Assembly (NCBI GenBank): GCA_965223325.1
Contig: CBDCWI010000001.1
Location: 1,152,001-1,216,000, forward strand
DNA length: 64,000 bases
Origin: Candidatus Multivoradales bacterium
GTDB lineage: Bacteria > Acidobacteriota > Thermoanaerobaculia > Multivoradales > Multivoraceae
Direction of reading: 5' to 3'
Under the pieces are notes generated by a model. That model worked only from the letters and a program-made list of their open reading frames with translations. It did no database searches and was not told the DNA's origin. How positions within the stretch are numbered: position 1 is the first letter of the stretch; each line of letters opens with the position of its first letter. Shown in pieces: positions 1 to 64,000 of the stretch. The position numbers and the translations under genes were made by a program.

Positions 1-1208
1 CGCGCCAACTACTCCTCGAGGTGGGCCCGAAGCTTCGCGGACAGTCACCGCTCACCTGCTGCCGCAGTGTGTCGATGGCCGATCTCCTGATCGAGCACGG
101 CGCCTCCCTCGACGACCTCGCACGCGCGTGGGCGGATGGTTTCGGCGCCCAGAACCTCGATCCGGCAGTGGGCCGGCACCTGGTGGCCCGCGGAGCCGAG
201 GTGTCGATCCATGCCGCCGTTTCCCTGGGTCTCGAAAACGAGGTCAAGGGTCTCGCTTCAGGCGATCCCAGGCTCATCACACAACCCGGAGGTGACGGCG
301 CCCATCCGCTGCACTTCTGCCGCGACCCTGACCTCGCCGCCTGGCTGGTCGAGCACGGCGCTTTGATCGATGCCCGCGATACCGACCACGGCTCGACCCC
401 GGTGCAATGGCGTATCGGAGACGCTCCTCCAATGGTCCGTCGCCTGGTCGAGCTGGGCGCAGAGACCGACATCTTCCTGGCCGCCGCCCTCGGCGACCTC
501 GCTCTCACCCGGGAGTGGATCGAAGTCGATTCGAAGGTCACCGCCTATCGCATCGGCGACGACACTGGACCCTTCCCTGGCATTGGCCATCAGGCCCGAG
601 GCGGCACGATCTATCAGTGGACCCTGGGGTTCAATCAGTCACCCCACCGTGTCGCCAGGGAACGCGGTCACGAGGTCGTGTTCGAGGCTCTCCTGGCCGC
701 CTCCGACGTGCGCACCCGGCTGCTCGTCGGCTGCGAGCTCGCCGAGCGTTCCATCGCCGAGCAAGCCGTCGCGCGGCATCCCGGGGTGATGGACGAACTG
801 AGCAACGAAGACCTGCAGCTACTCGCCAAGTTCTGCTGGGAGACCAACAAGAGCCTCGAAAGCGTCGCCTTGATGCTCGAGCTGGGCTTCCCGGTCGACG
901 TGCCCGAAGACAACCACGGCTTCATGGCTCTCCACAACGCCGCCTGGTGCGGCGACCCCGAACTGGTGGCTCTTCTCCTGGCCAACGGCCATCCAGTAGA
1001 CGCCCGGGACCCAACGCACAACAAAAGCGCCATCGGCTGGACCCTCTACAGCCTCTTCGAAGGTCGTCGCCATCCGGACGGGCGTTTCACCGAAGTCCTC
1101 GAACGACTGGTTGCCGCGGGTTGTCCGTGGGATGGCTCGGGCATCCCGGCCAACGCCGCCGAGCGAAACGACGTCGAAGCGGTGCTGGCACCCGCCCGCT
1201 CGGGCTGA
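1..1208 (+). CDS. Ankyrin-repeat protein (5' truncated by window edge)
   Basis: Frame of ORF 21..1208 is open back to the window start; ankyrin-like motifs GAHPLHFC...LVEHGALIDARD, GFMALHNAAWCGDPELVALLLANGHPVDARD. Confidence 0.85.
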   Translation, partial: RQLLLEVGPKLRGQSPLTCCRSVSMADLLIEHGASLDDLARAWADGFGAQNLDPAVGRHLVARGAEVSIHAAVSLGLENEVKGLASGDPRLITQPGGDGAHPLHFCRDPDLAAWLVEHGALIDARDTDHGSTPVQWRIGDAPPMVRRLVELGAETDIFLAAALGDLALTREWIEVDSKVTAYRIGDDTGPFPGIGHQARGGTIYQWTLGFNQSPHRVARERGHEVVFEALLAASDVRTRLLVGCELAERSIAEQAVARHPGVMDELSNEDLQLLAKFCWETNKSLESVALMLELGFPVDVPEDNHGFMALHNAAWCGDPELVALLLANGHPVDARDPTHNKSAIGWTLYSLFEGRRHPDGRFTEVLERLVAAGCPWDGSGIPANAAERNDVEAVLAPARSG

Positions 1209-1239
1209 AGGTAGCGGTGTCTGGCTTCTGATCGTCGCG

Positions 1240-2595
1240 CTACGAATCGGTTCCGAGAGGCGAGTCCTGGAGCAGCACCTGCAGGTCGGCAACGTTGGTT
1301 CCCGTTGGGCCGGTGACGACCAGGTCCGAAGCAGCAGCGAGTGCCGCACCCGACGCGTTCTGGGACAGCGCCTTCTCGGGATCGACACCCGCCGCCGCGA
1401 GGCGCGACAGGGTATGCGGGTCGACGAGCGCGCCGGCGGCTTCGGTGCGTCCATCGCGGCCGTCAGTGCCAGCTGAGAGAAAGACCCAAGCGGGCGGCGC
1501 CGCCAATTGGTCCCGGGCGCTGAGCGCGAAGGCGAGGGCCATCTCCTGACAGCGCCCCCCGACTCCGTCACCGAGCACGGTCACCGTCGTCTCACCGCCC
1601 AGCAAGAGAGCGCTCTTCCCCGCTCCTGCCGCACCGAGTTGTAGAGCAAGTGCATCACCCGCTTCACGCGCCTCACCCGCCAGGCGCTCTTGCCACGCCA
1701 CCGCTTCGTAGCCCATCTCACGAGCCTTCTCGGCCATCGCCCGAACACTGGTCTGATTGGTGAGGACCACCTCGGTGGTCACGCGCCGGAAGGTTGGATC
1801 CTCGGCTGTTGGCGTCTCGGGAACCAGGCCGGCGGCACCCCGCTCCAGATAGTCGCGAACCGCCGGGATTTTGCCCGTGATGCCGTAGCGCGCCAGCACC
1901 GCGAGAGCATCGGCGAAGGTGGTGGGATCGGCGGTAACCGGGCCCGACGCAATCACGGCCGGGTCGTCCTCGGGCACATCGGACACCAGGATCGCGACGA
2001 CTGCCGCCGGGTGAGCCCAGCGAGCGAGGCCGCCGCCCTTGACTCTCGACAGGTGCTTGCGCACGGTGTTGACCTCGTCGATCGCCGCGCCACTCTGGAG
2101 GAGAACATTCGTGATCGCCACCTTGTCGGCCAGCGACACCGTGGGCGCTGACAAGAGCGCCGACCCACCACCCGAAATCAGCACGACAACCGTGTCGCCC
2201 TCCCGGGTCTCGGCGAGCATGTCCTCCATACGCGCTGCAGCCCGAAGGCTCCCGAGGTTGGGCGCCGGGTGCCCGCCGACGAAGACCTCGACCGCCGCTG
2301 CCGCTCCTTCGGCGTGCTCGAGATCGACAACCGCCACCACTCCCGCCGGCACCAGATCGTGCAGGCGAAGCGCCGCTAAGGCAGCGCGGGTCATCGCCAG
2401 CGCGGCCTTGCCCAGTGCCAGGACCCAGACGCGCGACGACGGTGAGCTCTCGACCTGTGCCAGGTGCGGCGAGCGCGCAAGCGCCCTACGGACCGCCGGA
2501 CCTGGTTCGGCTGCGGTGAGACCGGCGCGGTAGATCTGCAGGGCATCGCCGCGCAGTCGGGCCACGCGCAACGAATCGACTTCTCGCCTCGCCAT
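1240..2595 (-). CDS. Glycerate kinase, MOFRL/DUF4147 (TtuD/GckA-type)
   Basis: LGKAA, GGHPAP, LISGGGSAL, VRKHLSRVKGGGLA, GGETTV, GTDGRDG, TGPTGTNVADL motifs. Confidence 0.9.
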   Translation of the reverse strand: MARREVDSLRVARLRGDALQIYRAGLTAAEPGPAVRRALARSPHLAQVESSPSSRVWVLALGKAALAMTRAALAALRLHDLVPAGVVAVVDLEHAEGAAAAVEVFVGGHPAPNLGSLRAAARMEDMLAETREGDTVVVLISGGGSALLSAPTVSLADKVAITNVLLQSGAAIDEVNTVRKHLSRVKGGGLARWAHPAAVVAILVSDVPEDDPAVIASGPVTADPTTFADALAVLARYGITGKIPAVRDYLERGAAGLVPETPTAEDPTFRRVTTEVVLTNQTSVRAMAEKAREMGYEAVAWQERLAGEAREAGDALALQLGAAGAGKSALLLGGETTVTVLGDGVGGRCQEMALAFALSARDQLAAPPAWVFLSAGTDGRDGRTEAAGALVDPHTLSRLAAAGVDPEKALSQNASGAALAAASDLVVTGPTGTNVADLQVLLQDSPLGTDS

Positions 2596-2596
2596 C

Positions 2597-3676
2597 TCAG
2601 CGTTCGGGGGTAAGAAGAGACGCTTCTTCGCGGGGTCGCCAACTGGCCCTGATGGTCTCCTCCATTCCCGAGTAGGCGAGTGGGAAGTCTGAGCCGCCGG
2701 GCCGCGCGCCGACGAACCACTTCCACAGGAAGGCGCCCACTACCCGCGGCTCGGCGGCGACCGCCTCGAGCGCCGCCCGCATGCACCTCTGTTGCAGCGG
2801 CCGCGCTCTGATGCCGTCGATGCGCGCATTCCAGGGCTCGCGTGCCGCGTCGTGTGTCAAACCGTAGCCGAGTTCGGTGAACACCAAGTCGCGGTTGGCC
2901 TTCTCAGCGAACTCCCGGAGTTCGGCCATCTGCCGGCGCCAACCGCGCGCGAGACTTTCGGCGGTTGGTTGGTCTTCGTTGGCGAGTGGAAAGTAGGCCT
3001 GGATGCCTACCAGGTCGAGCGCGTCCCAGAACGGCACGCGCCGGTAGTCGGTCCAGTTGGCAGCGTAGGTAAGGGGCGCATCGGTGCGCAGTCGGATCTC
3101 GGCAACCAGCTCTCGCCACTCGGTCTCTCGTTGCAGCGTACGGTCGAGCTCGGTCCCCACGACGATCGCGTCAGCATCGGCGGTTGCGGAAACGACCATC
3201 AGCATGAAGCGACGGTAGTCGCCAAAGAACGTCTTCCAGGCGGCCTCCGTATCGAAGTCGATCTCGCCGCGCCAGCTGAAGGGAGAACCCCAGTAGGCGA
3301 GGTGTGGCTTCACCATGACCTTGATGCCATGCAAGCGCGCCTCTTCGATCGGGCGGCGTAGCCAGGCGGGCGGCTTGGCGCTGTTGAGCTCGGGGAACAC
3401 CACCCGACCGTCGCCATGAATACGAGCGTAGGGATGGACCGCGACCCAATTGACCCCGAGGGCCTTCAAACGTTCGTAGGTCGGCGCCAGGTCGTAGAGC
3501 CCCCACTCTTCGTTGCCACGACGCGTCGAAAGGGTCACACCCCGCACGTCAGCGAGGCGTATCAACCCATCGTCTCCGCTCCGCGGCGACGAGGTCTGAG
3601 TGGCGGCGCTACCGCATGGCCCGGCAACGGTAAGGACCGCGAACAGAAAGAGCGCCAGTGAGCGGATGGGACTCAT
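2597..3676 (-). CDS. Secreted TIM-barrel glycoside hydrolase, GH113-like
   Basis: Start re-assigned to MSPIRSLALFLF (signal peptide); LGVNWVA, VMVKPHL, VGTEL, LTYAANW, IQAYFPL, VFTELGY, GAFLWKW; stop lies 1 nt before the glycerate kinase ATG. Confidence 0.75.
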   Translation of the reverse strand: MSPIRSLALFLFAVLTVAGPCGSAATQTSSPRSGDDGLIRLADVRGVTLSTRRGNEEWGLYDLAPTYERLKALGVNWVAVHPYARIHGDGRVVFPELNSAKPPAWLRRPIEEARLHGIKVMVKPHLAYWGSPFSWRGEIDFDTEAAWKTFFGDYRRFMLMVVSATADADAIVVGTELDRTLQRETEWRELVAEIRLRTDAPLTYAANWTDYRRVPFWDALDLVGIQAYFPLANEDQPTAESLARGWRRQMAELREFAEKANRDLVFTELGYGLTHDAAREPWNARIDGIRARPLQQRCMRAALEAVAAEPRVVGAFLWKWFVGARPGGSDFPLAYSGMEETIRASWRPREEASLLTPER

Positions 3677-3810
3677 CGACCGAGGATAGCGCCTGGGTTG
3701 TGCGCTCCCAGGCGTGGAGCCGCCGGGCATACCAGGCGGCCCGAGGTGTGGAGGCAGCCGGCGTCGAGCCGATAGCCTTCGGATTCGGACCTCGCGCCGG
3801 TCTCGGGGAG

Positions 3811-3975
3811 CCCGGCAGTGCGAGAGGACTCGCGATGCAGGACACCAACCTCGGCAGCGGGTTCCGAAAGGCCCGGCAGTGCCAGGGAACTCACGATGCA
3901 GGACACCAACCTCGGCAGCGGGTTCCGGAAGGCCCGGCAGTGCCAGGGAACTCACGATGCAGGACACCAACCTCG
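3811..3975. repeat. 61-bp tandem repeat, about 2.7 copies
   Basis: ATGCAGGACACCAACCTCG recurs at 3835, 3896, 3957; CCCGGCAGTGC at 3811, 3872, 3933. Confidence 0.95.
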
Positions 3976-5321
3976 CTAGAACCACCAGGCGCCACAGCTC
4001 GGCGGTCTCGAGCCTGGCCGACACCATCGCACGCATCGAGACCGAAGCCCCTCGAAGAGAAGTCGCCGAAGCCGTCCGGCGCGGCTACTTCCGGCCCCTC
4101 GAAGAAGAGGCACTCATCACCTGGTTCAGCCGGCTGTTGACCGTGCGCGATGCGTTGTGGGAGGTCATGGCTGAAGGCGCAGAGCACCTGGGCGGCCTCA
4201 ACAGTGATCGCCTCAGCGAACGATTCGAGAGTCCGGCCGAACGTCGACTCTTCCTGGTCAGCTATATCGCGGCCTGTCTGATCGTACGTCTCGATCGATT
4301 GCTCGTCGAAGACCTGGCCACCCACTCCACAGCGCAGCGCAAGCTCAACGAAGGTTCGCGTGAACGTCGTATTCCCCGCAAGCAGTACACCGCCATCTTC
4401 GAGAGCCTTTCGCAACCGCGCAACGCGCTGTTGATGCGGAGCGCCATGATGGTCACCGACCGCCAACGGGAGTGGCTGGAGGGGCTCGCCGACGATCCCG
4501 AGTTGGGCGCGCTCGCCCGGAGACTCGCGTGGTTCGAAGAGCCGCTCGACCCGAGCAAGACACGCTACTTGAACCTCTTGCTCGATTTCACCGAACACGC
4601 AGTGCGACGGTGGGCCGCGTCGACGACCCAGAAAGCCTCGCTGTCCGTCCTCGAGTCGTCGGGACGCATGGTGGCGGAACTCCGCGATCACTGGGGCAAG
4701 AAGCGCGTTACCGCGGCGGTTCGCGACCGCCTCAGGAGCCTGCTCCAGCCAGGCGACGTGATGGTCACTCGACATGACGTCGCGATGAGCAATCTCTTCC
4801 TGCCCGGGTACTGGCCACACGTTGCGCTCTACGTTGGAGACCACGAGCAACGCGATCAACTGGGCGTGTGCGTGCCCGAGGACATCGGCCGCCACTGGCG
4901 CGCCAACTGCTCCGTGCTGGAGGCGCTCAAGGACGGCGTGCACTTCCGTCCGCTCGAAGAGACTCTCGAGGTCGACGCCGTCGCCGTTCTCCGCCCAGCC
5001 CTCGACCGCCACCAGATCGCCCGCGCCATCGAACGGGTCGCACCGCATCGCGGCAAGCTGTACAACTTCGACTTCGACTTCTTTCGCAGCGACCGCCTCG
5101 TTTGTACCGAGGTCGTCTACCGCGCCTTCGACGGCCCCATGACCATCCCGCTCCATGACCGCGCCGGTCGTCCTACCCTTTCCGCCGAGGACCTTCTCGA
5201 CCTCGCCTTAGATGACGATCTCTTCGAGGTCATCGCCGTCTACGGCGCAACGGGCTGTGAAGCGTCGTTACTCGAAGGCCGACCGGCCTATGACACTCTT
5301 GCCGGAACCTACCGACCTTGA
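3957..5321 (+). CDS. Permuted papain-like NlpC/P60 (YiiX/YebB-like) amidase with N-terminal helical extension
   Basis: LLQPGDVMVTR, PGYWPHVALYVG (His), YNFDFDF...LVCTEVV (Cys after His = permuted order); start taken as the in-frame ATG of the last repeat copy. Confidence 0.75.
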   Translation: MQDTNLARTTRRHSSAVSSLADTIARIETEAPRREVAEAVRRGYFRPLEEEALITWFSRLLTVRDALWEVMAEGAEHLGGLNSDRLSERFESPAERRLFLVSYIAACLIVRLDRLLVEDLATHSTAQRKLNEGSRERRIPRKQYTAIFESLSQPRNALLMRSAMMVTDRQREWLEGLADDPELGALARRLAWFEEPLDPSKTRYLNLLLDFTEHAVRRWAASTTQKASLSVLESSGRMVAELRDHWGKKRVTAAVRDRLRSLLQPGDVMVTRHDVAMSNLFLPGYWPHVALYVGDHEQRDQLGVCVPEDIGRHWRANCSVLEALKDGVHFRPLEETLEVDAVAVLRPALDRHQIARAIERVAPHRGKLYNFDFDFFRSDRLVCTEVVYRAFDGPMTIPLHDRAGRPTLSAEDLLDLALDDDLFEVIAVYGATGCEASLLEGRPAYDTLAGTYRP

Positions 5322-5350
5322 CCTGCCTCTCATTCGCAGGAGATCCATCG

Positions 5351-6109
5351 ATGACACACCTGGCAAAGACTCTCGCTCTCACCGTTGGCATCGCCCTGTT
5401 GTTGGGAACCTTCCTCGCAACGCCGAGCGCCGCGCAGATTCCAGACGAGTTCACCAATCTGCAGCAGCTCCCCAGAACGCTCGAGAAGCCCGCCCTCGTC
5501 AACATCATGCGCACCTGGACCAGCGCCCTTGGCGTGCGCTGCAACCACTGCCACGTTGGCCCCGACAACCTGGTCGGCGCTGACTTTGCGAGCGACGAGA
5601 AAGCCACCAAGAAGGCGGCCCGACAGATGCTCGTCATGACCCGCAGCATCAACCAGCAACACCTTGCCAACCTGCCCACCGCCGCCGAAGGCGACCAACG
5701 CCAGGTCGCGTCGTGCTACACGTGCCACCGCGGACAGCCCAAGCCACCCGTCAACATCAGGGTCGAAGTGACGAAGATCGCCGCACAGGAGAACGTCGAC
5801 ACCGCACTCGACCACTTCCGCAGCCGCCGCGCCGAGCACTACGGCACCGGCCGCTACGACTTCAGCCCCAGCTCAGTCTTCCGCCTCGCCCAACGACTCC
5901 TCGAAACCGGGCAAACCGCCGAAGCCAAGAAGACCCTCGAGATGGGCCTCGAGTTCGACCCCCGGTCCGCCGACCTCCACGCCGCCCTCGGTGCCGCCAA
6001 CATACAAGCCGGCGACCCCGCCGCCGGCCGCGCATCCCTGGGCCGAGCCCTCGAAATCGACCCAGAGAACGACCTCGCCCTCGCCCTACTCGACCGCATC
6101 AGCAAGTAG
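5351..6109 (+). CDS. Exported diheme c-type cytochrome (reaction-centre cytochrome c-like fold) fused to TPR repeats
   Basis: AGGAG RBS, signal peptide ending AxA-Q, MRTWTSALGVRCNHCH and ARQM...SCYTCHRG, C-terminal TPR-like GLEFDPRSADLHAALG / ALEIDPEN. Confidence 0.8.
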   Translation: MTHLAKTLALTVGIALLLGTFLATPSAAQIPDEFTNLQQLPRTLEKPALVNIMRTWTSALGVRCNHCHVGPDNLVGADFASDEKATKKAARQMLVMTRSINQQHLANLPTAAEGDQRQVASCYTCHRGQPKPPVNIRVEVTKIAAQENVDTALDHFRSRRAEHYGTGRYDFSPSSVFRLAQRLLETGQTAEAKKTLEMGLEFDPRSADLHAALGAANIQAGDPAAGRASLGRALEIDPENDLALALLDRISK

Positions 6110-6115
6110 AGCCCC

Positions 6116-6143
6116 GGACCCGGGTGGGGACCCGGGTGGGGGG
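6116..6143. repeat. Perfect 12-bp tandem GGACCCGGGTGG x2, forming a four-G-run tract
   Basis: Read directly at 6116-6127 and 6128-6139. Confidence 0.8.
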
Positions 6144-6188
6144 CGTCCGACCGGTCGGTCGAATGTTGCCGATCTGGGACGAAACTCC

Positions 6189-6212
6189 GAACAATGAGAC
6201 CTCTCGGACGTC
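6189..6212 (+). promoter_or_regulatory. Possible ECF sigma promoter (GAAC-N16-CGTC)
   Basis: GAAC 6189-6192, 16-nt spacer, CGTC 6209-6212, ~60 nt upstream of ATG 6271. Confidence 0.3.
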
Positions 6213-6270
6213 TCAGTATCTGACCGGGAAGAAACGAGTCGTCCACTGCACCGAGAGAGAAACACAGCCC

Positions 6271-7293
6271 ATGACACGAAAGACGAGACGCCTCCCCATC
6301 AGCAAGCCCCGCACCCTGACCCTGGCCCTCACCGTCTTCGCTCTCGTCGTCTTCCCCGTCCAGGCCGCCGATGCTGCCCACCCCGTTGGCGCTTCGCCCG
6401 GCCCTCTCACCATCGCGGGCCCGACGGAAGAAGCGCCGCTGGACCTCGGGTCCAGCTCTCAGACCGGAACCCGCTGGCTCGGCGCCGACCGTGCGCCGCT
6501 CCCGTTCACGTCGCACGATGAAGTCCTCGAGTTCCTGCACATCGCTCGCGTGGTCTCTAGCGAAACCCTCTCGACTGGCATCAACCGGCCCGAGAAGCTC
6601 CTTCTCGAACGCAATGGAGTGCAGGCACACGCCATCTTTCGCACCGTCGACCGTGACCTCACCCCGCGCAGCCAGAGCCCCCACTCCCTCCACCGACTGC
6701 GCGATCACTGGGGTCACGAAATCGCCGCATACCGGCTCAGTCGCCTGCTCGGTCTCGACCGCATCCCGCCAGTCGTCGCAAGACGCATCGACGGGAAGCG
6801 TGGATCGCTCCAACTGTGGCTCGAAAACTCAGTCACCGAAGCCGAACTGCTCACCAGCGAGCGCCGCAACGTGCGCGCCTCCGAACGGCAGTTCCAGCGT
6901 CAGGTCATGAAGCTCTTCGATCAGCTCATCTGGAACTACGATCGCCACCAGGCCAACGCGCTCTACGACACCTACGGTCACCTCTGGTACATCGACCACA
7001 CCCGCTCCTTCAAGCGCCTCAACCGTGCCGAGAACGTCAAGAAGATCGCGGTCGCCGATCGGCAACTCTTCGACCGACTACGCAACCTCGACTCCGACGA
7101 GCTCGACGAAGCGCTGGCTGGCTTTCTGGACAAACAGCAGCGCCTGGCAATCGAACGGCGACGGCGCGAGATTCTCGAACACCTGGACACTTTGATCGAA
7201 GAACGTGGCGAGTCGGCTGTCCTCTTCGACCTCGAAGGGCGACTGCAGGCGACCCGTCATCGCGTCGATAGTGCGCAGCCCCTGCAAGGCTGA
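6271..7293 (+). CDS. Exported atypical kinase-fold protein (PI4K/HipA/Fam20-like motifs)
   Basis: Signal-peptide-like N-terminus (LALTVFALVVFPVQA); EIAAYRLSRLLGL, GSLQLW, FDQLIWNYDRHQAN, LWYIDHTRSF. Confidence 0.7.
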   Translation: MTRKTRRLPISKPRTLTLALTVFALVVFPVQAADAAHPVGASPGPLTIAGPTEEAPLDLGSSSQTGTRWLGADRAPLPFTSHDEVLEFLHIARVVSSETLSTGINRPEKLLLERNGVQAHAIFRTVDRDLTPRSQSPHSLHRLRDHWGHEIAAYRLSRLLGLDRIPPVVARRIDGKRGSLQLWLENSVTEAELLTSERRNVRASERQFQRQVMKLFDQLIWNYDRHQANALYDTYGHLWYIDHTRSFKRLNRAENVKKIAVADRQLFDRLRNLDSDELDEALAGFLDKQQRLAIERRRREILEHLDTLIEERGESAVLFDLEGRLQATRHRVDSAQPLQG

Positions 7294-7438
7294 AAACGAA
7301 CGTCGGAGGATGAAGCCTCCCGCCACCGAGCGCACCCGAGAAAACTCGGCGGCACCATGGAACCATGACAACGCATCCTCGTTGAATAGGCAGGCGCTAG
7401 ACCGCGCCGCTCATGCCCCGAGGGAGATTCGACTGATC

Positions 7439-8713
7439 ATGGTGCCGTTCACCTCAACGCCTCGCCCATCGCACGACCGCAACTGCGGCGCTGTGCTGGC
7501 TATCTGTTTGCTCTTCGCGTCACTTCCAGCTGGCGGCCAGCAAGCCGAGCGCCGGCTCGCCGCCCCGCCGAGCAGCGAAACCGTCGAAGTCACGACGCCC
7601 GAGGCCACACCTGAGGTGCCCTTCGAGCTGGTCAACAATCACTATGTCATCGAAGCGAGCGTGAACGGCTCCGAGCCCTTGCGCCTGGTGCTCGACACCG
7701 GAATGCCCGGGAAAGGAGCGCTCCTCTATGAAAACGACGCCACCGACGAGGTCGATCTAGAGTTCGACCCGGCCTTTCAGGCGCGGGTGGGAGGAGCCGG
7801 CGGCACCGGCGGGACGATGGTCGCTCAGGTAGCAAACGACGCGACGCTCGACTTCGCAGGAGTCCGCTTCCAGCACAGCCGCGTGATGGTGATTCCGGTT
7901 CCCGCGGGCTTCCCCACCCTCGACGACGGGATCGTCGGCTACTCGTTCTTCGCCAACTTCGCGGTCGAGATCGACCACCAAGAGAACGTTCTGCGGCTTC
8001 ACGACCCGGCGACCTACGATCCGCCGACCGGTGCCGCTGTGCTGCCTCTCACGTTCAGGGGCAACCTGCCGTACACCACCATCGGCGTTTCGACTTCAGG
8101 CGGACCGGTCGTACCGGCGGAGGTGGTGGTCGATCTTGGAGCCGGCCACGCGATCTCTCTCAACGACGAGCGGGCCGAAATCACGGTGCCCTCGGAGTCT
8201 CTACCCACCGTTCTCGGGCGCGGCATCTCCGGCCCGATCGACGGTGTCGTTGCCAGGATCGCGAAGATGAAGCTCGGCCCGATCGAGCTGACCGACGTGG
8301 TGACTTCTTTTCCCGTCAAGGAACACCAGAACCCTCGGGGCATCGACTCGCTTGCCGGCAACCTCGGATCCGAGACCCTACGGCGCTTCGATACGACGTT
8401 CGACTATGCCGGCAAGAGAATGGTCCTGGTTGCCACCCAACGATCCAGCGAACCGTTCAGATTCGATCGCTCAGGCCTCGGGTTTCTCTGGGCCGAAACG
8501 ACGACCGTGGCGTCGATCATCGGGGGTTCCCCTGGCGCCCAGGCAGGCATCGAGATCGGGGATGTCCTCTTGACGGTGAATGGGAAACCCGCCGCCAGCC
8601 TCGGGGTCGATGGGGTCCGGGCGGTGCTCTGGCAAGAGGGCGAAGTGACCCTGGCATTTGAACGCAACGGAAAGCTGTTCGAGCGCGTCCTCACCTTGCG
8701 GCGCCTCATCTAG
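7439..8713 (+). CDS. Secreted double aspartyl-protease (retropepsin-like) domain protein with C-terminal PDZ
   Basis: LVLDTG...DGIVGYSFF; second lobe VVVDLGA...AGNLGSETL; PDZ GSPGAQAGIEIGDVLLTVNG; start uncertain. Confidence 0.8.
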   Translation: MVPFTSTPRPSHDRNCGAVLAICLLFASLPAGGQQAERRLAAPPSSETVEVTTPEATPEVPFELVNNHYVIEASVNGSEPLRLVLDTGMPGKGALLYENDATDEVDLEFDPAFQARVGGAGGTGGTMVAQVANDATLDFAGVRFQHSRVMVIPVPAGFPTLDDGIVGYSFFANFAVEIDHQENVLRLHDPATYDPPTGAAVLPLTFRGNLPYTTIGVSTSGGPVVPAEVVVDLGAGHAISLNDERAEITVPSESLPTVLGRGISGPIDGVVARIAKMKLGPIELTDVVTSFPVKEHQNPRGIDSLAGNLGSETLRRFDTTFDYAGKRMVLVATQRSSEPFRFDRSGLGFLWAETTTVASIIGGSPGAQAGIEIGDVLLTVNGKPAASLGVDGVRAVLWQEGEVTLAFERNGKLFERVLTLRRLI

Positions 8714-8799
8714 CGGGCCCCGCTCGATTCCCCCGGCATAAGCAGCAGGCGGCACGCCTCACCTGACGCCGCCGCCAATCCACCGCCACGGTCTACTTC

Positions 8800-10158
8800 C
8801 TATTTCACGCGGCGGCCGTTCTTGATCACGATGTCGACGTTCGACAGCCGATCGATGAAGCGAAGCACATCACCACGCACCGCAATGATGTCGGCCTTCT
8901 TGCCCTCGGAGACCGTACCCACCTCCTCGTTCACACCCTGCGCTACCGCCGGCCAGTAGGTCGCCGCCTGAATGGCTGCCATTGCGTCCATGCCAAAGGT
9001 GTTGACCCAGGTCTCGAGCTCGCGCCAGGTCGCGTCACTATGGAAGTTGAGCGGCACCCCGCTGTCGGTGCCAATCAGCAAGACGACACCCGAAGCCCTC
9101 AGCTGCTCGAACTTGCGGGCCAGGGTCGGTCGCCGCACGGGCATCAGCTGGTAGTAGTCGAGACGTTCGAGGTTCTCGAGCGACCCCCTCACGTCTTCGA
9201 TGACGTCTGCAGGGAGGCCGCGGTGCCACCGCGGGTCATCGATGCGCTCGGGGTTGTCACGGGTGTACTCGTACAAAAAGAGCGGTGAGATGGTTGGCGT
9301 CCAGAACAGGGTGTTGGCGCGGCTCTTCATCAGCTCGAAGACGTCATCCGGATACTCCGGCGCCGTACCCAGACCGGTGTGCTCGAAGTTGTCGACACCG
9401 GCGATGATGCCGCGCCGAATCTCCTCGGGTCGATGGGAGTGAGCGATCACCGGCAGGTCGCGAGCATGCGCGGCATCGACGATCGCCTCGACCTCGTCCA
9501 TTGTCATCTGGTCCTGATCGATCAGTTTGATCAGGTCGACTCCGGCATCGGCCAGCTTGTCGACTTTCTGGCGCGCGTCAAGAACGCCGTCGATACCCCA
9601 GCGAAACCGCTCGGTCCCCGGGTAGGGCTCGTGCTGGAGAAAGGGGCCCGAGACGTAGAGCGTTGGCCCGAGCATCTTGCCGGCATTGATCGCGTCGCGG
9701 ATCGCCAGAATCTCCTCGAGCGGTGCCCCGAGATCACGTGCACTGGTCACCCCGGCCAGCAAGAGCTGTTCTGCCGCCGCCGGCATGATGTCTTTCTGCC
9801 AGCGATCGATGTACTCCCGGTCCCAATGGTCGTAGTCGGAGTGGCCGACCAGCATGAGGTGAACGTGCATGTCCCAGAGACCGGGGAGCACGCTCATGCC
9901 CTCGGTCGAAATCACTTCGGTTCCCGCCGGCAGCTCGAAGTCACCCTCTTGACCCACCCGAACGATGCGATCGCCTTCGATGAGAACGACGCTGTCTTCG
10001 ACCGGACGACCGCCGAAGCCATCGATCAAACGACCACCGACCAGGGCGACGCTCTCTGCTGTTGCCGCCGGCGGGAAAAGCACCAACAGAACGAAGGCCA
10101 GCGGAATCAATCGCCGACAGGAAGGCAAGGAGAGGCTCGTCTGACCAACCCAGCGCAT
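8800..10158 (-). CDS. Metal-dependent amidohydrolase family protein
   Basis: LPGLWDMHVHL, GVTSARDLG, IAHSH, FEHTG, IGTDSG, GKKADIIAV; N-terminal signal peptide. Confidence 0.9.
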   Translation of the reverse strand: MRWVGQTSLSLPSCRRLIPLAFVLLVLFPPAATAESVALVGGRLIDGFGGRPVEDSVVLIEGDRIVRVGQEGDFELPAGTEVISTEGMSVLPGLWDMHVHLMLVGHSDYDHWDREYIDRWQKDIMPAAAEQLLLAGVTSARDLGAPLEEILAIRDAINAGKMLGPTLYVSGPFLQHEPYPGTERFRWGIDGVLDARQKVDKLADAGVDLIKLIDQDQMTMDEVEAIVDAAHARDLPVIAHSHRPEEIRRGIIAGVDNFEHTGLGTAPEYPDDVFELMKSRANTLFWTPTISPLFLYEYTRDNPERIDDPRWHRGLPADVIEDVRGSLENLERLDYYQLMPVRRPTLARKFEQLRASGVVLLIGTDSGVPLNFHSDATWRELETWVNTFGMDAMAAIQAATYWPAVAQGVNEEVGTVSEGKKADIIAVRGDVLRFIDRLSNVDIVIKNGRRVK

Positions 10159-10487
10159 TAGCGGTAGTCGTCGCGCGTGGGTTGGAAAACGTCGAGGATG
10201 CGGCTCGCGGTCACCGCCCGGCCGGAGTGCGGAACGTTGGACGGAATCACCAACACCGAACCGGGCTCGAGACGATGCGTCGTTTCACCGACGGTGAGCT
10301 CGAAGACGCCTTCGAGGACATGCGCCGCCTGTTCGTGAACATGTGCGTGCTCTGGCAGCTCTGCCCCTTCGGTGACCTCCCAGAAGGCGAGGGTCATCTG
10401 GTCGCCATGAACGAAGCGCCCCAGAAAGCCCGGCACGGGCTCGATCGGGGCGATGGCCGAAAGGTCGTAGGGCACCGCGTCGGTCAC
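10158..10487 (-). CDS. Cupin domain protein
   Basis: PEHAHVHEQ...VLEG, IPSNVPHSG, DVFQPTRDDY. Confidence 0.9.
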   Translation of the reverse strand: MTDAVPYDLSAIAPIEPVPGFLGRFVHGDQMTLAFWEVTEGAELPEHAHVHEQAAHVLEGVFELTVGETTHRLEPGSVLVIPSNVPHSGRAVTASRILDVFQPTRDDYR

Positions 10488-10906
10488 GGGTCGAGCCTGG
10501 CGGTCGCCGAGCCCTTGACGACGGTCACACCATCCTGGTTGTTGGTGACCACCGCCAGATCAACCAGTTCTTCCCCGCTCTCCTCCCGCAACGCCTCGAC
10601 CGTGGTGGTGGTCGTCAACGTGTCTCCTGGCCACACCTGGGCGGTAAAGCGCACGCCGTAGTTTCGCAGTCGGCCGTCGCCAACGATGTCGGTGACAGCC
10701 CGCCCGGTCATGCCCATGGTCAGCATGCCGTGAGCGAAGACGGCCGGATAGCCGGCGACTTCCATAGCGAAGACCTCGTCGGTGTGCAGGGGGTTGTAGT
10801 CACCGGAGGCGCCGGCGTACTGAACGATCTGGGTGCGAGTGAGGTTGTCGACAACCACGGTCTCCCAGCTCTTGCCGACTTCGAGTTCCGATTTCTTGAG
10901 TGCCAT
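10484..10906 (-). CDS. MaoC/PaaZ C-terminal-type dehydratase (catalytic hot-dog subunit)
   Basis: YAGASGDYNPLHTDE, AHGMLTMG, VRFTAQVWPGD; start MALKKSEL at 10906 with AGGA RBS. Confidence 0.9.
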   Translation of the reverse strand: MALKKSELEVGKSWETVVVDNLTRTQIVQYAGASGDYNPLHTDEVFAMEVAGYPAVFAHGMLTMGMTGRAVTDIVGDGRLRNYGVRFTAQVWPGDTLTTTTTVEALREESGEELVDLAVVTNNQDGVTVVKGSATARLDP

Positions 10907-10907
10907 G

Positions 10908-11402
10908 TCAGCTTTCCTCCTGCTGGACGACCTTCTCGGTCTGAACACCAACCGAGCGTGCGGTGACGACGAGTTCACCACTTGGGTCGCGATACTCCGT
11001 GATCTGCGACGAGAACTTGAGCTTGCCGCCCTTGCGGCCTTCCTTCTCCCAGCTCTCACCAGGCTTCGTTGACACGGTAAGCACTTCGCCAGCGCGCAGC
11101 GGCCGGTGGTACTCGAAGTGCTGCTCGGCATGCAGACCGGTGCCGCCCGCCAGCTTCTCGGGAGGCACGCCGCTCGGTGTCTTGCCCGAACCGAACCACG
11201 CCTCGCCAAACTTCGGTCGTAAGGGGTAGTCCGGGTTGAACTGGGCCGAAGACTGAACAAACGTCGGCGGCGCGACGATGCCACCAACTTCGGTTTCTTT
11301 GGCCGCTTCTTCATCGTGATACACGGGGTTGGGATCGCCGACCGAGCGCGCAAAACGCTGGATGTGGCCTGCCTCGACGAGGAAACGGAACGACTCCGCC
11401 AT
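10908..11402 (-). CDS. MaoC-family dehydratase N-terminal (FAS1-like hot-dog) subunit
   Basis: FARSVGDPNPVY, APPTF, LHAEQHFEYHRPL; directly upstream of the MaoC gene. Confidence 0.85.
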   Translation of the reverse strand: MAESFRFLVEAGHIQRFARSVGDPNPVYHDEEAAKETEVGGIVAPPTFVQSSAQFNPDYPLRPKFGEAWFGSGKTPSGVPPEKLAGGTGLHAEQHFEYHRPLRAGEVLTVSTKPGESWEKEGRKGGKLKFSSQITEYRDPSGELVVTARSVGVQTEKVVQQEES

Positions 11403-11513
11403 GAGGGTCTCCTTCTCTCTACGCCCACCGCAAGCGGGCCGCAGGTCTGTTTTGGAACTGTTGGTTGTGTGGCGCCATTATGCACCGTTTGCAGAGAGCG
11501 GGGGCAGAACCAG

Positions 11514-11546
11514 GAAAGGCCCGCCGGGAGAACCCGACGGGCCTTC
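11514..11546 (-). terminator. Intrinsic terminator-like hairpin after the crystallin-domain gene
   Basis: Minus strand AAGGCCCGTCGGG-TTCT-CCCGGCGGGCCTT followed by a short pyrimidine tail. Confidence 0.65.
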
Positions 11547-11568
11547 TGGAACCGAAGTGCCGAGCGGC

Positions 11569-12699
11569 TCAGCGACAGGAGACGCGCAGCGACGAAACGC
11601 TATCGTTGCCCACCGGCGAGCCGTTCAGGCTATAGACCGGACCTTCGACCTGCCAGCGACGGCCCCCGAAGTTGATGTCGGTGTAGAGCTCGGCGACGCA
11701 ACCCTCGTCAACACGGATGGAGCTCGCAGCATCGTTGCCGAGCGCCGAGCGGCCAAGGTCAGGCACGGCACCCTGGAAGGTCTCGTTGCGACCTTCGAAG
11801 TTGTCATGCTCGAAGAGAGTGGCACCGCGCGCGGTGCCGCCGCAGTAGACCTTGAGCGAAGAAACGGTGTCGTTGCCAATCGGCGTGCCCGAGAGGCTGT
11901 AGACCGGACCTTCAACGCTCCAGCTGCGACCGCGGAAGTCGATGTCCTCGAAGAGCTCGGCGCGGCAACCGGCATCGACGCGGATGGAGCTCATCGTGTC
12001 ATTGCCCACGGCGCTCCGCCGCAGGTCTCGAACGTCGCCGTAGAAGGTGTCGCTGCGGCCGCCGAAGTTGGCCGCCTCGAAGACCGTCACTCCACCCGGA
12101 CCCTGGTTGCCACCCGGGCCGGGGGCGCGCTCGACCGTTCCAGTCGCCGCTGCCTGCGGGTCGTAGACTTCGAGACGAATGTCGCCGACGCGCATTGACC
12201 CATCGATCGGCGAGGTGATGGTGTAACGCACGATGGTGGGAGTGCGGTTACCCGCCATGACGTCGTTGCCGGTGATGTTGGTCGTACCGAGGCTCTCGTT
12301 CTGGCGCGAAAGGTAGGCGCGGTTCTTACCCGAGATGACCTCCCAGGTCGCAGTAGGCAGGCGCGGCGCACGGTTCGGGTTGTGGGTCAGCCCGACGACC
12401 CGCAGGCGCAGGGTTTCTCCGACCGCTAGACGCAGGCCGTCCTGCGCCCGGATGCGCTCGCGCTCTTGCTTGATCTTGGTGTCAAAGACGTCGATTGCAA
12501 CCGAAGCGATCTGCGGGCCTGACTGTGCATTGACCTGCCCCTGTCCGGGAGGTGTCGTCGGGCGCACGCGGCCCTGCTGACTGAAAGCCGCCCCCGCCAT
12601 GAGGGCGCACAGGGCGAGAGCAGTAACGGCCGCCAGCGGCCGCGAAGCAACAGTGGTTGATTGGCGCGTCGAGAACGGTCTCGAAGTTGGCTTCTTCAT
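11569..12699 (-). CDS. Secreted beta/gamma-crystallin domain protein (two domains, four motifs)
   Basis: AAGGA RBS, signal peptide; FEAANFGG...GNDTMSSIRV, GNDTVSSLKV, GNDAASSIRV, GNDSVSSLRV. Confidence 0.85.
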   Translation of the reverse strand: MKKPTSRPFSTRQSTTVASRPLAAVTALALCALMAGAAFSQQGRVRPTTPPGQGQVNAQSGPQIASVAIDVFDTKIKQERERIRAQDGLRLAVGETLRLRVVGLTHNPNRAPRLPTATWEVISGKNRAYLSRQNESLGTTNITGNDVMAGNRTPTIVRYTITSPIDGSMRVGDIRLEVYDPQAAATGTVERAPGPGGNQGPGGVTVFEAANFGGRSDTFYGDVRDLRRSAVGNDTMSSIRVDAGCRAELFEDIDFRGRSWSVEGPVYSLSGTPIGNDTVSSLKVYCGGTARGATLFEHDNFEGRNETFQGAVPDLGRSALGNDAASSIRVDEGCVAELYTDINFGGRRWQVEGPVYSLNGSPVGNDSVSSLRVSCR

Positions 12700-12912
12700 C
12701 GTAGTTTCCTTCAGAAGCGCTGGAAGCACCAGCACCTCAGGTGTTTGCTCGAGGAGTATGTTCTGGATTCGTATACATCTTGAAGTGTGGGCCGCGGAAA
12801 CGCCGGCCCTTGTTGTTTGAGTCTTGCACGCGCCAGCCGAATCCGCATTGCGCAAAGGTTGCTGCAGTTCCCGGGGCGCGGTACAGAACCCTGAACCAGC
12901 TCGCCCCAGGGC

Positions 12913-14685
12913 CTATTCCGCGCTCGACCTGGCGCCGGTTTCGTCGACGAAAAGCAGGTTGACGAACGGGTCGAGCACGACGGCGCCGAGCTCGCCGCCT
13001 CTTCGCCTGGGGAGCCTGACTCGGGTGGTGCGCTCGTCGGTTGGAACGACCAGCCGGAGGTCGGGCGCGCCTTCGAAGCCCACCTCGACCTCGAGGTTCA
13101 TCGGCTTCTCCTGCAGCTGCTCGAGCACCAGCAGCTGACGACCTCCGCGCCCCGGAAGCGTCGTCGTTCGAGCTCGCAGACGGGGGAGTTCTTCGCGACG
13201 AAGCCATTGTTCGAAGAAGGCATCGAGATTTCGCCCCGCGACTTCTTCCATCACGCTTTCGAAGTCTAGAGAACTCGCATTGCGATGCCGAAAGCGTTCA
13301 TGAAAGGTCCGCAGCCCCCGCCAGAAGAGCCGGTCCCCTACCTGCCGCCTCAACATGTGCAACACCCAGGCACCGCGCTGGTACGTATGCGGCCCCAGCA
13401 GAGTCTCGAGATCGACGTCGGCCTCCGACTCGAGCTGCACCACGACCGTCCGTTCGCTGGCCTGTCGTACGACAACTCGGCGGGCGCGCTCGAGGGTCTC
13501 ACGTAGGGCCGCCGCGCCCTCGGTCTCCTCTTGATAGAGCGCCGCCAGGTAGGTGGCGAACCCTTCAGACAACCAGACGTGATTCCAGGTCTCCTCGGTC
13601 AGCGAGTCGCCAAACCACTGGTGGGCGATTTCGTGCGCCAGGAGACCCGTGAGCTTGCCTTCGCCGGTCACCGCCGCCTCGCGATAGAACGGGTTGCCGG
13701 CGTTTTCGAGACCGCCCCATCGGGTCGTCGACTGCACGTTGGCGAGCTTGGCCCACGGGTAGGTGCCCAACCGGCGGTCGAAGAACTCCAGAATGTCGAG
13801 AGCCGGTGCAAAGTCGGCCCAGCCCGCCTCCCGATCCTGCGGGTACACCCAACTGGTCACCGGAACCGAGCCCACCTGGCCAACCTTCTCGACCGCGAAA
13901 CGGGCCACGCCAACCGCCATGACCTTGGTCGCGATGGGCGCGTCGCTCTGCCAGGTAGTCCGTCGCAAGCCGCCTTCGAGATCGGTCTCTTCGAGCAGCG
14001 AACCACAGCCAACGACCTGGTAGATCGCCGGCGCCGTCACCCGAAAGCCACAGCGCGCCTTGTCCGACGGATGGTCGCGGACCGGCAGCCAGTGGCGTGC
14101 ACGGTCGGGCCAGTTGTCGGCGAAGATCGTGCCCTCGCCATGGCGGTTGCGGGCCATGACCAGACCTTCGGCGGGTCGCCCCGAGTAGTCGACACGGACC
14201 AGCACTTCACGCCGCTCTTCAACGCCCGGCCCGGCAGCGAGATCCGTGAGATCGATCGACAACCGGTCGTTGTGGTGTTCGAACGCCAGCTCGACGCGTT
14301 CAACACGGTCGTAGGAGCGGCGGTCTTCGGTCGTGCCGAGAGCATCGAAACCCCCCGAGACGGCCACAACGGTCATGCCACTGGGCGGGAGCTGCGAACC
14401 TGTCGTGGCCTCGCTTCCGCCTTCGCCGGCGGACCCTCCCACCAGGTCGAGCACCAACCGCTCGCAACGTTCACACGCCAGCTCGATCCATGCACTGCCG
14501 GTGATTGTCGGCACTTCAGGATCGAGCACCAGATCAAAGCGATAGGCCAGGATGTCCTCACCGGGCTCGCGCTCCAGATCACGCACCGGTGCCGCGGCCA
14601 AAAGAGCCTCGGTGAGACCCAGCAGGGCCACGAGAGCAATCGCCGCACGCACCGCAGACCTCTCGCGATGAAGCACCTCTCTCAT
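12913..14685 (-). CDS. M1 family metallo-aminopeptidase
   Basis: GGLEN exopeptidase motif, LAHEIAHQWFG...WLSEGFATY, YQRGAWVLHMLR. Confidence 0.9.
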   Translation of the reverse strand: MREVLHRERSAVRAAIALVALLGLTEALLAAAPVRDLEREPGEDILAYRFDLVLDPEVPTITGSAWIELACERCERLVLDLVGGSAGEGGSEATTGSQLPPSGMTVVAVSGGFDALGTTEDRRSYDRVERVELAFEHHNDRLSIDLTDLAAGPGVEERREVLVRVDYSGRPAEGLVMARNRHGEGTIFADNWPDRARHWLPVRDHPSDKARCGFRVTAPAIYQVVGCGSLLEETDLEGGLRRTTWQSDAPIATKVMAVGVARFAVEKVGQVGSVPVTSWVYPQDREAGWADFAPALDILEFFDRRLGTYPWAKLANVQSTTRWGGLENAGNPFYREAAVTGEGKLTGLLAHEIAHQWFGDSLTEETWNHVWLSEGFATYLAALYQEETEGAAALRETLERARRVVVRQASERTVVVQLESEADVDLETLLGPHTYQRGAWVLHMLRRQVGDRLFWRGLRTFHERFRHRNASSLDFESVMEEVAGRNLDAFFEQWLRREELPRLRARTTTLPGRGGRQLLVLEQLQEKPMNLEVEVGFEGAPDLRLVVPTDERTTRVRLPRRRGGELGAVVLDPFVNLLFVDETGARSSAE

Positions 14686-14699
14686 GCGAGAATCATTGC

Positions 14700-15119
14700 A
14701 TGGCAGTGTTGGCCATCAACGACGAACTCGAGATCGACGAAGACGACTTCGAAGAGACGTTCGTGCGCTCGCCAGGACCCGGCGGCCAGAACGTCAACAA
14801 GGTGGCGACCGCCGTCCAGCTACGTTTTCCTGTAGGCGACAGCGACTTGCCCGTAGCCGTCAAGGAGCGCCTCCGCATCCTCGCCGGCTCACGGCTGACC
14901 AAGAACGACGCGGTCCTCCTGTCGAGCAGTCGCTTCCGCACCCGCGAACGCAACCGCGCCGACGTCCGCGAGCGATTGGTTGCTCTGATCGCCAAGGCAG
15001 CCAAGCCGCGAAAGAAGCGCCGCAAGACCAAACCTTCGCGCTCGTCGAAGGAGAGGCGCCTGGCCGGAAAGAAGCGCCAGAGCGACAAGAAGCGCCTGCG
15101 CAAGCCGCCAACCGAGTGA
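14700..15119 (+). CDS. arfB: Alternative ribosome rescue factor B (peptidyl-tRNA hydrolase)
   Basis: FVRSPGPGGQNVNKVATAVQLRF and basic tail RRKTKPSRSSKERRL..KK. Confidence 0.95.
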   Translation: MAVLAINDELEIDEDDFEETFVRSPGPGGQNVNKVATAVQLRFPVGDSDLPVAVKERLRILAGSRLTKNDAVLLSSSRFRTRERNRADVRERLVALIAKAAKPRKKRRKTKPSRSSKERRLAGKKRQSDKKRLRKPPTE

Positions 15120-15200
15120 TCGGTGATCTGTCGAGGAGGGACAAAACAGAGATCGAGTGCGAGGACGGCTCTGGCGCTGGCGTTTCACTGGAACGGAGTA

Positions 15201-17039
15201 CTAGCCGCCGGCAGCGCTCGCGCTGGGCCGGGCCTTCTGCTCGGCAATCCAACGCTCGATCTGCTGGGCGAGGACCGGTAGGGGCACCGAACCCTTGGCG
15301 AGCACCGCGTCGTGGAAAGAGCGCACGTCAAAGGCGGCGCCGAGCTCATCTTCGGCCAGTCGGCGCAATCTTCTGATCTCGATCTCCCCCATCTTGTAGG
15401 CCAACGCCTGACCGGGCCAGCTGATGTAGCGGTCGGTTTCAGTGGAAGTCTCGTGAAGCGAAAGCGCGGTATTCGAACGCAGGTAGTCGAGCATCTGATC
15501 GCGAGTCCAACCCATCGCGTGGACCCCGGTATCGACGACCAGACGACACGCGCGCCACATCTCATAGGTCAGACGACCAAAGTTGCTGTAGGGGTCTTCG
15601 TAGAAGCCCGCCTCGAGGCCAAGGTACTCAGAGTAGAGGCCCCAACCCTCGCCGAACGCCGAGAGATAGGTGTGTCGCCTGAAGGTCGGCACGCCTTCGA
15701 GCTCGCGCGCCAGCGCCCCCTGCAGGTGGTGACCTGGCACCGCTTCGTGCAGCGAAAGCGCCTCGAGCGCGTAGAACGGCCGACTTGGCAGGTTGTAGAC
15801 GTTGACCCAGTAGATGCCCGGGCGACCGCTACCCTCGGCCGGGCCAACGTAGCGCCCGGCGGTGTACTTCGGAGCGATCGAATCCGGTACCGGCTCGACG
15901 GTGTACGGCAGGCGCGGCAGCTTCCCGAACAGCGACGGCAGCTTGCCGTCCATCTTCTTCGAAATCCAGGCGGCGCGCTCGAGCAGATCCTCAGCGGTCT
16001 TCGGGTAGAAGCGCTCGTCGGTTCGCAAGAACGTCAGGAACTCGTCGAAGGTGCCTTCGAAACCAACCTCCTCGACGATCGCCTCCATCTCGGAGCGAAT
16101 GCGCGCGACCTCGCGGCGCCCGATGTCGTGGATCTCCTGCGGCGTCATGTCGAGGGTGGTGTACTGCCAGATCTGGTGGGCGTAGTAGTCGCGCCCGTTG
16201 GGCAGGTCGTAGGCACCGAGCGTCTCGCGCGCACCCGGCTGGTACTCATCGAGAAAGAACCGCAACAGGGTCTTGTAGGCCGCCACCGGGCCCTCCATGA
16301 TCGCCTTCCGACCGGCCGCACGCAGCCGCTCATGGTCGGACTCGGGGACGGCCACCGGAAACTTCTCGAACGGCTCCCAGAAGTCACTCTCGGTGGGATC
16401 GGCAACCACATGGGCCTCGATCCCCGCCTCATAGCCCTCGATGGTGACGCGCGGCAGTGTCATGCCACTGGCCAGGCCAGCGCGCAGGTTGTCGATCTGC
16501 TCGCCGAAGTAGCGCGGCGTCTGCTCGAGACGCGTGAGATAGTTCTCGTAGTCCGCGGTGGTCTTGAAGGTCATCCTCTTCGACAAGCGCGCAAAGCCGG
16601 AGTGGAACCCTGAATCGGCGTTCCAGGGCAGCTGCCAGTCGCCCAGCTCGTCGCTCCGAACGCGGTTCTTGATGCCGCGCTCGAACATCTCGAGGTTGAT
16701 CACATCGTCTTCGCTGAGCGTTTTGCGATCGATCTTCGCCAGCCTCGTCTGCAGGTCGCGGTAGTAGCGCATATCGGTGGCGCGAAACGCGGGGGTCACC
16801 GTCGGCAGCTGGTCGTCGAGGCGATGGTCGCCAACACCAGTCGCAAACAGCGGCTGCGTGTTCAGCCGGTGTTCCCATTCTTCGTCAAAGAGGTCCCAGA
16901 GCACCGGCGAGTGACCCGGTGGGCGCTCCTCGGCCACGGCCGCCGCTCCCGAGAAGACCAGCGCCGTGAGCAGAAAGAGAAAGAAAACGGCGCACCAACG
17001 GTGCCCCCCAACGGTGCGGGCCGGGACGCGGCGCATCAT
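15201..17039 (-). CDS. DUF885 family exported protein
   Basis: GGAGG RBS before ATG 17039; LHEAVPGHHLQ, AFGEGWGLYSE, WRACRLVVDTGVH, DRYISWPGQALAYKMG. Confidence 0.9.
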   Translation of the reverse strand: MMRRVPARTVGGHRWCAVFFLFLLTALVFSGAAAVAEERPPGHSPVLWDLFDEEWEHRLNTQPLFATGVGDHRLDDQLPTVTPAFRATDMRYYRDLQTRLAKIDRKTLSEDDVINLEMFERGIKNRVRSDELGDWQLPWNADSGFHSGFARLSKRMTFKTTADYENYLTRLEQTPRYFGEQIDNLRAGLASGMTLPRVTIEGYEAGIEAHVVADPTESDFWEPFEKFPVAVPESDHERLRAAGRKAIMEGPVAAYKTLLRFFLDEYQPGARETLGAYDLPNGRDYYAHQIWQYTTLDMTPQEIHDIGRREVARIRSEMEAIVEEVGFEGTFDEFLTFLRTDERFYPKTAEDLLERAAWISKKMDGKLPSLFGKLPRLPYTVEPVPDSIAPKYTAGRYVGPAEGSGRPGIYWVNVYNLPSRPFYALEALSLHEAVPGHHLQGALARELEGVPTFRRHTYLSAFGEGWGLYSEYLGLEAGFYEDPYSNFGRLTYEMWRACRLVVDTGVHAMGWTRDQMLDYLRSNTALSLHETSTETDRYISWPGQALAYKMGEIEIRRLRRLAEDELGAAFDVRSFHDAVLAKGSVPLPVLAQQIERWIAEQKARPSASAAGG

Positions 17040-17137
17040 GAGAACCTCCCTACGATTCACAGAGTTACAGTGTGCGACACCCTACCTCGCGTCGTCTCGG
17101 CACGCTCACCTGGTGGCGGTGACCGGCGCCGGCCGCC

Positions 17138-17166
17138 TTGCAGATACACCGCCAAGTCGGTATATT
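17138..17166 (+). promoter_or_regulatory. Putative sigma70 promoter for the DUF1800/DUF1501 pair
   Basis: TTGCAG-N17-TATATT followed by an AT-rich stretch. Confidence 0.5.
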
Positions 17167-17267
17167 GCACTTATTCTATTAATCGACCCACGGATGTTCC
17201 GCGTGGGTCAATGCGCCCGCTCCCTTTCTGCCACCTTAGTTTGACCTTTGTTGATGAGGAGTTTGCA

Positions 17268-19022
17268 ATGAGTTATCGGTTGCATCCGGTAGCACCGGGT
17301 CACACGCGTACGCGCCGCAGTGGTCGGCGCGAGTACCGGGAGCTGCGCCGCCAGCAGCGCCGCGGCATGACACGTCTCGCCGACGCGATTCGAAGCGCCG
17401 GGTCGCACCGCGCTTCGCGCTCACCCTCATTCGAGCGCTTGACCCAGGAGGGCAGCGCACCTTCGCGACCTCCCCTGCACGTCATCGTCATGTGCAGGCT
17501 GGGCTTCGGCGTGCGCGCGGGCTACCTGAGTGAGTGGAACGCCCTCGGCTCAAACGACCCTGACCGGCTCGAGAGCTGGCTCCTCCAGCAGCTCGACCCC
17601 GAGAGCATCAACGACAGCGACTGCGACAACCGCATCAGCAACGCCAACTTCACGACCCTCGGCAAGACGGCCGACCAGGTCTGGGCCGACCACGTCGTGC
17701 CCGACCCCGAATGGGAAGTCTGGCGCCGGCCCTTTACCGAGACCGAGCTGGTGACCATGCTGCGCGCCGTCTATTCGAAGCGCCAGCTCTACGAAGCCAC
17801 GGTGCGTTTCTGGCACGACCACTTCAGCATCTATGGCGAGGAAGTCTCACCGTACTTTCTGACCTACGACCGCGACGTCATCCGACCCAACGCGTTCGGA
17901 AACTTCGAAACCATGCTGAAGGGGGTCGCACGTCACCCCGCAATGCTCGAGTACCTCGACAACAAGCGCAACTCCTACGTGCCCTACCTCGAGAACGACG
18001 GCATCAACGAGAACTACGCCCGTGAACTGCTCGAGCTGCACACGCTCGGCGATGAGCACTACTTCAAGGGTGTACACCCCGACGACGTTCCCCGCGACGG
18101 CGCTCTGGCGGTTGGCTATACCGACTTCGACGTCACCATGGCAGCACGTTGTTTGACCGGTTGGACGATCTCCGACCAGGACTGGGACCCGGAGGTCGGC
18201 TACACGGGCCGCTTCAAGTACATGCACTCCTGGCATGACACAGTGACCGACAAGGTCATCCTCGGCGCACCGATCAACGGCAAGGACGAGCCCACCAAAG
18301 AAGGCATGCGACTCTTGCGGCGCCTGGCTCGCCACCGCAGCACCGCGCTTTTCATCGCGCGCAAGATGTGCCGTCGCTTCATCGCCGACGAGCCACCCGA
18401 GTCGCTCGTACAGAGCACCGCTGACGTCTTCATGGCAGGTCTCGACTCGGACAGCCAAATCGCCGACATGATCTGGCACATCGCAACCTCGACCGCCTTC
18501 GCCACGACCTGGGGCCAGAAAGTGAGGCGCCCCTGGGAGATCTTCATCGCAGCGATGCGCGCCAGCGGTGCCGAGTTCGAGTTTGACGAGACCGACACCT
18601 ACCTCGGTCTGCTCTGGTGGATGTCGGTCATCGGGCACCTGCCGTTCCATTGGGAACCACCCGACGGCTATCCCGATACTCGCGAGGCCTGGATCAGCAG
18701 CTCACCGCGAGTGATGAGCTGGGACTTCGTGGCGTACCTGACCGCTGTACGCCGCGACAACTGGGAAGGCCCCTACTACGCCGACATGGTCAGCGCGACG
18801 CCGGCAGACAAGAACACTGCCAACGAGCTGGTCGACTACTGGGCCAACCGCATCTTCAGGCGCAGCCTGCCGGCGGCCGAGCGTGCCGTCCTGCGTGACT
18901 ACATGGCCAACGGCGCCGGCCCCGACGACGCGCTCAACTTCGACGACTGGTGGGACGCCCCGGCGAGAATGCAGGCTATGGTTTCCTTGATGTTCTCTTC
19001 CCCGTCGTTCTTGTTCCTCTAA
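17268..19022 (+). CDS. DUF1800 family protein
   Basis: GAGGAG RBS before ATG 17268; FWHDHFS, HPAMLEYLDN, INENYARELLELHTLG, ARCLTGWT, PPDGYP. Confidence 0.9.
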   Translation: MSYRLHPVAPGHTRTRRSGRREYRELRRQQRRGMTRLADAIRSAGSHRASRSPSFERLTQEGSAPSRPPLHVIVMCRLGFGVRAGYLSEWNALGSNDPDRLESWLLQQLDPESINDSDCDNRISNANFTTLGKTADQVWADHVVPDPEWEVWRRPFTETELVTMLRAVYSKRQLYEATVRFWHDHFSIYGEEVSPYFLTYDRDVIRPNAFGNFETMLKGVARHPAMLEYLDNKRNSYVPYLENDGINENYARELLELHTLGDEHYFKGVHPDDVPRDGALAVGYTDFDVTMAARCLTGWTISDQDWDPEVGYTGRFKYMHSWHDTVTDKVILGAPINGKDEPTKEGMRLLRRLARHRSTALFIARKMCRRFIADEPPESLVQSTADVFMAGLDSDSQIADMIWHIATSTAFATTWGQKVRRPWEIFIAAMRASGAEFEFDETDTYLGLLWWMSVIGHLPFHWEPPDGYPDTREAWISSSPRVMSWDFVAYLTAVRRDNWEGPYYADMVSATPADKNTANELVDYWANRIFRRSLPAAERAVLRDYMANGAGPDDALNFDDWWDAPARMQAMVSLMFSSPSFLFL

Positions 19023-19092
19023 GAGAACGCCCCGGCTCACCCCGTCAGGAAGCTTCCCTAATCTGAACTCCGATCCGAAGAGAGACTGACCG

Positions 19093-20472
19093 ATGACTAC
19101 ATCCACAACCCAACGCCCGGGCCACTTCGATCGCCGCCGATTCATGTGCGGTTGTTCCGCCGCTATCGCATCGCTCGCCGGCTCACGCATGAGCAGTGTT
19201 GCCTTCGGCGCCGACCGCTTCGAGAACCGCAACACCCTGGTGGTGGTCTTCCTGCGCGGTGGCATGGACGGGCTGTCCGGCTTCCCACCCATCGCCGGCT
19301 CCGACCGTGGCCACTTCGAAAACGCCCGACCAGACGTTCACCTACCGCTCACCGGTTCGAACCGGGTGCTGCCGCTCGACGGAGGCATGTGGGGCATTCA
19401 TCCCGTCGCCGCACCCCTGCGCGAGGTCTACAACGACGGTGGCCTCGCCCTGATCCCGGCGTGCGGCATGGAGAAGGTCAACCGCAGCCACTTCGACGCC
19501 ATGGAGTTCATCGAGCGCGGTGCCCCGACGGCGCTCGACCAGGGCCGCGGGTGGCTGACGCGCCACCTCAAAAGTGCGCTGACCAAGCCGGTGGAGTCGC
19601 AGATCGAAGCTTATTCCGGTGGCGACCAACCGTCGTCGCTGCGCGGCAACTACGACACGGTGAACTTCTTCTCCCCCGACTGGTTCTACATCAACAGTGG
19701 CGCCTACTGGCCACTCGACGATCACATCGCTGCCGTTCGTGACCTGTACTCGAATGGTAGCTCCTGGCTCCACGACTCAGGCGCCGCAGCCTGGGACGCC
19801 ATGCAGCTCGTGCAGGACAACATCGATCCTGACTACACGTCGGCCAGTGACATTGCCTATCCCGAAACCAACTTCGGCGACCAGATGCGCTACGCCGCGC
19901 AGATGATCAAGCTCGACATGGGTCTGCAGGCGGCAACAGTCGACATCGGCGGCTGGGATCATCACGAGGGGCTCGGGGTCACCCCCGGCGGTTCGTTCTA
20001 CGAGCTGTTCGGAGAACTCACCACCACCCTCGCGGCTTTCTACGCCGACCTCGAGGCCTCGGGCGGCGACGTACTCGAGCGCGCCACCGTGGTGGTACAA
20101 AGCGAGTTCGGTCGGGAACTGCGCCAGAACGCCGACGGCGGTACCGAGCATGGCTACGGCAACCACGTGATGGTGCTCGGCGGAGCGGTCAACGGCGGTG
20201 TGCATGGCACCTGGCCGGGTCTTGCACCCGGCGAGCTCTACGACGGCACCGACGTCGCGGTGACAACCGACTATCGCCAGGTTCTCTCCGAGGTTCTCAT
20301 CCGTCGCCAGAGCAACCCGATGTTGGGCCAGATCTTTCCTGGCTACGACACCTATCAGCCACTAGGCATCGTCCAGGGGCCCGACCTGCCTGTCGACAGC
20401 GACGGTTTCACCCTGTTCAGTGACAACTTCGAGAGCGGGAACGCCAACGCCTGGGATAGCCGCAACGGTTAG
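19093..20472 (+). CDS. DUF1501 family protein with Tat-type signal
   Basis: DRRRFM twin-arginine; VVVFLRGGMDGL, NRSHFDA, GGWDHH, SEFGRELRQN, GTEHGYG, TTDYRQV. Confidence 0.9.
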   Translation: MTTSTTQRPGHFDRRRFMCGCSAAIASLAGSRMSSVAFGADRFENRNTLVVVFLRGGMDGLSGFPPIAGSDRGHFENARPDVHLPLTGSNRVLPLDGGMWGIHPVAAPLREVYNDGGLALIPACGMEKVNRSHFDAMEFIERGAPTALDQGRGWLTRHLKSALTKPVESQIEAYSGGDQPSSLRGNYDTVNFFSPDWFYINSGAYWPLDDHIAAVRDLYSNGSSWLHDSGAAAWDAMQLVQDNIDPDYTSASDIAYPETNFGDQMRYAAQMIKLDMGLQAATVDIGGWDHHEGLGVTPGGSFYELFGELTTTLAAFYADLEASGGDVLERATVVVQSEFGRELRQNADGGTEHGYGNHVMVLGGAVNGGVHGTWPGLAPGELYDGTDVAVTTDYRQVLSEVLIRRQSNPMLGQIFPGYDTYQPLGIVQGPDLPVDSDGFTLFSDNFESGNANAWDSRNG

Positions 20473-20522
20473 GCGACCCCGCCAGGATGCCCTCGAGGAG
20501 GTAGCGGCGCTATGCTTTCGGC

Positions 20523-21953
20523 ATGCGACACCACATCCTCAGGAGCCGTGGGTGTCTTTGGAACCTCGCATGGCTCGCGATCGCAGGTGCGGTCAGCCTC
20601 GTTGTAACCGGTACTCCACGTGCGGAGGCGGCTGAAGCGCCCTGGCCGTCCTTTCGCGGCCCGGAGGCATCGGGAATCAACGACGGCCAGAACCTGCCGG
20701 CCGACTTTGACGTCGAGACCGGTGAGAACGTTCGGTGGCGCGTTGCGGTGCCGGGCCTGGCGCACTCGAGCCCGATCGTCGCTGGCGGGCAGGTCGTTGT
20801 CACCAGCGCGATCTCGAGTCGTGATGACGCTGACTTCAAGCATGGGCTCTACGGTGCGGGCGACGCCTCGTCAGATCGCACGCCCCACGAATTCGCCGTC
20901 ATGGCCTTCGATGTCGAAACCGGTGTCGAACGCTGGCGCACTGTTGCTCATCGCGGAGTGCCTAAGGAGAAGCGCCACATCAAGGCGACCTACGCTAACC
21001 AAACCCCGGCGACCGACGGGCGCGTGGTCGTCGCGTTCTTCGGCTCGGAAGGACTCTTCGGTCTCGACCTCCGGAGCGGCGAGATGCTCTGGCAGCGCAA
21101 CCTCGGCACCTTCGATGTCGGTGCCTACGACGCGCCCACCTACGAGTGGGGCTCGGCAAGCTCGCCGATGATCTGGCAGGACCTGGTCTTCGTACAAGTC
21201 GACACGCAGAACGAAGACTTCATCATGGCGCTAGACGTCGCGACCGGTGCCACGCGTTGGCGAAGCGAGCGCGACGAGCTGCCCTCCTGGGGCACACCGA
21301 ACGTTCTCGCCCACGACGGGGTGGCCGAGCTGGTCACCAACGGTGCCAAACTGATCCGCGGCTACGATCCCCGCACCGGAGAACAGCTGTGGCAGCTCGG
21401 CCCGAGCTCCAAGATCACCGCGCCGACACCGATCAGCGATGGCAACGGACACTTCATCGTTGCTAGCGGCCGCCGCCCCGAGAAACCGATCTTCGTCATT
21501 CGTGCGGGTGCGCGCGGTGACCTCACCCTTGCGGCCGGTGAAAGCAACAGTGAACACATTGCTTGGAGTTTGCGCGGAAAGGGGCCCTACATGCCCACCC
21601 CTCTCGCACTCGATGGTGTTCTCTACGTGTTGCAGAACGAGGGCATCTTCGCCGCCTACTCGCTCGCCGATGGCACCGAGCACTACCGTACGCGCATCGA
21701 ACATCGCGGCTCAGGCTACAGCGCCTCGCCGGTAGCCGCCGATGGACTGATCTACCTGCCTTCGGAGGACGGCGATCTGCACGTTGTCGAAGCCGGGCCG
21801 GCCTACCGGCAGATCAGCACTCTCGACATCGGTGAACGACTCATGGCGACCCCAGCGATCGCCGACGGCGCACTCTTCGTGCGCGGCCGCTCGCACTTGC
21901 TGGCCGTAGCCCGCGACGCCTCCCCTGCAAAAAGCGCTTCGAACCCCAACTAG
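20523..21953 (+). CDS. PQQ-like beta-propeller repeat protein
   Basis: WPSFRGP, WRVAVPGLAHSSPIV, repeated DxxTGxxxW, SASPVAADG, ATPAIADG. Confidence 0.85.
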   Translation: MRHHILRSRGCLWNLAWLAIAGAVSLVVTGTPRAEAAEAPWPSFRGPEASGINDGQNLPADFDVETGENVRWRVAVPGLAHSSPIVAGGQVVVTSAISSRDDADFKHGLYGAGDASSDRTPHEFAVMAFDVETGVERWRTVAHRGVPKEKRHIKATYANQTPATDGRVVVAFFGSEGLFGLDLRSGEMLWQRNLGTFDVGAYDAPTYEWGSASSPMIWQDLVFVQVDTQNEDFIMALDVATGATRWRSERDELPSWGTPNVLAHDGVAELVTNGAKLIRGYDPRTGEQLWQLGPSSKITAPTPISDGNGHFIVASGRRPEKPIFVIRAGARGDLTLAAGESNSEHIAWSLRGKGPYMPTPLALDGVLYVLQNEGIFAAYSLADGTEHYRTRIEHRGSGYSASPVAADGLIYLPSEDGDLHVVEAGPAYRQISTLDIGERLMATPAIADGALFVRGRSHLLAVARDASPAKSASNPN

Positions 21954-21970
21954 CGGAAGCGCCAAAGCCT

Positions 21971-24091
21971 TTGCAGGAAACGGTCCCAGAGCGTAGCCGG
22001 CGAACGCTGGTACTCATCGGAGCAATCGCCGGCGGACTCGCCGCCGCTCCGTGGGTCATCCCGTCCGACCTGCTGGGGCCATTGGCTCGCAGCGCGGGTG
22101 GCCTGGGAACGCTGTCCTGGTACCTCCTTCTGTTTGTCGCTCTACTGGTTGCTCGCCGCGCCGGCGAGAGACTGGTGAAAGCGTCACCGCAGTTGGCGCG
22201 CGCTCTGCGCCTTTTCAGTTGGATCGCCACCAGCGCCTTGCTGGCGGTCATTCTAGTGAGCTGGGGCTCACGCATATCGTCTGGGTTGTTCCTCAATCGC
22301 GAGATGCTGGCCTTCTTCTTTTCCAATCTCGGCCTGGTCTTCTCGTTCCTTCGTCCAGTCGAGTTGTTCGGCATCACCGCTGGGGCTCTCCTTGCAGCAT
22401 TTCTCGTGTGGCCGCTGCGACGGTTGCTGGACCTGGTCTGGAACGAGCTCGACCGCGGCGGTCAGGCGCGACGTTCACTCCTCGTCCTCGCGTCCTTCGC
22501 GGTACTCGGCATCGGGTGGGCCGGCATCTGGGTTCCTCGCGTCGCGGGTCCCGGCATCAGGGATGCCGGCGAAGAACCCCCGCGGTTTGCTGCCCTCGCG
22601 CCGCTTCCCGCACTGCTCGACGACGCCTCGCGCCTGGTTGGGGTTCGCACCGCGCCCAGTCGAGTCCGTGCGCAGAAGGCCGGCTGGCGCCTCGAGGCGA
22701 CGGAGACCGCCCAGAGCTTCGGCCCGCTCACGGTGCGACTCGAGGCGCACATCTCGCCGCAGGAGTGGTCAGAGAGGCAGACCACCCCCGATCTCGACGT
22801 CTTGCTGGTGGTCGTTGAAAGCCTGCGCCTCGACGCCATCCTGCGCTCCGAGCCACCGGTGTTGATGCCCTTCATAGCGACCCGGGCACGTGAAGGTTGG
22901 GCCTTTGCCGAAACGCGCGCTCAAGGCGGCGAGACGCGCTACGGCACGGCCGCCATTCTGTCTTCGGTCAACCCGTACCGCGGACCGGGCGGAAACGGTT
23001 TCAGCGAGGACATACCCAGGGTCACCGTATTCGAACCGCTTGGCTGGCTCGGCTACGCCACCGGCATCTTCGCGTCGTCGAACGACCTGTGGGGCAACCT
23101 CTCGACGTTCTACCGCGCCGAGCGCGCCGACACCTTCTTTCACGCCGAGACCTACGACGGTGAGCGGCTGAGCACGCCGCTCGATGGCGGCGTCTATGCC
23201 GAGATCCAGGCTGGCCGCATGACCGGCGGCTCTCTCGATGACCGGGTGACGGTCAGCAAGTTGATCGATTGGGTCGGTGACCTGCCTCCCGAGAAGCCGT
23301 TCTTTGCCTACCTGAACCTGCAGACCGCCCACTTTCCCTATGAGCAGGGCTTCGGAGTTCCCACTCCGTTCCTTCCCAACGAAGCTGCCGGGGTTTCCTT
23401 TCTCCAGTACCCACCGGAAGCGTGCCCGGCGATGCGTAACCGCTATTGGAACTCGCTCCGCTTCCTCGACCGCCAGCTCTTCGACGTTTTCGAGGGGCTG
23501 CGCGCCAACCACCGTCTGGAGCGCACGCTGGTTGTCGTGACCAGTGACCACGGTCAGGCTCTGTGCGAGAACCGCGAGGTCACCCACGGCAAACGACTGG
23601 TCGAGCCGGTCGCACGCATTCCGCTCCTGTTCCTCGGACCGGAGGGCCGCGTCCCGGTGCAACTCGACCGGCGCGCCGCACAGCAACTCGACATTGCACC
23701 GACGATCTTCGCGCTCCTCGGACTCGAGCCCCACCCCGCCTTCCAGGGCATCAACCTCGCGAGTGCCGTCGAAGCCGAAGGCAGTCGCCCGCTCTTTGCG
23801 TCGGTCCAGCACCTCGAGTCACAGGAGGCGCTGTGGTGGCAGGGCAAGAAACTGCTCGACAGCGACGCCGGCCGGCTCGACCGCGCCCTCTTCGATCTCG
23901 GGGAGGATCCGCACGAACGCCAGGATCTCCTCCCTCTGAACGCGCGAGAAGGCGAGTTCATGCTCGAGGTTCTCGACGCCCTTCGCGCCGTGCAGATCGA
24001 GTACTACCAGCGCGATGACCTCAAAGAGCACTACTACCCGCCGCAAGTCGAGGCAGCCAGGTCGCCCTCGAGCGTGAGCCAACTCCCCTAA
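21971..24091 (+). CDS. Membrane-anchored sulfatase-like / LTA-synthase-family transferase
   Basis: Several N-terminal hydrophobic helices; LLVVVESLR, AHFPY, VVVTSDHGQ, THG, QLDIAPTI; TTG start uncertain. Confidence 0.75.
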   Translation: MQETVPERSRRTLVLIGAIAGGLAAAPWVIPSDLLGPLARSAGGLGTLSWYLLLFVALLVARRAGERLVKASPQLARALRLFSWIATSALLAVILVSWGSRISSGLFLNREMLAFFFSNLGLVFSFLRPVELFGITAGALLAAFLVWPLRRLLDLVWNELDRGGQARRSLLVLASFAVLGIGWAGIWVPRVAGPGIRDAGEEPPRFAALAPLPALLDDASRLVGVRTAPSRVRAQKAGWRLEATETAQSFGPLTVRLEAHISPQEWSERQTTPDLDVLLVVVESLRLDAILRSEPPVLMPFIATRAREGWAFAETRAQGGETRYGTAAILSSVNPYRGPGGNGFSEDIPRVTVFEPLGWLGYATGIFASSNDLWGNLSTFYRAERADTFFHAETYDGERLSTPLDGGVYAEIQAGRMTGGSLDDRVTVSKLIDWVGDLPPEKPFFAYLNLQTAHFPYEQGFGVPTPFLPNEAAGVSFLQYPPEACPAMRNRYWNSLRFLDRQLFDVFEGLRANHRLERTLVVVTSDHGQALCENREVTHGKRLVEPVARIPLLFLGPEGRVPVQLDRRAAQQLDIAPTIFALLGLEPHPAFQGINLASAVEAEGSRPLFASVQHLESQEALWWQGKKLLDSDAGRLDRALFDLGEDPHERQDLLPLNAREGEFMLEVLDALRAVQIEYYQRDDLKEHYYPPQVEAARSPSSVSQLP

Positions 24092-24162
24092 GGGCAAGCC
24101 TTCGGAGCTACGGCGCTTCCGCCGCTTCCAGGCGGTGACCACTTACCGTGGGCGGCGTCGAT

Positions 24163-24191
24163 TTGCTCGATTCAAAGGCATTTCATAGAAT
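24163..24191 (+). promoter_or_regulatory. Putative sigma70 promoter
   Basis: TTGCTC-N17-TAGAAT in an AT-rich intergenic patch upstream of ATG 24298. Confidence 0.5.
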
Positions 24192-24297
24192 TAACCACAT
24201 ATTACGATGTTTGGAAGCATCGCATCCCTTGCAATCGACTGGCGGGCCATCTCCCAGCCAGTCTCAGGCTCTCGAGCTCTTTTCGGAGGCCACTCTC

Positions 24298-27200
24298 ATG
24301 TCGCTCCTGTTGACCCGCATCCCAAGCCAGGCCATAGCCTTCACCGTCGGCCTACTCCTTCTTTCGGCTGCAGCGGGTGCCTCGACCATCTCGGTATTCG
24401 ATCCCGCAGACCTGGTCCTGGTCGAAGAGATCGATTGTTCCCAGGCGCCACCCGCCGGCCGCTTCGCAGAGTCTGAGCCAAACGCCAGCTATGTCGACAC
24501 CATCCTGTCGCGTGGAGCGCGCGTCCTCGACCCGAGCGACGACGCGCGCTGGTTCGCCTACAAGGTCGGTACTGGCGAAGGTCTGGTCTCCGGACAGGCC
24601 TACGTACTGCAGATCGACTACGCCGAAGACACCGCTCGCTCGATCGCGATCGTCAATCGAGGAGCCGAGGTCTACCGCGGCCTGCACACCGGTCGCGCCC
24701 TTGGCGACACCTTGCACGGCTACGGCCATGCCAATCCAGAATCACTCGACCTGCCACTCTCCGACCAGTGGGAAACCTGGGAGAACCTCTTCTGGCTGCA
24801 CGACCGGACGGCGGGCTTGACCCTCCGGCGGGGGACCTGGAATGACCCCCTGGACCGCGACGACTTTCCGAATCTCCCCGATGACGGCTTCTGGGTGATC
24901 ATCGCCCACCACATGGAGTCGGACACTCCGGTCTCAGACGGCGCCGCGATCTCGCGCATCCGCCTCTACAGCATTGCCGAGCCCGACGCCTACGACACGA
25001 CAATCAATCTGCCGCCCAATGACCTGCCGCACCGCTACGTCTTCTGGCGCGAAGAGATGGCCGATCGCATCGTCGATGCCGATCTCGCCGGTGATCGTGC
25101 GGTCGCCGATGCGACCGACTACTTCGAGTACAAGATGAAGCTGGCGCGCTTCCTCGGCATCAACACCTTCTCAAAGGACCTGCTCGAGTTCGGGCACAAC
25201 CAGGGCTTTGACGCCGAACCCTACGGTGGCGCCGACTGGTTCGTCGAACCCGACTACGACCAGCGCTGGCAGCTGATGCTCGACCGCGTCTCGACCTACG
25301 GGCTTTCGGTCATGCCCTACTTCGAGTGGGCCGGTAGCACCGGCGACACGCTCGGCCTCGGCCGACATCGCCGGGCCGAACCGCTCAACGACAAGGCGCC
25401 ACACTTCCCTGACTACACCGATGTCGCCTGGAGTGAGACCTGGAACGTCGATATCACCGACCCGGCTGCTGCTGTTGATCTCGAGCGACTCCTCGACACC
25501 ACCATCGTGCGCCACGCCCACCGCGCTGACTTCATCGGCGCCTGGCTGCGAACTCGCAACAGCCACATACCGATCGGCTTCGCCGACGAGACTCGCCTGC
25601 GCTTTTCGCGCGACCTTGGGCTTCCACCCGTATCGCGAGCCGACCTCATCAACGACCAGGGCCTGCGCAACAGCTACTACGAGTGGTGGCTGGCCCGGCG
25701 AGCCGACTTCCTTGCCGCGGCTCAGGACTGGTTGGCAGGCGAGCTTGGCAACGACCCGGTCGTCCTATTGACGACCGATCACAGCGAGGCCGGCAAGGCG
25801 CTGCCGGGACCGCGGGCGATCGTCAACGACCACACCAGCACCTGGTCGCTCGACATTCCGCAGTACTGGACGAACCTCGATCAACGCACTGTTCTCGAAC
25901 AGGAGCGCCACCTGACCGCCCTGACCAGCCCCGAGGCCGACTACGGCAGCTATGAGAACTCCCATTCGACGCCCTGGGCCGATCCGCAGCGTTACATCGA
26001 CGACCAGCACATCGCTTTGACCTACGGCTTTCACCGCGCCTACTCGACCAGTTCCCCCCATGCTCTCTCTGCCTTCGACACGCTCGAGGGAGGTGGCCTG
26101 GCGCTGGTACGGCATCACTTTCTCAACGAAGATCGAATGATCACCAAAGCGGCCGATGAGAGTGGCGCCTGGTACGAAGGTTCAGTGCTCGGCTACACCG
26201 TTTTCGACTTCGAACGCACTGGGTCGTTTTCGATGATGGCCGAGGCCTTGGCGATCGCCAACGGCAACCCGCGTTACATCGGCTACCTGGTAGGGAACAA
26301 CTTCAACCGCGGCTTTCCGTCGTACGTGCGTCGTTTCAACCGCGCGTTCCTATCGCTACCGGCCCTCCCGAGCACTCGTCTCGCCGGCGCCGCCAGCCAT
26401 GACGACGTGGCGGTGCGCCGCATCTTGACTGAGAGCGACGGCACCTGGTTCGCCGTCGTCAATACCTCGGCCGTAACGCTCGAAGGGGTGACGGTCGAGT
26501 TCGGCGCCACCGGAGAACTCACTGACGCTGCCACCAACACGCAGCTCGCGGCATCGGCGGCTGGTTTCACATTCGATCTCTACCCCTACGAGCTGCGTAG
26601 CGTTCATTTGAGCAGTGCACCGGACACGTCGGCCGAAGACCCGTTGGAGATCACCCTGGCTTCACCGCTTTCCGACGCGACCTGTCGGAGCGGCACACCC
26701 CTCACCGTCGAGGCGACGGTCAACACCAGCCGGTCACCAGGAGCTTCTCCGACACGGCTTCTGACCGACCCGACCCACCTTCGGTTGACCGCCGACGGTG
26801 CCGCTTACCAGCATCTCAAGATCGGCTACAGCTCGGACCACATCCACGCCGAGAGCACGAGCCCAACGGCAGGTGGCCAAGACACCCTGGTGCTCGAGCT
26901 GCGCGATTTCGCCGGCGGTGCCCAATGGGACGAACTCAAGGTCCGGACGCCGGATGGCAGCGAAGTCATCATCGGCACCTACCTGGTGGGCGACGCTGCC
27001 GACTGGACCGAGGTCCAGATCCCCGTCAGCGTCTTCGGCGCGACGTCGTTCGACAACATCTCGTATCTCTCGGTGCCGTTTACCACCAATGACCAGAGTC
27101 TCGACCTCGGCATCAGCCGCATCGAGTTCACCGGCGGCAGCGGCCCGGTGACCTGGTTCGGTGAGGGCCACACGACCAACGCGACCGAGCTGGGCAACGG

Positions 27201-27477
27201 AATGACCGTCGAGCTCGTTCAAGGCGACGGCCCAGAAGACCCGTCGGGGAATCTGCGCGTCACATTGTTCCGAGACGGTGAGGTTCTCCTGCGCCGCTCG
27301 TCGCCGCCCTACCAGGTGACCTGGACTCCCGATGGCCATGGCCCGGTCGAAATCTTCGCAGTGGTCGAGGACGGAAACGGCAACCGGGCGGTTGATCGGC
27401 GGAGCATTTTCGTCCAGAGCGGCGCCCTCTTCGAAGACGACTTCGAGTCCGGCGGAGTCACCGCCTGGTTCAACTGA
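24298..27477 (+). CDS. Large secreted multidomain protein (unassigned catalytic-like core, Ig-like and CBM-like modules)
   Basis: GGAGG RBS, signal peptide (LLLSAAAGA); aromatic/acidic-rich core; C-terminal Ig-like and DWTEVQIPVSVF segments; ends LFEDDFESGGVTAWFN. Confidence 0.75.
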   Translation: MSLLLTRIPSQAIAFTVGLLLLSAAAGASTISVFDPADLVLVEEIDCSQAPPAGRFAESEPNASYVDTILSRGARVLDPSDDARWFAYKVGTGEGLVSGQAYVLQIDYAEDTARSIAIVNRGAEVYRGLHTGRALGDTLHGYGHANPESLDLPLSDQWETWENLFWLHDRTAGLTLRRGTWNDPLDRDDFPNLPDDGFWVIIAHHMESDTPVSDGAAISRIRLYSIAEPDAYDTTINLPPNDLPHRYVFWREEMADRIVDADLAGDRAVADATDYFEYKMKLARFLGINTFSKDLLEFGHNQGFDAEPYGGADWFVEPDYDQRWQLMLDRVSTYGLSVMPYFEWAGSTGDTLGLGRHRRAEPLNDKAPHFPDYTDVAWSETWNVDITDPAAAVDLERLLDTTIVRHAHRADFIGAWLRTRNSHIPIGFADETRLRFSRDLGLPPVSRADLINDQGLRNSYYEWWLARRADFLAAAQDWLAGELGNDPVVLLTTDHSEAGKALPGPRAIVNDHTSTWSLDIPQYWTNLDQRTVLEQERHLTALTSPEADYGSYENSHSTPWADPQRYIDDQHIALTYGFHRAYSTSSPHALSAFDTLEGGGLALVRHHFLNEDRMITKAADESGAWYEGSVLGYTVFDFERTGSFSMMAEALAIANGNPRYIGYLVGNNFNRGFPSYVRRFNRAFLSLPALPSTRLAGAASHDDVAVRRILTESDGTWFAVVNTSAVTLEGVTVEFGATGELTDAATNTQLAASAAGFTFDLYPYELRSVHLSSAPDTSAEDPLEITLASPLSDATCRSGTPLTVEATVNTSRSPGASPTRLLTDPTHLRLTADGAAYQHLKIGYSSDHIHAESTSPTAGGQDTLVLELRDFAGGAQWDELKVRTPDGSEVIIGTYLVGDAADWTEVQIPVSVFGATSFDNISYLSVPFTTNDQSLDLGISRIEFTGGSGPVTWFGEGHTTNATELGNGMTVELVQGDGPEDPSGNLRVTLFRDGEVLLRRSSPPYQVTWTPDGHGPVEIFAVVEDGNGNRAVDRRSIFVQSGALFEDDFESGGVTAWFN

Positions 27478-27484
27478 GAAGAGC

Positions 27485-28387
27485 TCAGGGCTTCCTGGCC
27501 GAGACCAGGTAGTAACCAAAGCGCGTGCGTGCCGCCCCGACAACGGGAGACAAGACGCAGGCCACCAGGTGCCCCCAACGAACGTTGCCGAGCCTGAGGC
27601 CGGAACGCACGAGTTCAGAGAAGAGAAAGCGCACGGTCACGAAGGGAATGTGCATGACCGATGGCGCAATGCGGTAGGAGATCTCTTCGACCTGGACGTC
27701 GTCGAAACCGACCTGCTCGAGCGCCGCGGTGAACGACCCGATCTCGGCGAAGGTCTGGACCGCCCAGTTGTGGCTGACCTTCCGCAGGCAAAAACGTAGG
27801 AGCGGGTTCATCCAGCGGTCGTGCTTGAGGAAACCGTCGGCAATCGACAGCCGCGCTCCTGGTTTGAGAATGCGAAAGGCCTCTTCGAGAAAAGCGCGCT
27901 TGCCCGCTCCCTCTGCATGGCAGGCACTCTCGATTCCCCAAGCACCATCAAAGACCGCGTCGGGGAGCGGTGTACGGGTGTAGTCGCCGGTGATGAAGCC
28001 GGGCTGCTCATCGGGTGCCCGGGCGGCGAGTACCGGGTTCTCGCGCGTCAAGGCCTCGCCCTCGCGCGCCTGTTCGAGCACCAACGTCAGGCCCATGACG
28101 CTCCACCTCGGGCACTCTGTCGCGATGAGCCTCACCGAGGCGCCCAACCCGCACCCCAGGTCGATCACCCGGGAGGGAGCCTGGTCATCGAGGTCGAGGC
28201 GCGTTCGAACCTGCCGGGTCATTTCGTCTAGGAGATCGTCGAGACGAAAGGGATTTACCCAAAAGCGCCAATAGCCGAAGTGCATGTGCAGCTTGCGGCT
28301 CCAGGCGCGATAGTCGGGCGTCGCCTGACGGTAATACGTGACGACGTCCTGGGCCTCGCCGGGATGTGGTGGGCTTGGCGCGCTCAC
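27485..28387 (-). CDS. SAM-dependent methyltransferase (tocopherol/sterol C-methyltransferase-like)
   Basis: HMHFGYW, VIDLGCGLG, FDGAWGIESACHA, RILKPGARL. Confidence 0.85.
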   Translation of the reverse strand: MSAPSPPHPGEAQDVVTYYRQATPDYRAWSRKLHMHFGYWRFWVNPFRLDDLLDEMTRQVRTRLDLDDQAPSRVIDLGCGLGASVRLIATECPRWSVMGLTLVLEQAREGEALTRENPVLAARAPDEQPGFITGDYTRTPLPDAVFDGAWGIESACHAEGAGKRAFLEEAFRILKPGARLSIADGFLKHDRWMNPLLRFCLRKVSHNWAVQTFAEIGSFTAALEQVGFDDVQVEEISYRIAPSVMHIPFVTVRFLFSELVRSGLRLGNVRWGHLVACVLSPVVGAARTRFGYYLVSARKP

Positions 28388-28428
28388 GCGCTGAATTCTA
28401 GGCTGCCGCCCCGCTCCTCAGGAGAGTC

Positions 28429-31400
28429 TCACTCCAATTCGATCACCCGGGACTGACCCGGGACGAGCTCCACCGAGGCCTCGATCACGGAGCCGTCATG
28501 CTCAGCGACGACGACGCGCCAGGTGCCGGCAACCAGAGGTCCAATGCGGGCAGCACCCAGGAGACGCAGTTCCTCGAGTGGCCGAAGTGACTTGATCCGT
28601 TGGTGTTCGAGCCGGAGCGAGGTGAGAGCGCGACGCCTCGGCCCATCGGCCATGCGAACCTCGATGGACGCGCCTGGCGCCATGGTTGCCGTCGCTGCCG
28701 CCTTCGCGCGCTCGCCCGCGGGTTCTGAGATCACCAGCTCGGCAACCGCCACCTGCTGGTGACTGTCGGTGATGAGCGCGGTCCAGCGACCGGTTGGCAG
28801 GTTTAAGAGGGGAGCGCGGTTGGTACTCGCCTCGACCCTCGAGGACTCCTGGCCGACCCGCCGACCCTGGTCATCGTATGCCTCGACATGCACTGCAACC
28901 GGAGGGGCGCCACGGGCACCGCGCACCTCGACCCAGGTCGCTACCTCGGGCCCCAGTGCGATCTCGACTGAGGCCTCGCCTTCGTTGAGCTCCACCAACC
29001 GCACCTCCTGCCTGTGCCCTTCGGCCCCGGCGGTCAACTGGTAGGTGCCTGCCGCAAGCCCTTCGTGGGAGAACGTGCCGTCAACCTCAGTCGTCGCGCG
29101 GCGGCCCCATCGTGGCGATGGTTCGCCAGCGGTAAGAAGGGTTACCAACGCGCCCAGAAGTGGCTCTCCCGCCTCATCGGTAATGACGCCTGTGATGCGT
29201 TGCGCCGGCAGCTCAAGCAGCAGGTCTTCTCCTCCCTGCACTTCGACGTCACGGTGCAGGAGTGGTCCGTTGAAGTCCGAAACCTCGATCCGCACCGGCC
29301 CCGGCTGAACAAACAGAGAAAAGTGCCCTTGCGAGTCGGTTGTCTCCTGTCTCTGGCCCTGGACTCCGACCATCAGGTTCGTCGCCGGCTCTCCGAGGGC
29401 GCCGAGCACCGTGCCGGTGATCTCGACCAGGTCACCGAAGTCGAACTCCAGGAACTCTTCGCCGCCTTCACCGAGGTCGACGGTCTTCTCGAGCGACCGC
29501 TCGTCGAGCGTGACCTTCACGAGCAGGGCCTCTGCAGGAAGCGGCGAGACGCGGAACTTGCCTTGCCAATCGACGGAACCCAGGTGGCGCCCCCACCACG
29601 GCTCTCCGAGCGGCCGCACAGCGACCAGTGCGCGTGCGAAGGCATCCACGTCGGCACCGATCACCTCACCGGTGATCGTTCCGCCCGGGCGCAGGAGCAG
29701 TTGGATGAAGTCGATGGGATCGCGACCGATTTCGATGTCCAGCTCAGCGCAGAGCCCCACGCCGTCCTTGGAAGCGCGCACCGAATACCTCTCACCCGGT
29801 GTGACTTCGTACTCGAACGTGCCATCGGCTTCGGTTCGGAGTCCGCGACCACTCATCCCTCCAGAGGCTGCGCGCTTGCGGATCGACACCGTTGCACCCG
29901 GTACGGGTTCTCCATCGGATCGCAGGACGACTCCGCGCAGGATCGGGCTCGGCTCGAGCACCCAGTCGATTCGATGCTCTCCTGGGGTGAGATCGATCTG
30001 GAGGTTCTTCGCCACATAGTTCTCGGCGTTGGCAGTGAGCAGCGAGCGCCCGGTGGGCAACCCGTCGATCTCGTAGTCGGCGCCCTCGCGAGGATTCTCT
30101 TTCTCGAGGCGTCTCGGGAACCCGAAGCGATGGCGGGCACGGTCCGAGCTCACATCGCCGGTCACCGGCTCGCCTTCGGGGTTGCGCATCTGGCCGTAGA
30201 TCGTCGCGCCGCGCCCTAGGACCACGCGCCCGAGATCGGTTTCTTCGCCGCCTTGCAGATCGACCACCTGGCCCTCGCCGGCGACGTAGCCCGGAGCGCT
30301 CATCGCCACCTTCCACTTCCCGGGCTCGAGATCGGAAACGACGAGCTTGCCTTCGGCATCGGAAAGGCCGCTCGAACCCCAAGTCCTACCGTTGGCCGAC
30401 GGCGAGAGAAACTGCAGGTTCGGCGCAGCGTTCTCGATCCCGGCGCCAGTCTCCGACACGACGACGACCTTGAACGATGCACCTCGAAGCATCACCACCT
30501 CGAGGGGCACGCCCTCGCCGGCAACGACATCCGACATCTGCTTGCCCACCCAGCCCGGACTGCGAAAATCGAGCTGCACGCGATCCCCTTCGGCCAGGCC
30601 CTCGAGGCGGAAGCGGCCATCGTGGTCCGTCTGCAGCTGATCGTTACGCTCGCTGCCGCGGGCGTACGACCTGACAGCGACCTCTCTGATGGGCTGCTCT
30701 TCGGAATCGATCACGCGCCCCTCGATGGCTACCGCAGGTGCCAGGGTAACGGTTCCCAGTGCATAGATCGCATCGGGCGCAAGCTCTGCAGCCGGCGGCA
30801 CCTCGACACCAGGCACTGTTGCCGGTGCCCATTCCGCGGTGTACACCGTGATCTCGACGGTTCCGGGTGTAAGACCCTCGAGCAGGAAGTACCCATCTGC
30901 ATCCGAGGTCGCAAAGGCCATCGCCTCGCGCCGGCGAGTCTTGGTCGCGCTCCATTCCGAGAGCGTGACCTCGGCACCCGAGACCGCGTTGCCGCTCGGG
31001 TCGACCACCCAGCCCTCACCCACAACCGCCGACGCAACGTCGATGTCAAAGCGCCGCTCGAACTCGCTGGGCTGAAAGGCCGGAACGTCGAAGCTCTCGC
31101 TGGCGATCCCAGGCGCTGCGACCCGCACCGCGGTCGCTCCGGACCCGAGGGCCAACGAGTATTCACCACGCTCATTGGTCCATGCCGCCCGCGTTTGCGC
31201 CTCGAGCGCCGCACCGGGCAGGGGATCCCCCTGGTGGCGAACGGTGCCGGTCACGCGTCGTTCTCTCTGCAACTCAAACAGGTTTTCACCCGTGGGGTCG
31301 ACGTGCCACACGTCCTGGCGCCCGTAGCCCGGAGCCGCTGCGAAGTTCAGAGTTCTCCTTCGCGGCGAGACTGCGACGTCGAAGTGCCCCGATGGGTCAG

Positions 31401-32544
31401 CCGGGAAGGCACCGGCATGACCGAAGTAGAGCCAAGCCCCCGGTACTCCTTCTTGGTCCCCATCGGCCTGGACTTCGACCACTCGACCGCGCCAGGAGCT
31501 GGCCTCTTCGAGTTGAATCGTGGTGGCGTCTTCGAGCGACGTCTCGCCGTTGAGAGGGACGACCTGGCTCGCGCCGATGCGTGCCCGCGCAACCGCACCG
31601 CTGGCCGAGCGCACTGTGATGGTGAGGTTGCCAGTGGGAGAACGTCCCGGCTGCGCCTTGAAGCCGGCAGTGTCGAACGGCACTTCGAAGATCCCCGAAG
31701 CCTCGCGGCCCTCAGCAGGTGCCGCAGTCGCAACCGAAAAGACCGGCCCAGGATCGAGAGCCAGGGTGGCGCTAGCGGCCGGAGCGCCGCCCGGTTCGAG
31801 CAGGCGCAGAGCCACTCCACGCTTGCGCTGCAGAATGAGAGTCAGGGACGACTGTTCCAGGTCCTGAAAGCTCAGTCGCTGGGGTGCGTAGCCCGATGCC
31901 ACGATGTAGACGAAGCCACCAGGTGGTCGCTCGCCGGCAATCGGTTGGACCTTCGGCAGCTCGAGATCAATTGACCCGTCGCGGGTAGCGGCACTGCTCG
32001 CGGGGAACAGGCTCGACCCCGACTGGTTGCTCCAGTCCTGGGTGTAGCCGATGGCGGTGCCAATGGGCTGGCCATCCTCGTCGCGTACCCGCAACCGCAC
32101 CCGACGCGCCGGCACCGCGATCAACGGGGGAAGGCCGCGATTCTCGAGCACCGGAACGATTGCAGGCGAAACGAAGTACCCGGGCGCCTTCACCTCGAGA
32201 AGGTAGATCCCGGGCGACTCGAACCTCATTCGATAGCGACCACGATCGTCGGTTCGCACGGAGGCTGTGGGTTGCCATAAAGGTACTTCCTCGCCCGCTG
32301 TGCGGGCCGCGAGGTGTTCGGCCTGGCGATCAACCGCATCGATCCCGGCGAGTGCGAAGGCCTTTACCGTGGCGTTGGCGACCGGGGTGCCAAACCGAGC
32401 CTCGACCGCGCCGTCGAGCGTGACGCCCTGGTCCGTCGGCGGGACAACTGCCGGCCGGGCGAGGAAGCCGACCCAGAGAGCGCCCGCTGGGGTGAGCGCC
32501 GCCAGCAAGGCGACTCGAATCAGGGTTTTCGGCAACCAACCCAT
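28429..32544 (-). CDS. Large carboxypeptidase-regulatory-like (beta-sandwich) repeat surface protein
   Basis: Many repeats of GxVxDxxGxPvxGAxV...TDxDGxFxLxGLxxG...APGY. Confidence 0.85.
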   Translation of the reverse strand: MGWLPKTLIRVALLAALTPAGALWVGFLARPAVVPPTDQGVTLDGAVEARFGTPVANATVKAFALAGIDAVDRQAEHLAARTAGEEVPLWQPTASVRTDDRGRYRMRFESPGIYLLEVKAPGYFVSPAIVPVLENRGLPPLIAVPARRVRLRVRDEDGQPIGTAIGYTQDWSNQSGSSLFPASSAATRDGSIDLELPKVQPIAGERPPGGFVYIVASGYAPQRLSFQDLEQSSLTLILQRKRGVALRLLEPGGAPAASATLALDPGPVFSVATAAPAEGREASGIFEVPFDTAGFKAQPGRSPTGNLTITVRSASGAVARARIGASQVVPLNGETSLEDATTIQLEEASSWRGRVVEVQADGDQEGVPGAWLYFGHAGAFPADPSGHFDVAVSPRRRTLNFAAAPGYGRQDVWHVDPTGENLFELQRERRVTGTVRHQGDPLPGAALEAQTRAAWTNERGEYSLALGSGATAVRVAAPGIASESFDVPAFQPSEFERRFDIDVASAVVGEGWVVDPSGNAVSGAEVTLSEWSATKTRRREAMAFATSDADGYFLLEGLTPGTVEITVYTAEWAPATVPGVEVPPAAELAPDAIYALGTVTLAPAVAIEGRVIDSEEQPIREVAVRSYARGSERNDQLQTDHDGRFRLEGLAEGDRVQLDFRSPGWVGKQMSDVVAGEGVPLEVVMLRGASFKVVVVSETGAGIENAAPNLQFLSPSANGRTWGSSGLSDAEGKLVVSDLEPGKWKVAMSAPGYVAGEGQVVDLQGGEETDLGRVVLGRGATIYGQMRNPEGEPVTGDVSSDRARHRFGFPRRLEKENPREGADYEIDGLPTGRSLLTANAENYVAKNLQIDLTPGEHRIDWVLEPSPILRGVVLRSDGEPVPGATVSIRKRAASGGMSGRGLRTEADGTFEYEVTPGERYSVRASKDGVGLCAELDIEIGRDPIDFIQLLLRPGGTITGEVIGADVDAFARALVAVRPLGEPWWGRHLGSVDWQGKFRVSPLPAEALLVKVTLDERSLEKTVDLGEGGEEFLEFDFGDLVEITGTVLGALGEPATNLMVGVQGQRQETTDSQGHFSLFVQPGPVRIEVSDFNGPLLHRDVEVQGGEDLLLELPAQRITGVITDEAGEPLLGALVTLLTAGEPSPRWGRRATTEVDGTFSHEGLAAGTYQLTAGAEGHRQEVRLVELNEGEASVEIALGPEVATWVEVRGARGAPPVAVHVEAYDDQGRRVGQESSRVEASTNRAPLLNLPTGRWTALITDSHQQVAVAELVISEPAGERAKAAATATMAPGASIEVRMADGPRRRALTSLRLEHQRIKSLRPLEELRLLGAARIGPLVAGTWRVVVAEHDGSVIEASVELVPGQSRVIELE

Positions 32545-32746
32545 GCGCGACCTCCGAGGGCGATCTTACCCCCGACTCCGAAAGGCGCCGCGTCTAGAGG
32601 ACGATGAGCGTCCCGCTGCCGAACCTGTCGGCGTCACCGAGTCTGTCGCTAGACTGTCACCAGTTCCACCAAAGAAAATCACTGCTGTCGACCTGTCGCG
32701 GACAAACCCGCTGGAAGCGCTCGGAGTCGACCCGGAGGACCCACCG

Positions 32747-33310
32747 ATGAAGCGCATCGTTTTCTCCGCGCTGCTTGCCTCGATCGTGCTCTTTCTCTGG
32801 GGCTTCATCTACTGGAGCGTGCTCCCGACCCGCGACGTCTTCAGAGCGTGGAAGGACTCCAACGCGGTCGCCGAGACGCTCCTTGAGGAGGTTCCAGCAG
32901 CCGGGGTCTACGCACTGCCCGATCCGCACTTGATGACCAACGACCTGGACGCCTACAGCAGCGCCCATGAACGCGGACCGGTCGCCATGATCTTCGTCCA
33001 CCCCCAGGGTCGTCCCGCGATGCCACCAACGGTCTTCTTCTTCGGCTGGCTGCAGATGTTCATCGCCTGCCTGGGGCTCGCCTGGCTGCTCGATCGCGCG
33101 GTTGCCAGCCTGCACTCCTTCGGCGCACGTTGGGTCTTCGTCTGCGTGGCGGTTGAGGCCGCGATTTTCCTGATCGCGGTGGGTACGCCGATCTGGTGGA
33201 ACCATCCGTGGGGTTTCCACCTGGTCAACATCGGCTTCTACGCGATCGGCGGAGTGTTGGTTGCGGCGGTACTCGCCAAGATGATTCCAGGGCCACAGGG
33301 CGCCGTCTAG
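32747..33310 (+). CDS. Hypothetical integral membrane protein (about 4 TM)
   Basis: GGAGG RBS, MKRIVFSALL; four hydrophobic segments. Confidence 0.75.
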   Translation: MKRIVFSALLASIVLFLWGFIYWSVLPTRDVFRAWKDSNAVAETLLEEVPAAGVYALPDPHLMTNDLDAYSSAHERGPVAMIFVHPQGRPAMPPTVFFFGWLQMFIACLGLAWLLDRAVASLHSFGARWVFVCVAVEAAIFLIAVGTPIWWNHPWGFHLVNIGFYAIGGVLVAAVLAKMIPGPQGAV

Positions 33311-33367
33311 CATCTCGAGGTCTCGTATGATGGCGACCTCCGGTGCCGTCGCACCGCCGGCCGCTCC

Positions 33368-33856
33368 ATGTCGAACCGGGTAATCAACACCTCCGTCAAC
33401 GGAGAGACCCACGCCGCCGAGGTCGAACCTCGCCGACTGCTCAGCGATTTCCTGCGTCACGATCTCGGGTTGACCGGCACCCACGTCGGCTGCGAGCACG
33501 GCGTCTGCGGTGCCTGCACCGTCCTCTTCGACGGTGAGCCGGTGCGCTCGTGTTTGATGTTTGCCGTCCAGGCTGATGGTCACCAGGTGCGAACCGTCGA
33601 GGATCTCGCGCCACCTGGCCGAGGTCAGCTCAGCCCGCTCCAGGCGGCCTTCAAGGAGGCGCACGCTCTCCAGTGCGGCTTTTGTACGCCTGGAATCCTG
33701 ATGACTCTGGTTCCGTTCCTCCGCGAGAACCCGGCGCCGACCGAGGAAGAGATCCGGGACGCCATTTCAGGCAACCTCTGCCGGTGCACCGGCTACCAGA
33801 ACATCGTCGAGGCGGTGAAGATCGCAGCCACGAACCACGACGACGGCGGGGGCTAG
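33368..33856 (+). CDS. Molybdenum hydroxylase small (2Fe-2S) subunit, CoxS/CutS-like
   Basis: GCEHGVCGACTV, RSCL, QCGFCTPG, GNLCRCTGY. Confidence 0.95.
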   Translation: MSNRVINTSVNGETHAAEVEPRRLLSDFLRHDLGLTGTHVGCEHGVCGACTVLFDGEPVRSCLMFAVQADGHQVRTVEDLAPPGRGQLSPLQAAFKEAHALQCGFCTPGILMTLVPFLRENPAPTEEEIRDAISGNLCRCTGYQNIVEAVKIAATNHDDGGG

Positions 33857-33857
33857 A

Positions 33858-36194
33858 GTGTCGACCCGGCAATTCGGCGAACCGCTCCGCCGTCGTGAGG
33901 ACGATCGACTGCTTACCGGTCGCGCGCTGTTCGTCGACGATGTCCACCTGCCACGCACGCTGCACGTTGCCTTCGTGCGCAGCACCTTTGCCCACGGCAC
34001 GATCGTTTCGACCGACACGAGCGAAGCGCTCAAGAGGCCGGGCGTGGTGGCGGTCTTGACCGCCGAAGATCTTGGCGACTACTGGCAGGCGGGACCGCTT
34101 CTGGTTCCACCACCCCCGATTCCAGGCATCGGGTTCCACGCCCGCACCCAGGTGCCCCTGGCAAAGGGCAAAGTGCGTCACGTCGGTGAGCCCATCGCGG
34201 TCGTGGTGGCGGAAAGCCGTTATCTCGCCGAAGACGCACGCGACGACGTGTTCGTCGAGATCGATCCCCTACCGGCGGTCGTTGACATGGAGGCTGCCCT
34301 CGCCGACCGGTCTGTGCGGGTTCATGATGACCTGGAGTCGAACCTCGCGGCGCACGCCCGCCAGGAGAAGGGCAACTGGGAAACGGCCAGAAGCGCCGCG
34401 GATGTGGTGCTCGAGAGGCGGCTGGTCTACGACCACGGCACCGCGGCGGCGATGGAGAACCGCGGCATTCTCGCGCAATGGAACGCGCGCGAAGAACGGT
34501 TGACGGTCTGGGACACGACGCAGGCACCCATTCCTCTACGCGGCGGACTGGCTGGTCGGCTCGGTCTCGCGGAGTCGCAGGTGCGGGTGATCGCGCCCTT
34601 CATCGGTGGTGGGTTCGGGCCCAAGATCATGATGTTCTATCCCGACGAAGTGCTGGTGCCGTGGCTGGCGATGCGTTTGGAGCGCCCGGTCAAGTGGATC
34701 GAGGACCGCGAAGAGAACTTCTTCTCCACCACCCAAGAGCGTTCGCAGATTCATGACGCGGAGATCGCTTTGACTCGTGAGGGACGGGTGCTCGGCGTCC
34801 GCGATACGTTTCTTCACGACACCGGTGCCTACGACCCGTACGGCCTGACGGTTCCAATCAACAGTCAGTGCACGTTGCTCGGTTGCTACGACATTCCGAA
34901 CTACGCCAGCGAGTTCAAGGCGGTGTTCACCAACAAGCCGCTCGTAACTCCTTTTCGAGGAGCCGGCCGCCAGCACGGAGTCTTCGTGATGGAGCGGTTG
35001 CTCGACGCCGCGGCGCGCGAACTCAACATCGACCCCGCCGAGATCCGCCGCCGCAATCTGATCGACAAAGACGACTTTCCCCACCACCACGGTCTCATCT
35101 ACCAGGACTTCACCGAACTCACCTACGACAGCGGCAACTACGAGGCGTGCCTCGACAAGGCCCTGGCGGCGATCGACTACCAGGGTTTCAAAGAGAACGA
35201 GCAGCCGCGCCTTCGCGCGCTCGGCCGAAAGGTCGGAATCGCCGTCGTTACCTACGTCGAAGGTACCGGAATCGGCCCCTACGAAGGGGCCCGGGTCACC
35301 GTCGAACAGAGCGGCAACGTTTCAGTGGCGACGGGAATCGGAACCCAGGGCCAGGGTCACTTCACCTCCTTCGCCCAGGTGGTCGCCGAACAACTCGGGG
35401 TTGGAATCGACAAGGTGCACGTGACCACCGGCGACACCGAGGTCTTCCACTGGGGTACGGGCACGTTTGCCAGTCGCGGCGCGGTGGTTGCAGGCACCGC
35501 CTGCTTTAACGCCGCGACCTCGGTACGCACCAAGGTGCTCGATCTCGCCAGTGAATTGCTCGAAGCCCCACGCGAGGACCTCGTCCTGGAAGACGGTCGC
35601 GTCATGGTGCGCGGAACTCCCGACCGTGCCCTCGGGCTCGGCGAGCTGGCCGCCGCCGCCAACCCGTTGCGTGGCGCGGTACGACACGGGACCGAACCCG
35701 GCCTCGAAGCGACGTCGTACTTCGCACCCGAGGGCGGCACCACCGCTAACGGCGTCCACGCCATGATCCTCGAAGTCGACCCTGAAACCTACGACACGAG
35801 CATCCTGCGCTATGTCGTCGTGCACGACTGCGGCACGGTGATCAACCCGCTCATCCTCGAAGGGCAGATGGTCGGCGGAGTGGCGCAGGGAATCGGCAAT
35901 GCCTTCTACGAGAAGCTCGCCTTCGACGATCTTGGGCAGCTGCTCAACGCCTCGTTCATGGACTACCTGATCCCGACCTCGACCGACGTGCCAACGGTCG
36001 AGTGCGAGCACCTGGTCACGCCGTCGCCGCTCAACCCCCTGGGCATCAAGGGGGCCGGGGAGGCTGGTGCGATTCCCGTCGGGCCGCTGTTTGCCGCCGC
36101 GATCGAAGACGCGCTCGGCCCAGGAGCTCCCGAGATCCTCGAGATTCCTCTTTCGCCGAACCGCCTTTTCGAGCTCGTCGGAGGCAAAAGTTGA
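33858..36194 (+). CDS. Molybdenum hydroxylase large (molybdopterin) subunit, xanthine dehydrogenase/CoxL family
   Basis: RREDDRLLTG, IGGGFGPK, PFRGAGR, GQGH, GTFASRG, GQMVGGVAQGIG, KGAGEAG. Confidence 0.95.
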   Translation: MSTRQFGEPLRRREDDRLLTGRALFVDDVHLPRTLHVAFVRSTFAHGTIVSTDTSEALKRPGVVAVLTAEDLGDYWQAGPLLVPPPPIPGIGFHARTQVPLAKGKVRHVGEPIAVVVAESRYLAEDARDDVFVEIDPLPAVVDMEAALADRSVRVHDDLESNLAAHARQEKGNWETARSAADVVLERRLVYDHGTAAAMENRGILAQWNAREERLTVWDTTQAPIPLRGGLAGRLGLAESQVRVIAPFIGGGFGPKIMMFYPDEVLVPWLAMRLERPVKWIEDREENFFSTTQERSQIHDAEIALTREGRVLGVRDTFLHDTGAYDPYGLTVPINSQCTLLGCYDIPNYASEFKAVFTNKPLVTPFRGAGRQHGVFVMERLLDAAARELNIDPAEIRRRNLIDKDDFPHHHGLIYQDFTELTYDSGNYEACLDKALAAIDYQGFKENEQPRLRALGRKVGIAVVTYVEGTGIGPYEGARVTVEQSGNVSVATGIGTQGQGHFTSFAQVVAEQLGVGIDKVHVTTGDTEVFHWGTGTFASRGAVVAGTACFNAATSVRTKVLDLASELLEAPREDLVLEDGRVMVRGTPDRALGLGELAAAANPLRGAVRHGTEPGLEATSYFAPEGGTTANGVHAMILEVDPETYDTSILRYVVVHDCGTVINPLILEGQMVGGVAQGIGNAFYEKLAFDDLGQLLNASFMDYLIPTSTDVPTVECEHLVTPSPLNPLGIKGAGEAGAIPVGPLFAAAIEDALGPGAPEILEIPLSPNRLFELVGGKS

Positions 36195-37063
36195 AACCGG
36201 CTGCCTTCGAGTATGAGGCTCCGCGGAGCCTCGATGAGGCCCTGGCTCTCCTCGCTCGCCATGGAGACGAGGCCAAGGTCCTCGCTGGCGGCCAGAGCCT
36301 GATCGCGACGATGAACTTTCGTCTGGCTCAGCCGGCGATGCTGGTCGACATCAACGGGATCACAGAACTCTCCTACATTCGCGAAGCTTCTGGCGGCCTC
36401 GAGATCGGAGCTCTCACCCGTCAGGCCACCGTCGAGAAGAGTGAGCTGGTCGCGAGCCGTTGCGCGCTGCTCGCCGAAGCGATGCCACACGTCGCCCACT
36501 CGCAGATTCGCAACCGCGGGACCTTCGGCGGCAGTCTGGCGCACGCCGACTCGGCCTCGGAACTGCCGGCAGTAGCACTGGCACTCGAAGCGGAGATGGT
36601 GATCTGCTCCGAGAGCGGCGAACGCACCGTCCCAGCTGAAGAGTTCTTCGTCGGCCTCTTCGAAACGGCGCTCGAACCCGAGGAGCTACTCGTTGAAGTG
36701 CGCTTGCCGGACCTGCCGCAACACACCGGCACAGCGTTTCTCGAGTTGTCGCGGCGGCGCGGCGACTTCGCCCTGGTAGGCGTCGCCGTGGTGCTCGAGG
36801 CGACGCCCGACGGAACCGTCGCCCGCTCCAGGATCGTGCTGCACAGCGTTGGCGAAACGCCCGTTCTCGCCCAGGCCGCGATGACGGCGCTTCGGGGCAA
36901 AGTACCCGACGAAACGAACTGCAGAAACGCCGCCGAGGCCGCCGCAGACAACGACATCGACCCGCTGGGTGATCTTCACGCTTCGGCAGAGTATCGTCGT
37001 CACCTCACTTCAGTGCTCACCCGTCGCGCCCTCCTGGCCGCGGCATCCAGGATTCAGAACTGA
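36191..37063 (+). CDS. Molybdenum hydroxylase FAD subunit, CoxM/CutM-like
   Basis: TTG start overlapping the L-subunit stop (MKPAAFEY); LAGGQSL, IRNRGTFGGSLAHAD, RRRGDFA. Confidence 0.92.
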   Translation: MKPAAFEYEAPRSLDEALALLARHGDEAKVLAGGQSLIATMNFRLAQPAMLVDINGITELSYIREASGGLEIGALTRQATVEKSELVASRCALLAEAMPHVAHSQIRNRGTFGGSLAHADSASELPAVALALEAEMVICSESGERTVPAEEFFVGLFETALEPEELLVEVRLPDLPQHTGTAFLELSRRRGDFALVGVAVVLEATPDGTVARSRIVLHSVGETPVLAQAAMTALRGKVPDETNCRNAAEAAADNDIDPLGDLHASAEYRRHLTSVLTRRALLAAASRIQN

Positions 37064-37083
37064 CCAAAAGACAAGGCCCTTTC

Positions 37084-37875
37084 ATGCGCACGATCGATCT
37101 CTCCCAACCGCTCAACCAGGACGCCCCGTTCTGGCCCTACTACCCCCCCTTCGAGGTCAAGTACATCAAGCGCAAGGCCGAACATGGCGTCAACGCGCAA
37201 TATATCCAGACCTCGAACCACATGGGCACCCACCTCGATGCGCCGCGGCACTTCGTCACCGGCGGCATGACAATCGACCAGATCCCGATGGAGTGGTTGT
37301 GTAGCCCGGGAGTGATCGTCGACCTTTCCGATGAGATGGACGACCTGGCCGCGTACACCCCGGAGATGATCGAGAAGCGAGTCGACATCCAGGACGGCGA
37401 CATGCTGCTCCTGCACACCGGCTGGCATCGATTTGCGCAGTTCGGCGAAACGCCCGATGAGGAGCGCTACATTCATCTTCATCCCGGCGCACATCCGTCG
37501 ATGGTGGAATGGCTGCTCGAGAAGAAGATCCACATCTGGGGAGTCGACTGCATCTCAACCGACCACCCAATGAACTTGCCGATCGGTCGCTTTCTGGGTA
37601 AGGGCATGCACGGCCACTGTGATCGGGTGCGTGCCTTGTGCGAGGAGAAGTTCGGTCAAGCGGGAATGGAGGAACTGTTCCCCGACAGCGCCTACCAGCT
37701 CACCCACAACGCCCTCTTCCCCCATGACTGCATGCACATCGAGAACCTCGGCGGCGACATCGACCTGCCCGAGATCCACAACAAGCGCATGCAGCTCGGG
37801 TGCTTCCCCTGGAAGTTCAAGGGCGGCGAGGCGGCCTTCTGCCGCACCGTGGCTTTCCCGGACGCGCCGGTCTAG
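37084..37875 (+). CDS. Cyclase family metal hydrolase (KynB/isatin hydrolase-like)
   Basis: HMGTHLDAPRH, LLHTGW, HPG, GVDCIS, HIENL. Confidence 0.9.
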   Translation: MRTIDLSQPLNQDAPFWPYYPPFEVKYIKRKAEHGVNAQYIQTSNHMGTHLDAPRHFVTGGMTIDQIPMEWLCSPGVIVDLSDEMDDLAAYTPEMIEKRVDIQDGDMLLLHTGWHRFAQFGETPDEERYIHLHPGAHPSMVEWLLEKKIHIWGVDCISTDHPMNLPIGRFLGKGMHGHCDRVRALCEEKFGQAGMEELFPDSAYQLTHNALFPHDCMHIENLGGDIDLPEIHNKRMQLGCFPWKFKGGEAAFCRTVAFPDAPV

Positions 37876-37881
37876 TACCCC

Positions 37882-39312
37882 GTGTCGGCTTCCGGCGGTC
37901 AGTCTCCTGGCGATCAGCTGGCGGATTCGTCGGCCTGCGGGTTGGTCGACCGCGTGCAGGCGGGTGAGCTCTCAGCCCTGGAGGTCCTCGAGGCCTGTCT
38001 GGAGCGCATCACAGCTCACAACGAAGCGGTCAACGCGATCGTCACGCTCGACCCATCGGCCGAAGAGCAGGCCGCGTCGGTCGACCGTCGTCTGGCGGCG
38101 GGAGAGGAACTGCCGCTGGCTGGCCTGCCGGTCGGAATCAAGGATGTAACGCCGGTCGGCGGCCTTCGTTTGACGTACGGCTCACCGCTCTACCGAGACC
38201 ACGTCGCTGGCGAAGACGCCCTGGTTGTCTCACGCCTGCGAAGAGCCGGCGCAGTCATCGTCGGCAAGACCAATACGCCTGAGTTCGCCACTGGCGGCAA
38301 CACGTTCAACGAGGTGTTCGGCCGCACCGCCAACCCGTGGAACCTCGAGAAGTCGGCTGGCGGTTCAACGGGTGGTGGCGCCGCTGCCCTCGCCACCGGC
38401 ATGATCGCGCTCGCCGAGGGCACCGATCTCGGCGGCTCGCTACGCATCCCGGCATCGTTTTGTGGCATCACCGGCCTCAGACCGTCACCCGGGCTCATTC
38501 CCACCTGGCCCTCCGATGACCTGTGGGACAACCTTCAGGTCACTGGCACCATGGCACGCCGAGCCAAAGACATTGCCCTGTCGCTCGACGCGCTCGCCGG
38601 GCCAAGCCGGCGGGTGCCTCTGGCGCAACCCACTCGCGGCCGCCAGTTTCGCGCGACCGTAGAAGGCGGGCTCGAGCCGGGGACCCGGGTCGCCTATTGC
38701 CCTGACATCTCAGGAATTGGTGTGGACACGGACATAGAAGCCGTCTGCCGCCAGGCGGTTTTCGCGCTGCAGGATCGAGGAGCAGTCGTCGAGGAGACCA
38801 GTTTCGATCTCACCGAAGGATGGCAGGCCTTCCTGGCGCTGCGCGCGCTCTGGATGCTCAACCAGCATGCGGGCCGTCTAGAAGATCTCGCGTCACTCGG
38901 CGACAACGTTCGCGGCAACATCGAAGCCGGCCTCGCACTCGATCCCAAGAAACTCGGCCACGCCGCCCAGACCCGCAGTCACATCCATGCACGCTTCCGG
39001 GAGTTCTTCACCCGATTCGACTTCCTGGCGACTCCCAGCATGTGCGTCTCCCCGTTTCCGGTCACCGAGAACTACCCCCAGACCGTCGCCGGGCGCGAGA
39101 TGAAGACCTACGTCGATTGGATCGCGCCTACCTTCACTCTCAGCCTCACCAGCCTGCCGGTGGCGTCTGTCCCTTGCGGCCTCGATCCCCACCGCATGCC
39201 CGCTGGGCTGCAGCTCGTCGGGCCGATGGACGGCGAAGAGAAGGTACTGGCCCTCGCCGCCACCCTCGAAGAGCTGGCCCCGATCGGCAAGCCACCTCTC
39301 CTTGTGAGCTGA
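37882..39312 (+). CDS. Amidase-signature family amidase
   Basis: PVGIKD, GKTNTPEF, GGSTGG, GTDLGGSLRIPASFCG. Confidence 0.92.
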   Translation: MSASGGQSPGDQLADSSACGLVDRVQAGELSALEVLEACLERITAHNEAVNAIVTLDPSAEEQAASVDRRLAAGEELPLAGLPVGIKDVTPVGGLRLTYGSPLYRDHVAGEDALVVSRLRRAGAVIVGKTNTPEFATGGNTFNEVFGRTANPWNLEKSAGGSTGGGAAALATGMIALAEGTDLGGSLRIPASFCGITGLRPSPGLIPTWPSDDLWDNLQVTGTMARRAKDIALSLDALAGPSRRVPLAQPTRGRQFRATVEGGLEPGTRVAYCPDISGIGVDTDIEAVCRQAVFALQDRGAVVEETSFDLTEGWQAFLALRALWMLNQHAGRLEDLASLGDNVRGNIEAGLALDPKKLGHAAQTRSHIHARFREFFTRFDFLATPSMCVSPFPVTENYPQTVAGREMKTYVDWIAPTFTLSLTSLPVASVPCGLDPHRMPAGLQLVGPMDGEEKVLALAATLEELAPIGKPPLLVS

Positions 39313-39317
39313 ATCGG

Positions 39318-40658
39318 CTAGGCCGGTTCGGCCGGCTCGATCGAACGGCCGATGGCCAGATTGAGACCGACTCCAGCAAGCACCGCGAGCACCACGGGAT
39401 TGGTCACGATGAGTGCGACTGCCGTGGGCAAGGCGTCAAGCCACTCCCTCCCGAGACCGTTCTGCATGTAGCCGGGGACTGCCAGCGCAAGGACGAGCGT
39501 CAGGCCCACGACGAACTCATGGTTGCGACCGCGCCCGCTCTCGATCCCGGCGCTGATCAACCGTAGCCCAGAGACGACGATCATGCCGCACACCAGAACA
39601 AAAACTCCTCCCAGAACGGGCCGCGGCAGGGCGACCAGGAGCGCTCCGAACTTCGGGCACAGGCCGTAGAGAATCAAGATCAAGGCGGCGACCTGGACGA
39701 CGAAGCGACTGGCGATGCGAGTGGTGCCGATAATGCCAATGTTCTGCGTGTAGCTGGTGCACGGCATGCCGCCGAGTACTGCCGAGATGACGCAGCCGAT
39801 GCCTTCGGCGAAGATCCCGCGATTCATGTGCCGGTCCTCGAACTCGACCCGGGCGACCTCGCAGGTCGCCGCGTAGTCGCCGATCGACTCGACCGCCGAA
39901 CCCAGATAGCCGATCAAGATCACCGAGGTCGCGGCAAGCGAAACCGCCCACCCGTCGATGGGCCCGCCGAACGGAAACAGCCTTGGTAGGGCAAACCAGG
40001 GCCGCGACGCGACCAACTGCCAGTCGACGAGGCCGAGCGCACTGCCGATTCCCAGGCCAACGAGCCAGATCGACACAAAGATCGACGCCTGCGCAACGAG
40101 CCCGTTCGCGACAGTTCGCAAAACGGTGTGGCAAAAGAGCACCAGGGCGATCACCGCACCGGCAAGGGCGAGGTTGACCGCTTGGCCATCGCCAATCGAA
40201 AGGCGCACCGCCAGGCTCCCCAGGCTGAGGCCAATGACAACCACCACGATCCCGGTCACGGTCGGTGGCAGAAAGCGTCGCAAGAGTCCGGGCAGCCTCG
40301 CTGCGCCGGCGGCCGCCTCGAGCATGCCGCCCACCACGATGCCGCCCCACATCGCCGGCGCACCGACCTGGGCGGCGACCGGCGCCAGGGTACCGATCAG
40401 AGTCGCCGAAGGACCCTGCACGATGGGCAGGCGATTGCCGAAGGTTGTCTGAGCTAAGGTCGCCACCCCCATCGCAACCAGGCCAAAGTTGATCAGGTTG
40501 GCCGACTCGGCATCAGTAAAGCCTGTTGCTGCTGCCACCGCCAGGGGCAGAACGAAGGGCGAGATGTCGACCAGGGTGTGCTGCCACCCAAAGAGAATCG
40601 ACTGCCACCAGGCACGCGGGCGATCCTCGACTCCGAGGACCAGAGGCCTAGGAGACAC
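39318..40658 (-). CDS. NCS2 (uracil/xanthine) permease
   Basis: GWQH, GNRLPIVQGPS, ESIGD, TSYTQNIGIIGTTRIASR signature, LPRPVLGG. Confidence 0.9.
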   Translation of the reverse strand: MSPRPLVLGVEDRPRAWWQSILFGWQHTLVDISPFVLPLAVAAATGFTDAESANLINFGLVAMGVATLAQTTFGNRLPIVQGPSATLIGTLAPVAAQVGAPAMWGGIVVGGMLEAAAGAARLPGLLRRFLPPTVTGIVVVVIGLSLGSLAVRLSIGDGQAVNLALAGAVIALVLFCHTVLRTVANGLVAQASIFVSIWLVGLGIGSALGLVDWQLVASRPWFALPRLFPFGGPIDGWAVSLAATSVILIGYLGSAVESIGDYAATCEVARVEFEDRHMNRGIFAEGIGCVISAVLGGMPCTSYTQNIGIIGTTRIASRFVVQVAALILILYGLCPKFGALLVALPRPVLGGVFVLVCGMIVVSGLRLISAGIESGRGRNHEFVVGLTLVLALAVPGYMQNGLGREWLDALPTAVALIVTNPVVLAVLAGVGLNLAIGRSIEPAEPA

Positions 40659-42117
40659 GCGCCCGGCTCCCGCGCATCATCAACAGGTATGTCGCGCCGG
40701 CGAGAACGAAGCCAACAAACCACGAGTAGACGTAGAGCGAATCGAAAAGGGCTGGAACATCAGAAACCCAACCCGCCGCAGCCAGGAAACCCGGCACGTT
40801 GGGCGCCACCCCGATGACCAGCGCAATGAGGGCCGCAAGGTTGTAGCCGTTCTGGTAGCCGTAGAGCCCGTCGTGACGGTAGAGCGCCTCGACGTCGAGC
40901 GTGGTGCGGCGCAGGAGATAGTAGTCGGCCAGCACGATGCCGCCGATCGGACCGAGTAGAGCCGAATACCCGACGAGCCAGGTGAAGATGTAGCCCTGGC
41001 TCGACTCGATGAGCTTCCAGGGAAGAATGACCGCACCCAGAAGAGCGGCCACCAGGCCACCAGCGCGAAACGAGAAACGCCGTGGGTCGAGGTTGACCAG
41101 TGCGTTCGCCGGCGAGACGACGTTGGCGGCCAGGTTGGTCGATAGCGTGGCCAGAGTCAGTGCGACCAGCGACAAGAAGACCGCCACCCCACCGTCGAGA
41201 CGACCGAGGAGTACCGTCGGGTCGGGAATCGGCTCGCCGAAGATCACCACCGTTGCCGCGGTCACCGCCACTCCGATGAACGAGAAGAGCATCATGAACA
41301 CTGGCAGGCCAATCGCCTGCCCGAGGACCTGCGCTCGCTGGCCGGTGGCGTAGCGGGTGAAGTCTGGAATGTTGAGCGACAGCGTCGCCCAGAACCCGAC
41401 CATGCCGGTCAAGCCAGGCAGAAACACACCCAGGAACTGCCCTTCCCTGGCACCGCCCGGGCCGAACTGCGACGGTACTGAGAGCATCGCTCCAAAGCCG
41501 TCGGCGCGCGAGTAGGCCCAGGCCAGAAGACCGAGGCCCATCACGATGAGGAGCGGCGCCGCCCAGCTCTCGAGAACCTTGATCGACTCCATTCCGCGCC
41601 ACACGATCACCACCTGCAGCAGCCAGAAGGCGAGAAAACAAGCCAGCTCCGCTAGATTGATTCCCAGAACCGGCAGGTCAGGACCACCGAGGGGTAAGGC
41701 CGAACTCCCGCCACCGAAGAGCGCTGCGGTGAGTTGGTAGATCGCCGAACCGCCAATCCAGGTCTGGATGCCGAACCATCCGCAGGCCACCAGGCCGCGC
41801 AGGAGCGCGGCGACATTGGCACCACGGGTTCCGAAACTGGCGCGGGCCAGAACCGGAAACGGAATGCCGTAGCGCGCGCCGGCGTGACCACACAGAAGCA
41901 TCGGTACCAACACGATGAGGTTGCCCAGCCCCACGGTCAGCACCGCCTGCCACCAGTTCATGCCCAGCTCGATGAGCCCACCGGCCAGCATGTAGGTCGG
42001 AACGCAAGCGACCATCCCGATCCACAACGATGCCATGTGGCGGGTACCCCAGGTCCGCTCTTCGGGCGTCGTCGGCCGCAGGTCTTGATTGATCAGGTGC
42101 GGGTCAGCGTTCCTCAC
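40648..42117 (-). CDS. NCS1 (nucleobase/allantoin/hydantoin:cation symporter-1) permease
   Basis: YGIPFPVLARASFG, ACGWFGIQTW, WATLSLNIPDFTRY, NLAANVVSPA, PWKL. Confidence 0.92.
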   Translation of the reverse strand: MRNADPHLINQDLRPTTPEERTWGTRHMASLWIGMVACVPTYMLAGGLIELGMNWWQAVLTVGLGNLIVLVPMLLCGHAGARYGIPFPVLARASFGTRGANVAALLRGLVACGWFGIQTWIGGSAIYQLTAALFGGGSSALPLGGPDLPVLGINLAELACFLAFWLLQVVIVWRGMESIKVLESWAAPLLIVMGLGLLAWAYSRADGFGAMLSVPSQFGPGGAREGQFLGVFLPGLTGMVGFWATLSLNIPDFTRYATGQRAQVLGQAIGLPVFMMLFSFIGVAVTAATVVIFGEPIPDPTVLLGRLDGGVAVFLSLVALTLATLSTNLAANVVSPANALVNLDPRRFSFRAGGLVAALLGAVILPWKLIESSQGYIFTWLVGYSALLGPIGGIVLADYYLLRRTTLDVEALYRHDGLYGYQNGYNLAALIALVIGVAPNVPGFLAAAGWVSDVPALFDSLYVYSWFVGFVLAGATYLLMMRGSRARVS

Positions 42118-42181
42118 GGTTCTCCTGTACCACTGGTTCGGGGAAAGACTCGGGCGAGCCTACATGTCGGGCCCTTGGAGG

Positions 42182-43507
42182 TCAGCCGAGAGGCGACACG
42201 GCGCGAAAGGTCGCCCAGGTGCGCAACGCCTCGCGCAGCTCTTCGTCGCTCAAACCAATCCAGTGAAGAAGCGATGGGTAGTCGGTCGGTCCGCCGCGAA
42301 CCGCAGCGTCGAGGAACAGAGTGAACGCACTTTGGTGTTCCTCGACCAGAAAGCGCACCAGAAACCCCAGCTCGACGTAGATCTCGCCTCGGTTGGGAGC
42401 GTAGGTGAGCTCGGGCCAGGTCAAGTCCGCCAGGCGGTCGAGCTGCGGCCCTGATTCGCGCCGCCACCGGTCGAGGGCCTGGCCAAGTGCCACCCGCGGA
42501 CCCTGAACCAGAAGCTCGCGGGTGGTTCGAGTTCGGCCCGAGTCTTCACGCACGGTCTCGCTGTGTTCCTCCGTCTGACCGCGGAGTCGATCTCCCGCGA
42601 CGACACCCTCAGGCGAAACCATGATGAGCGAGAAGTCTTCCGCCAACCCCTCTTCGAGCCAGGGCGGCAGCTCGTAGGGGAAGGCACGTTCGGCGAAGAG
42701 GTGCGCTGCCTCGTGAAGCAGGATGGCGGCGAAGTCGGGGAACGTCCCCTCCCCCACCCACATCGCCGCGACCCCGCCCGCAGCGTGGCCGCCAATGTCG
42801 AGCCCGGCAACCAGACTCTCGGCATTGGTGTAGTCGTCGAAATCAGAACGCTCAGAAAAGAGCACCAGGACCTGACGGAACTTCGCTTGCTCTGAAGCGT
42901 GAGCGGCGTAGCGCTCTTCATAGACGGCAACGAGCTGTTCGCCCACTCGCCGCAGCACGTTCATGAAACCCGAGTCCCGCGGCAGGTCGGTCAAGAGCTC
43001 GAAGGGCCCCAACCGCTCCGCAGCGACGGGTGCACCGAGCCGCTCGCTGAGAATGCTCACCGCCCGTTCCAGGCGCAGCGGATCGACGGCTTCGAGCTGG
43101 GCCCGTGGACGGGGCCTCCGGTCAGCGCCGGTTCCGGGTTCCAGCTCGCTATTTCGAGGGTCCTGGGGCGGACCCACCCACACCGCGCGGTCGTGGTGCC
43201 GAACCCTCGTCCACGCGCCCCGTCGTTCGAGAATCTCGGCTTCGGCCGCGTGTTCGAGCCGTCCCAGACGCAGCGATTGCTCGCTGGGTTCGCTCCAGAG
43301 TTTTGTTCCCACCGGCAGGTGGAGGGTGGCGGCCGGCGCCCCAAACCCAGGGGCGGGGCGGCCGAGGACCGGTGGGTCGCTGGTGGCCTCCTGGGCGTTC
43401 GGCTGTTCCTGAGCCATGCCTCCGGATCCGAGACTCGTGGAAAGAAGAAAGAAGAGTCCTGCCAGCAACAAGCGACGGGCCCGTCGCCGCGCTCGCCACC
43501 GATTCAC
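42182..43507 (-). CDS. Exported protein with SH3-like segment and HExxH zincin (peptidase MA/DUF1570-like) domain
   Basis: GTG start overlapping upstream TGA; LWSEPSEQSLRLGRL...EILERRGAWTRV; LLHEAAHLF...PPWLEEGLAE. Confidence 0.65.
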   Translation of the reverse strand: MNRWRARRRARRLLLAGLFFLLSTSLGSGGMAQEQPNAQEATSDPPVLGRPAPGFGAPAATLHLPVGTKLWSEPSEQSLRLGRLEHAAEAEILERRGAWTRVRHHDRAVWVGPPQDPRNSELEPGTGADRRPRPRAQLEAVDPLRLERAVSILSERLGAPVAAERLGPFELLTDLPRDSGFMNVLRRVGEQLVAVYEERYAAHASEQAKFRQVLVLFSERSDFDDYTNAESLVAGLDIGGHAAGGVAAMWVGEGTFPDFAAILLHEAAHLFAERAFPYELPPWLEEGLAEDFSLIMVSPEGVVAGDRLRGQTEEHSETVREDSGRTRTTRELLVQGPRVALGQALDRWRRESGPQLDRLADLTWPELTYAPNRGEIYVELGFLVRFLVEEHQSAFTLFLDAAVRGGPTDYPSLLHWIGLSDEELREALRTWATFRAVSPLG

Positions 43508-44853
43508 GGAACCTCCGCCAGACCACGAACACCCGACGTGAGCCGGAGTTCCTGCGGTAACCACTTGCCCTCGACCCACAACATGCGTTGACTCTTGACC
43601 TGGCGCTCGAGTCTCTTGAGACCACGGCCAAGGGCGGGCAGGTCATCGACCAGGGTCACGTTGCTCCACTGGCTCTCGGTCAAGGACTCGCCCACCTGCC
43701 AGACCACCAGCGGCACACGAAGTTGCTCGAGGTACTCCTCGACTTGCCGGGGCCAGAGTTGACCTTTGGCTGCTGGTTTGTCGCCGAGGACCAACAGAAC
43801 CGCGCGGCGATGGTTGCGCTGCGCGGCGGTCATGCCCGCAACCGCCACGGCGTCGGCCAGGCGCTGGTCGCTGGCGATGCCGCGTTCATAGTGCACGCGG
43901 CTGAGCAGCCACAACCATCCGGCATCTTTGGCGTCGATCTCGGGTGAGGACGGGAAGAGGTTGGAGTGCGTTCCGTCGGAGGCGATGCGTCGTTCCGGCC
44001 AGGCCGCCAGCAAGAAAACCCGCGCATCGCCCTGCAGCGGCAGGAACTGCCGCATGTGATCACTGGTCGGCACCTGGCCAAGTGGTGACCCAGACTGGCG
44101 GTAGGACGAGGCCTTGCGCTGGAACATTCGCGACAGGCCCTGCTGCGCGGTGATGTCTCTGACCACCACAATGTCGACCGGACCTTTGTCCGAACCCACC
44201 ACCGGAAGCGCGCCGCGCGGGCTGAGGATGGTGTCTTGCATCTCGGCGAGTTCGGGAAGCCTGCGCCGGCCATCGAGCCGCACCGGAAGCGCTGTTAGTT
44301 CACTGCTCACTCGATCGGCGTAGAAGCCCCCGAAGGTGAGTTCTGCCAGCGCCGACACATTGGCTTCGAAGTCCAATTCCGCGCGCAGAAAGTGCAACTG
44401 GTCAGGGTCGTGGGGCGGCAGGGTGATCGCCGCGGGATCATCGAACTCGAGAAGGGTGCCGTCGAACAGCACTCGAATGCTTTCGGGGTCGGTGCCGAGC
44501 ACACTGTCCCAACTCAGGCGAGCGGTGCTGAAGCTGCCGTTCTCGACATCGGGGCGGCGACCGTCGAGAACCAGGCCGGCGTCGGCCATCGGCCCCGGAA
44601 GGTTGATCCACTGCTCGCTGCGGCCGATCTCGAGGCCGTCTTCGGCGAACGCCACGGCGACCAGCCGATGCGGGAGCAGCCGCTCACCGAAGTCGCAGTC
44701 GACCGTCCAGGGCTCGCCCTCGAGACGCGCGAGCAGCTCGCCGTCGAGGCGAACCTCGACCGCGGCCACCTCGTGCGAAACGGCAAGGTCGATGCTCTGG
44801 GGCCCGAGAACCAGGCCCAGAAACACCGTCAGAAAGGAAATAGCTCCGTCCAT
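43504..44853 (-). CDS. Ig-like plus degenerate VWA-like domain protein
   Basis: AVEVRLDGELLARL..EPWTVDCDFG...HRLVAVAF (Ig-like); C-terminal alpha/beta RLADAVAVAG...RRAVLLVLGD. Confidence 0.6.
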   Translation of the reverse strand: MDGAISFLTVFLGLVLGPQSIDLAVSHEVAAVEVRLDGELLARLEGEPWTVDCDFGERLLPHRLVAVAFAEDGLEIGRSEQWINLPGPMADAGLVLDGRRPDVENGSFSTARLSWDSVLGTDPESIRVLFDGTLLEFDDPAAITLPPHDPDQLHFLRAELDFEANVSALAELTFGGFYADRVSSELTALPVRLDGRRRLPELAEMQDTILSPRGALPVVGSDKGPVDIVVVRDITAQQGLSRMFQRKASSYRQSGSPLGQVPTSDHMRQFLPLQGDARVFLLAAWPERRIASDGTHSNLFPSSPEIDAKDAGWLWLLSRVHYERGIASDQRLADAVAVAGMTAAQRNHRRAVLLVLGDKPAAKGQLWPRQVEEYLEQLRVPLVVWQVGESLTESQWSNVTLVDDLPALGRGLKRLERQVKSQRMLWVEGKWLPQELRLTSGVRGLAEVP

Positions 44854-45046
44854 CGGCTGCTGTCGGCGCTGCCAACGTCCACCACGACCGCTACAGCAGG
44901 AAACTCCTTTCGATAAACTTGCGCTTCTTGTTCAAACCCCATCGAAGAGGTCTTCCTCTTGCCTGGCTGCGGCCGAAGCACGGCGACCCCGTCAGGCGTT
45001 GAGCTGCCGAACTCAAGAGACAAACCGCGGCCTCATTGGAGCGATC

Positions 45047-46813
45047 ATGAAGTCTATCTGCCCAACCTCTCGGAGCGTTTTCCTCGTTTTCGGGCTGCTC
45101 GCGTTGTGCGGCGTCGTACCTATCGCGGCGCAGGAGGAGGGGGAACGCACCGCGCCGCCGCGCATTTTCGTAGAAACGGTCAACGTCGATGTGGTGAATG
45201 TCGATGTGTACGTGCGCGACAAGGAGGGGAACCCGATCACTGGCCTCACGAAGGATGACTTCGAGATGGAAGTCGACGGGCGGCCGGTAGCGATCAGCAA
45301 CTTCTACGCCGTCAACGGTGACCGCCGCAAGCTGGTTCGCCGAGGTGCCGAGATCGAGCTCAACTCCGAGCGCCAGCAGGAGGCTCCCGAGGCAGCAGAT
45401 CCTGAACCCGACACCACCCCGCCGCCTCCTCCGCCACCAACTCCGGAACAAGAGCTGCTGGTGGTCGTCTACATCGACAACTTCAACCTCACGCCGTTCA
45501 ACCGCAACCGCGTGATGCGCGAGCTGCGCGCCTTCTTGCGCGACCAGCTAAGCCCCGACGATCGCATCATGCTGGCGACCTACGACAGGTTCTTGAACCT
45601 GCGGCAGCCATTCACCAACAATCCGCAAACGGTCAACCGCGAGCTCCTCGAGCTCGAAGACGAGTCGGCGCAGCGTATTCATCGCAACAGTGAACGCAAC
45701 GACATCATCTCCAACCTCAACGACGTCGAGCTCGACAACAACGATCCGTCGTTCGCAGTGACCCAGTTGATGGGCTATGTGGGTTCGGTCTTCAACGATA
45801 TGAACGTGACCGTTGATGCCCTCCACTCGGTGGTCGAGAACCTCGCGGCGTCACCGGGCCGCAAGGCGCTGGTCTATGTCTCAGACGGCGTGCCGATGAT
45901 CGCCGGCGAAGATATGTTCCACCTCGTCAACGGGCTCTACGAGAACAGCGTGACCCTGACGTCGCTCACCGAGTACGACTTGTCGGGGCGCTTTCGCGAG
46001 CTCTCCAACAAGGCCAACGCGAACCGGGTGAGTTTCTACACCATCGACGCCCGTGGGCTTACGGTCAACTCGCAAGGTACGGTCGACCAGGCCAACGCCG
46101 GTATCGCTGGCCAGGCGTCGTTCATCGACCAGATCCGCAACAGCAACATGCAGAGTCCTCTGCAGATGTTGGCCGAAGAAACCGGTGGGCGTGCGATCAT
46201 CAACACCAACAAGTTCCTCCCGGACCTGCAGAAGATCGCTACCGACTTCGACTTCTACTACTCGCTCGGCTACACCCCGGCAAAGGGTGGCGACGGGCGA
46301 TACCACGACATCAAGGTCAAGCTGAAGAACAAGCCGCGAGGCACCGAGGTCCGTCACCGCAGTGGCTATCGCGACAAGTCGATCGAGTCGCAGATGGTTG
46401 ACGGCACACTTTCGGCGCTGCACTTGAACCTGCAGCTGAATCCCATCGGGGCGCGGATTATTTTCGGTCCGCCTGAGGCGGCCGGAGCGGGAACGTACAA
46501 GCAGCCGATGATTGTCGCGGTGCCGTGGGAGAGCCTGACTCTGATTCCGAGGAATGGGATCTACCAGGGCAGCCTGCGATTGTGGGTGGTGGCGAAAGAC
46601 GAGGAAGACAAGTCGAGCGAACCGCAGGAGATCCTGGTGGACATTGCGGTGCCCGAAGGTGAGTTGGAGGAGGCGAAGACGAAGCCCTGGGGGTACAAGT
46701 TGGAGCTCAACATGGAGGGGGGTTATCACGACGTTGCGATCGGGGTGCGTGATGATCTTGGGGCTACTAAGACTTTTCTTCGTGAAGGGGTTCGGTTGCC
46801 TTCGCGTGGTTAG
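45047..46813 (+). CDS. Acidobacterial-type VWA domain protein
   Basis: Signal peptide; VNVDVYVRDKEGNPITGLTKDDF, GRKALVYVSDG, YTIDARGL, LAEETGG, YYSLGYTP, YHDIKVK, RHRSGY. Confidence 0.88.
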   Translation: MKSICPTSRSVFLVFGLLALCGVVPIAAQEEGERTAPPRIFVETVNVDVVNVDVYVRDKEGNPITGLTKDDFEMEVDGRPVAISNFYAVNGDRRKLVRRGAEIELNSERQQEAPEAADPEPDTTPPPPPPPTPEQELLVVVYIDNFNLTPFNRNRVMRELRAFLRDQLSPDDRIMLATYDRFLNLRQPFTNNPQTVNRELLELEDESAQRIHRNSERNDIISNLNDVELDNNDPSFAVTQLMGYVGSVFNDMNVTVDALHSVVENLAASPGRKALVYVSDGVPMIAGEDMFHLVNGLYENSVTLTSLTEYDLSGRFRELSNKANANRVSFYTIDARGLTVNSQGTVDQANAGIAGQASFIDQIRNSNMQSPLQMLAEETGGRAIINTNKFLPDLQKIATDFDFYYSLGYTPAKGGDGRYHDIKVKLKNKPRGTEVRHRSGYRDKSIESQMVDGTLSALHLNLQLNPIGARIIFGPPEAAGAGTYKQPMIVAVPWESLTLIPRNGIYQGSLRLWVVAKDEEDKSSEPQEILVDIAVPEGELEEAKTKPWGYKLELNMEGGYHDVAIGVRDDLGATKTFLREGVRLPSRG

Positions 46814-46818
46814 TGCTT

Positions 46819-46916
46819 GATTCGATTCGGATCCGGATCGGATGGATTCGGATCGATTCGGATCGATTCGGATCGGACGGATCGGAGGTCGGACGGGTCG
46901 GAATGGGTGGGTTGGG
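46819..46916. repeat. Low-complexity GATTCG/GATCG tract grading into G-runs
   Basis: GATTCGGATC x3 perfect at 46845-46874; GGG runs at 46895, 46905, 46909, 46914. Confidence 0.9.
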
Positions 46917-46921
46917 TCTTG

Positions 46922-47158
46922 GACTCCGCCGCGTCGGAACGGAAGACACGCGGTACGGCACGGCGGCGCTTCGCGGAACTGCGATGGGTGGCGCCGCCTG
47001 CGCTCTCCGGCCGCGTGGACCTGCCGAGGACTTCCTAGGTCCGTGCTCTTGCGACCTCCGAGAGCACCTCCCACGTGTCTTCCGTCCCGACGCTCTCGAC
47101 CGAAGGACGCAACGCCGGTATGGGGGGTGGCCGGAGAAGGTACTGCCCGAGGGCTTGC
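46922..47158 (-). repeat. Structured intergenic repeat, copy 1
   Basis: Near-identical to 47226-47458 (offset 304); 23-bp inverted arms at 46931-46953 and 47071-47093. Confidence 0.9.
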
Positions 47159-47225
47159 GAAGCGACCTTTGTACAGTGCTACTTCGATAGGCCTCTGTTC
47201 GGGTGGATGGTGGGTGGGGGTCTCA

Positions 47226-47458
47226 GACTCCGCCGCGTCGGAACGGAAGACACGCGGTACGGCACGGCGGCGCTTCGCGGAACTGCGATGGGTGGCGCCG
47301 CCTGCGCTCTCCGGCCGCGTGAAGCTGCCGAAGAATTCGAAGGTCCCTGCTCTTGCGACCTCCGAGAGCACCTCCCACGCGTCTTCCGTCCCGACGCTCT
47401 CGACCGATGTTCGCAGCGCCGTTCTGGGGGTGGTGGCCGGAGAAGGTACTGCCCGAGG
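47226..47458 (-). repeat. Structured intergenic repeat, copy 2
   Basis: Arms at 47235-47257 and 47375-47397. Confidence 0.9.
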
Positions 47459-47541
47459 ACGAACGGGAGGCCCTTCTCGCGCCGCTACGACGGCGGACGT
47501 TCGGGCCGAATGGAAGCTGTCTCTGCCCCGAGGATCGAAAG

Positions 47542-47605
47542 CTCGATCGATGAACGCAACGCCGGTCTGGGGGGTGGACGGAGAAGTTACTGCCCGAGGG
47601 CTTGC
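47542..47605 (-). repeat. Partial third copy (64-bp flank module only)
   Basis: Matches 47095-47158 (CGCAACGCCGGT...GGAGAAG.TACTGCCCGAGGGCTTGC). Confidence 0.85.
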
Positions 47606-47616
47606 TGGGTGGCGCT

Positions 47617-48018
47617 TTAGCTTCGCCAGTTCTCGGTCGACAGTTCCCCGACCTTTCGGAATTCACTCTCGTTGTCGGTAACGAGGATGAGAGAGGCGGA
47701 GAGGGCCTGGGCGGCGATGAGCATGTCGTTCGGGCCGATCGGTTGTCCGGTGCGCTCTAGATCTGCTCTTAGAACGCCGTAGCGCGCTGCTGCTTTGGTG
47801 TCGAAGTCGAGCGCCGCGATGTCTTCCAAGACGCGATCGATCCGTTCGTGACTCTCGTTCCTACGCGCGCTCTTGTCGGCACCGAACCGTAGCTCCGCCA
47901 CCGCGATCGAACTGATTGCCAGATCCTCCGGCGATAGGGTGCGCAGGCGCTGTGCGACGGTCGGGTGGCGACCGGTCAGGAAATCGATCACAACGTTCGT
48001 GTCGAGCAGGTACTTCAA
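47617..48018 (-). CDS. vapC: PIN-domain toxin VapC
   Basis: YLLDTNV, SSIAVAEL, IGPNDMLIAAQAL, LVTDNESEF; overlaps the antitoxin stop by 4 nt. Confidence 0.95.
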   Translation of the reverse strand: MKYLLDTNVVIDFLTGRHPTVAQRLRTLSPEDLAISSIAVAELRFGADKSARRNESHERIDRVLEDIAALDFDTKAAARYGVLRADLERTGQPIGPNDMLIAAQALSASLILVTDNESEFRKVGELSTENWRS

Positions 48019-48251
48019 TCGAAGTCCGGAGCGGGTTCGACTTCAGGAGGATCCTCTGGATAGGGAAACTCTTCTGCCGAGCCGGCCAGTTCGAAGAAGC
48101 CTGAGGACCATCGCTTGCGAAGCGGTTCGAGAATCACCCGCTGGCCCTCTTTGTAGATGAGAACCTCCTCGTCATCGCCGAACCTGTATTTGACCGGGAG
48201 CCGCACGGCCTGACTGCCGCCGCTCTTGAAGATCTTCGCTGTGTCCGCCAT
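48015..48251 (-). CDS. vapB: AbrB/MazE-type antitoxin VapB
   Basis: TAKIFKSGGSQAVRLPVKYRF, acidic C-terminus. Confidence 0.93.
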   Translation of the reverse strand: MADTAKIFKSGGSQAVRLPVKYRFGDDEEVLIYKEGQRVILEPLRKRWSSGFFELAGSAEEFPYPEDPPEVEPAPDFD

Positions 48252-48257
48252 GGCTAG

Positions 48258-48279
48258 AGTATATACGAAATGTATATAC
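48258..48279 (-). promoter_or_regulatory. vapBC promoter/operator: GTATATAC-N5-GTATATAC overlapping a TATACT -10 box
   Basis: Two palindromic octamers at 48259-48266 and 48272-48279; TATACT lies 6 nt before the vapB ATG. Confidence 0.75.
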
Positions 48280-48292
48280 CGTTGGCATGACC

Positions 48293-49132
48293 TCAGCCGG
48301 GCTTGACCCCTTCGATGTAGGCCATCGGTATGGTGAGGGCGAGGGCGCCGTTCCTGGCCGCGACGTTGTTGAGGCGCTCTTCGAGGTCGGCGAAGACGGC
48401 CTCACACTGGTCCTTGGGAACCAATGCCATCCACGATCCCAGGAAGCCGAGGCGAATCAGGCGATGGCGCAGCATTGCGGAGCCATCGGCGAAGCGCATG
48501 TCGAACGTAGCGCGCTTCGTTTCGCGGACTTCGAAACCGGCGGTCGCAACCAGCGACGCCACGAGCTCTGGCGTCATCCGATGTTGGATGTGCCGGTCGA
48601 GTGCCTTGCGATCGTACTCTGGACAGTTCGCCTCGAGCGCCTTCTGGAACTGTAGGTAGAACTCCCGCATGTGTCCCACGACGTTGGTCGCCAGTGCGAT
48701 CACCGCGCCCGGACTGGCGATCCGGTAGGCGTTTCTAAGCACCGCGATGGGATCGTCGAAGTTGTTGATTCCCAGGTTCGATACCACCAGGTCGACGCTC
48801 GCATCGGGCAAGGAAACAGTCGCGGCATCCTCAGAGAGCACCTCAATGTTTGTAAGCCCCAGGAACTCCACCTTCTTGCGCAGCCGGGCGGCGGCCGCCG
48901 GCCAGGGATCGACCGTTACGGCGTGGCACTCGGAGCCACAGCGCGCCACCAGCTCGAGGGCGAGGAATCCGGTCCCAGCGCCGATGTCGAGCACTCGCAT
49001 GCCGGTTTGCAGCGGGACGTGTTCGAGCAGGAACTGCCCGAAGGGAGCCGACCACAGCGGCAACTCATCAAAAAAGGCTGCGGTGTCTTCGTCTTCGACA
49101 TCGAAGCTGGTTGCGGTGAGGTATTCGGTCAT
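48293..49132 (-). CDS. Class I SAM-dependent methyltransferase
   Basis: VLDIGAGTG, SVDLVVSNLG; start taken as MTEYLTA. Confidence 0.85.
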   Translation of the reverse strand: MTEYLTATSFDVEDEDTAAFFDELPLWSAPFGQFLLEHVPLQTGMRVLDIGAGTGFLALELVARCGSECHAVTVDPWPAAAARLRKKVEFLGLTNIEVLSEDAATVSLPDASVDLVVSNLGINNFDDPIAVLRNAYRIASPGAVIALATNVVGHMREFYLQFQKALEANCPEYDRKALDRHIQHRMTPELVASLVATAGFEVRETKRATFDMRFADGSAMLRHRLIRLGFLGSWMALVPKDQCEAVFADLEERLNNVAARNGALALTIPMAYIEGVKPG

Positions 49133-49151
49133 CCGGAGGTCAGCCTGGCGA

Positions 49152-50351
49152 TCATCCGAGTTGGTGAGACAGGAAATCACCAATCACCCCAACTGCCTCC
49201 TCGAGGTGCGCCCGCCCATTGGGGCCAACGTAGTAGTGCGTGGCCCCCCGGACGAGGTGGAGCTGCTTCTGGTCGTGGCCGACTGCCTCGTAGAGGCGGG
49301 CGGTGTGGCTCGGTGTGCAGGCGTCGTCGGCGGTGTTGCCGACCACCAGGACGGGAACGGAGATCGCGGCGCCTGACCTAATGGCGCAACACCTGGCATC
49401 GTCATAGCTCCACTGACTGAGCCAGCTTCGCAGGCTCGAGAACCGGGCCAGCCCGACCGGACCGTCGTTGACTACCTTCGGGTCTCCCAGGTAGCAGGTC
49501 CCGGGAAGACGGTCGCTCGGCTCGATGGTTGGATCCAGCCATCGCGGGTCGGCCATGGTGCCGTGGACGGTAAAGGCGAACTCCCGGTGGGGGTCGACGG
49601 ACGCGCGAATGCCTGCCAGCTTGTCCTTCGCCCAGGCAGTGATCCGGCGATTGCGGGCAACTTGCGCGGCGGCGAAGCTCAGGAGGAAGTCCGCCGAGTA
49701 CGGCGGCTGGTTGGGGTTCTTCGGATCATAGAGATTGAGTGCGGGGTCCCGCTGGTCGGGGCGCGACTCGTCGTGAATGGAGGGGTCGATCCACTCGGTG
49801 AAGATCCGGTGGCGGCTTACGTGGGCGGCGAGCATCAACAGGGCGTCTGCTTTCGGCATGCGTGCCGGGTCGACCTCGTAGGGGTCTCCGGCGGCGGTGT
49901 CGGAGATGCCGGCGCCGGCCTCCGCCAGCGCCTGGTACCACATCGACAACGAACCACCGCCTGACCAGCCGGCCAGCACGATGCGGGAATAGCCCAATCG
50001 GTCACGGGCATCACAGATCGCCTCTCCGAGGTCGCAGGCGACCTTCTCCATGATGAGCGCGTAGTCGGCGCCACGGTAACGCGAGTTGGCCCACAGAACG
50101 TGATGGCCTGCCGCGGCAAGCCCCCTCACCATCGGCAGGTACATGCCGCCGCCGACCGGATGCATGAAGACGATCAGCGCGTCGCTGGGCTGGTCGATTG
50201 GGCGGACCAGGTGACAGTCGAGTCCGATCGTCGCCCCGCCACCGCCATAGACATCGCTATAGGTCGAGCTCTCCTTGAAGCCAACTACGTAGGCGATCCG
50301 CTCGCAGCCCCGGGGCGTCCCGGGTTGTTGCTTGGCCTCCGGCTTTGACAT
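49152..50351 (-). CDS. Alpha/beta hydrolase
   Basis: LAGWSGGGS nucleophile elbow, ADDAC, GATHYY. Confidence 0.85.
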   Translation of the reverse strand: MSKPEAKQQPGTPRGCERIAYVVGFKESSTYSDVYGGGGATIGLDCHLVRPIDQPSDALIVFMHPVGGGMYLPMVRGLAAAGHHVLWANSRYRGADYALIMEKVACDLGEAICDARDRLGYSRIVLAGWSGGGSLSMWYQALAEAGAGISDTAAGDPYEVDPARMPKADALLMLAAHVSRHRIFTEWIDPSIHDESRPDQRDPALNLYDPKNPNQPPYSADFLLSFAAAQVARNRRITAWAKDKLAGIRASVDPHREFAFTVHGTMADPRWLDPTIEPSDRLPGTCYLGDPKVVNDGPVGLARFSSLRSWLSQWSYDDARCCAIRSGAAISVPVLVVGNTADDACTPSHTARLYEAVGHDQKQLHLVRGATHYYVGPNGRAHLEEAVGVIGDFLSHQLG

Positions 50352-50366
50352 CTCAGCCTCGCCCGT

Positions 50367-51305
50367 TCAGTCGAATCGCAGAGGCGGCAGCTTGGCCTCG
50401 ATTTCGGCCCGTTGATCGGCCCATTGCTTGGGTAGCGCCAGCGTGCTACCGAGCGTCTCGAGCGGCTCGTCGACGGTCCATCCCGGGTCGAGGTTCGAGA
50501 ACTCGATGTTGATGCCACCAGGTTCTGTCATGTACATCGAGTGGAACCACTTGCGGTCGCGCAGATGAGTAAGGATGGCGCCGGTGCCGCTGAGGACGCG
50601 CCAGAGCACCTCCATTTGTTCTTTGGTTTCGACCGTGAAGGCAACGTGGTGGATACCACCGAGGCCCCAGTGGCCGAAAGGCAGGCCCTCGCCGTCAAGC
50701 AGGTCGAGAAAGCCGCTCGCGCCGCCGTCAGCAAAGGCCAGGCGAGTACGACCGTCTTCCTCGCCGACCACCGTGGCAGCGAGCGGGCCGGTGAAAAACG
50801 CCAGCGTCAACTCAGGAATGCGCGAGATCAGGGTCGTCGAATGAAAGCCGCGCACCTTGTTGGAGTCGTCGAGATCGCCCAGGGCAGGCGGGTTGCGCTG
50901 GTCGTCGCACTCGATCAACTCGGACGGGATCCCCGAAGGGTCCTGGTAGCCGAGCACTTCTTCACCAAAACGACGGCCGCGCCGGTCAGTGGGCAGGCCC
51001 CGCGCTTCGAGGCGCTCTTGCCAGAAATCGAGCGAGCCGCGCGGCACCGAGAACGCAACATCGCTGATCGTCCCGCGCCCGCGCTTCCACACCGGCAGCG
51101 GGGCGCCTTCGAAGAAGAAGTTGGTCATGATCGTGCCGGCATTGCCAGAGTAGTCACCGTAGAACAGATGCCACTGGTCGGCAGTCTCGTGATTGATGGT
51201 CTTCTTGACGCGGCGCAGGCCGAGCGTTCGGGTGTAGAAGTCGTGGTCCTTCTGGCCGTCGGTGGCGGCGCCGGTGATGTGGTGGAGGCCTTTGACCCAG
51301 GTCAT
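50367..51305 (-). CDS. Two-domain VOC ring-cleaving dioxygenase (MhqO/PcpA-like)
   Basis: GLHHITG, FYTRTLGLRRVKKTINHE, HLFYGD, GIHHVAF, DRKWFHSMYMTEPGGINIEF. Confidence 0.85.
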   Translation of the reverse strand: MTWVKGLHHITGAATDGQKDHDFYTRTLGLRRVKKTINHETADQWHLFYGDYSGNAGTIMTNFFFEGAPLPVWKRGRGTISDVAFSVPRGSLDFWQERLEARGLPTDRRGRRFGEEVLGYQDPSGIPSELIECDDQRNPPALGDLDDSNKVRGFHSTTLISRIPELTLAFFTGPLAATVVGEEDGRTRLAFADGGASGFLDLLDGEGLPFGHWGLGGIHHVAFTVETKEQMEVLWRVLSGTGAILTHLRDRKWFHSMYMTEPGGINIEFSNLDPGWTVDEPLETLGSTLALPKQWADQRAEIEAKLPPLRFD

Positions 51306-51502
51306 GTTCGAACTCTCTTCTGGTCGGTGCAAGACGGAGCCGCCCGGCGGGAGGCCCGGCGGTGGCGGCGTGCTGCGGTCACCCATGTTACGGCTACCGA
51401 GAACCTAGGACGAACGATCAGCGATGCACCAGGACGGCGACTTCATGCTCTGGCGGTTTCATGGCGGACGGTGTTGCGATGATTGGGTCCCGGTACCTTG
51501 GG

Positions 51503-52282
51503 TCAAGGGCACCTTGCGGTATGCCGGAAAAGTACCTTGTTGTCGCGTTCCAGTTCGGCGCCCCATATGAACTCGGCGTCGCTGCCGGAAAACTCAGACC
51601 TGGGCTCGAGGCACTGATCTCGAGTGAGGGCCGCGTCACACCCGAGACTCGAGCGATCGGCAGGCGACGTCATTCCGCAGCAGCCGTCTGAACTGCTCCA
51701 GCTCGGAGACCTGCCCCAGCCCGCCTGGCGGGCGCTGTAGCTTGTTGCGACGTTCCACTGGCGATCGTCGAACTCCGCCCTGGTCCACCCCGCCGGAATT
51801 CCACGATCCTCCACGGCGCAGGCAGCGAGGTTGGTCGGCGAGCACCCATTGGCGATGCTTGCGTCGGTAGGCCCAAAGGTGGCCACGTGGATCTTCCAAT
51901 CGCTCGAGGTCGCAGTCTTCGCACCGTCGTCGAACTGAGCGATCAGGGCTCCGTCGCCCAGCTGCGGGCGCTCTGTTTCGATGTACTCATAGCCCGAATC
52001 CGAGGCGAAGTCTTCACACTGGACGGCATAGGTGATGTCCGACGATCCGTCCCAGTCGAATTGGACACGCACGGCCTGGTGGGGTGTGAAAGGAACGGGG
52101 TCGCTGGCCACTTCCTTGCCGTTCACCCAGAGGGTGAACTTGTTGTCGCAGTAGACCGTACCGACCACCTTCTGCGGTTGGCCGTCGCACACCGCTTCGA
52201 GAGCGCTGGCGCTGTTGGGAGTCGTCGCCTCGCAAGCAGGTATTACCGAAAGGGCGGTCAACATCAGAACGGTTCTGTACAT
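51503..52282 (-). CDS. Cys-rich putative lipoprotein with lectin-like beta-sandwich
   Basis: Lipobox-like VIPAC; YCDNKFTLWVNG, TSSDWK, PAGWTRAEFDDRQW, AEFIWG. Confidence 0.6.
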   Translation of the reverse strand: MYRTVLMLTALSVIPACEATTPNSASALEAVCDGQPQKVVGTVYCDNKFTLWVNGKEVASDPVPFTPHQAVRVQFDWDGSSDITYAVQCEDFASDSGYEYIETERPQLGDGALIAQFDDGAKTATSSDWKIHVATFGPTDASIANGCSPTNLAACAVEDRGIPAGWTRAEFDDRQWNVATSYSARQAGWGRSPSWSSSDGCCGMTSPADRSSLGCDAALTRDQCLEPRSEFSGSDAEFIWGAELERDNKVLFRHTARCP

Positions 52283-52506
52283 ATCCAGGGACTTTTCGAG
52301 GGGTTCTCGAGACGCTCGAGAGGAGTAGCGTGTTTCCAGGGTCAAGACATCTCAGGATCGTAGCGTCGAGTGGACGCTCCTGTGTTTGGCTTCCGTAATT
52401 CGATGAGACCACCGGACCGACCTACCCCCTTGGGCGTCCTCTCTCCTTTCTACTGTGACCGGGGAACTTCCTTTCCGTCCTCGGTACACCCGTAAGAATC
52501 CGCGTT

Positions 52507-52534
52507 TATGATACTCTGTATCGTATGCGATACA
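52507..52534 (+). promoter_or_regulatory. TATGAT -10 box and inverted repeat TGTATCG-TATG-CGATACA over the start codon (probable autoregulatory operator)
   Basis: Perfect 7-bp arms at 52517-52523 and 52528-52534; additional GATAC half-site at 52510. Confidence 0.6.
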
Positions 52535-53052
52535 CGGAGATTCGCCAGACCTTGCGCGCTGCTCGTGTCGAAAAGGGAATGACGCAGAGGGAGCTGGCCG
52601 AGAGCAGCGGAACGAGTCGAGTCACGATCGCCCGCATCGAGGCTGGTTCCGCCGGCGATGTTCGCATGGGGACGATCACCTCTCTGTGCGACGCCCTGGG
52701 GCTCGAAATTGTGCTCGAGCCCGCTGGCGCCGGGCGGGCCCTCGCGACCCGTCTGGCACGTGAGCAGGAAAAGAACCGTCGTCTCGAGCTTCGCCGTCGG
52801 CACGCGTTACTGGGAGCGCGACTGCTTTGCGAGCCGGCGCCCTCAGCAGCCGCCCTCGTGTCGGAGGCACGGGCCGCCGTGGATCGCTGGGAACGCGAGA
52901 ACCTTTGTAGTGATCACTACGTGACACGTTGGCGCACAGCGCTCGCCGGCCCAGTCGAGAGTGTGGCGGCTGCCCTCTTCAGCCAAACCGAATGGAGTGA
53001 CGCGCTGTTTCAGAATTCACCCTGGGGCTTCGCCCTGGAGGCCGCTGGGTAG
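52525..53052 (+). CDS. XRE-family HTH protein with C-terminal helical domain (putative antitoxin)
   Basis: LRAARVEKGMTQRELAESSGTSRVTIARIEAG; C-terminal LFQNSPW. Confidence 0.85.
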   Translation: MRYTEIRQTLRAARVEKGMTQRELAESSGTSRVTIARIEAGSAGDVRMGTITSLCDALGLEIVLEPAGAGRALATRLAREQEKNRRLELRRRHALLGARLLCEPAPSAAALVSEARAAVDRWERENLCSDHYVTRWRTALAGPVESVAAALFSQTEWSDALFQNSPWGFALEAAG

Positions 53053-53591
53053 TGAGGCGTGAGGATCTCCGCCGCCTCTTCAAGAGGGCGCGCGACCTAT
53101 GTGGTGAAACGGACTACGTCGTCGTCGGCAGCCTTTCGATCCTCGGCTACGCCGGCTCAGTGCCGCCGCGCATGGCGGCATCGATTGATGTCCGCGCCTA
53201 CTGCCGTCATGAGCCGGAGCGGATCTTCGACCTCGCCTCGGAGCTCGGTCAGGGCAGCCCGTTCGAGTCCGAGTACGGCTACTACCTCGATCCAATCTCC
53301 CCGCGCCTGCCAACCCTCCCCGAAGGCTGGTCAGATCGCCTCACACGAATCGAGCTTGCGCCCGACCTCGCTCTGTGGTTCCTCGAACCGAACGACGCGG
53401 CGGTCTCAAAGTACGCCCGCCTGGAGCCACGCGACCGCGAGTGGATCCGTCCCGGCCTGACAGCCGGCGTTCTCTCGGTCGCGATTCTCGAACAGCGCTT
53501 CCGGAAGACGACCTTCCTCGACCTCGAGGAGTCGTCACGCGCCCGCAAAGCCTTCGACGAAGACTGCCGATGGCTCGAAGCGGACGGTTGA
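53052..53591 (+). CDS. DUF6036-like nucleotidyltransferase-fold protein (putative toxin)
   Basis: YVVVGSLSILG...SIDV, GQGSPFESEYGYY, LPEGWSDRL, DAAVSKY..RDREW; 1-nt overlap with the HTH gene. Confidence 0.7.
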   Translation: MRREDLRRLFKRARDLCGETDYVVVGSLSILGYAGSVPPRMAASIDVRAYCRHEPERIFDLASELGQGSPFESEYGYYLDPISPRLPTLPEGWSDRLTRIELAPDLALWFLEPNDAAVSKYARLEPRDREWIRPGLTAGVLSVAILEQRFRKTTFLDLEESSRARKAFDEDCRWLEADG

Positions 53592-53605
53592 ACTGGCCGG
53601 AACCG

Positions 53606-55768
53606 CTACCCAACCTTGATCGGGATCGAGCTCGTCGCCTCTTTGCCGTTGGTTACGTTCTTTACCGTGACCACCAGGAGGTATTCACCGGGCTTTGCTT
53701 TTCCCGGCTTGAAGGTGGCAGAGAGCTGTGAGCGACCATCGCTGCCCTGGGCGCCATCGGCGAGGGCTACTTCGGCGGTGCCGCCGGCTTCACCTTCGTC
53801 GGTGAAGAGTTGCGCATCAACATTCAACGAACCGGCTCCCAGGCCGTAGGCGACGAGGCTTATCGGAGTGTCGCCCTTGGCGACGGGGGGTACTGCCGAC
53901 GGAATGAAGGGCTGGCCGTCGCGGAGGAAGGGGAACTCGACGCCCTGGCGCTGATCCTTCTCTTCCTCCCGCAAGAGGACCCAACGATCCGGTGCTTCGG
54001 GAAAGAAGGCGGGAAGCAGGATGGGCCCGGCCGAGGGGCCGGGGGCTGTGACCTCGGTGGTGGCCAGACCGTGACGACCGGTGGCGTCGTTGCGCACCAG
54101 AACGCGGACAGAGTATTTGCCCGGCTCGAGGTCGAAGTGGCCCCAGTACTTGAGGCCGGTCTTCTCGAAGGTCGGGCCGGCACCGTTCTTGTCGATTCCG
54201 ATCTTGCGCACGAAGAAATCGCGCACTGTTCCATCACTGTCGAGCGCGTAGGCGTAGATCTCAACCGGTAACTCCGACCCTTCGAGCCCTTCGGCGAGGG
54301 TCGACCCGCCGATCTCAACCAGCACGGGCACATAACTGTCTTCACTGGGAACGTCGAAGCCACCGGCAAGCACCGCAACGTCGACGGGACCACCGGCGAC
54401 ACCACCAACGATCTGCTCAGCCGAGCCGAGCACGCGCTCGAAGCGGTTGGTGTTGGCATAGCCTCTGGGCGGGTAGTAGCCAGGGCGATGCACCACGTCG
54501 GTGCCGCGGCCGCCACCGTTCTTGAGGCGCACCCGGATCTTGTGGTACTTCTCGTCGTTCGCTTTGAGAGTCGGCTGGAAGGCGAGCAGGTAGGTGACGC
54601 TGGTTTTGTCGAGAACCGACTCCATGGCGGTACCGAGATTGGTGAAGTTCGAGTACATCTCACCGCCGGTGTCCTTGGCCATCATGAACAGCGAGTCGCG
54701 CTTCGATTCGGCTTCGCCGCGCACGAGCCCGGCGACATCGACTGCCTGAATCGTGCAGTTGGCGCGATTGAACTCCTCGAGCATGCGGGTCATCGCACCC
54801 TGTGCTGCTGTATCGCCGTAGATCGCCTCGTTGTCGACTTTCCATGTCTGGCCGTCGGCGGCGTTCTGGGCGTTCTCCAGAAGAGTCGCCTGGTCTTCCG
54901 AGGTCAGACCGCGGTTGCCCACCAGGACAGACGAATCGAAACCCTCCGACATGAAGACCACGTACTTGTTGCCTTGGATACCAGCCATCATGCGCGCGAA
55001 GCCGGTCATCGAACTGGTGAGCGCACCCACCTTGCTGGCCATCTCCTGGCGTGCCTCACGCGAGCGCATGGTGGAGAGATCGCGCCGGGTCTCAGCAGCA
55101 ATCGCGTCGGCGTCGACCTGGCCGCCAGTGCCGCCGTCATCGCCGAGAATCAGGTCGCCTGAGATGTCGCTGCGCACATCGCCAATGACGAGGCCGAGCG
55201 GATCGCGCACCGACTCAGATTGCGTCTGGTTGGCAACGCCCAGGGTCTGGATGGCGTGCCGGATCTGGTTGCGATCTGAAGTGAAACCGAGCACCAGGTT
55301 GGGTTGGTTGTTGTAGGTCGCAACCGCCACCAGGTCGGTGGGGTGAAGCGAGTTCAAGACGAGGTCGGCCGCTTCTTTGCGGGCACGCCCGATCGAGTCG
55401 GGCTCTGAGAAGTAGAGGTCGAAAAGCACCAGGAAGTGCCGGCGGGCGGCGACCGGGACCGGCTCGGTCACGTCGCCGGTTTCGGTGCTCAGATCGACGA
55501 CGTCGAAGCCAACGATCGGTTGCTCCTTGCGCCCGTCGAGAATCTCGAAGTCATCCTGGGTGAGACCGCGAACTGGTTCACCGTTCCGGATGACCTGAAC
55601 GGGCACTTCGACGACGGTGACGTTGGTGGTGTCCGAAAAGCGATCGCGGCCGCGCTGGGCATCGGCTGGTGTCGCTGCGAGCAACACTGCCGAGAAAAGT
55701 CCGAGCGCTACCGCAGCGCGCGGCAGGGATGAGAGGTTCTTCTTCGTGGACTTCGTCGTGGACGACAT
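53606..55768 (-). CDS. Acidobacterial-type VWA domain protein
   Basis: AGGAG RBS, signal peptide; VEVPVQVIRNGEPVRGLTQDDF, GNKYVVFMSEGF, MAKDTGG, TYLLAFQP, YHKIRVR, HRPGY. Confidence 0.88.
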   Translation of the reverse strand: MSSTTKSTKKNLSSLPRAAVALGLFSAVLLAATPADAQRGRDRFSDTTNVTVVEVPVQVIRNGEPVRGLTQDDFEILDGRKEQPIVGFDVVDLSTETGDVTEPVPVAARRHFLVLFDLYFSEPDSIGRARKEAADLVLNSLHPTDLVAVATYNNQPNLVLGFTSDRNQIRHAIQTLGVANQTQSESVRDPLGLVIGDVRSDISGDLILGDDGGTGGQVDADAIAAETRRDLSTMRSREARQEMASKVGALTSSMTGFARMMAGIQGNKYVVFMSEGFDSSVLVGNRGLTSEDQATLLENAQNAADGQTWKVDNEAIYGDTAAQGAMTRMLEEFNRANCTIQAVDVAGLVRGEAESKRDSLFMMAKDTGGEMYSNFTNLGTAMESVLDKTSVTYLLAFQPTLKANDEKYHKIRVRLKNGGGRGTDVVHRPGYYPPRGYANTNRFERVLGSAEQIVGGVAGGPVDVAVLAGGFDVPSEDSYVPVLVEIGGSTLAEGLEGSELPVEIYAYALDSDGTVRDFFVRKIGIDKNGAGPTFEKTGLKYWGHFDLEPGKYSVRVLVRNDATGRHGLATTEVTAPGPSAGPILLPAFFPEAPDRWVLLREEEKDQRQGVEFPFLRDGQPFIPSAVPPVAKGDTPISLVAYGLGAGSLNVDAQLFTDEGEAGGTAEVALADGAQGSDGRSQLSATFKPGKAKPGEYLLVVTVKNVTNGKEATSSIPIKVG

Positions 55769-55837
55769 GACTTCTCCTGGTCGTAGGGCGCGTCCACGTC
55801 CGCCCCGATCAGTCCTCCCTGGCGGGAGAGCGAGGCC

Positions 55838-58030
55838 TCAGGGGTCGACGCGCAACGGAATCGAGTTCGTGTGCCGAGTCTTCGTGGCGGGGTCAGTAAC
55901 CGCCACCTCCAGTGTGTAGTGACCCGTCGCAAGGCTATCTGACTCGAGGGTCGCATAGAGCTTGTCGAGGCCATCGATCCCTGTGACGGTTCGCTCCCGG
56001 AAATCTAGGGGATTCTCCGAAACCACCGTCCCGTCCTCGGCGAGAACCCTTGATTCGAGGTCGATCTGACCCTTTCCGAGGTTGTAGGCCACCAGGCAGA
56101 GCTCAGACATCGATTCGCTACCGATCCCGGGATAGGCGGCCGGAATGTACGGCTCGCCATTGACGGTAAAGGGATAGACCGTGGTGCTCTGGTAGGCGTC
56201 GTCCTGTTCGCGAACGAGAAACCAGGAGCCCGTGTCTTCGAGAAAGAACGGTGGCAGAAGCTGCGGTTCGCCGAGCTCGTACAGAGGCACGGTCATCTCT
56301 TTGGTGCGTACCGTGGTCGCCCCGGTCACCGCGTTGCGCACCAGCACGCGCAGCAGATAGTCGCCGGGCGTCAGGTCGACGTGACCGTAGTACTTGAGAC
56401 CCGTCTCAGCAAACATCGAGCGGCGATTGCCCTCGGAAAGGTCGAAGCTCACCATCTGTGTGAAGAAGTCACGCATCTCGCCCTTGTCGTTGGTGACGTA
56501 GGTGTAGAGCTCGACAGGGAGCAAGTCGTTCTCGAGACCCGCCAGGAGACCTTCTCCGCCCACCTCGATGATGACCGGCACGTAGGCCTGCTCTTCATTG
56601 GCTCTAAACGGCGCCGCTAAGACGTCGACATCGAGATCTTCCTTGCCGGCGGCCGAGGCGATCAGGTCGGAGGCCAACAGGCTTTTCTCCATCGGGTGGA
56701 GTTCATCGAACGGGCGCGGCACGAAGTAACCCATTCGATGCGAAACCTGGGAACCACGCGGCGCGTTGACCTTGACTTTGAGGCGGCGATGGTCGCCGGC
56801 ATCGCCGAGTTCGGTGGGCTTGAAGCTCAACAGGTACGTCACCGTCGATGAGTCGAGCACCTCGGCGAGTTCCTCGCCGAAGTCGTTGGCGTCTTCGTAG
56901 AGCCGGCCGCCGGTCTCGTTGGCGATGTAGAACAGAGCGTCTCTGCCCACGCGGCGAGCCCGATCTTCGCTGGGCAGATCGGCACGCAGACCCGAGATGT
57001 CGACCGCCTGAATCGTGCAGTTCGCTTTCCGGAACTCATCGAGCATCAACGCCACCTGCACCTGCAGCTGGGTATTGCCGTAGCGGTCGTCGGTGTCGAC
57101 CATGAAGTACTGCCCGTCCTCGACGGCGCGCAGTTCGTCCTGCATTTCCTCGTCGAAGAAATCCGGTTGACGCCCGAGCAGCAGGCGCCCATCGAAACCC
57201 TCACTGAACAGCACGACGTGCTTGCGGCCTTCCACCGAGTCGAGCAACCGTGCCATCTCCTTCATCGAGTGGCTCCACGAGGTGATCTGGCCGCGCGCGT
57301 AGCTCTTCTCCATCTTGGCCATTTGCTTGCCGATGACCTGCAGGTAGGCGCTGACGCTGTTTTCGAGCGATGCAACTCCGTCTGAGACACCGCCAACATC
57401 GCGCGCCGACTGTGTTTGGCCGCTGTCGGGAGAGTCGATCATGAATCGCAGCGGATCGCGCGTTGCCAGTTTGAGCAGGCGAGGGTTGCCCATGGTGGTG
57501 ATAGCCCGCGCCAGCTGGGTGCGGTCAGGGGTAAACGTCACCAGCAGCTGGGTCCCGCCCTCGACGGTATGGACGGCCACGGCGGCGAGATCGGCCGGGT
57601 GCATGTTCTCGAGCACGAACTCCTGGGCCGCCTGGCGAGCGCGTGCCAGCGATGTCGGCGGAGAGAACGACAGGTCAAAGAGCAGCAGAAAGTGGCGGCG
57701 AGCCGCAGGCGGGACGTCGTACTCGATGTCCATGACCCGGTCGGGCGAAGGCTCGATCGTCGCCAGATCGACAACCCTGAAGTTGGTGAGCTCTTGGACC
57801 TTCCCTTCATCGAGCACCTGGAAGTCTTCTGCAGTCAGCCCGCGAACCGGCTCACCGTTGCGCGCATAGACATTGACCGGCACCTGCACTTCGATGACTC
57901 GCGCCTGATCATCGAAGGTGTCGAGTGCCGGGCGAGGAGCGGCTTCCTCCTGCGCTACCAACGCGCCGCCTCCACACAGCGCAAAGACTCCGGCGAACAA
58001 CAACTGGCGGAAGGCGGGTGGACGTCTCAT
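55838..58030 (-). CDS. Acidobacterial-type VWA domain protein, paralogue of 53606-55768
   Basis: VQVPVNVYARNGEPVRGLTAEDF, AARRHFLLLFDL, GRKHVVLFSEGF, IANETGG, TGLKYYGH shared with the neighbour. Confidence 0.88.
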   Translation of the reverse strand: MRRPPAFRQLLFAGVFALCGGGALVAQEEAAPRPALDTFDDQARVIEVQVPVNVYARNGEPVRGLTAEDFQVLDEGKVQELTNFRVVDLATIEPSPDRVMDIEYDVPPAARRHFLLLFDLSFSPPTSLARARQAAQEFVLENMHPADLAAVAVHTVEGGTQLLVTFTPDRTQLARAITTMGNPRLLKLATRDPLRFMIDSPDSGQTQSARDVGGVSDGVASLENSVSAYLQVIGKQMAKMEKSYARGQITSWSHSMKEMARLLDSVEGRKHVVLFSEGFDGRLLLGRQPDFFDEEMQDELRAVEDGQYFMVDTDDRYGNTQLQVQVALMLDEFRKANCTIQAVDISGLRADLPSEDRARRVGRDALFYIANETGGRLYEDANDFGEELAEVLDSSTVTYLLSFKPTELGDAGDHRRLKVKVNAPRGSQVSHRMGYFVPRPFDELHPMEKSLLASDLIASAAGKEDLDVDVLAAPFRANEEQAYVPVIIEVGGEGLLAGLENDLLPVELYTYVTNDKGEMRDFFTQMVSFDLSEGNRRSMFAETGLKYYGHVDLTPGDYLLRVLVRNAVTGATTVRTKEMTVPLYELGEPQLLPPFFLEDTGSWFLVREQDDAYQSTTVYPFTVNGEPYIPAAYPGIGSESMSELCLVAYNLGKGQIDLESRVLAEDGTVVSENPLDFRERTVTGIDGLDKLYATLESDSLATGHYTLEVAVTDPATKTRHTNSIPLRVDP

Positions 58031-58231
58031 CTTGGTTTCCTTCCGGGGCTGGTCGTGCTCAAGCCAGGCGCCGCCCGGGGCGCATCGCGAGCGTCAGGGA
58101 GCTGGTGTGGAACGTCATGAGGGGCATCCATTCTAGCATTCTGAGACACGTATCCATCAGCGCCTGGGACGAGTTCTCACTCATAGCTACGGCTTGCTAC
58201 GGCGCAAAAGCGCATGCAGTTCGCCGTTCCT

Positions 58232-59431
58232 TCATGCACCATCGCCACCACCAGTGGCTGGCGCGCGCGCCGCGGCACGCAACATGGCCGCGTACTTGCG
58301 TGCCTCGTCGTGGGTCGCATCGAGCCGCAGGGCGCGCTCGACGTGATGTTTGGCCTCTTTGGTCTTGCCGACGGCCAGATAGACGCGGACCAGGCCAATG
58401 TGGACCTCGGGCAGCTCTGAGTCGGCCTTGAAGGCGCGCCGCATGTAGTCGAGGGCGGTGACGGTGTCGCCGCGCGCCAGCGCGACATCTCCTCGGTAGA
58501 TGTAGAAGAACGGACTTGCCTGTTCCTGTTCTTCGAGTCGATCGAGGACCTGGTTGGCCGCCGCGTCATCGCCGGCCTGCTGGTAGGCACGTGCCAGGTT
58601 GCTCAAGAGAGGCGTGTTGTCGGGGTGGAGCTCGAGACCTTTCTCGTAGATCGCGATCGCGCCCGCGGTGTCGCCGGTGCGCAAGCGCACGATGCCGAGG
58701 TTGTTGGCGGCCTTGTCGAAGTCTGGCGCCACGGATGTTGCGATCTCGAGCCAGGTCTTCGCCTCATCGACCTGACCGCGCATCAGGGCCTCGGCGCCGA
58801 GGTTGTTGTAGTAGTGCGCCATCGCCGCCAGGTCCGAGATCGGCTGAAAGTCGCGGTAGGACTTGGCGCGGTAGGGCAGGAAGTCGTAGGTGGCGAGTTT
58901 CCCGTCGACCCGCAAGCCCGCGACGATATGGCCGCGCGAAACCACGACTCCGTCCTGATAGTTCCAGCGCTGGTAGTCCTCGACCTCGACGTAGAAGGGA
59001 TTGAGGCGCCGCTCGCGCGCGACACCCACGAACAGGTTGACGAACGACAGGCAGTTGGCCTGACCGGTGACAAAGGCCTCCCAGGCGTTCTTCGTCGGCT
59101 GGAGCGAGTACTCGAGGCCGACGTGACCGAAGATGAAGTCGAGCACCGCATCCCGGCGCCGGTCTTCTCCACCGGCCAGCGGCACCCTCCCCTCCATTTC
59201 TTCGAGGACCTGCGGCTGGAGCGCGAACGGGACCTCGAACAGGTGGTGATACTCGGGGGCGACGCGCTGCCGGAACTGGTCTTCGAGACCCGGAGCGTCA
59301 TCGAAAGTCTGGAGCTCGGCGCAGCTAAAGAGCGTTGTGGCCGCGATGAGAAGAGCGGTGAATAGGCCAGGCCGCCCACCTCGGCGGTCAGAGTAGCCGT
59401 CTGGCGGCTGCGTGAGCGGGTGCAGCTTCAT
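58232..59431 (-). CDS. Transglutaminase-like domain plus TPR repeat (lipo)protein
   Basis: LFSC lipobox-like; QANCLSFVNLFVGVAR, GHIVAG, TYDF; TPR motifs YYNNLGAEAL, AANNLGIV, LLSNLARAY. Confidence 0.75.
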   Translation of the reverse strand: MKLHPLTQPPDGYSDRRGGRPGLFTALLIAATTLFSCAELQTFDDAPGLEDQFRQRVAPEYHHLFEVPFALQPQVLEEMEGRVPLAGGEDRRRDAVLDFIFGHVGLEYSLQPTKNAWEAFVTGQANCLSFVNLFVGVARERRLNPFYVEVEDYQRWNYQDGVVVSRGHIVAGLRVDGKLATYDFLPYRAKSYRDFQPISDLAAMAHYYNNLGAEALMRGQVDEAKTWLEIATSVAPDFDKAANNLGIVRLRTGDTAGAIAIYEKGLELHPDNTPLLSNLARAYQQAGDDAAANQVLDRLEEQEQASPFFYIYRGDVALARGDTVTALDYMRRAFKADSELPEVHIGLVRVYLAVGKTKEAKHHVERALRLDATHDEARKYAAMLRAAARAPATGGGDGA

Positions 59432-59747
59432 TCAGTTCTCCCAGGAGCAGATTGTCGACACTTCCTATGCACCCCTGATACCGGACCCGCGGCACCGGGG
59501 GGTCGTACCGCCAGATCGTAAGGGGAGCCGCGGCCGCCGGCGAACTCGCGAGGTCTCAAGACCGCTACGTTTCCTAGACATACGAGCTATACGCCTTTCG
59601 TCTCCTTCAAGGTCTTGGAGAAATCCTCAATCATTTGAATTCAGACGCGAGGTTCGCCACCTCAGAGACGAGACCAGAAACAACCGATCCCCTTTTGATC
59701 CCCAAAAACGGGGCGTTCGCCCCTCATCCCACTTTCTCGGCCGTTCG

Positions 59748-59763
59748 TGGCATCAAGGTTGCT
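59748..59763 (+). promoter_or_regulatory. Putative sigma54 (-24/-12) promoter of the TonB receptor
   Basis: TGGCATCAAGGTTGCT: GG-N10-GC with TGGCA and TTGCT flanks. Confidence 0.65.
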
Positions 59764-59962
59764 CTCCATCCCGGCAAGAATTCGTGGGACAACTGAAGGT
59801 CGTCCCGTTCACCGACGGGGGGAATCGCTCGAACGAGGTAGCAGCTCACTGGAATTCGTGGAAATCGGAGCCACCTGGCACCCTGACCACGGCCTTCCTG
59901 AGCCAGGTACCAAAGGGCGTTCACCACCCCACAAACCCAATTGAAGGGGAGTTGCTTCAAAC

Positions 59963-62881
59963 ATGAAGAACACTACCTACTGGCGTAAGGCAGCGATTTT
60001 CGTTGCCGCGCTCTTCCTCCTCTCCGGAGTGGCCTTCGCGCAGGCGACGGGCAACATCTTCGTTGAGGTCATGGACTCTGATGGCGGCGCGCTTCCGGGC
60101 GTCACCGTCGTCGTTTCCGGTATCGGCGCCGACAAGACGCAGATCACCGACGCAAACGGTACCGCTCGCTTCCTCAACCTCGATCCGGGCGCCTATGCCG
60201 TCACCGGCGAGCTAGAGGGCTTCGGTGCGGTCGACTTCCCCGGCGTTCAGGTCGGCGTTGGTCGTAACACCGAGATCAACCTCAGCATGAACCCGGCGGT
60301 CGAAGAAACCATCACGGTTACCTCCGAGACCCCGCTCCTGGATGAGCGCAAGCTCTCCTCAGGCACCAGCGTCACCCAGGTCGAGCTCGAGAAGATCCCG
60401 ACTGCCCGTGACCCGTGGTCGCTCCTGTCGCAGACGCCTGGCGTGCTCGTCGATCGCGTCAACGTCGGCGGTTCTGAGTCCGGTCAGCAGTCGACCTTCC
60501 GCGCCCAGGGCGTGTCGGGCAACCAGAACGACTTCCAGGTCGATGGTCAGTCGATCACCGATATGGCAGCCACCGGCGCCTCGCCGACCTACTACGACTT
60601 CGATCAGTTCGCCGAGATGTCCTTCACCACCGGTGGAACCGACGCCTCCAAGAACAGCGCCGGCGTCCAGGTCAACCTGGTCACCAAGCGCGGCACCAAC
60701 GAGTTCCGTGGCTCCGGCCGCTTCTACTCGACCAAGGCCGGTGGTTACTTCGGCGGCGGTCTCAAGCAGTCCCAGGCCGATCTCACCAGCGAGCTCTACG
60801 CTGGCAACCCGAACGGCGCCCAGACGTCGCTCGCCGGTGCGCAGATCCGCGACATCGAAGACATCGGCTTTGAGGCCGGTGGCGCCGCGGTGCGTGACCA
60901 CTTCTGGCTGTGGGGCTCATGGGGTCAGCAGGACATCAAGCAGAACGCTGCCTCTGGTTTCCCGGATGACACCATCCTCGAGAACACCTCGATCAAGGCC
61001 AACGCTCAGTTCAACGCCGCCAACTCTGGCGTTGCATCGTTCAACAACGGTGACAAGCTGAAGTTCGGTCGCGGTGCTGGCACCACACGTCCGCCCGCAA
61101 CCACCTGGAACCAGCGTGGTCCGTCGGCGATCTATCGCGCAGAAGACACTCACGTCTTCTCCTCGAGCTTCTTCGCCACCGGTACCTACTCGCATGGCGA
61201 CTTCGGTTTCGCTCTGGCTGCCAAGGGTCACCTGCCGAGCCAGAACGGCCTCGATCCGGCAGCGCTTGATCCGCAGTTCGTTGGTGGCTCCTGGCAGGAC
61301 AACTACCTGACCGGCGCCAGCTCGCGTCCCTACGACGAGTTCAAGGTCGACACCCAGTACTTCATGACCACCGGCAACGTGAACCACGAGTTCAAGATCG
61401 GTGGCCGCTACCGCGAGTTCGAACAGAACTCCGACTTCAACTGGGGTCCCCGTAAGACCTTCCATGCAGACTGGAACGACACCGTCTACCACCTCGGCGA
61501 TACCGGCTTCGCCAACGCCGAGTACAGCTCCATCTGGGCACAGGACACCATCGCGATTGGCAAGCTGACCTTGAACGCGGGTCTGCGTTACGACAACCAG
61601 ACGGGCGACAACGAGGCCTACACGCGAGCCGCCCATCCGACGCGCCCGGACATCATCCCGGCGACGACGTTCGGTGGTGGCGATGCCGGCTTCGACTGGC
61701 AGTCGATCCTGCCGCGCCTTGGTGCGACCTACGCTTTGGGCGCTGATCGCTCAACGCTCCTTCGCGCCAGCTTCTCGCAGTTTGCGGACCAGATGGCCAC
61801 CGGCATGGTGAACCGCCTGTCCCCGTTCGGCGACATCTACGCCTACACCTACTCGGACACCGGCGAGTTCTACGCAGCCAGGGGCTTCAACCCGAACAAC
61901 CTGGCCGAGGTTGTCAATCAGAACGACCCCGGAATGGACGCTCCGGTAACCACCGAGTTCCTGGTTGGGGTCGAGCATGCGATCCTGCCTGAGCTGGTCG
62001 TCGGCGCGCAGATCACCGCTCGTAATGTCACCGACATCCTGGACTTCCGGGATCTCATCGACGACGGCAGTGGTGTCCGCGCCGCGCGCGGCTGCGCCAA
62101 CCCCGACGCCAACATCGCCATCGGTGCGAACTGCGGCGACTACCAGGTTGTCCGCCACCTCACAGGCGACGTCCCACGCACCAACACCACCTACCAGGTG
62201 CCGGTCTGGGATCTAACCTCACCGTGGAACGGTGGCTTCCTGGCCACCAACGGCGACCGTGAGCGCGACTACCTCGGATACTCGGTGACCATCACCAAGC
62301 GCCTTGCCAACCGTTGGATGGCGCGTGGTTATGTCCAGATCGGCGAGGCCGAGTGGGACGTCCCGACGTCGTATCACGTCAACAACGACCCGAACCACTT
62401 CCGTGGCGGCGGTCAGCGTGACGGTGATCTCTACGTAACCCGCTCGACTGGCTCCGGCAAGGGCGAGCGCTTCCTCCAGTCGACCTGGTCGTACAACCTC
62501 AACGGTATGTATCAGGTGTCGCCGGATCGTCCGTGGGGCTTCAACATCTCCGCGAACCTCACCGGCCGCGAAGGTCATCCGCTGATGTACTACCACCGTT
62601 CGGGGATCCAGACTGGGTCGTCGACGAACTTCAACGTAGTGCAGGGCGACTTCGACAACCTCCGTTTGGACGACGTTGAAGTCATCGACCTGCGCCTCGA
62701 GAAGGAGTTCTCACTCACCGGTCCGGTCAACATGACCTTCGGTATTGACGTGTTCAACTTGACCAACGAGAACACGGGCCTGTCGTACATCCAGCGTGCG
62801 GCGCGGTCGAACTCGGGCAACCTGGACGACAACGTGTCGCCGCGGATCTACCGCCTCGGCGTGCGTCTCGCCTGGAAGTAG
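59963..62881 (+). CDS. Oar-like TonB-dependent outer-membrane receptor with N-terminal carboxypeptidase-regulatory-like domain
   Basis: Signal peptide AFA-Q; DSDGGALPGVTV, ETITVT, IPTARDPW, VNLVTKRGTNEFRG, TLNAGLRYD, PRIYRLGVRLAW. Confidence 0.92.
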   Translation: MKNTTYWRKAAIFVAALFLLSGVAFAQATGNIFVEVMDSDGGALPGVTVVVSGIGADKTQITDANGTARFLNLDPGAYAVTGELEGFGAVDFPGVQVGVGRNTEINLSMNPAVEETITVTSETPLLDERKLSSGTSVTQVELEKIPTARDPWSLLSQTPGVLVDRVNVGGSESGQQSTFRAQGVSGNQNDFQVDGQSITDMAATGASPTYYDFDQFAEMSFTTGGTDASKNSAGVQVNLVTKRGTNEFRGSGRFYSTKAGGYFGGGLKQSQADLTSELYAGNPNGAQTSLAGAQIRDIEDIGFEAGGAAVRDHFWLWGSWGQQDIKQNAASGFPDDTILENTSIKANAQFNAANSGVASFNNGDKLKFGRGAGTTRPPATTWNQRGPSAIYRAEDTHVFSSSFFATGTYSHGDFGFALAAKGHLPSQNGLDPAALDPQFVGGSWQDNYLTGASSRPYDEFKVDTQYFMTTGNVNHEFKIGGRYREFEQNSDFNWGPRKTFHADWNDTVYHLGDTGFANAEYSSIWAQDTIAIGKLTLNAGLRYDNQTGDNEAYTRAAHPTRPDIIPATTFGGGDAGFDWQSILPRLGATYALGADRSTLLRASFSQFADQMATGMVNRLSPFGDIYAYTYSDTGEFYAARGFNPNNLAEVVNQNDPGMDAPVTTEFLVGVEHAILPELVVGAQITARNVTDILDFRDLIDDGSGVRAARGCANPDANIAIGANCGDYQVVRHLTGDVPRTNTTYQVPVWDLTSPWNGGFLATNGDRERDYLGYSVTITKRLANRWMARGYVQIGEAEWDVPTSYHVNNDPNHFRGGGQRDGDLYVTRSTGSGKGERFLQSTWSYNLNGMYQVSPDRPWGFNISANLTGREGHPLMYYHRSGIQTGSSTNFNVVQGDFDNLRLDDVEVIDLRLEKEFSLTGPVNMTFGIDVFNLTNENTGLSYIQRAARSNSGNLDDNVSPRIYRLGVRLAWK

Positions 62882-63000
62882 CTTCTGTGTGCTAGATAGC
62901 ACACAAGCTACTTCTGTCACCCCGGCAAGCGCAGCAAGCTGCGCGCCTCGGCTCGGAAACGAAGTTAGAGGCGAGTTGACGGGGAGACAGTAAGAAGATT

Positions 63001-63033
63001 GGGCCGGAGGGAAACCTCCGGCCCTTTTTCTTT
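63001..63033 (+). terminator. Intrinsic terminator 1
   Basis: GGGCCGGAGG-GAAA-CCTCCGGCCC-TTTTTCTTT. Confidence 0.92.
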
Positions 63034-63155
63034 CCCGAGTTCCTGTGGGCTGGAAGACACACAAGCTACTTCTGTCACCCCGGCAAGCGCAGCAAGCTGC
63101 GCCCTCGGCTCGGAACGAGGTTAGAGGGCGAGTAGACGGGGAGACACAGAAGATT

Positions 63156-63186
63156 GGGCCGGAGGGAACCTCCGGCCCTTTTTCTT
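63156..63186 (+). terminator. Intrinsic terminator 2
   Basis: GGGCCGGAGG-GAA-CCTCCGGCCC-TTTTTCTT. Confidence 0.9.
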
Positions 63187-63283
63187 ACTCGGGGAGTTCG
63201 CTGAGGTGCGCTCTATCATTACCATCGGAGCGTCGCTAGGTCCGAAGTCCTTCCTCGAAGCCATGAGACGGAGAACAACTCCC

Positions 63284-64000
63284 ATGACGAAGAGCTCCTG
63301 TCGCGATTGCGTCCTCAAACGGACGTTGGTCCTCATCAGTCTCATCGCGCTGGTATCGACCGCCGTCGTGTTCGGGCAGGCCACCGGCAACCTCTTCGTT
63401 GAGGTCACAGACAACGAGGGAGTCGCCCTTCCCGGCGTCTTGATCGTGGTCTCGGGTATCGGTGCGAGCAAAGCGCAGATCACCGACGCAAACGGTGCCG
63501 TTCGCATTCTCAACCTCGACCCGGGCGTTTACTCCGTCAGCGGAAAGCTAGCGGGCTTCGGAACGGTCGACCACCCCGGTGTACTGATCGGGGTTGGCCG
63601 GAACACTGCGATCAAACTGGTGCTCCAGCCGGCGGTAGATGAAACCATCACGGTCACATCAGAGACCCCACTGCTCGATGAGCGCAAGCTCTCCTCGGGC
63701 ACCAGCGTCACCCAGCTCGAGCTCGAAAAAATCCCCACCGCCCGAGACCCGTGGGCCCTCCTCTCGCAGACGCCCGGCGTCCTCGTCGACCGCGTCAATG
63801 TCGGGGGTTCGGAGTCCGGTCAACAGTCCTCGTTTCGCGCTCAGGGCGTCTCAGGCGCCGAAAACGACTTCCAGATCGATGGTCAGTCGATCACCGACAT
63901 GACAGCCACCGGGACATCGTCGACCTACTACGACTTCGACCAGTTTGCCGAGATGTCCTTCACCACTGGTGGAACCGATGCGTCCAAGAACACCGCCGGT
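63284..64000 (+). CDS. Second Oar-like TonB-dependent receptor (3' truncated; absent from the ORF track)
   Basis: GGAG RBS; manual translation MTKSSCRDCVLKRTLVLISLIALVSTAVVFGQATGNLFVEV...ETITVTSETPLLDERKLSSGTSVTQLELEKIPTARDPW, close paralogue of 59963-62881. Confidence 0.9.
   Translation, partial: MTKSSCRDCVLKRTLVLISLIALVSTAVVFGQATGNLFVEVTDNEGVALPGVLIVVSGIGASKAQITDANGAVRILNLDPGVYSVSGKLAGFGTVDHPGVLIGVGRNTAIKLVLQPAVDETITVTSETPLLDERKLSSGTSVTQLELEKIPTARDPWALLSQTPGVLVDRVNVGGSESGQQSSFRAQGVSGAENDFQIDGQSITDMTATGTSSTYYDFDQFAEMSFTTGGTDASKNTAG

Follow-up and report, generated by a model that had tools for sequence, protein, structure and literature searches.

A duplicated hairpin array lies between a VWA gene and vapC

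In the window, the 64,000-nt stretch of DNA analysed here, a plus-strand gene for a VWA-domain protein converges with vapC. The gap from the VWA stop (46813) to the vapC stop (47617) is 803 nt long and holds all of the repeats described below, which belong with the following features:

45095-46813, plus strand: VWA-domain protein gene, upstream of the array, start coordinate approximate (ORF list; NCBIfam TIGR03436 acidobact_VWFA, E 1.1e-60)
46822-46902, plus strand: G/T-rich microsatellite, (TCGATTCGGA)~5 then (CGGATCGGA)~4 (TRF)
46913-47103, plus strand: family copy 1, full-length to the 195-position covariance model (cmsearch 82.6 bits, E 1.6e-16; inverted repeat; fold)
46931-46953 / 47071-47093, plus strand: outer stem of copy 1, the 23-bp stem of the initial annotation
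46962-46969 / 46991-46998, plus strand: invariant helix H1 of copy 1, GGCGGCGC/GCGCCGCC
47000-47014 / within 47051-47068, plus strand: helix H2 of copy 1, 5' arm and family-homologous 3' arm
47095-47158, plus strand: 64-nt flank module, copy 1 (repeat search)
47217-47409, plus strand: family copy 2, tandem duplicate of copy 1 (cmsearch 81.8 bits, E 2.3e-16; direct repeat 91%)
47235-47257 / 47375-47397, plus strand: outer stem of copy 2
47399-47458, plus strand: 64-nt flank module, copy 2, 85% identity to copy 1 (BLAST; repeat search)
47542-47605, plus strand: 64-nt flank module, copy 3, 91% identity to copy 1 (repeat search)
47617-48018, minus strand: vapC, PIN-domain toxin (Pfam PF01850, E 5e-19)
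48015-48251, minus strand: antitoxin with a MazE/AbrB-type fold, upstream of vapC in the same operon (Pfam PF04014, E 8.5e-06)

The VWA gene product had no Pfam match at E ≤ 0.001. The initial annotation placed the array directly downstream of vapC. On the minus strand this is so, with 12 nt between the third flank module and the vapC stop; at its other end, however, the array begins 9 nt past the stop codon of the plus-strand VWA gene, whose orientation it shares. The initial annotation does not list the microsatellite between the VWA stop and the first hairpin.

Repeat search and BLAST agree with the annotated layout of two copies 304 nt apart and a 64-nt module present three times. The repeat search gave a direct repeat of 46903-47126 and 47207-47430 (91% identity, spacing 304 nt), which BLAST widened to 46906-47152 and 47209-47458 (~250 nt, 92%). 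The 23-nt inverted arms described before lie at the coordinates listed above, 91% complementary in copy 1 and 87% in copy 2, and the inner hairpin GGCGGCGC/GCGCCGCC was likewise placed correctly. Copy 3 of the flank module has no hairpin before it. By BLAST, the module is unique to this locus within its own genome, and local alignments compared with shuffles showed no significant similarity between the module and other parts of the element. The idea, formed by eye, that it is a partial element (3' half or 5' start) was rejected, as five candidate regions gave p values from 0.115 to 0.965 against shuffles. No intrinsic terminator, that is, a hairpin followed by a U tract, was found in 46814-47616.

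The window copies belong to a dispersed family of branched hairpins

The window element is a locally duplicated member of a dispersed, non-coding and lineage-restricted foldback repeat family. In a whole-genome search with one copy, only the central 58 nt (46957-47014) recurred, at 76-86% identity, in more than a dozen places on both contigs. With their flanks added, these core matches became ~190-nt hairpins of one plan, with a long outer stem and a three-way junction that carries the invariant helix H1 and a second helix, H2. The outer stem is variable in sequence and is swapped wholesale between subfamilies; H1 is the invariant inner helix. An alignment of 17 copies (A1) and its consensus fold yielded a covariance model with 195 positions and 46 base pairs. 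In its own genome, the model gave 31 matches at E ≤ 0.01, including 7 weak reverse-strand echoes of strong ones, and the 6.7-Mb genome holds a total of 24 copies, full or partial, at 20 loci, some of them decayed. Both window copies align end to end with the model on the plus strand.

The centre of the element is more conserved than its termini, which are the least conserved columns of the alignment. The nucleotides of the junction and loops are conserved in four genomes, and the H1 loop and H2 apex both retain a motif, CTGCG..GG. Arm sequences differ between subfamilies; the arm of the window copies begins GCGTC, and those of other subfamilies do not. The main subfamily of the genome has extra conserved flanks, left and right, which together make up an outer inverted pair; the left end of these copies lies 2-4 nt past a stop codon at three loci and 15-25 nt past one at others. 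The window copies and those of another genus, G010, are without these outer flanks.

In the model alignment, TCTCCGGCC (47004-47012) is the 5' arm of H2; its family-homologous 3' partner lies inside the window hairpin, at ~47051-47068, and pairs with it partially (GCTCTC with GAGAGC). A weakened H2 with the 3' arm CCTCCGAGAG is also found in the G010 copies, so that the weakening is a subfamily trait and not a local accident. The initial annotation had instead proposed that TCTCCGGCC forms a crossing helix with GGCCGGAGA (47129-47137) in the first flank module. The 9-bp complement does exist, but it is at chance level: a complement of at least 9 bp between the hairpin interior and a dinucleotide-shuffled 3' flank arose in 50 of 1,000 shuffles for copy 1 and in 116 of 1,000 for copy 2, and the two instances count once because the copies are duplicates and not independent. 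No partner was found downstream of the G010 copies, the closest relatives within the subfamily, and in the third module the corresponding GGACGGAGA no longer matches the H2 arm. On these grounds we rejected the crossing helix as a conserved pseudoknot.

No known RNA family accounts for the element. Rfam 15, searched in E-value mode over the region, returned best matches with E values of 1.9-8.7, all outside the element, and ten other copies yielded two chance matches only. The initial annotation had allowed that ORFs across the element might be conserved at the protein level, and no conserved ORF was found. ORFs in several frames match each other only across the repeat and the family alignment carries indels that are not multiples of three; together, these give no frame-conserving pattern.

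Base pairing covaries but favours neither strand

Covariation, proposed as a check by the initial annotation, is present: base pairing covaries strongly in the family. In A1, which was aligned with MAFFT and not fitted to the structure, 92.8% of cells were in standard pairs, compared with 80.9% in shuffled and 41-49% in slid controls. Double changes occurred in 21 of the 46 pairs, about ten pair types were private to single copies, and the covariation score was reached by 0 of 500 shuffles. A second alignment, A2, holds 18 copies from the window, G010, G015, G028 and G039; here 84.5% of cells were paired, compared with 63.5% after shuffling, and 28 of the 46 pairs had double changes, values that lean towards the model to which A2 was fitted. 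H1 showed no covariation at all within its own genome. Double changes were present in two of its eight pairs in other genomes, and a weak match in G001 has an altered H1 sequence with the pairing kept. The copies behind these figures are related to one another. Moreover, template-switch correction of quasi-palindromes can yield paired DNA changes without selection on RNA and so mimic the signal, for which reason covariation alone is no proof of an RNA.

The initial annotation had argued for a minus-strand structure from two or three outer-stem positions where the plus strand has A-C and the minus strand G-U. Its arithmetic is right, but the argument does not generalize, as the two copies are duplicates and the family counts favour neither strand. 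Each A-C on one strand corresponds to a G-U on its complement, and the numbers of G-U and A-C cells are similar, with 24 versus 19 in A1, 22 versus 36 in A2 and 46 versus 55 overall (35 copies). Folding of 46925-47140 gave -112.6 kcal/mol on the plus strand (z -2.67) and -111.3 kcal/mol on the minus strand (z -3.04); these folds are only modestly better than those of shuffles, and the two strands are equal. There is no pointer to a minus-strand RNA.

Copies follow unrelated genes and have C-poor flanks

To describe gene context we used a home-made codon-usage scorer trained on the long ORFs of the genome, a heuristic in place of a validated gene finder. By these calls, a co-oriented gene ends ~10-400 nt upstream of the hairpin at 16 of the 20 loci of the genome, and about 12 of the 20 lie between convergent genes. 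The exceptions to the orientation are C1:858420, C1:1590612 and C2:2430344, plus the ambiguous C2:269520. Foreign copies are co-oriented behind an upstream gene at 13 of 16 loci, or 14 of 17 with the single G001 copy. When only same-direction gene pairs were tallied, the bias was about 9 versus 4 and not significant. At C2:1786039 and C2:1786685, two copies 0.6 kb apart converge, each following a gene of its own. We also rejected, by inspection, a replication-strand bias as the cause of the orientation, as neighbouring copies point both ways.

The genes beside the copies are unrelated. An all-versus-all comparison of ORFs within 3 kb found no recurrent protein family, no PIN or antitoxin gene was found beside other family copies, and 30 upstream proteins from five genomes showed no mutual similarity. 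Behind the VWA orthologues of G001, G010 and G003 there are other genes or other sequence and no element; there is no copy at an orthologous site.

On the element strand, the G-C skew of the 5' 100 nt was positive in 18 of 19 copies of the genome (mean +0.30) and that of the 3' 100 nt in all 19 (mean +0.29), compared with a genome-wide absolute skew with a median of 0.09 and a 95th percentile of 0.25. Outside this genome, 11 of 12 copies had a G-rich 3' flank and 6 of 12 a G-rich 5' flank. The flanks are thus C-poor in composition on the element strand without sharing a sequence, and the 3' flanks of family copies are G-rich and not T-rich. Short tandem repeats are frequent in the flanks, with units that vary between copies, for example (GTGGTTG)16, and at the position of the window microsatellite other copies have different G/T-rich, C-poor short tandem repeats. 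A G-quadruplex was rejected as a family feature: the canonical motif occurs in only 3 of 36 flanks, and G-richness is general. Family orientation, gene context and flanks all assign the window copies to the plus strand and to the 3' side of the VWA gene, not to vapBC. The vapC gene is a neighbour that lies outside the repeat family.

The family is patchy among relatives and grows in tandem

We searched 61 relatives, including the genome itself, with the model and obtained matches in five: its own genome, G010 (6), G015 (1), G028 (8) and G039 (1). A closer search added one divergent copy of 34.4 bits in G001, a genome of the same genus, and found no copy in G003, G007, G011 and G012. The element is therefore present in five other genomes of the same order, weakly in the case of G001. 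In a phylum-wide sample of 151 genomes, only its own genome and G028 gave matches; 16-41 candidates were scored per genome in the large runs, so that weak copies can be missed. An exact core pattern found two stretches among 185,579 species genomes, one in a record equivalent to G010 and the other a chance match in a coding region of a Kofleriaceae MAG, which we discarded together with three metagenome-contig pattern matches, none of them confirmed by the model. The genome and relative searches that the initial annotation had called for thus describe a family with 24 copies in its own genome and a patchy presence among relatives.

Over the hairpin, no two unlinked copies exceed 87.8% identity, so that there is no sign of recent activity, and between subfamilies the value falls to about 50%. 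Only neighbouring copies are closer to each other: the convergent pair is 94.9% identical, a tandem pair 92.1% and the window pair 91-92%. The family tends to expand its 3' side in tandem: besides the tripled 64-nt module of the window, a 139-nt unit occurs four times at C1:857 kb, and C2:269 kb and C2:568 kb have repeated right-flank modules. Short-read contigs from four runs stop at the repeat borders and contain no joints.

No mobilizing gene was found

Matches to the Y1 transposase family (PF01797) number 28 in the genome, and those to IS110 number 4. A linked transposase, as envisaged by the initial annotation, did not emerge: comparison of 18 element copies with the 2 kb on either side of the 28 PF01797 matches gave 0 BLAST matches, and we rejected a Y1 link. 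Nothing was found near the 4 IS110 genes either, the sequence comparison covering the Y1 neighbourhoods. IS110-type genes are equally present in genomes with and without the element, and Y1 genes also occur in genomes without it. Genome-wide, no gene was enclosed by split element halves, the nhmmer and model matches being all short and gene-free, and no autonomous parent with the same ends and a transposase was found. By eye, no target duplication was recognized at 11 main-subfamily copy ends or at the G010 copies, where the exact ends are undefined.

Comparison with known repeats

The ERIC (IRU) sequences of enterobacteria resemble the present family in several ways. They are imperfect palindromes of about a hundred bases or more that lie in intergenic regions beside unrelated genes, reach tens of copies per genome, have a conserved centre and a patchy occurrence among related species, and their mechanism of spread is not known. 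There is no sequence relation between the two; in contrast to ERIC, the hairpins described here are longer, at ~190 nt, branch at a three-way core, exchange their entire outer stem between subfamilies, are flanked by C-poor sequence with microsatellites, and occur in Thermoanaerobaculia. Like the present family, the BOX elements of pneumococci are modular, intergenic and strongly folded, with a variable number of tandem modules. Again there is no sequence relation, and the amplified module here is the 3' flank (139 nt four times; 64 nt three times), whose sequence is subfamily-specific.

Bacterial MITEs are also small, non-coding, multi-copy, intergenic elements with inverted-repeat ends, assumed to be mobilized in trans. 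The present unit is small, non-coding, dispersed and multi-copy (24 copies, 20 loci) and a foldback with arms of 23 nt in the window, but the arm sequence is subfamily-specific and the termini are least conserved; in contrast to MITEs, there are no recent near-identical unlinked copies, and no target-site duplication or parent insertion sequence was found. Correia elements are an example of bacterial MITEs (PMC11602168). REP sequences are defined in PMC3733652 as palindromes of 20-40 nt with short stems and a GTAG or CGTC tag. REPs and REPINs are palindromic, extragenic and dispersed, and are thought to be non-autonomous mobile DNA and maybe RNA hairpins too (PMC3733652). These are points of likeness, as is the richness of the present genome in Y1-transposase genes. 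However, the unit described here is ~190 nt long and branched and fits neither the size nor the tag of that definition, and no Y1 gene is flanked by the repeat or has sequence in common with it within 2 kb.

The initial annotation's alternative of a REP- or MITE-like element mobilized in trans therefore holds in so far as the family is dispersed, non-coding, multi-copy, patchy and found behind unrelated genes, but not as full membership, as no target duplication, parent transposase or RAYT link was found. The element shares only generic features with MITEs, lacks the REP/RAYT and intrinsic-terminator features that were tested, and has no Rfam family. As for structured RNAs in general, compensatory changes were found, whereas a strand-specific signal and conservation at an orthologous locus were not.

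Discussion

On balance, the family is probably an old, non-autonomous foldback repeat, selfish or neutral, whose pairing is kept up at the DNA level and which was tandem-duplicated at this locus. Its unit is a ~190-nt branched hairpin with a sequence-variable outer stem and a conserved three-way core, H1 being invariant and H2 covarying. Such units may once have moved in behind many unrelated genes, on their 3' sides, by trans-acting, non-autonomous mobile-element behaviour, with the copies diverging after the spread; at several loci, including the present one, the hairpin and its 3' flank were amplified in tandem. What keeps the pairing at the DNA level may be template-switch correction of quasi-palindromes or a need for a DNA hairpin. 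The window copies, on the plus strand, occupy the VWA gene's 3' untranslated region in the gap between the convergent genes, and if transcribed would most likely act as a passive, very stable 3' stem-loop, a barrier to exonucleases or to read-through.

We favour the repeat account because of the dispersed core, the patchy distribution, the unrelated neighbours, the decayed copies, and the absence of a coding frame and of a G-U signature. Several observations weaken it. No mobilizing gene, recognized target duplication or recent near-identical unlinked copy was found, and as contigs break at the repeat, no insertion polymorphism is visible. The conserved centre is the opposite of what a classical terminal-inverted-repeat transposon has, pairing is kept in copies of 50-87% identity, as purifying selection on a functional structure would also bring about, and a pure selfish-DNA model does not predict flanks that are alike in composition without a common sequence.

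It is the pairing in diverged copies, the conserved centre and the C-poor flanks common in composition only that keep a functional reading alive. As a real if minor possibility, the element may be a strand-oriented 3'-end module under selection, which would be transcribed with the upstream gene and stabilize or terminate its mRNA and, on the opposite strand, provide with its C-rich, G-poor complement a Rho-loading and pause site that halts read-through out of the convergent gene and so insulates convergent genes. This would fit the co-oriented upstream gene within about 400 nt at most own and foreign loci and the frequent position between convergent genes, although the orientation rule is broken at three or four own and three foreign loci, is not significant among same-direction pairs and depends on heuristic gene calls. 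The strong covariation with private compensatory changes and the junction and loop nucleotides kept across four genomes are also in keeping with it, but G-U is not in excess over A-C on the proposed RNA strand. Flanks that are C-poor by composition and not by sequence, a layout repeated in the single G001 copy, and the lack of a canonical intrinsic terminator between the VWA gene and vapC point in the same direction; the absence of a copy at any orthologous locus, the failure to find the family in most relatives searched and the existence of partial and decayed copies point away from it. We consider it unlikely that the family represents a new kind of oriented gene-end insulator, in which a branched hairpin with its conserved three-way core, embedded in C-poor sequence, would serve as a stabilizing or terminating 3' structure for the upstream transcript and, on the opposite strand, as a C-rich Rho-loading tract with a pause hairpin, kept by selection and not by transposition.

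A DNA-level site appears quite unlikely. Here a cruciform or single-strand hairpin would be bound by a host or mobile-element protein, in recombination, fork handling or nucleoid organization, with the core loops as determinants. Pairing that is maintained symmetrically on both strands, the CTGCG..GG motif in the H1 loop and H2 apex, and an H1 that is invariant in sequence beyond mere pairing would suit such a site. However, no candidate protein is linked to the copies, a symmetric site leaves the strand-asymmetric flanks and the gene-relative orientation unexplained, and 20 loci in 6.7 Mb are few for an architectural site. The reading of the initial annotation as an array of structured, pseudoknotted ncRNA transcribed from the minus strand together with vapBC is very improbable and largely refuted, for although two or three non-Watson-Crick outer-stem positions are G-U on the minus strand in both window copies and the array ends 12 nt from the vapC stop, the family is oriented plus, no other copy has a PIN or antitoxin neighbour, fold energies are equal with no family-wide G-U excess, and the crossing helix is at chance level and absent in relatives.

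A search of the main texts of the literature on Acidobacteria MITEs, Multivoraceae and Thermoanaerobaculia repetitive elements found no description of the family. It looks like a previously undescribed family of a known kind: a bacterial intergenic repeat, ordinary if tidy, rather than a new RNA gene linked with the toxin-antitoxin pair. The repeat account, if true, would add one undescribed repeat family for the poorly studied class Thermoanaerobaculia and account for the 800-nt gap between the convergent genes, with practical use in annotation, in explaining assembly breaks and as a lineage marker. What lifts the family slightly above routine is pairing kept at 50-87% identity, a conserved centre and flanks alike in composition but not in sequence. 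These make it a reasonable test case for whether palindromic repeats persist by template-switch correction or by selection, and for whether repeats of this sort insulate convergent genes in bacteria without U-tract terminators.

A G-quadruplex motif beside the first window copy of the repeat

The first copy of the dispersed branched-hairpin repeat in the window (hairpin 1) is preceded, immediately on its 5' side, by four G3 tracts separated by short loops (window 46896–46917, + strand), which form a canonical G-quadruplex motif. Such motifs are scarce genome-wide (0.028 per kb per strand) and adjoin only 3 of 36 flanks of the family. As a separate observation on this part of the window, a 151-nt contig in sequencing run X5, which comes from a different study and carries a different organism label, was identical to window 46940–47090, and a second contig of the run spanned 46537–46687 with one difference; the share of the 2-kb query found in this run was only 0.12.

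Repeats and transposase genes elsewhere in the genome and in a relative

Immediately 3' of the family hairpin in the 857-kb region of contig C1 of the source genome lies a tandem array with 4.0 copies of a 139-nt unit that match at 95% identity (C1:857092–857647, or 1691–2246 of stretch L039). Every unit contains the right-flank motif of the family, and a (GTGGTTG)16 microsatellite lies 5' of the hairpin. In the relative G003, the gap of ∼560 nt 3' of the VWA orthologue also holds short tandem repeats, a 16-nt unit present twice and a 9-nt unit present three times (about 160–200 and 420–455 of L070, in the reverse complement of its first 1000 bases), which have no sequence relation to those of the window.

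Both contigs of the source genome end in densely packed matches to the Y1 transposase (PF01797), with ∼7 in the final 18 kb of C1 (C1:2126128–2143849) and ∼11 in the final 31 kb of C2 (C2:4455510–4486968). As several of these matches have identical scores, the arrays suggest a repeated cassette, and they may account for the assembly breaks at the two ends.

Family copies behind genes

Two copies on C2 (1786039–1786234, +, and 1786685–1786879, −; 94.9% identical) face each other between convergent genes, each lying ∼140 nt behind its own gene. At C2:1420314 and C2:2368675, likewise outside the window, upstream stop-to-stop reading frames extend into the microsatellite of the element and end in low-complexity Ser/Glu tails (…SSSSSSSSESESESESEV and …SESEASESEAPESEAE, respectively). 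Judged from these reading frames, the family repeat may thus give proteins a new C-terminus or change the one they have.
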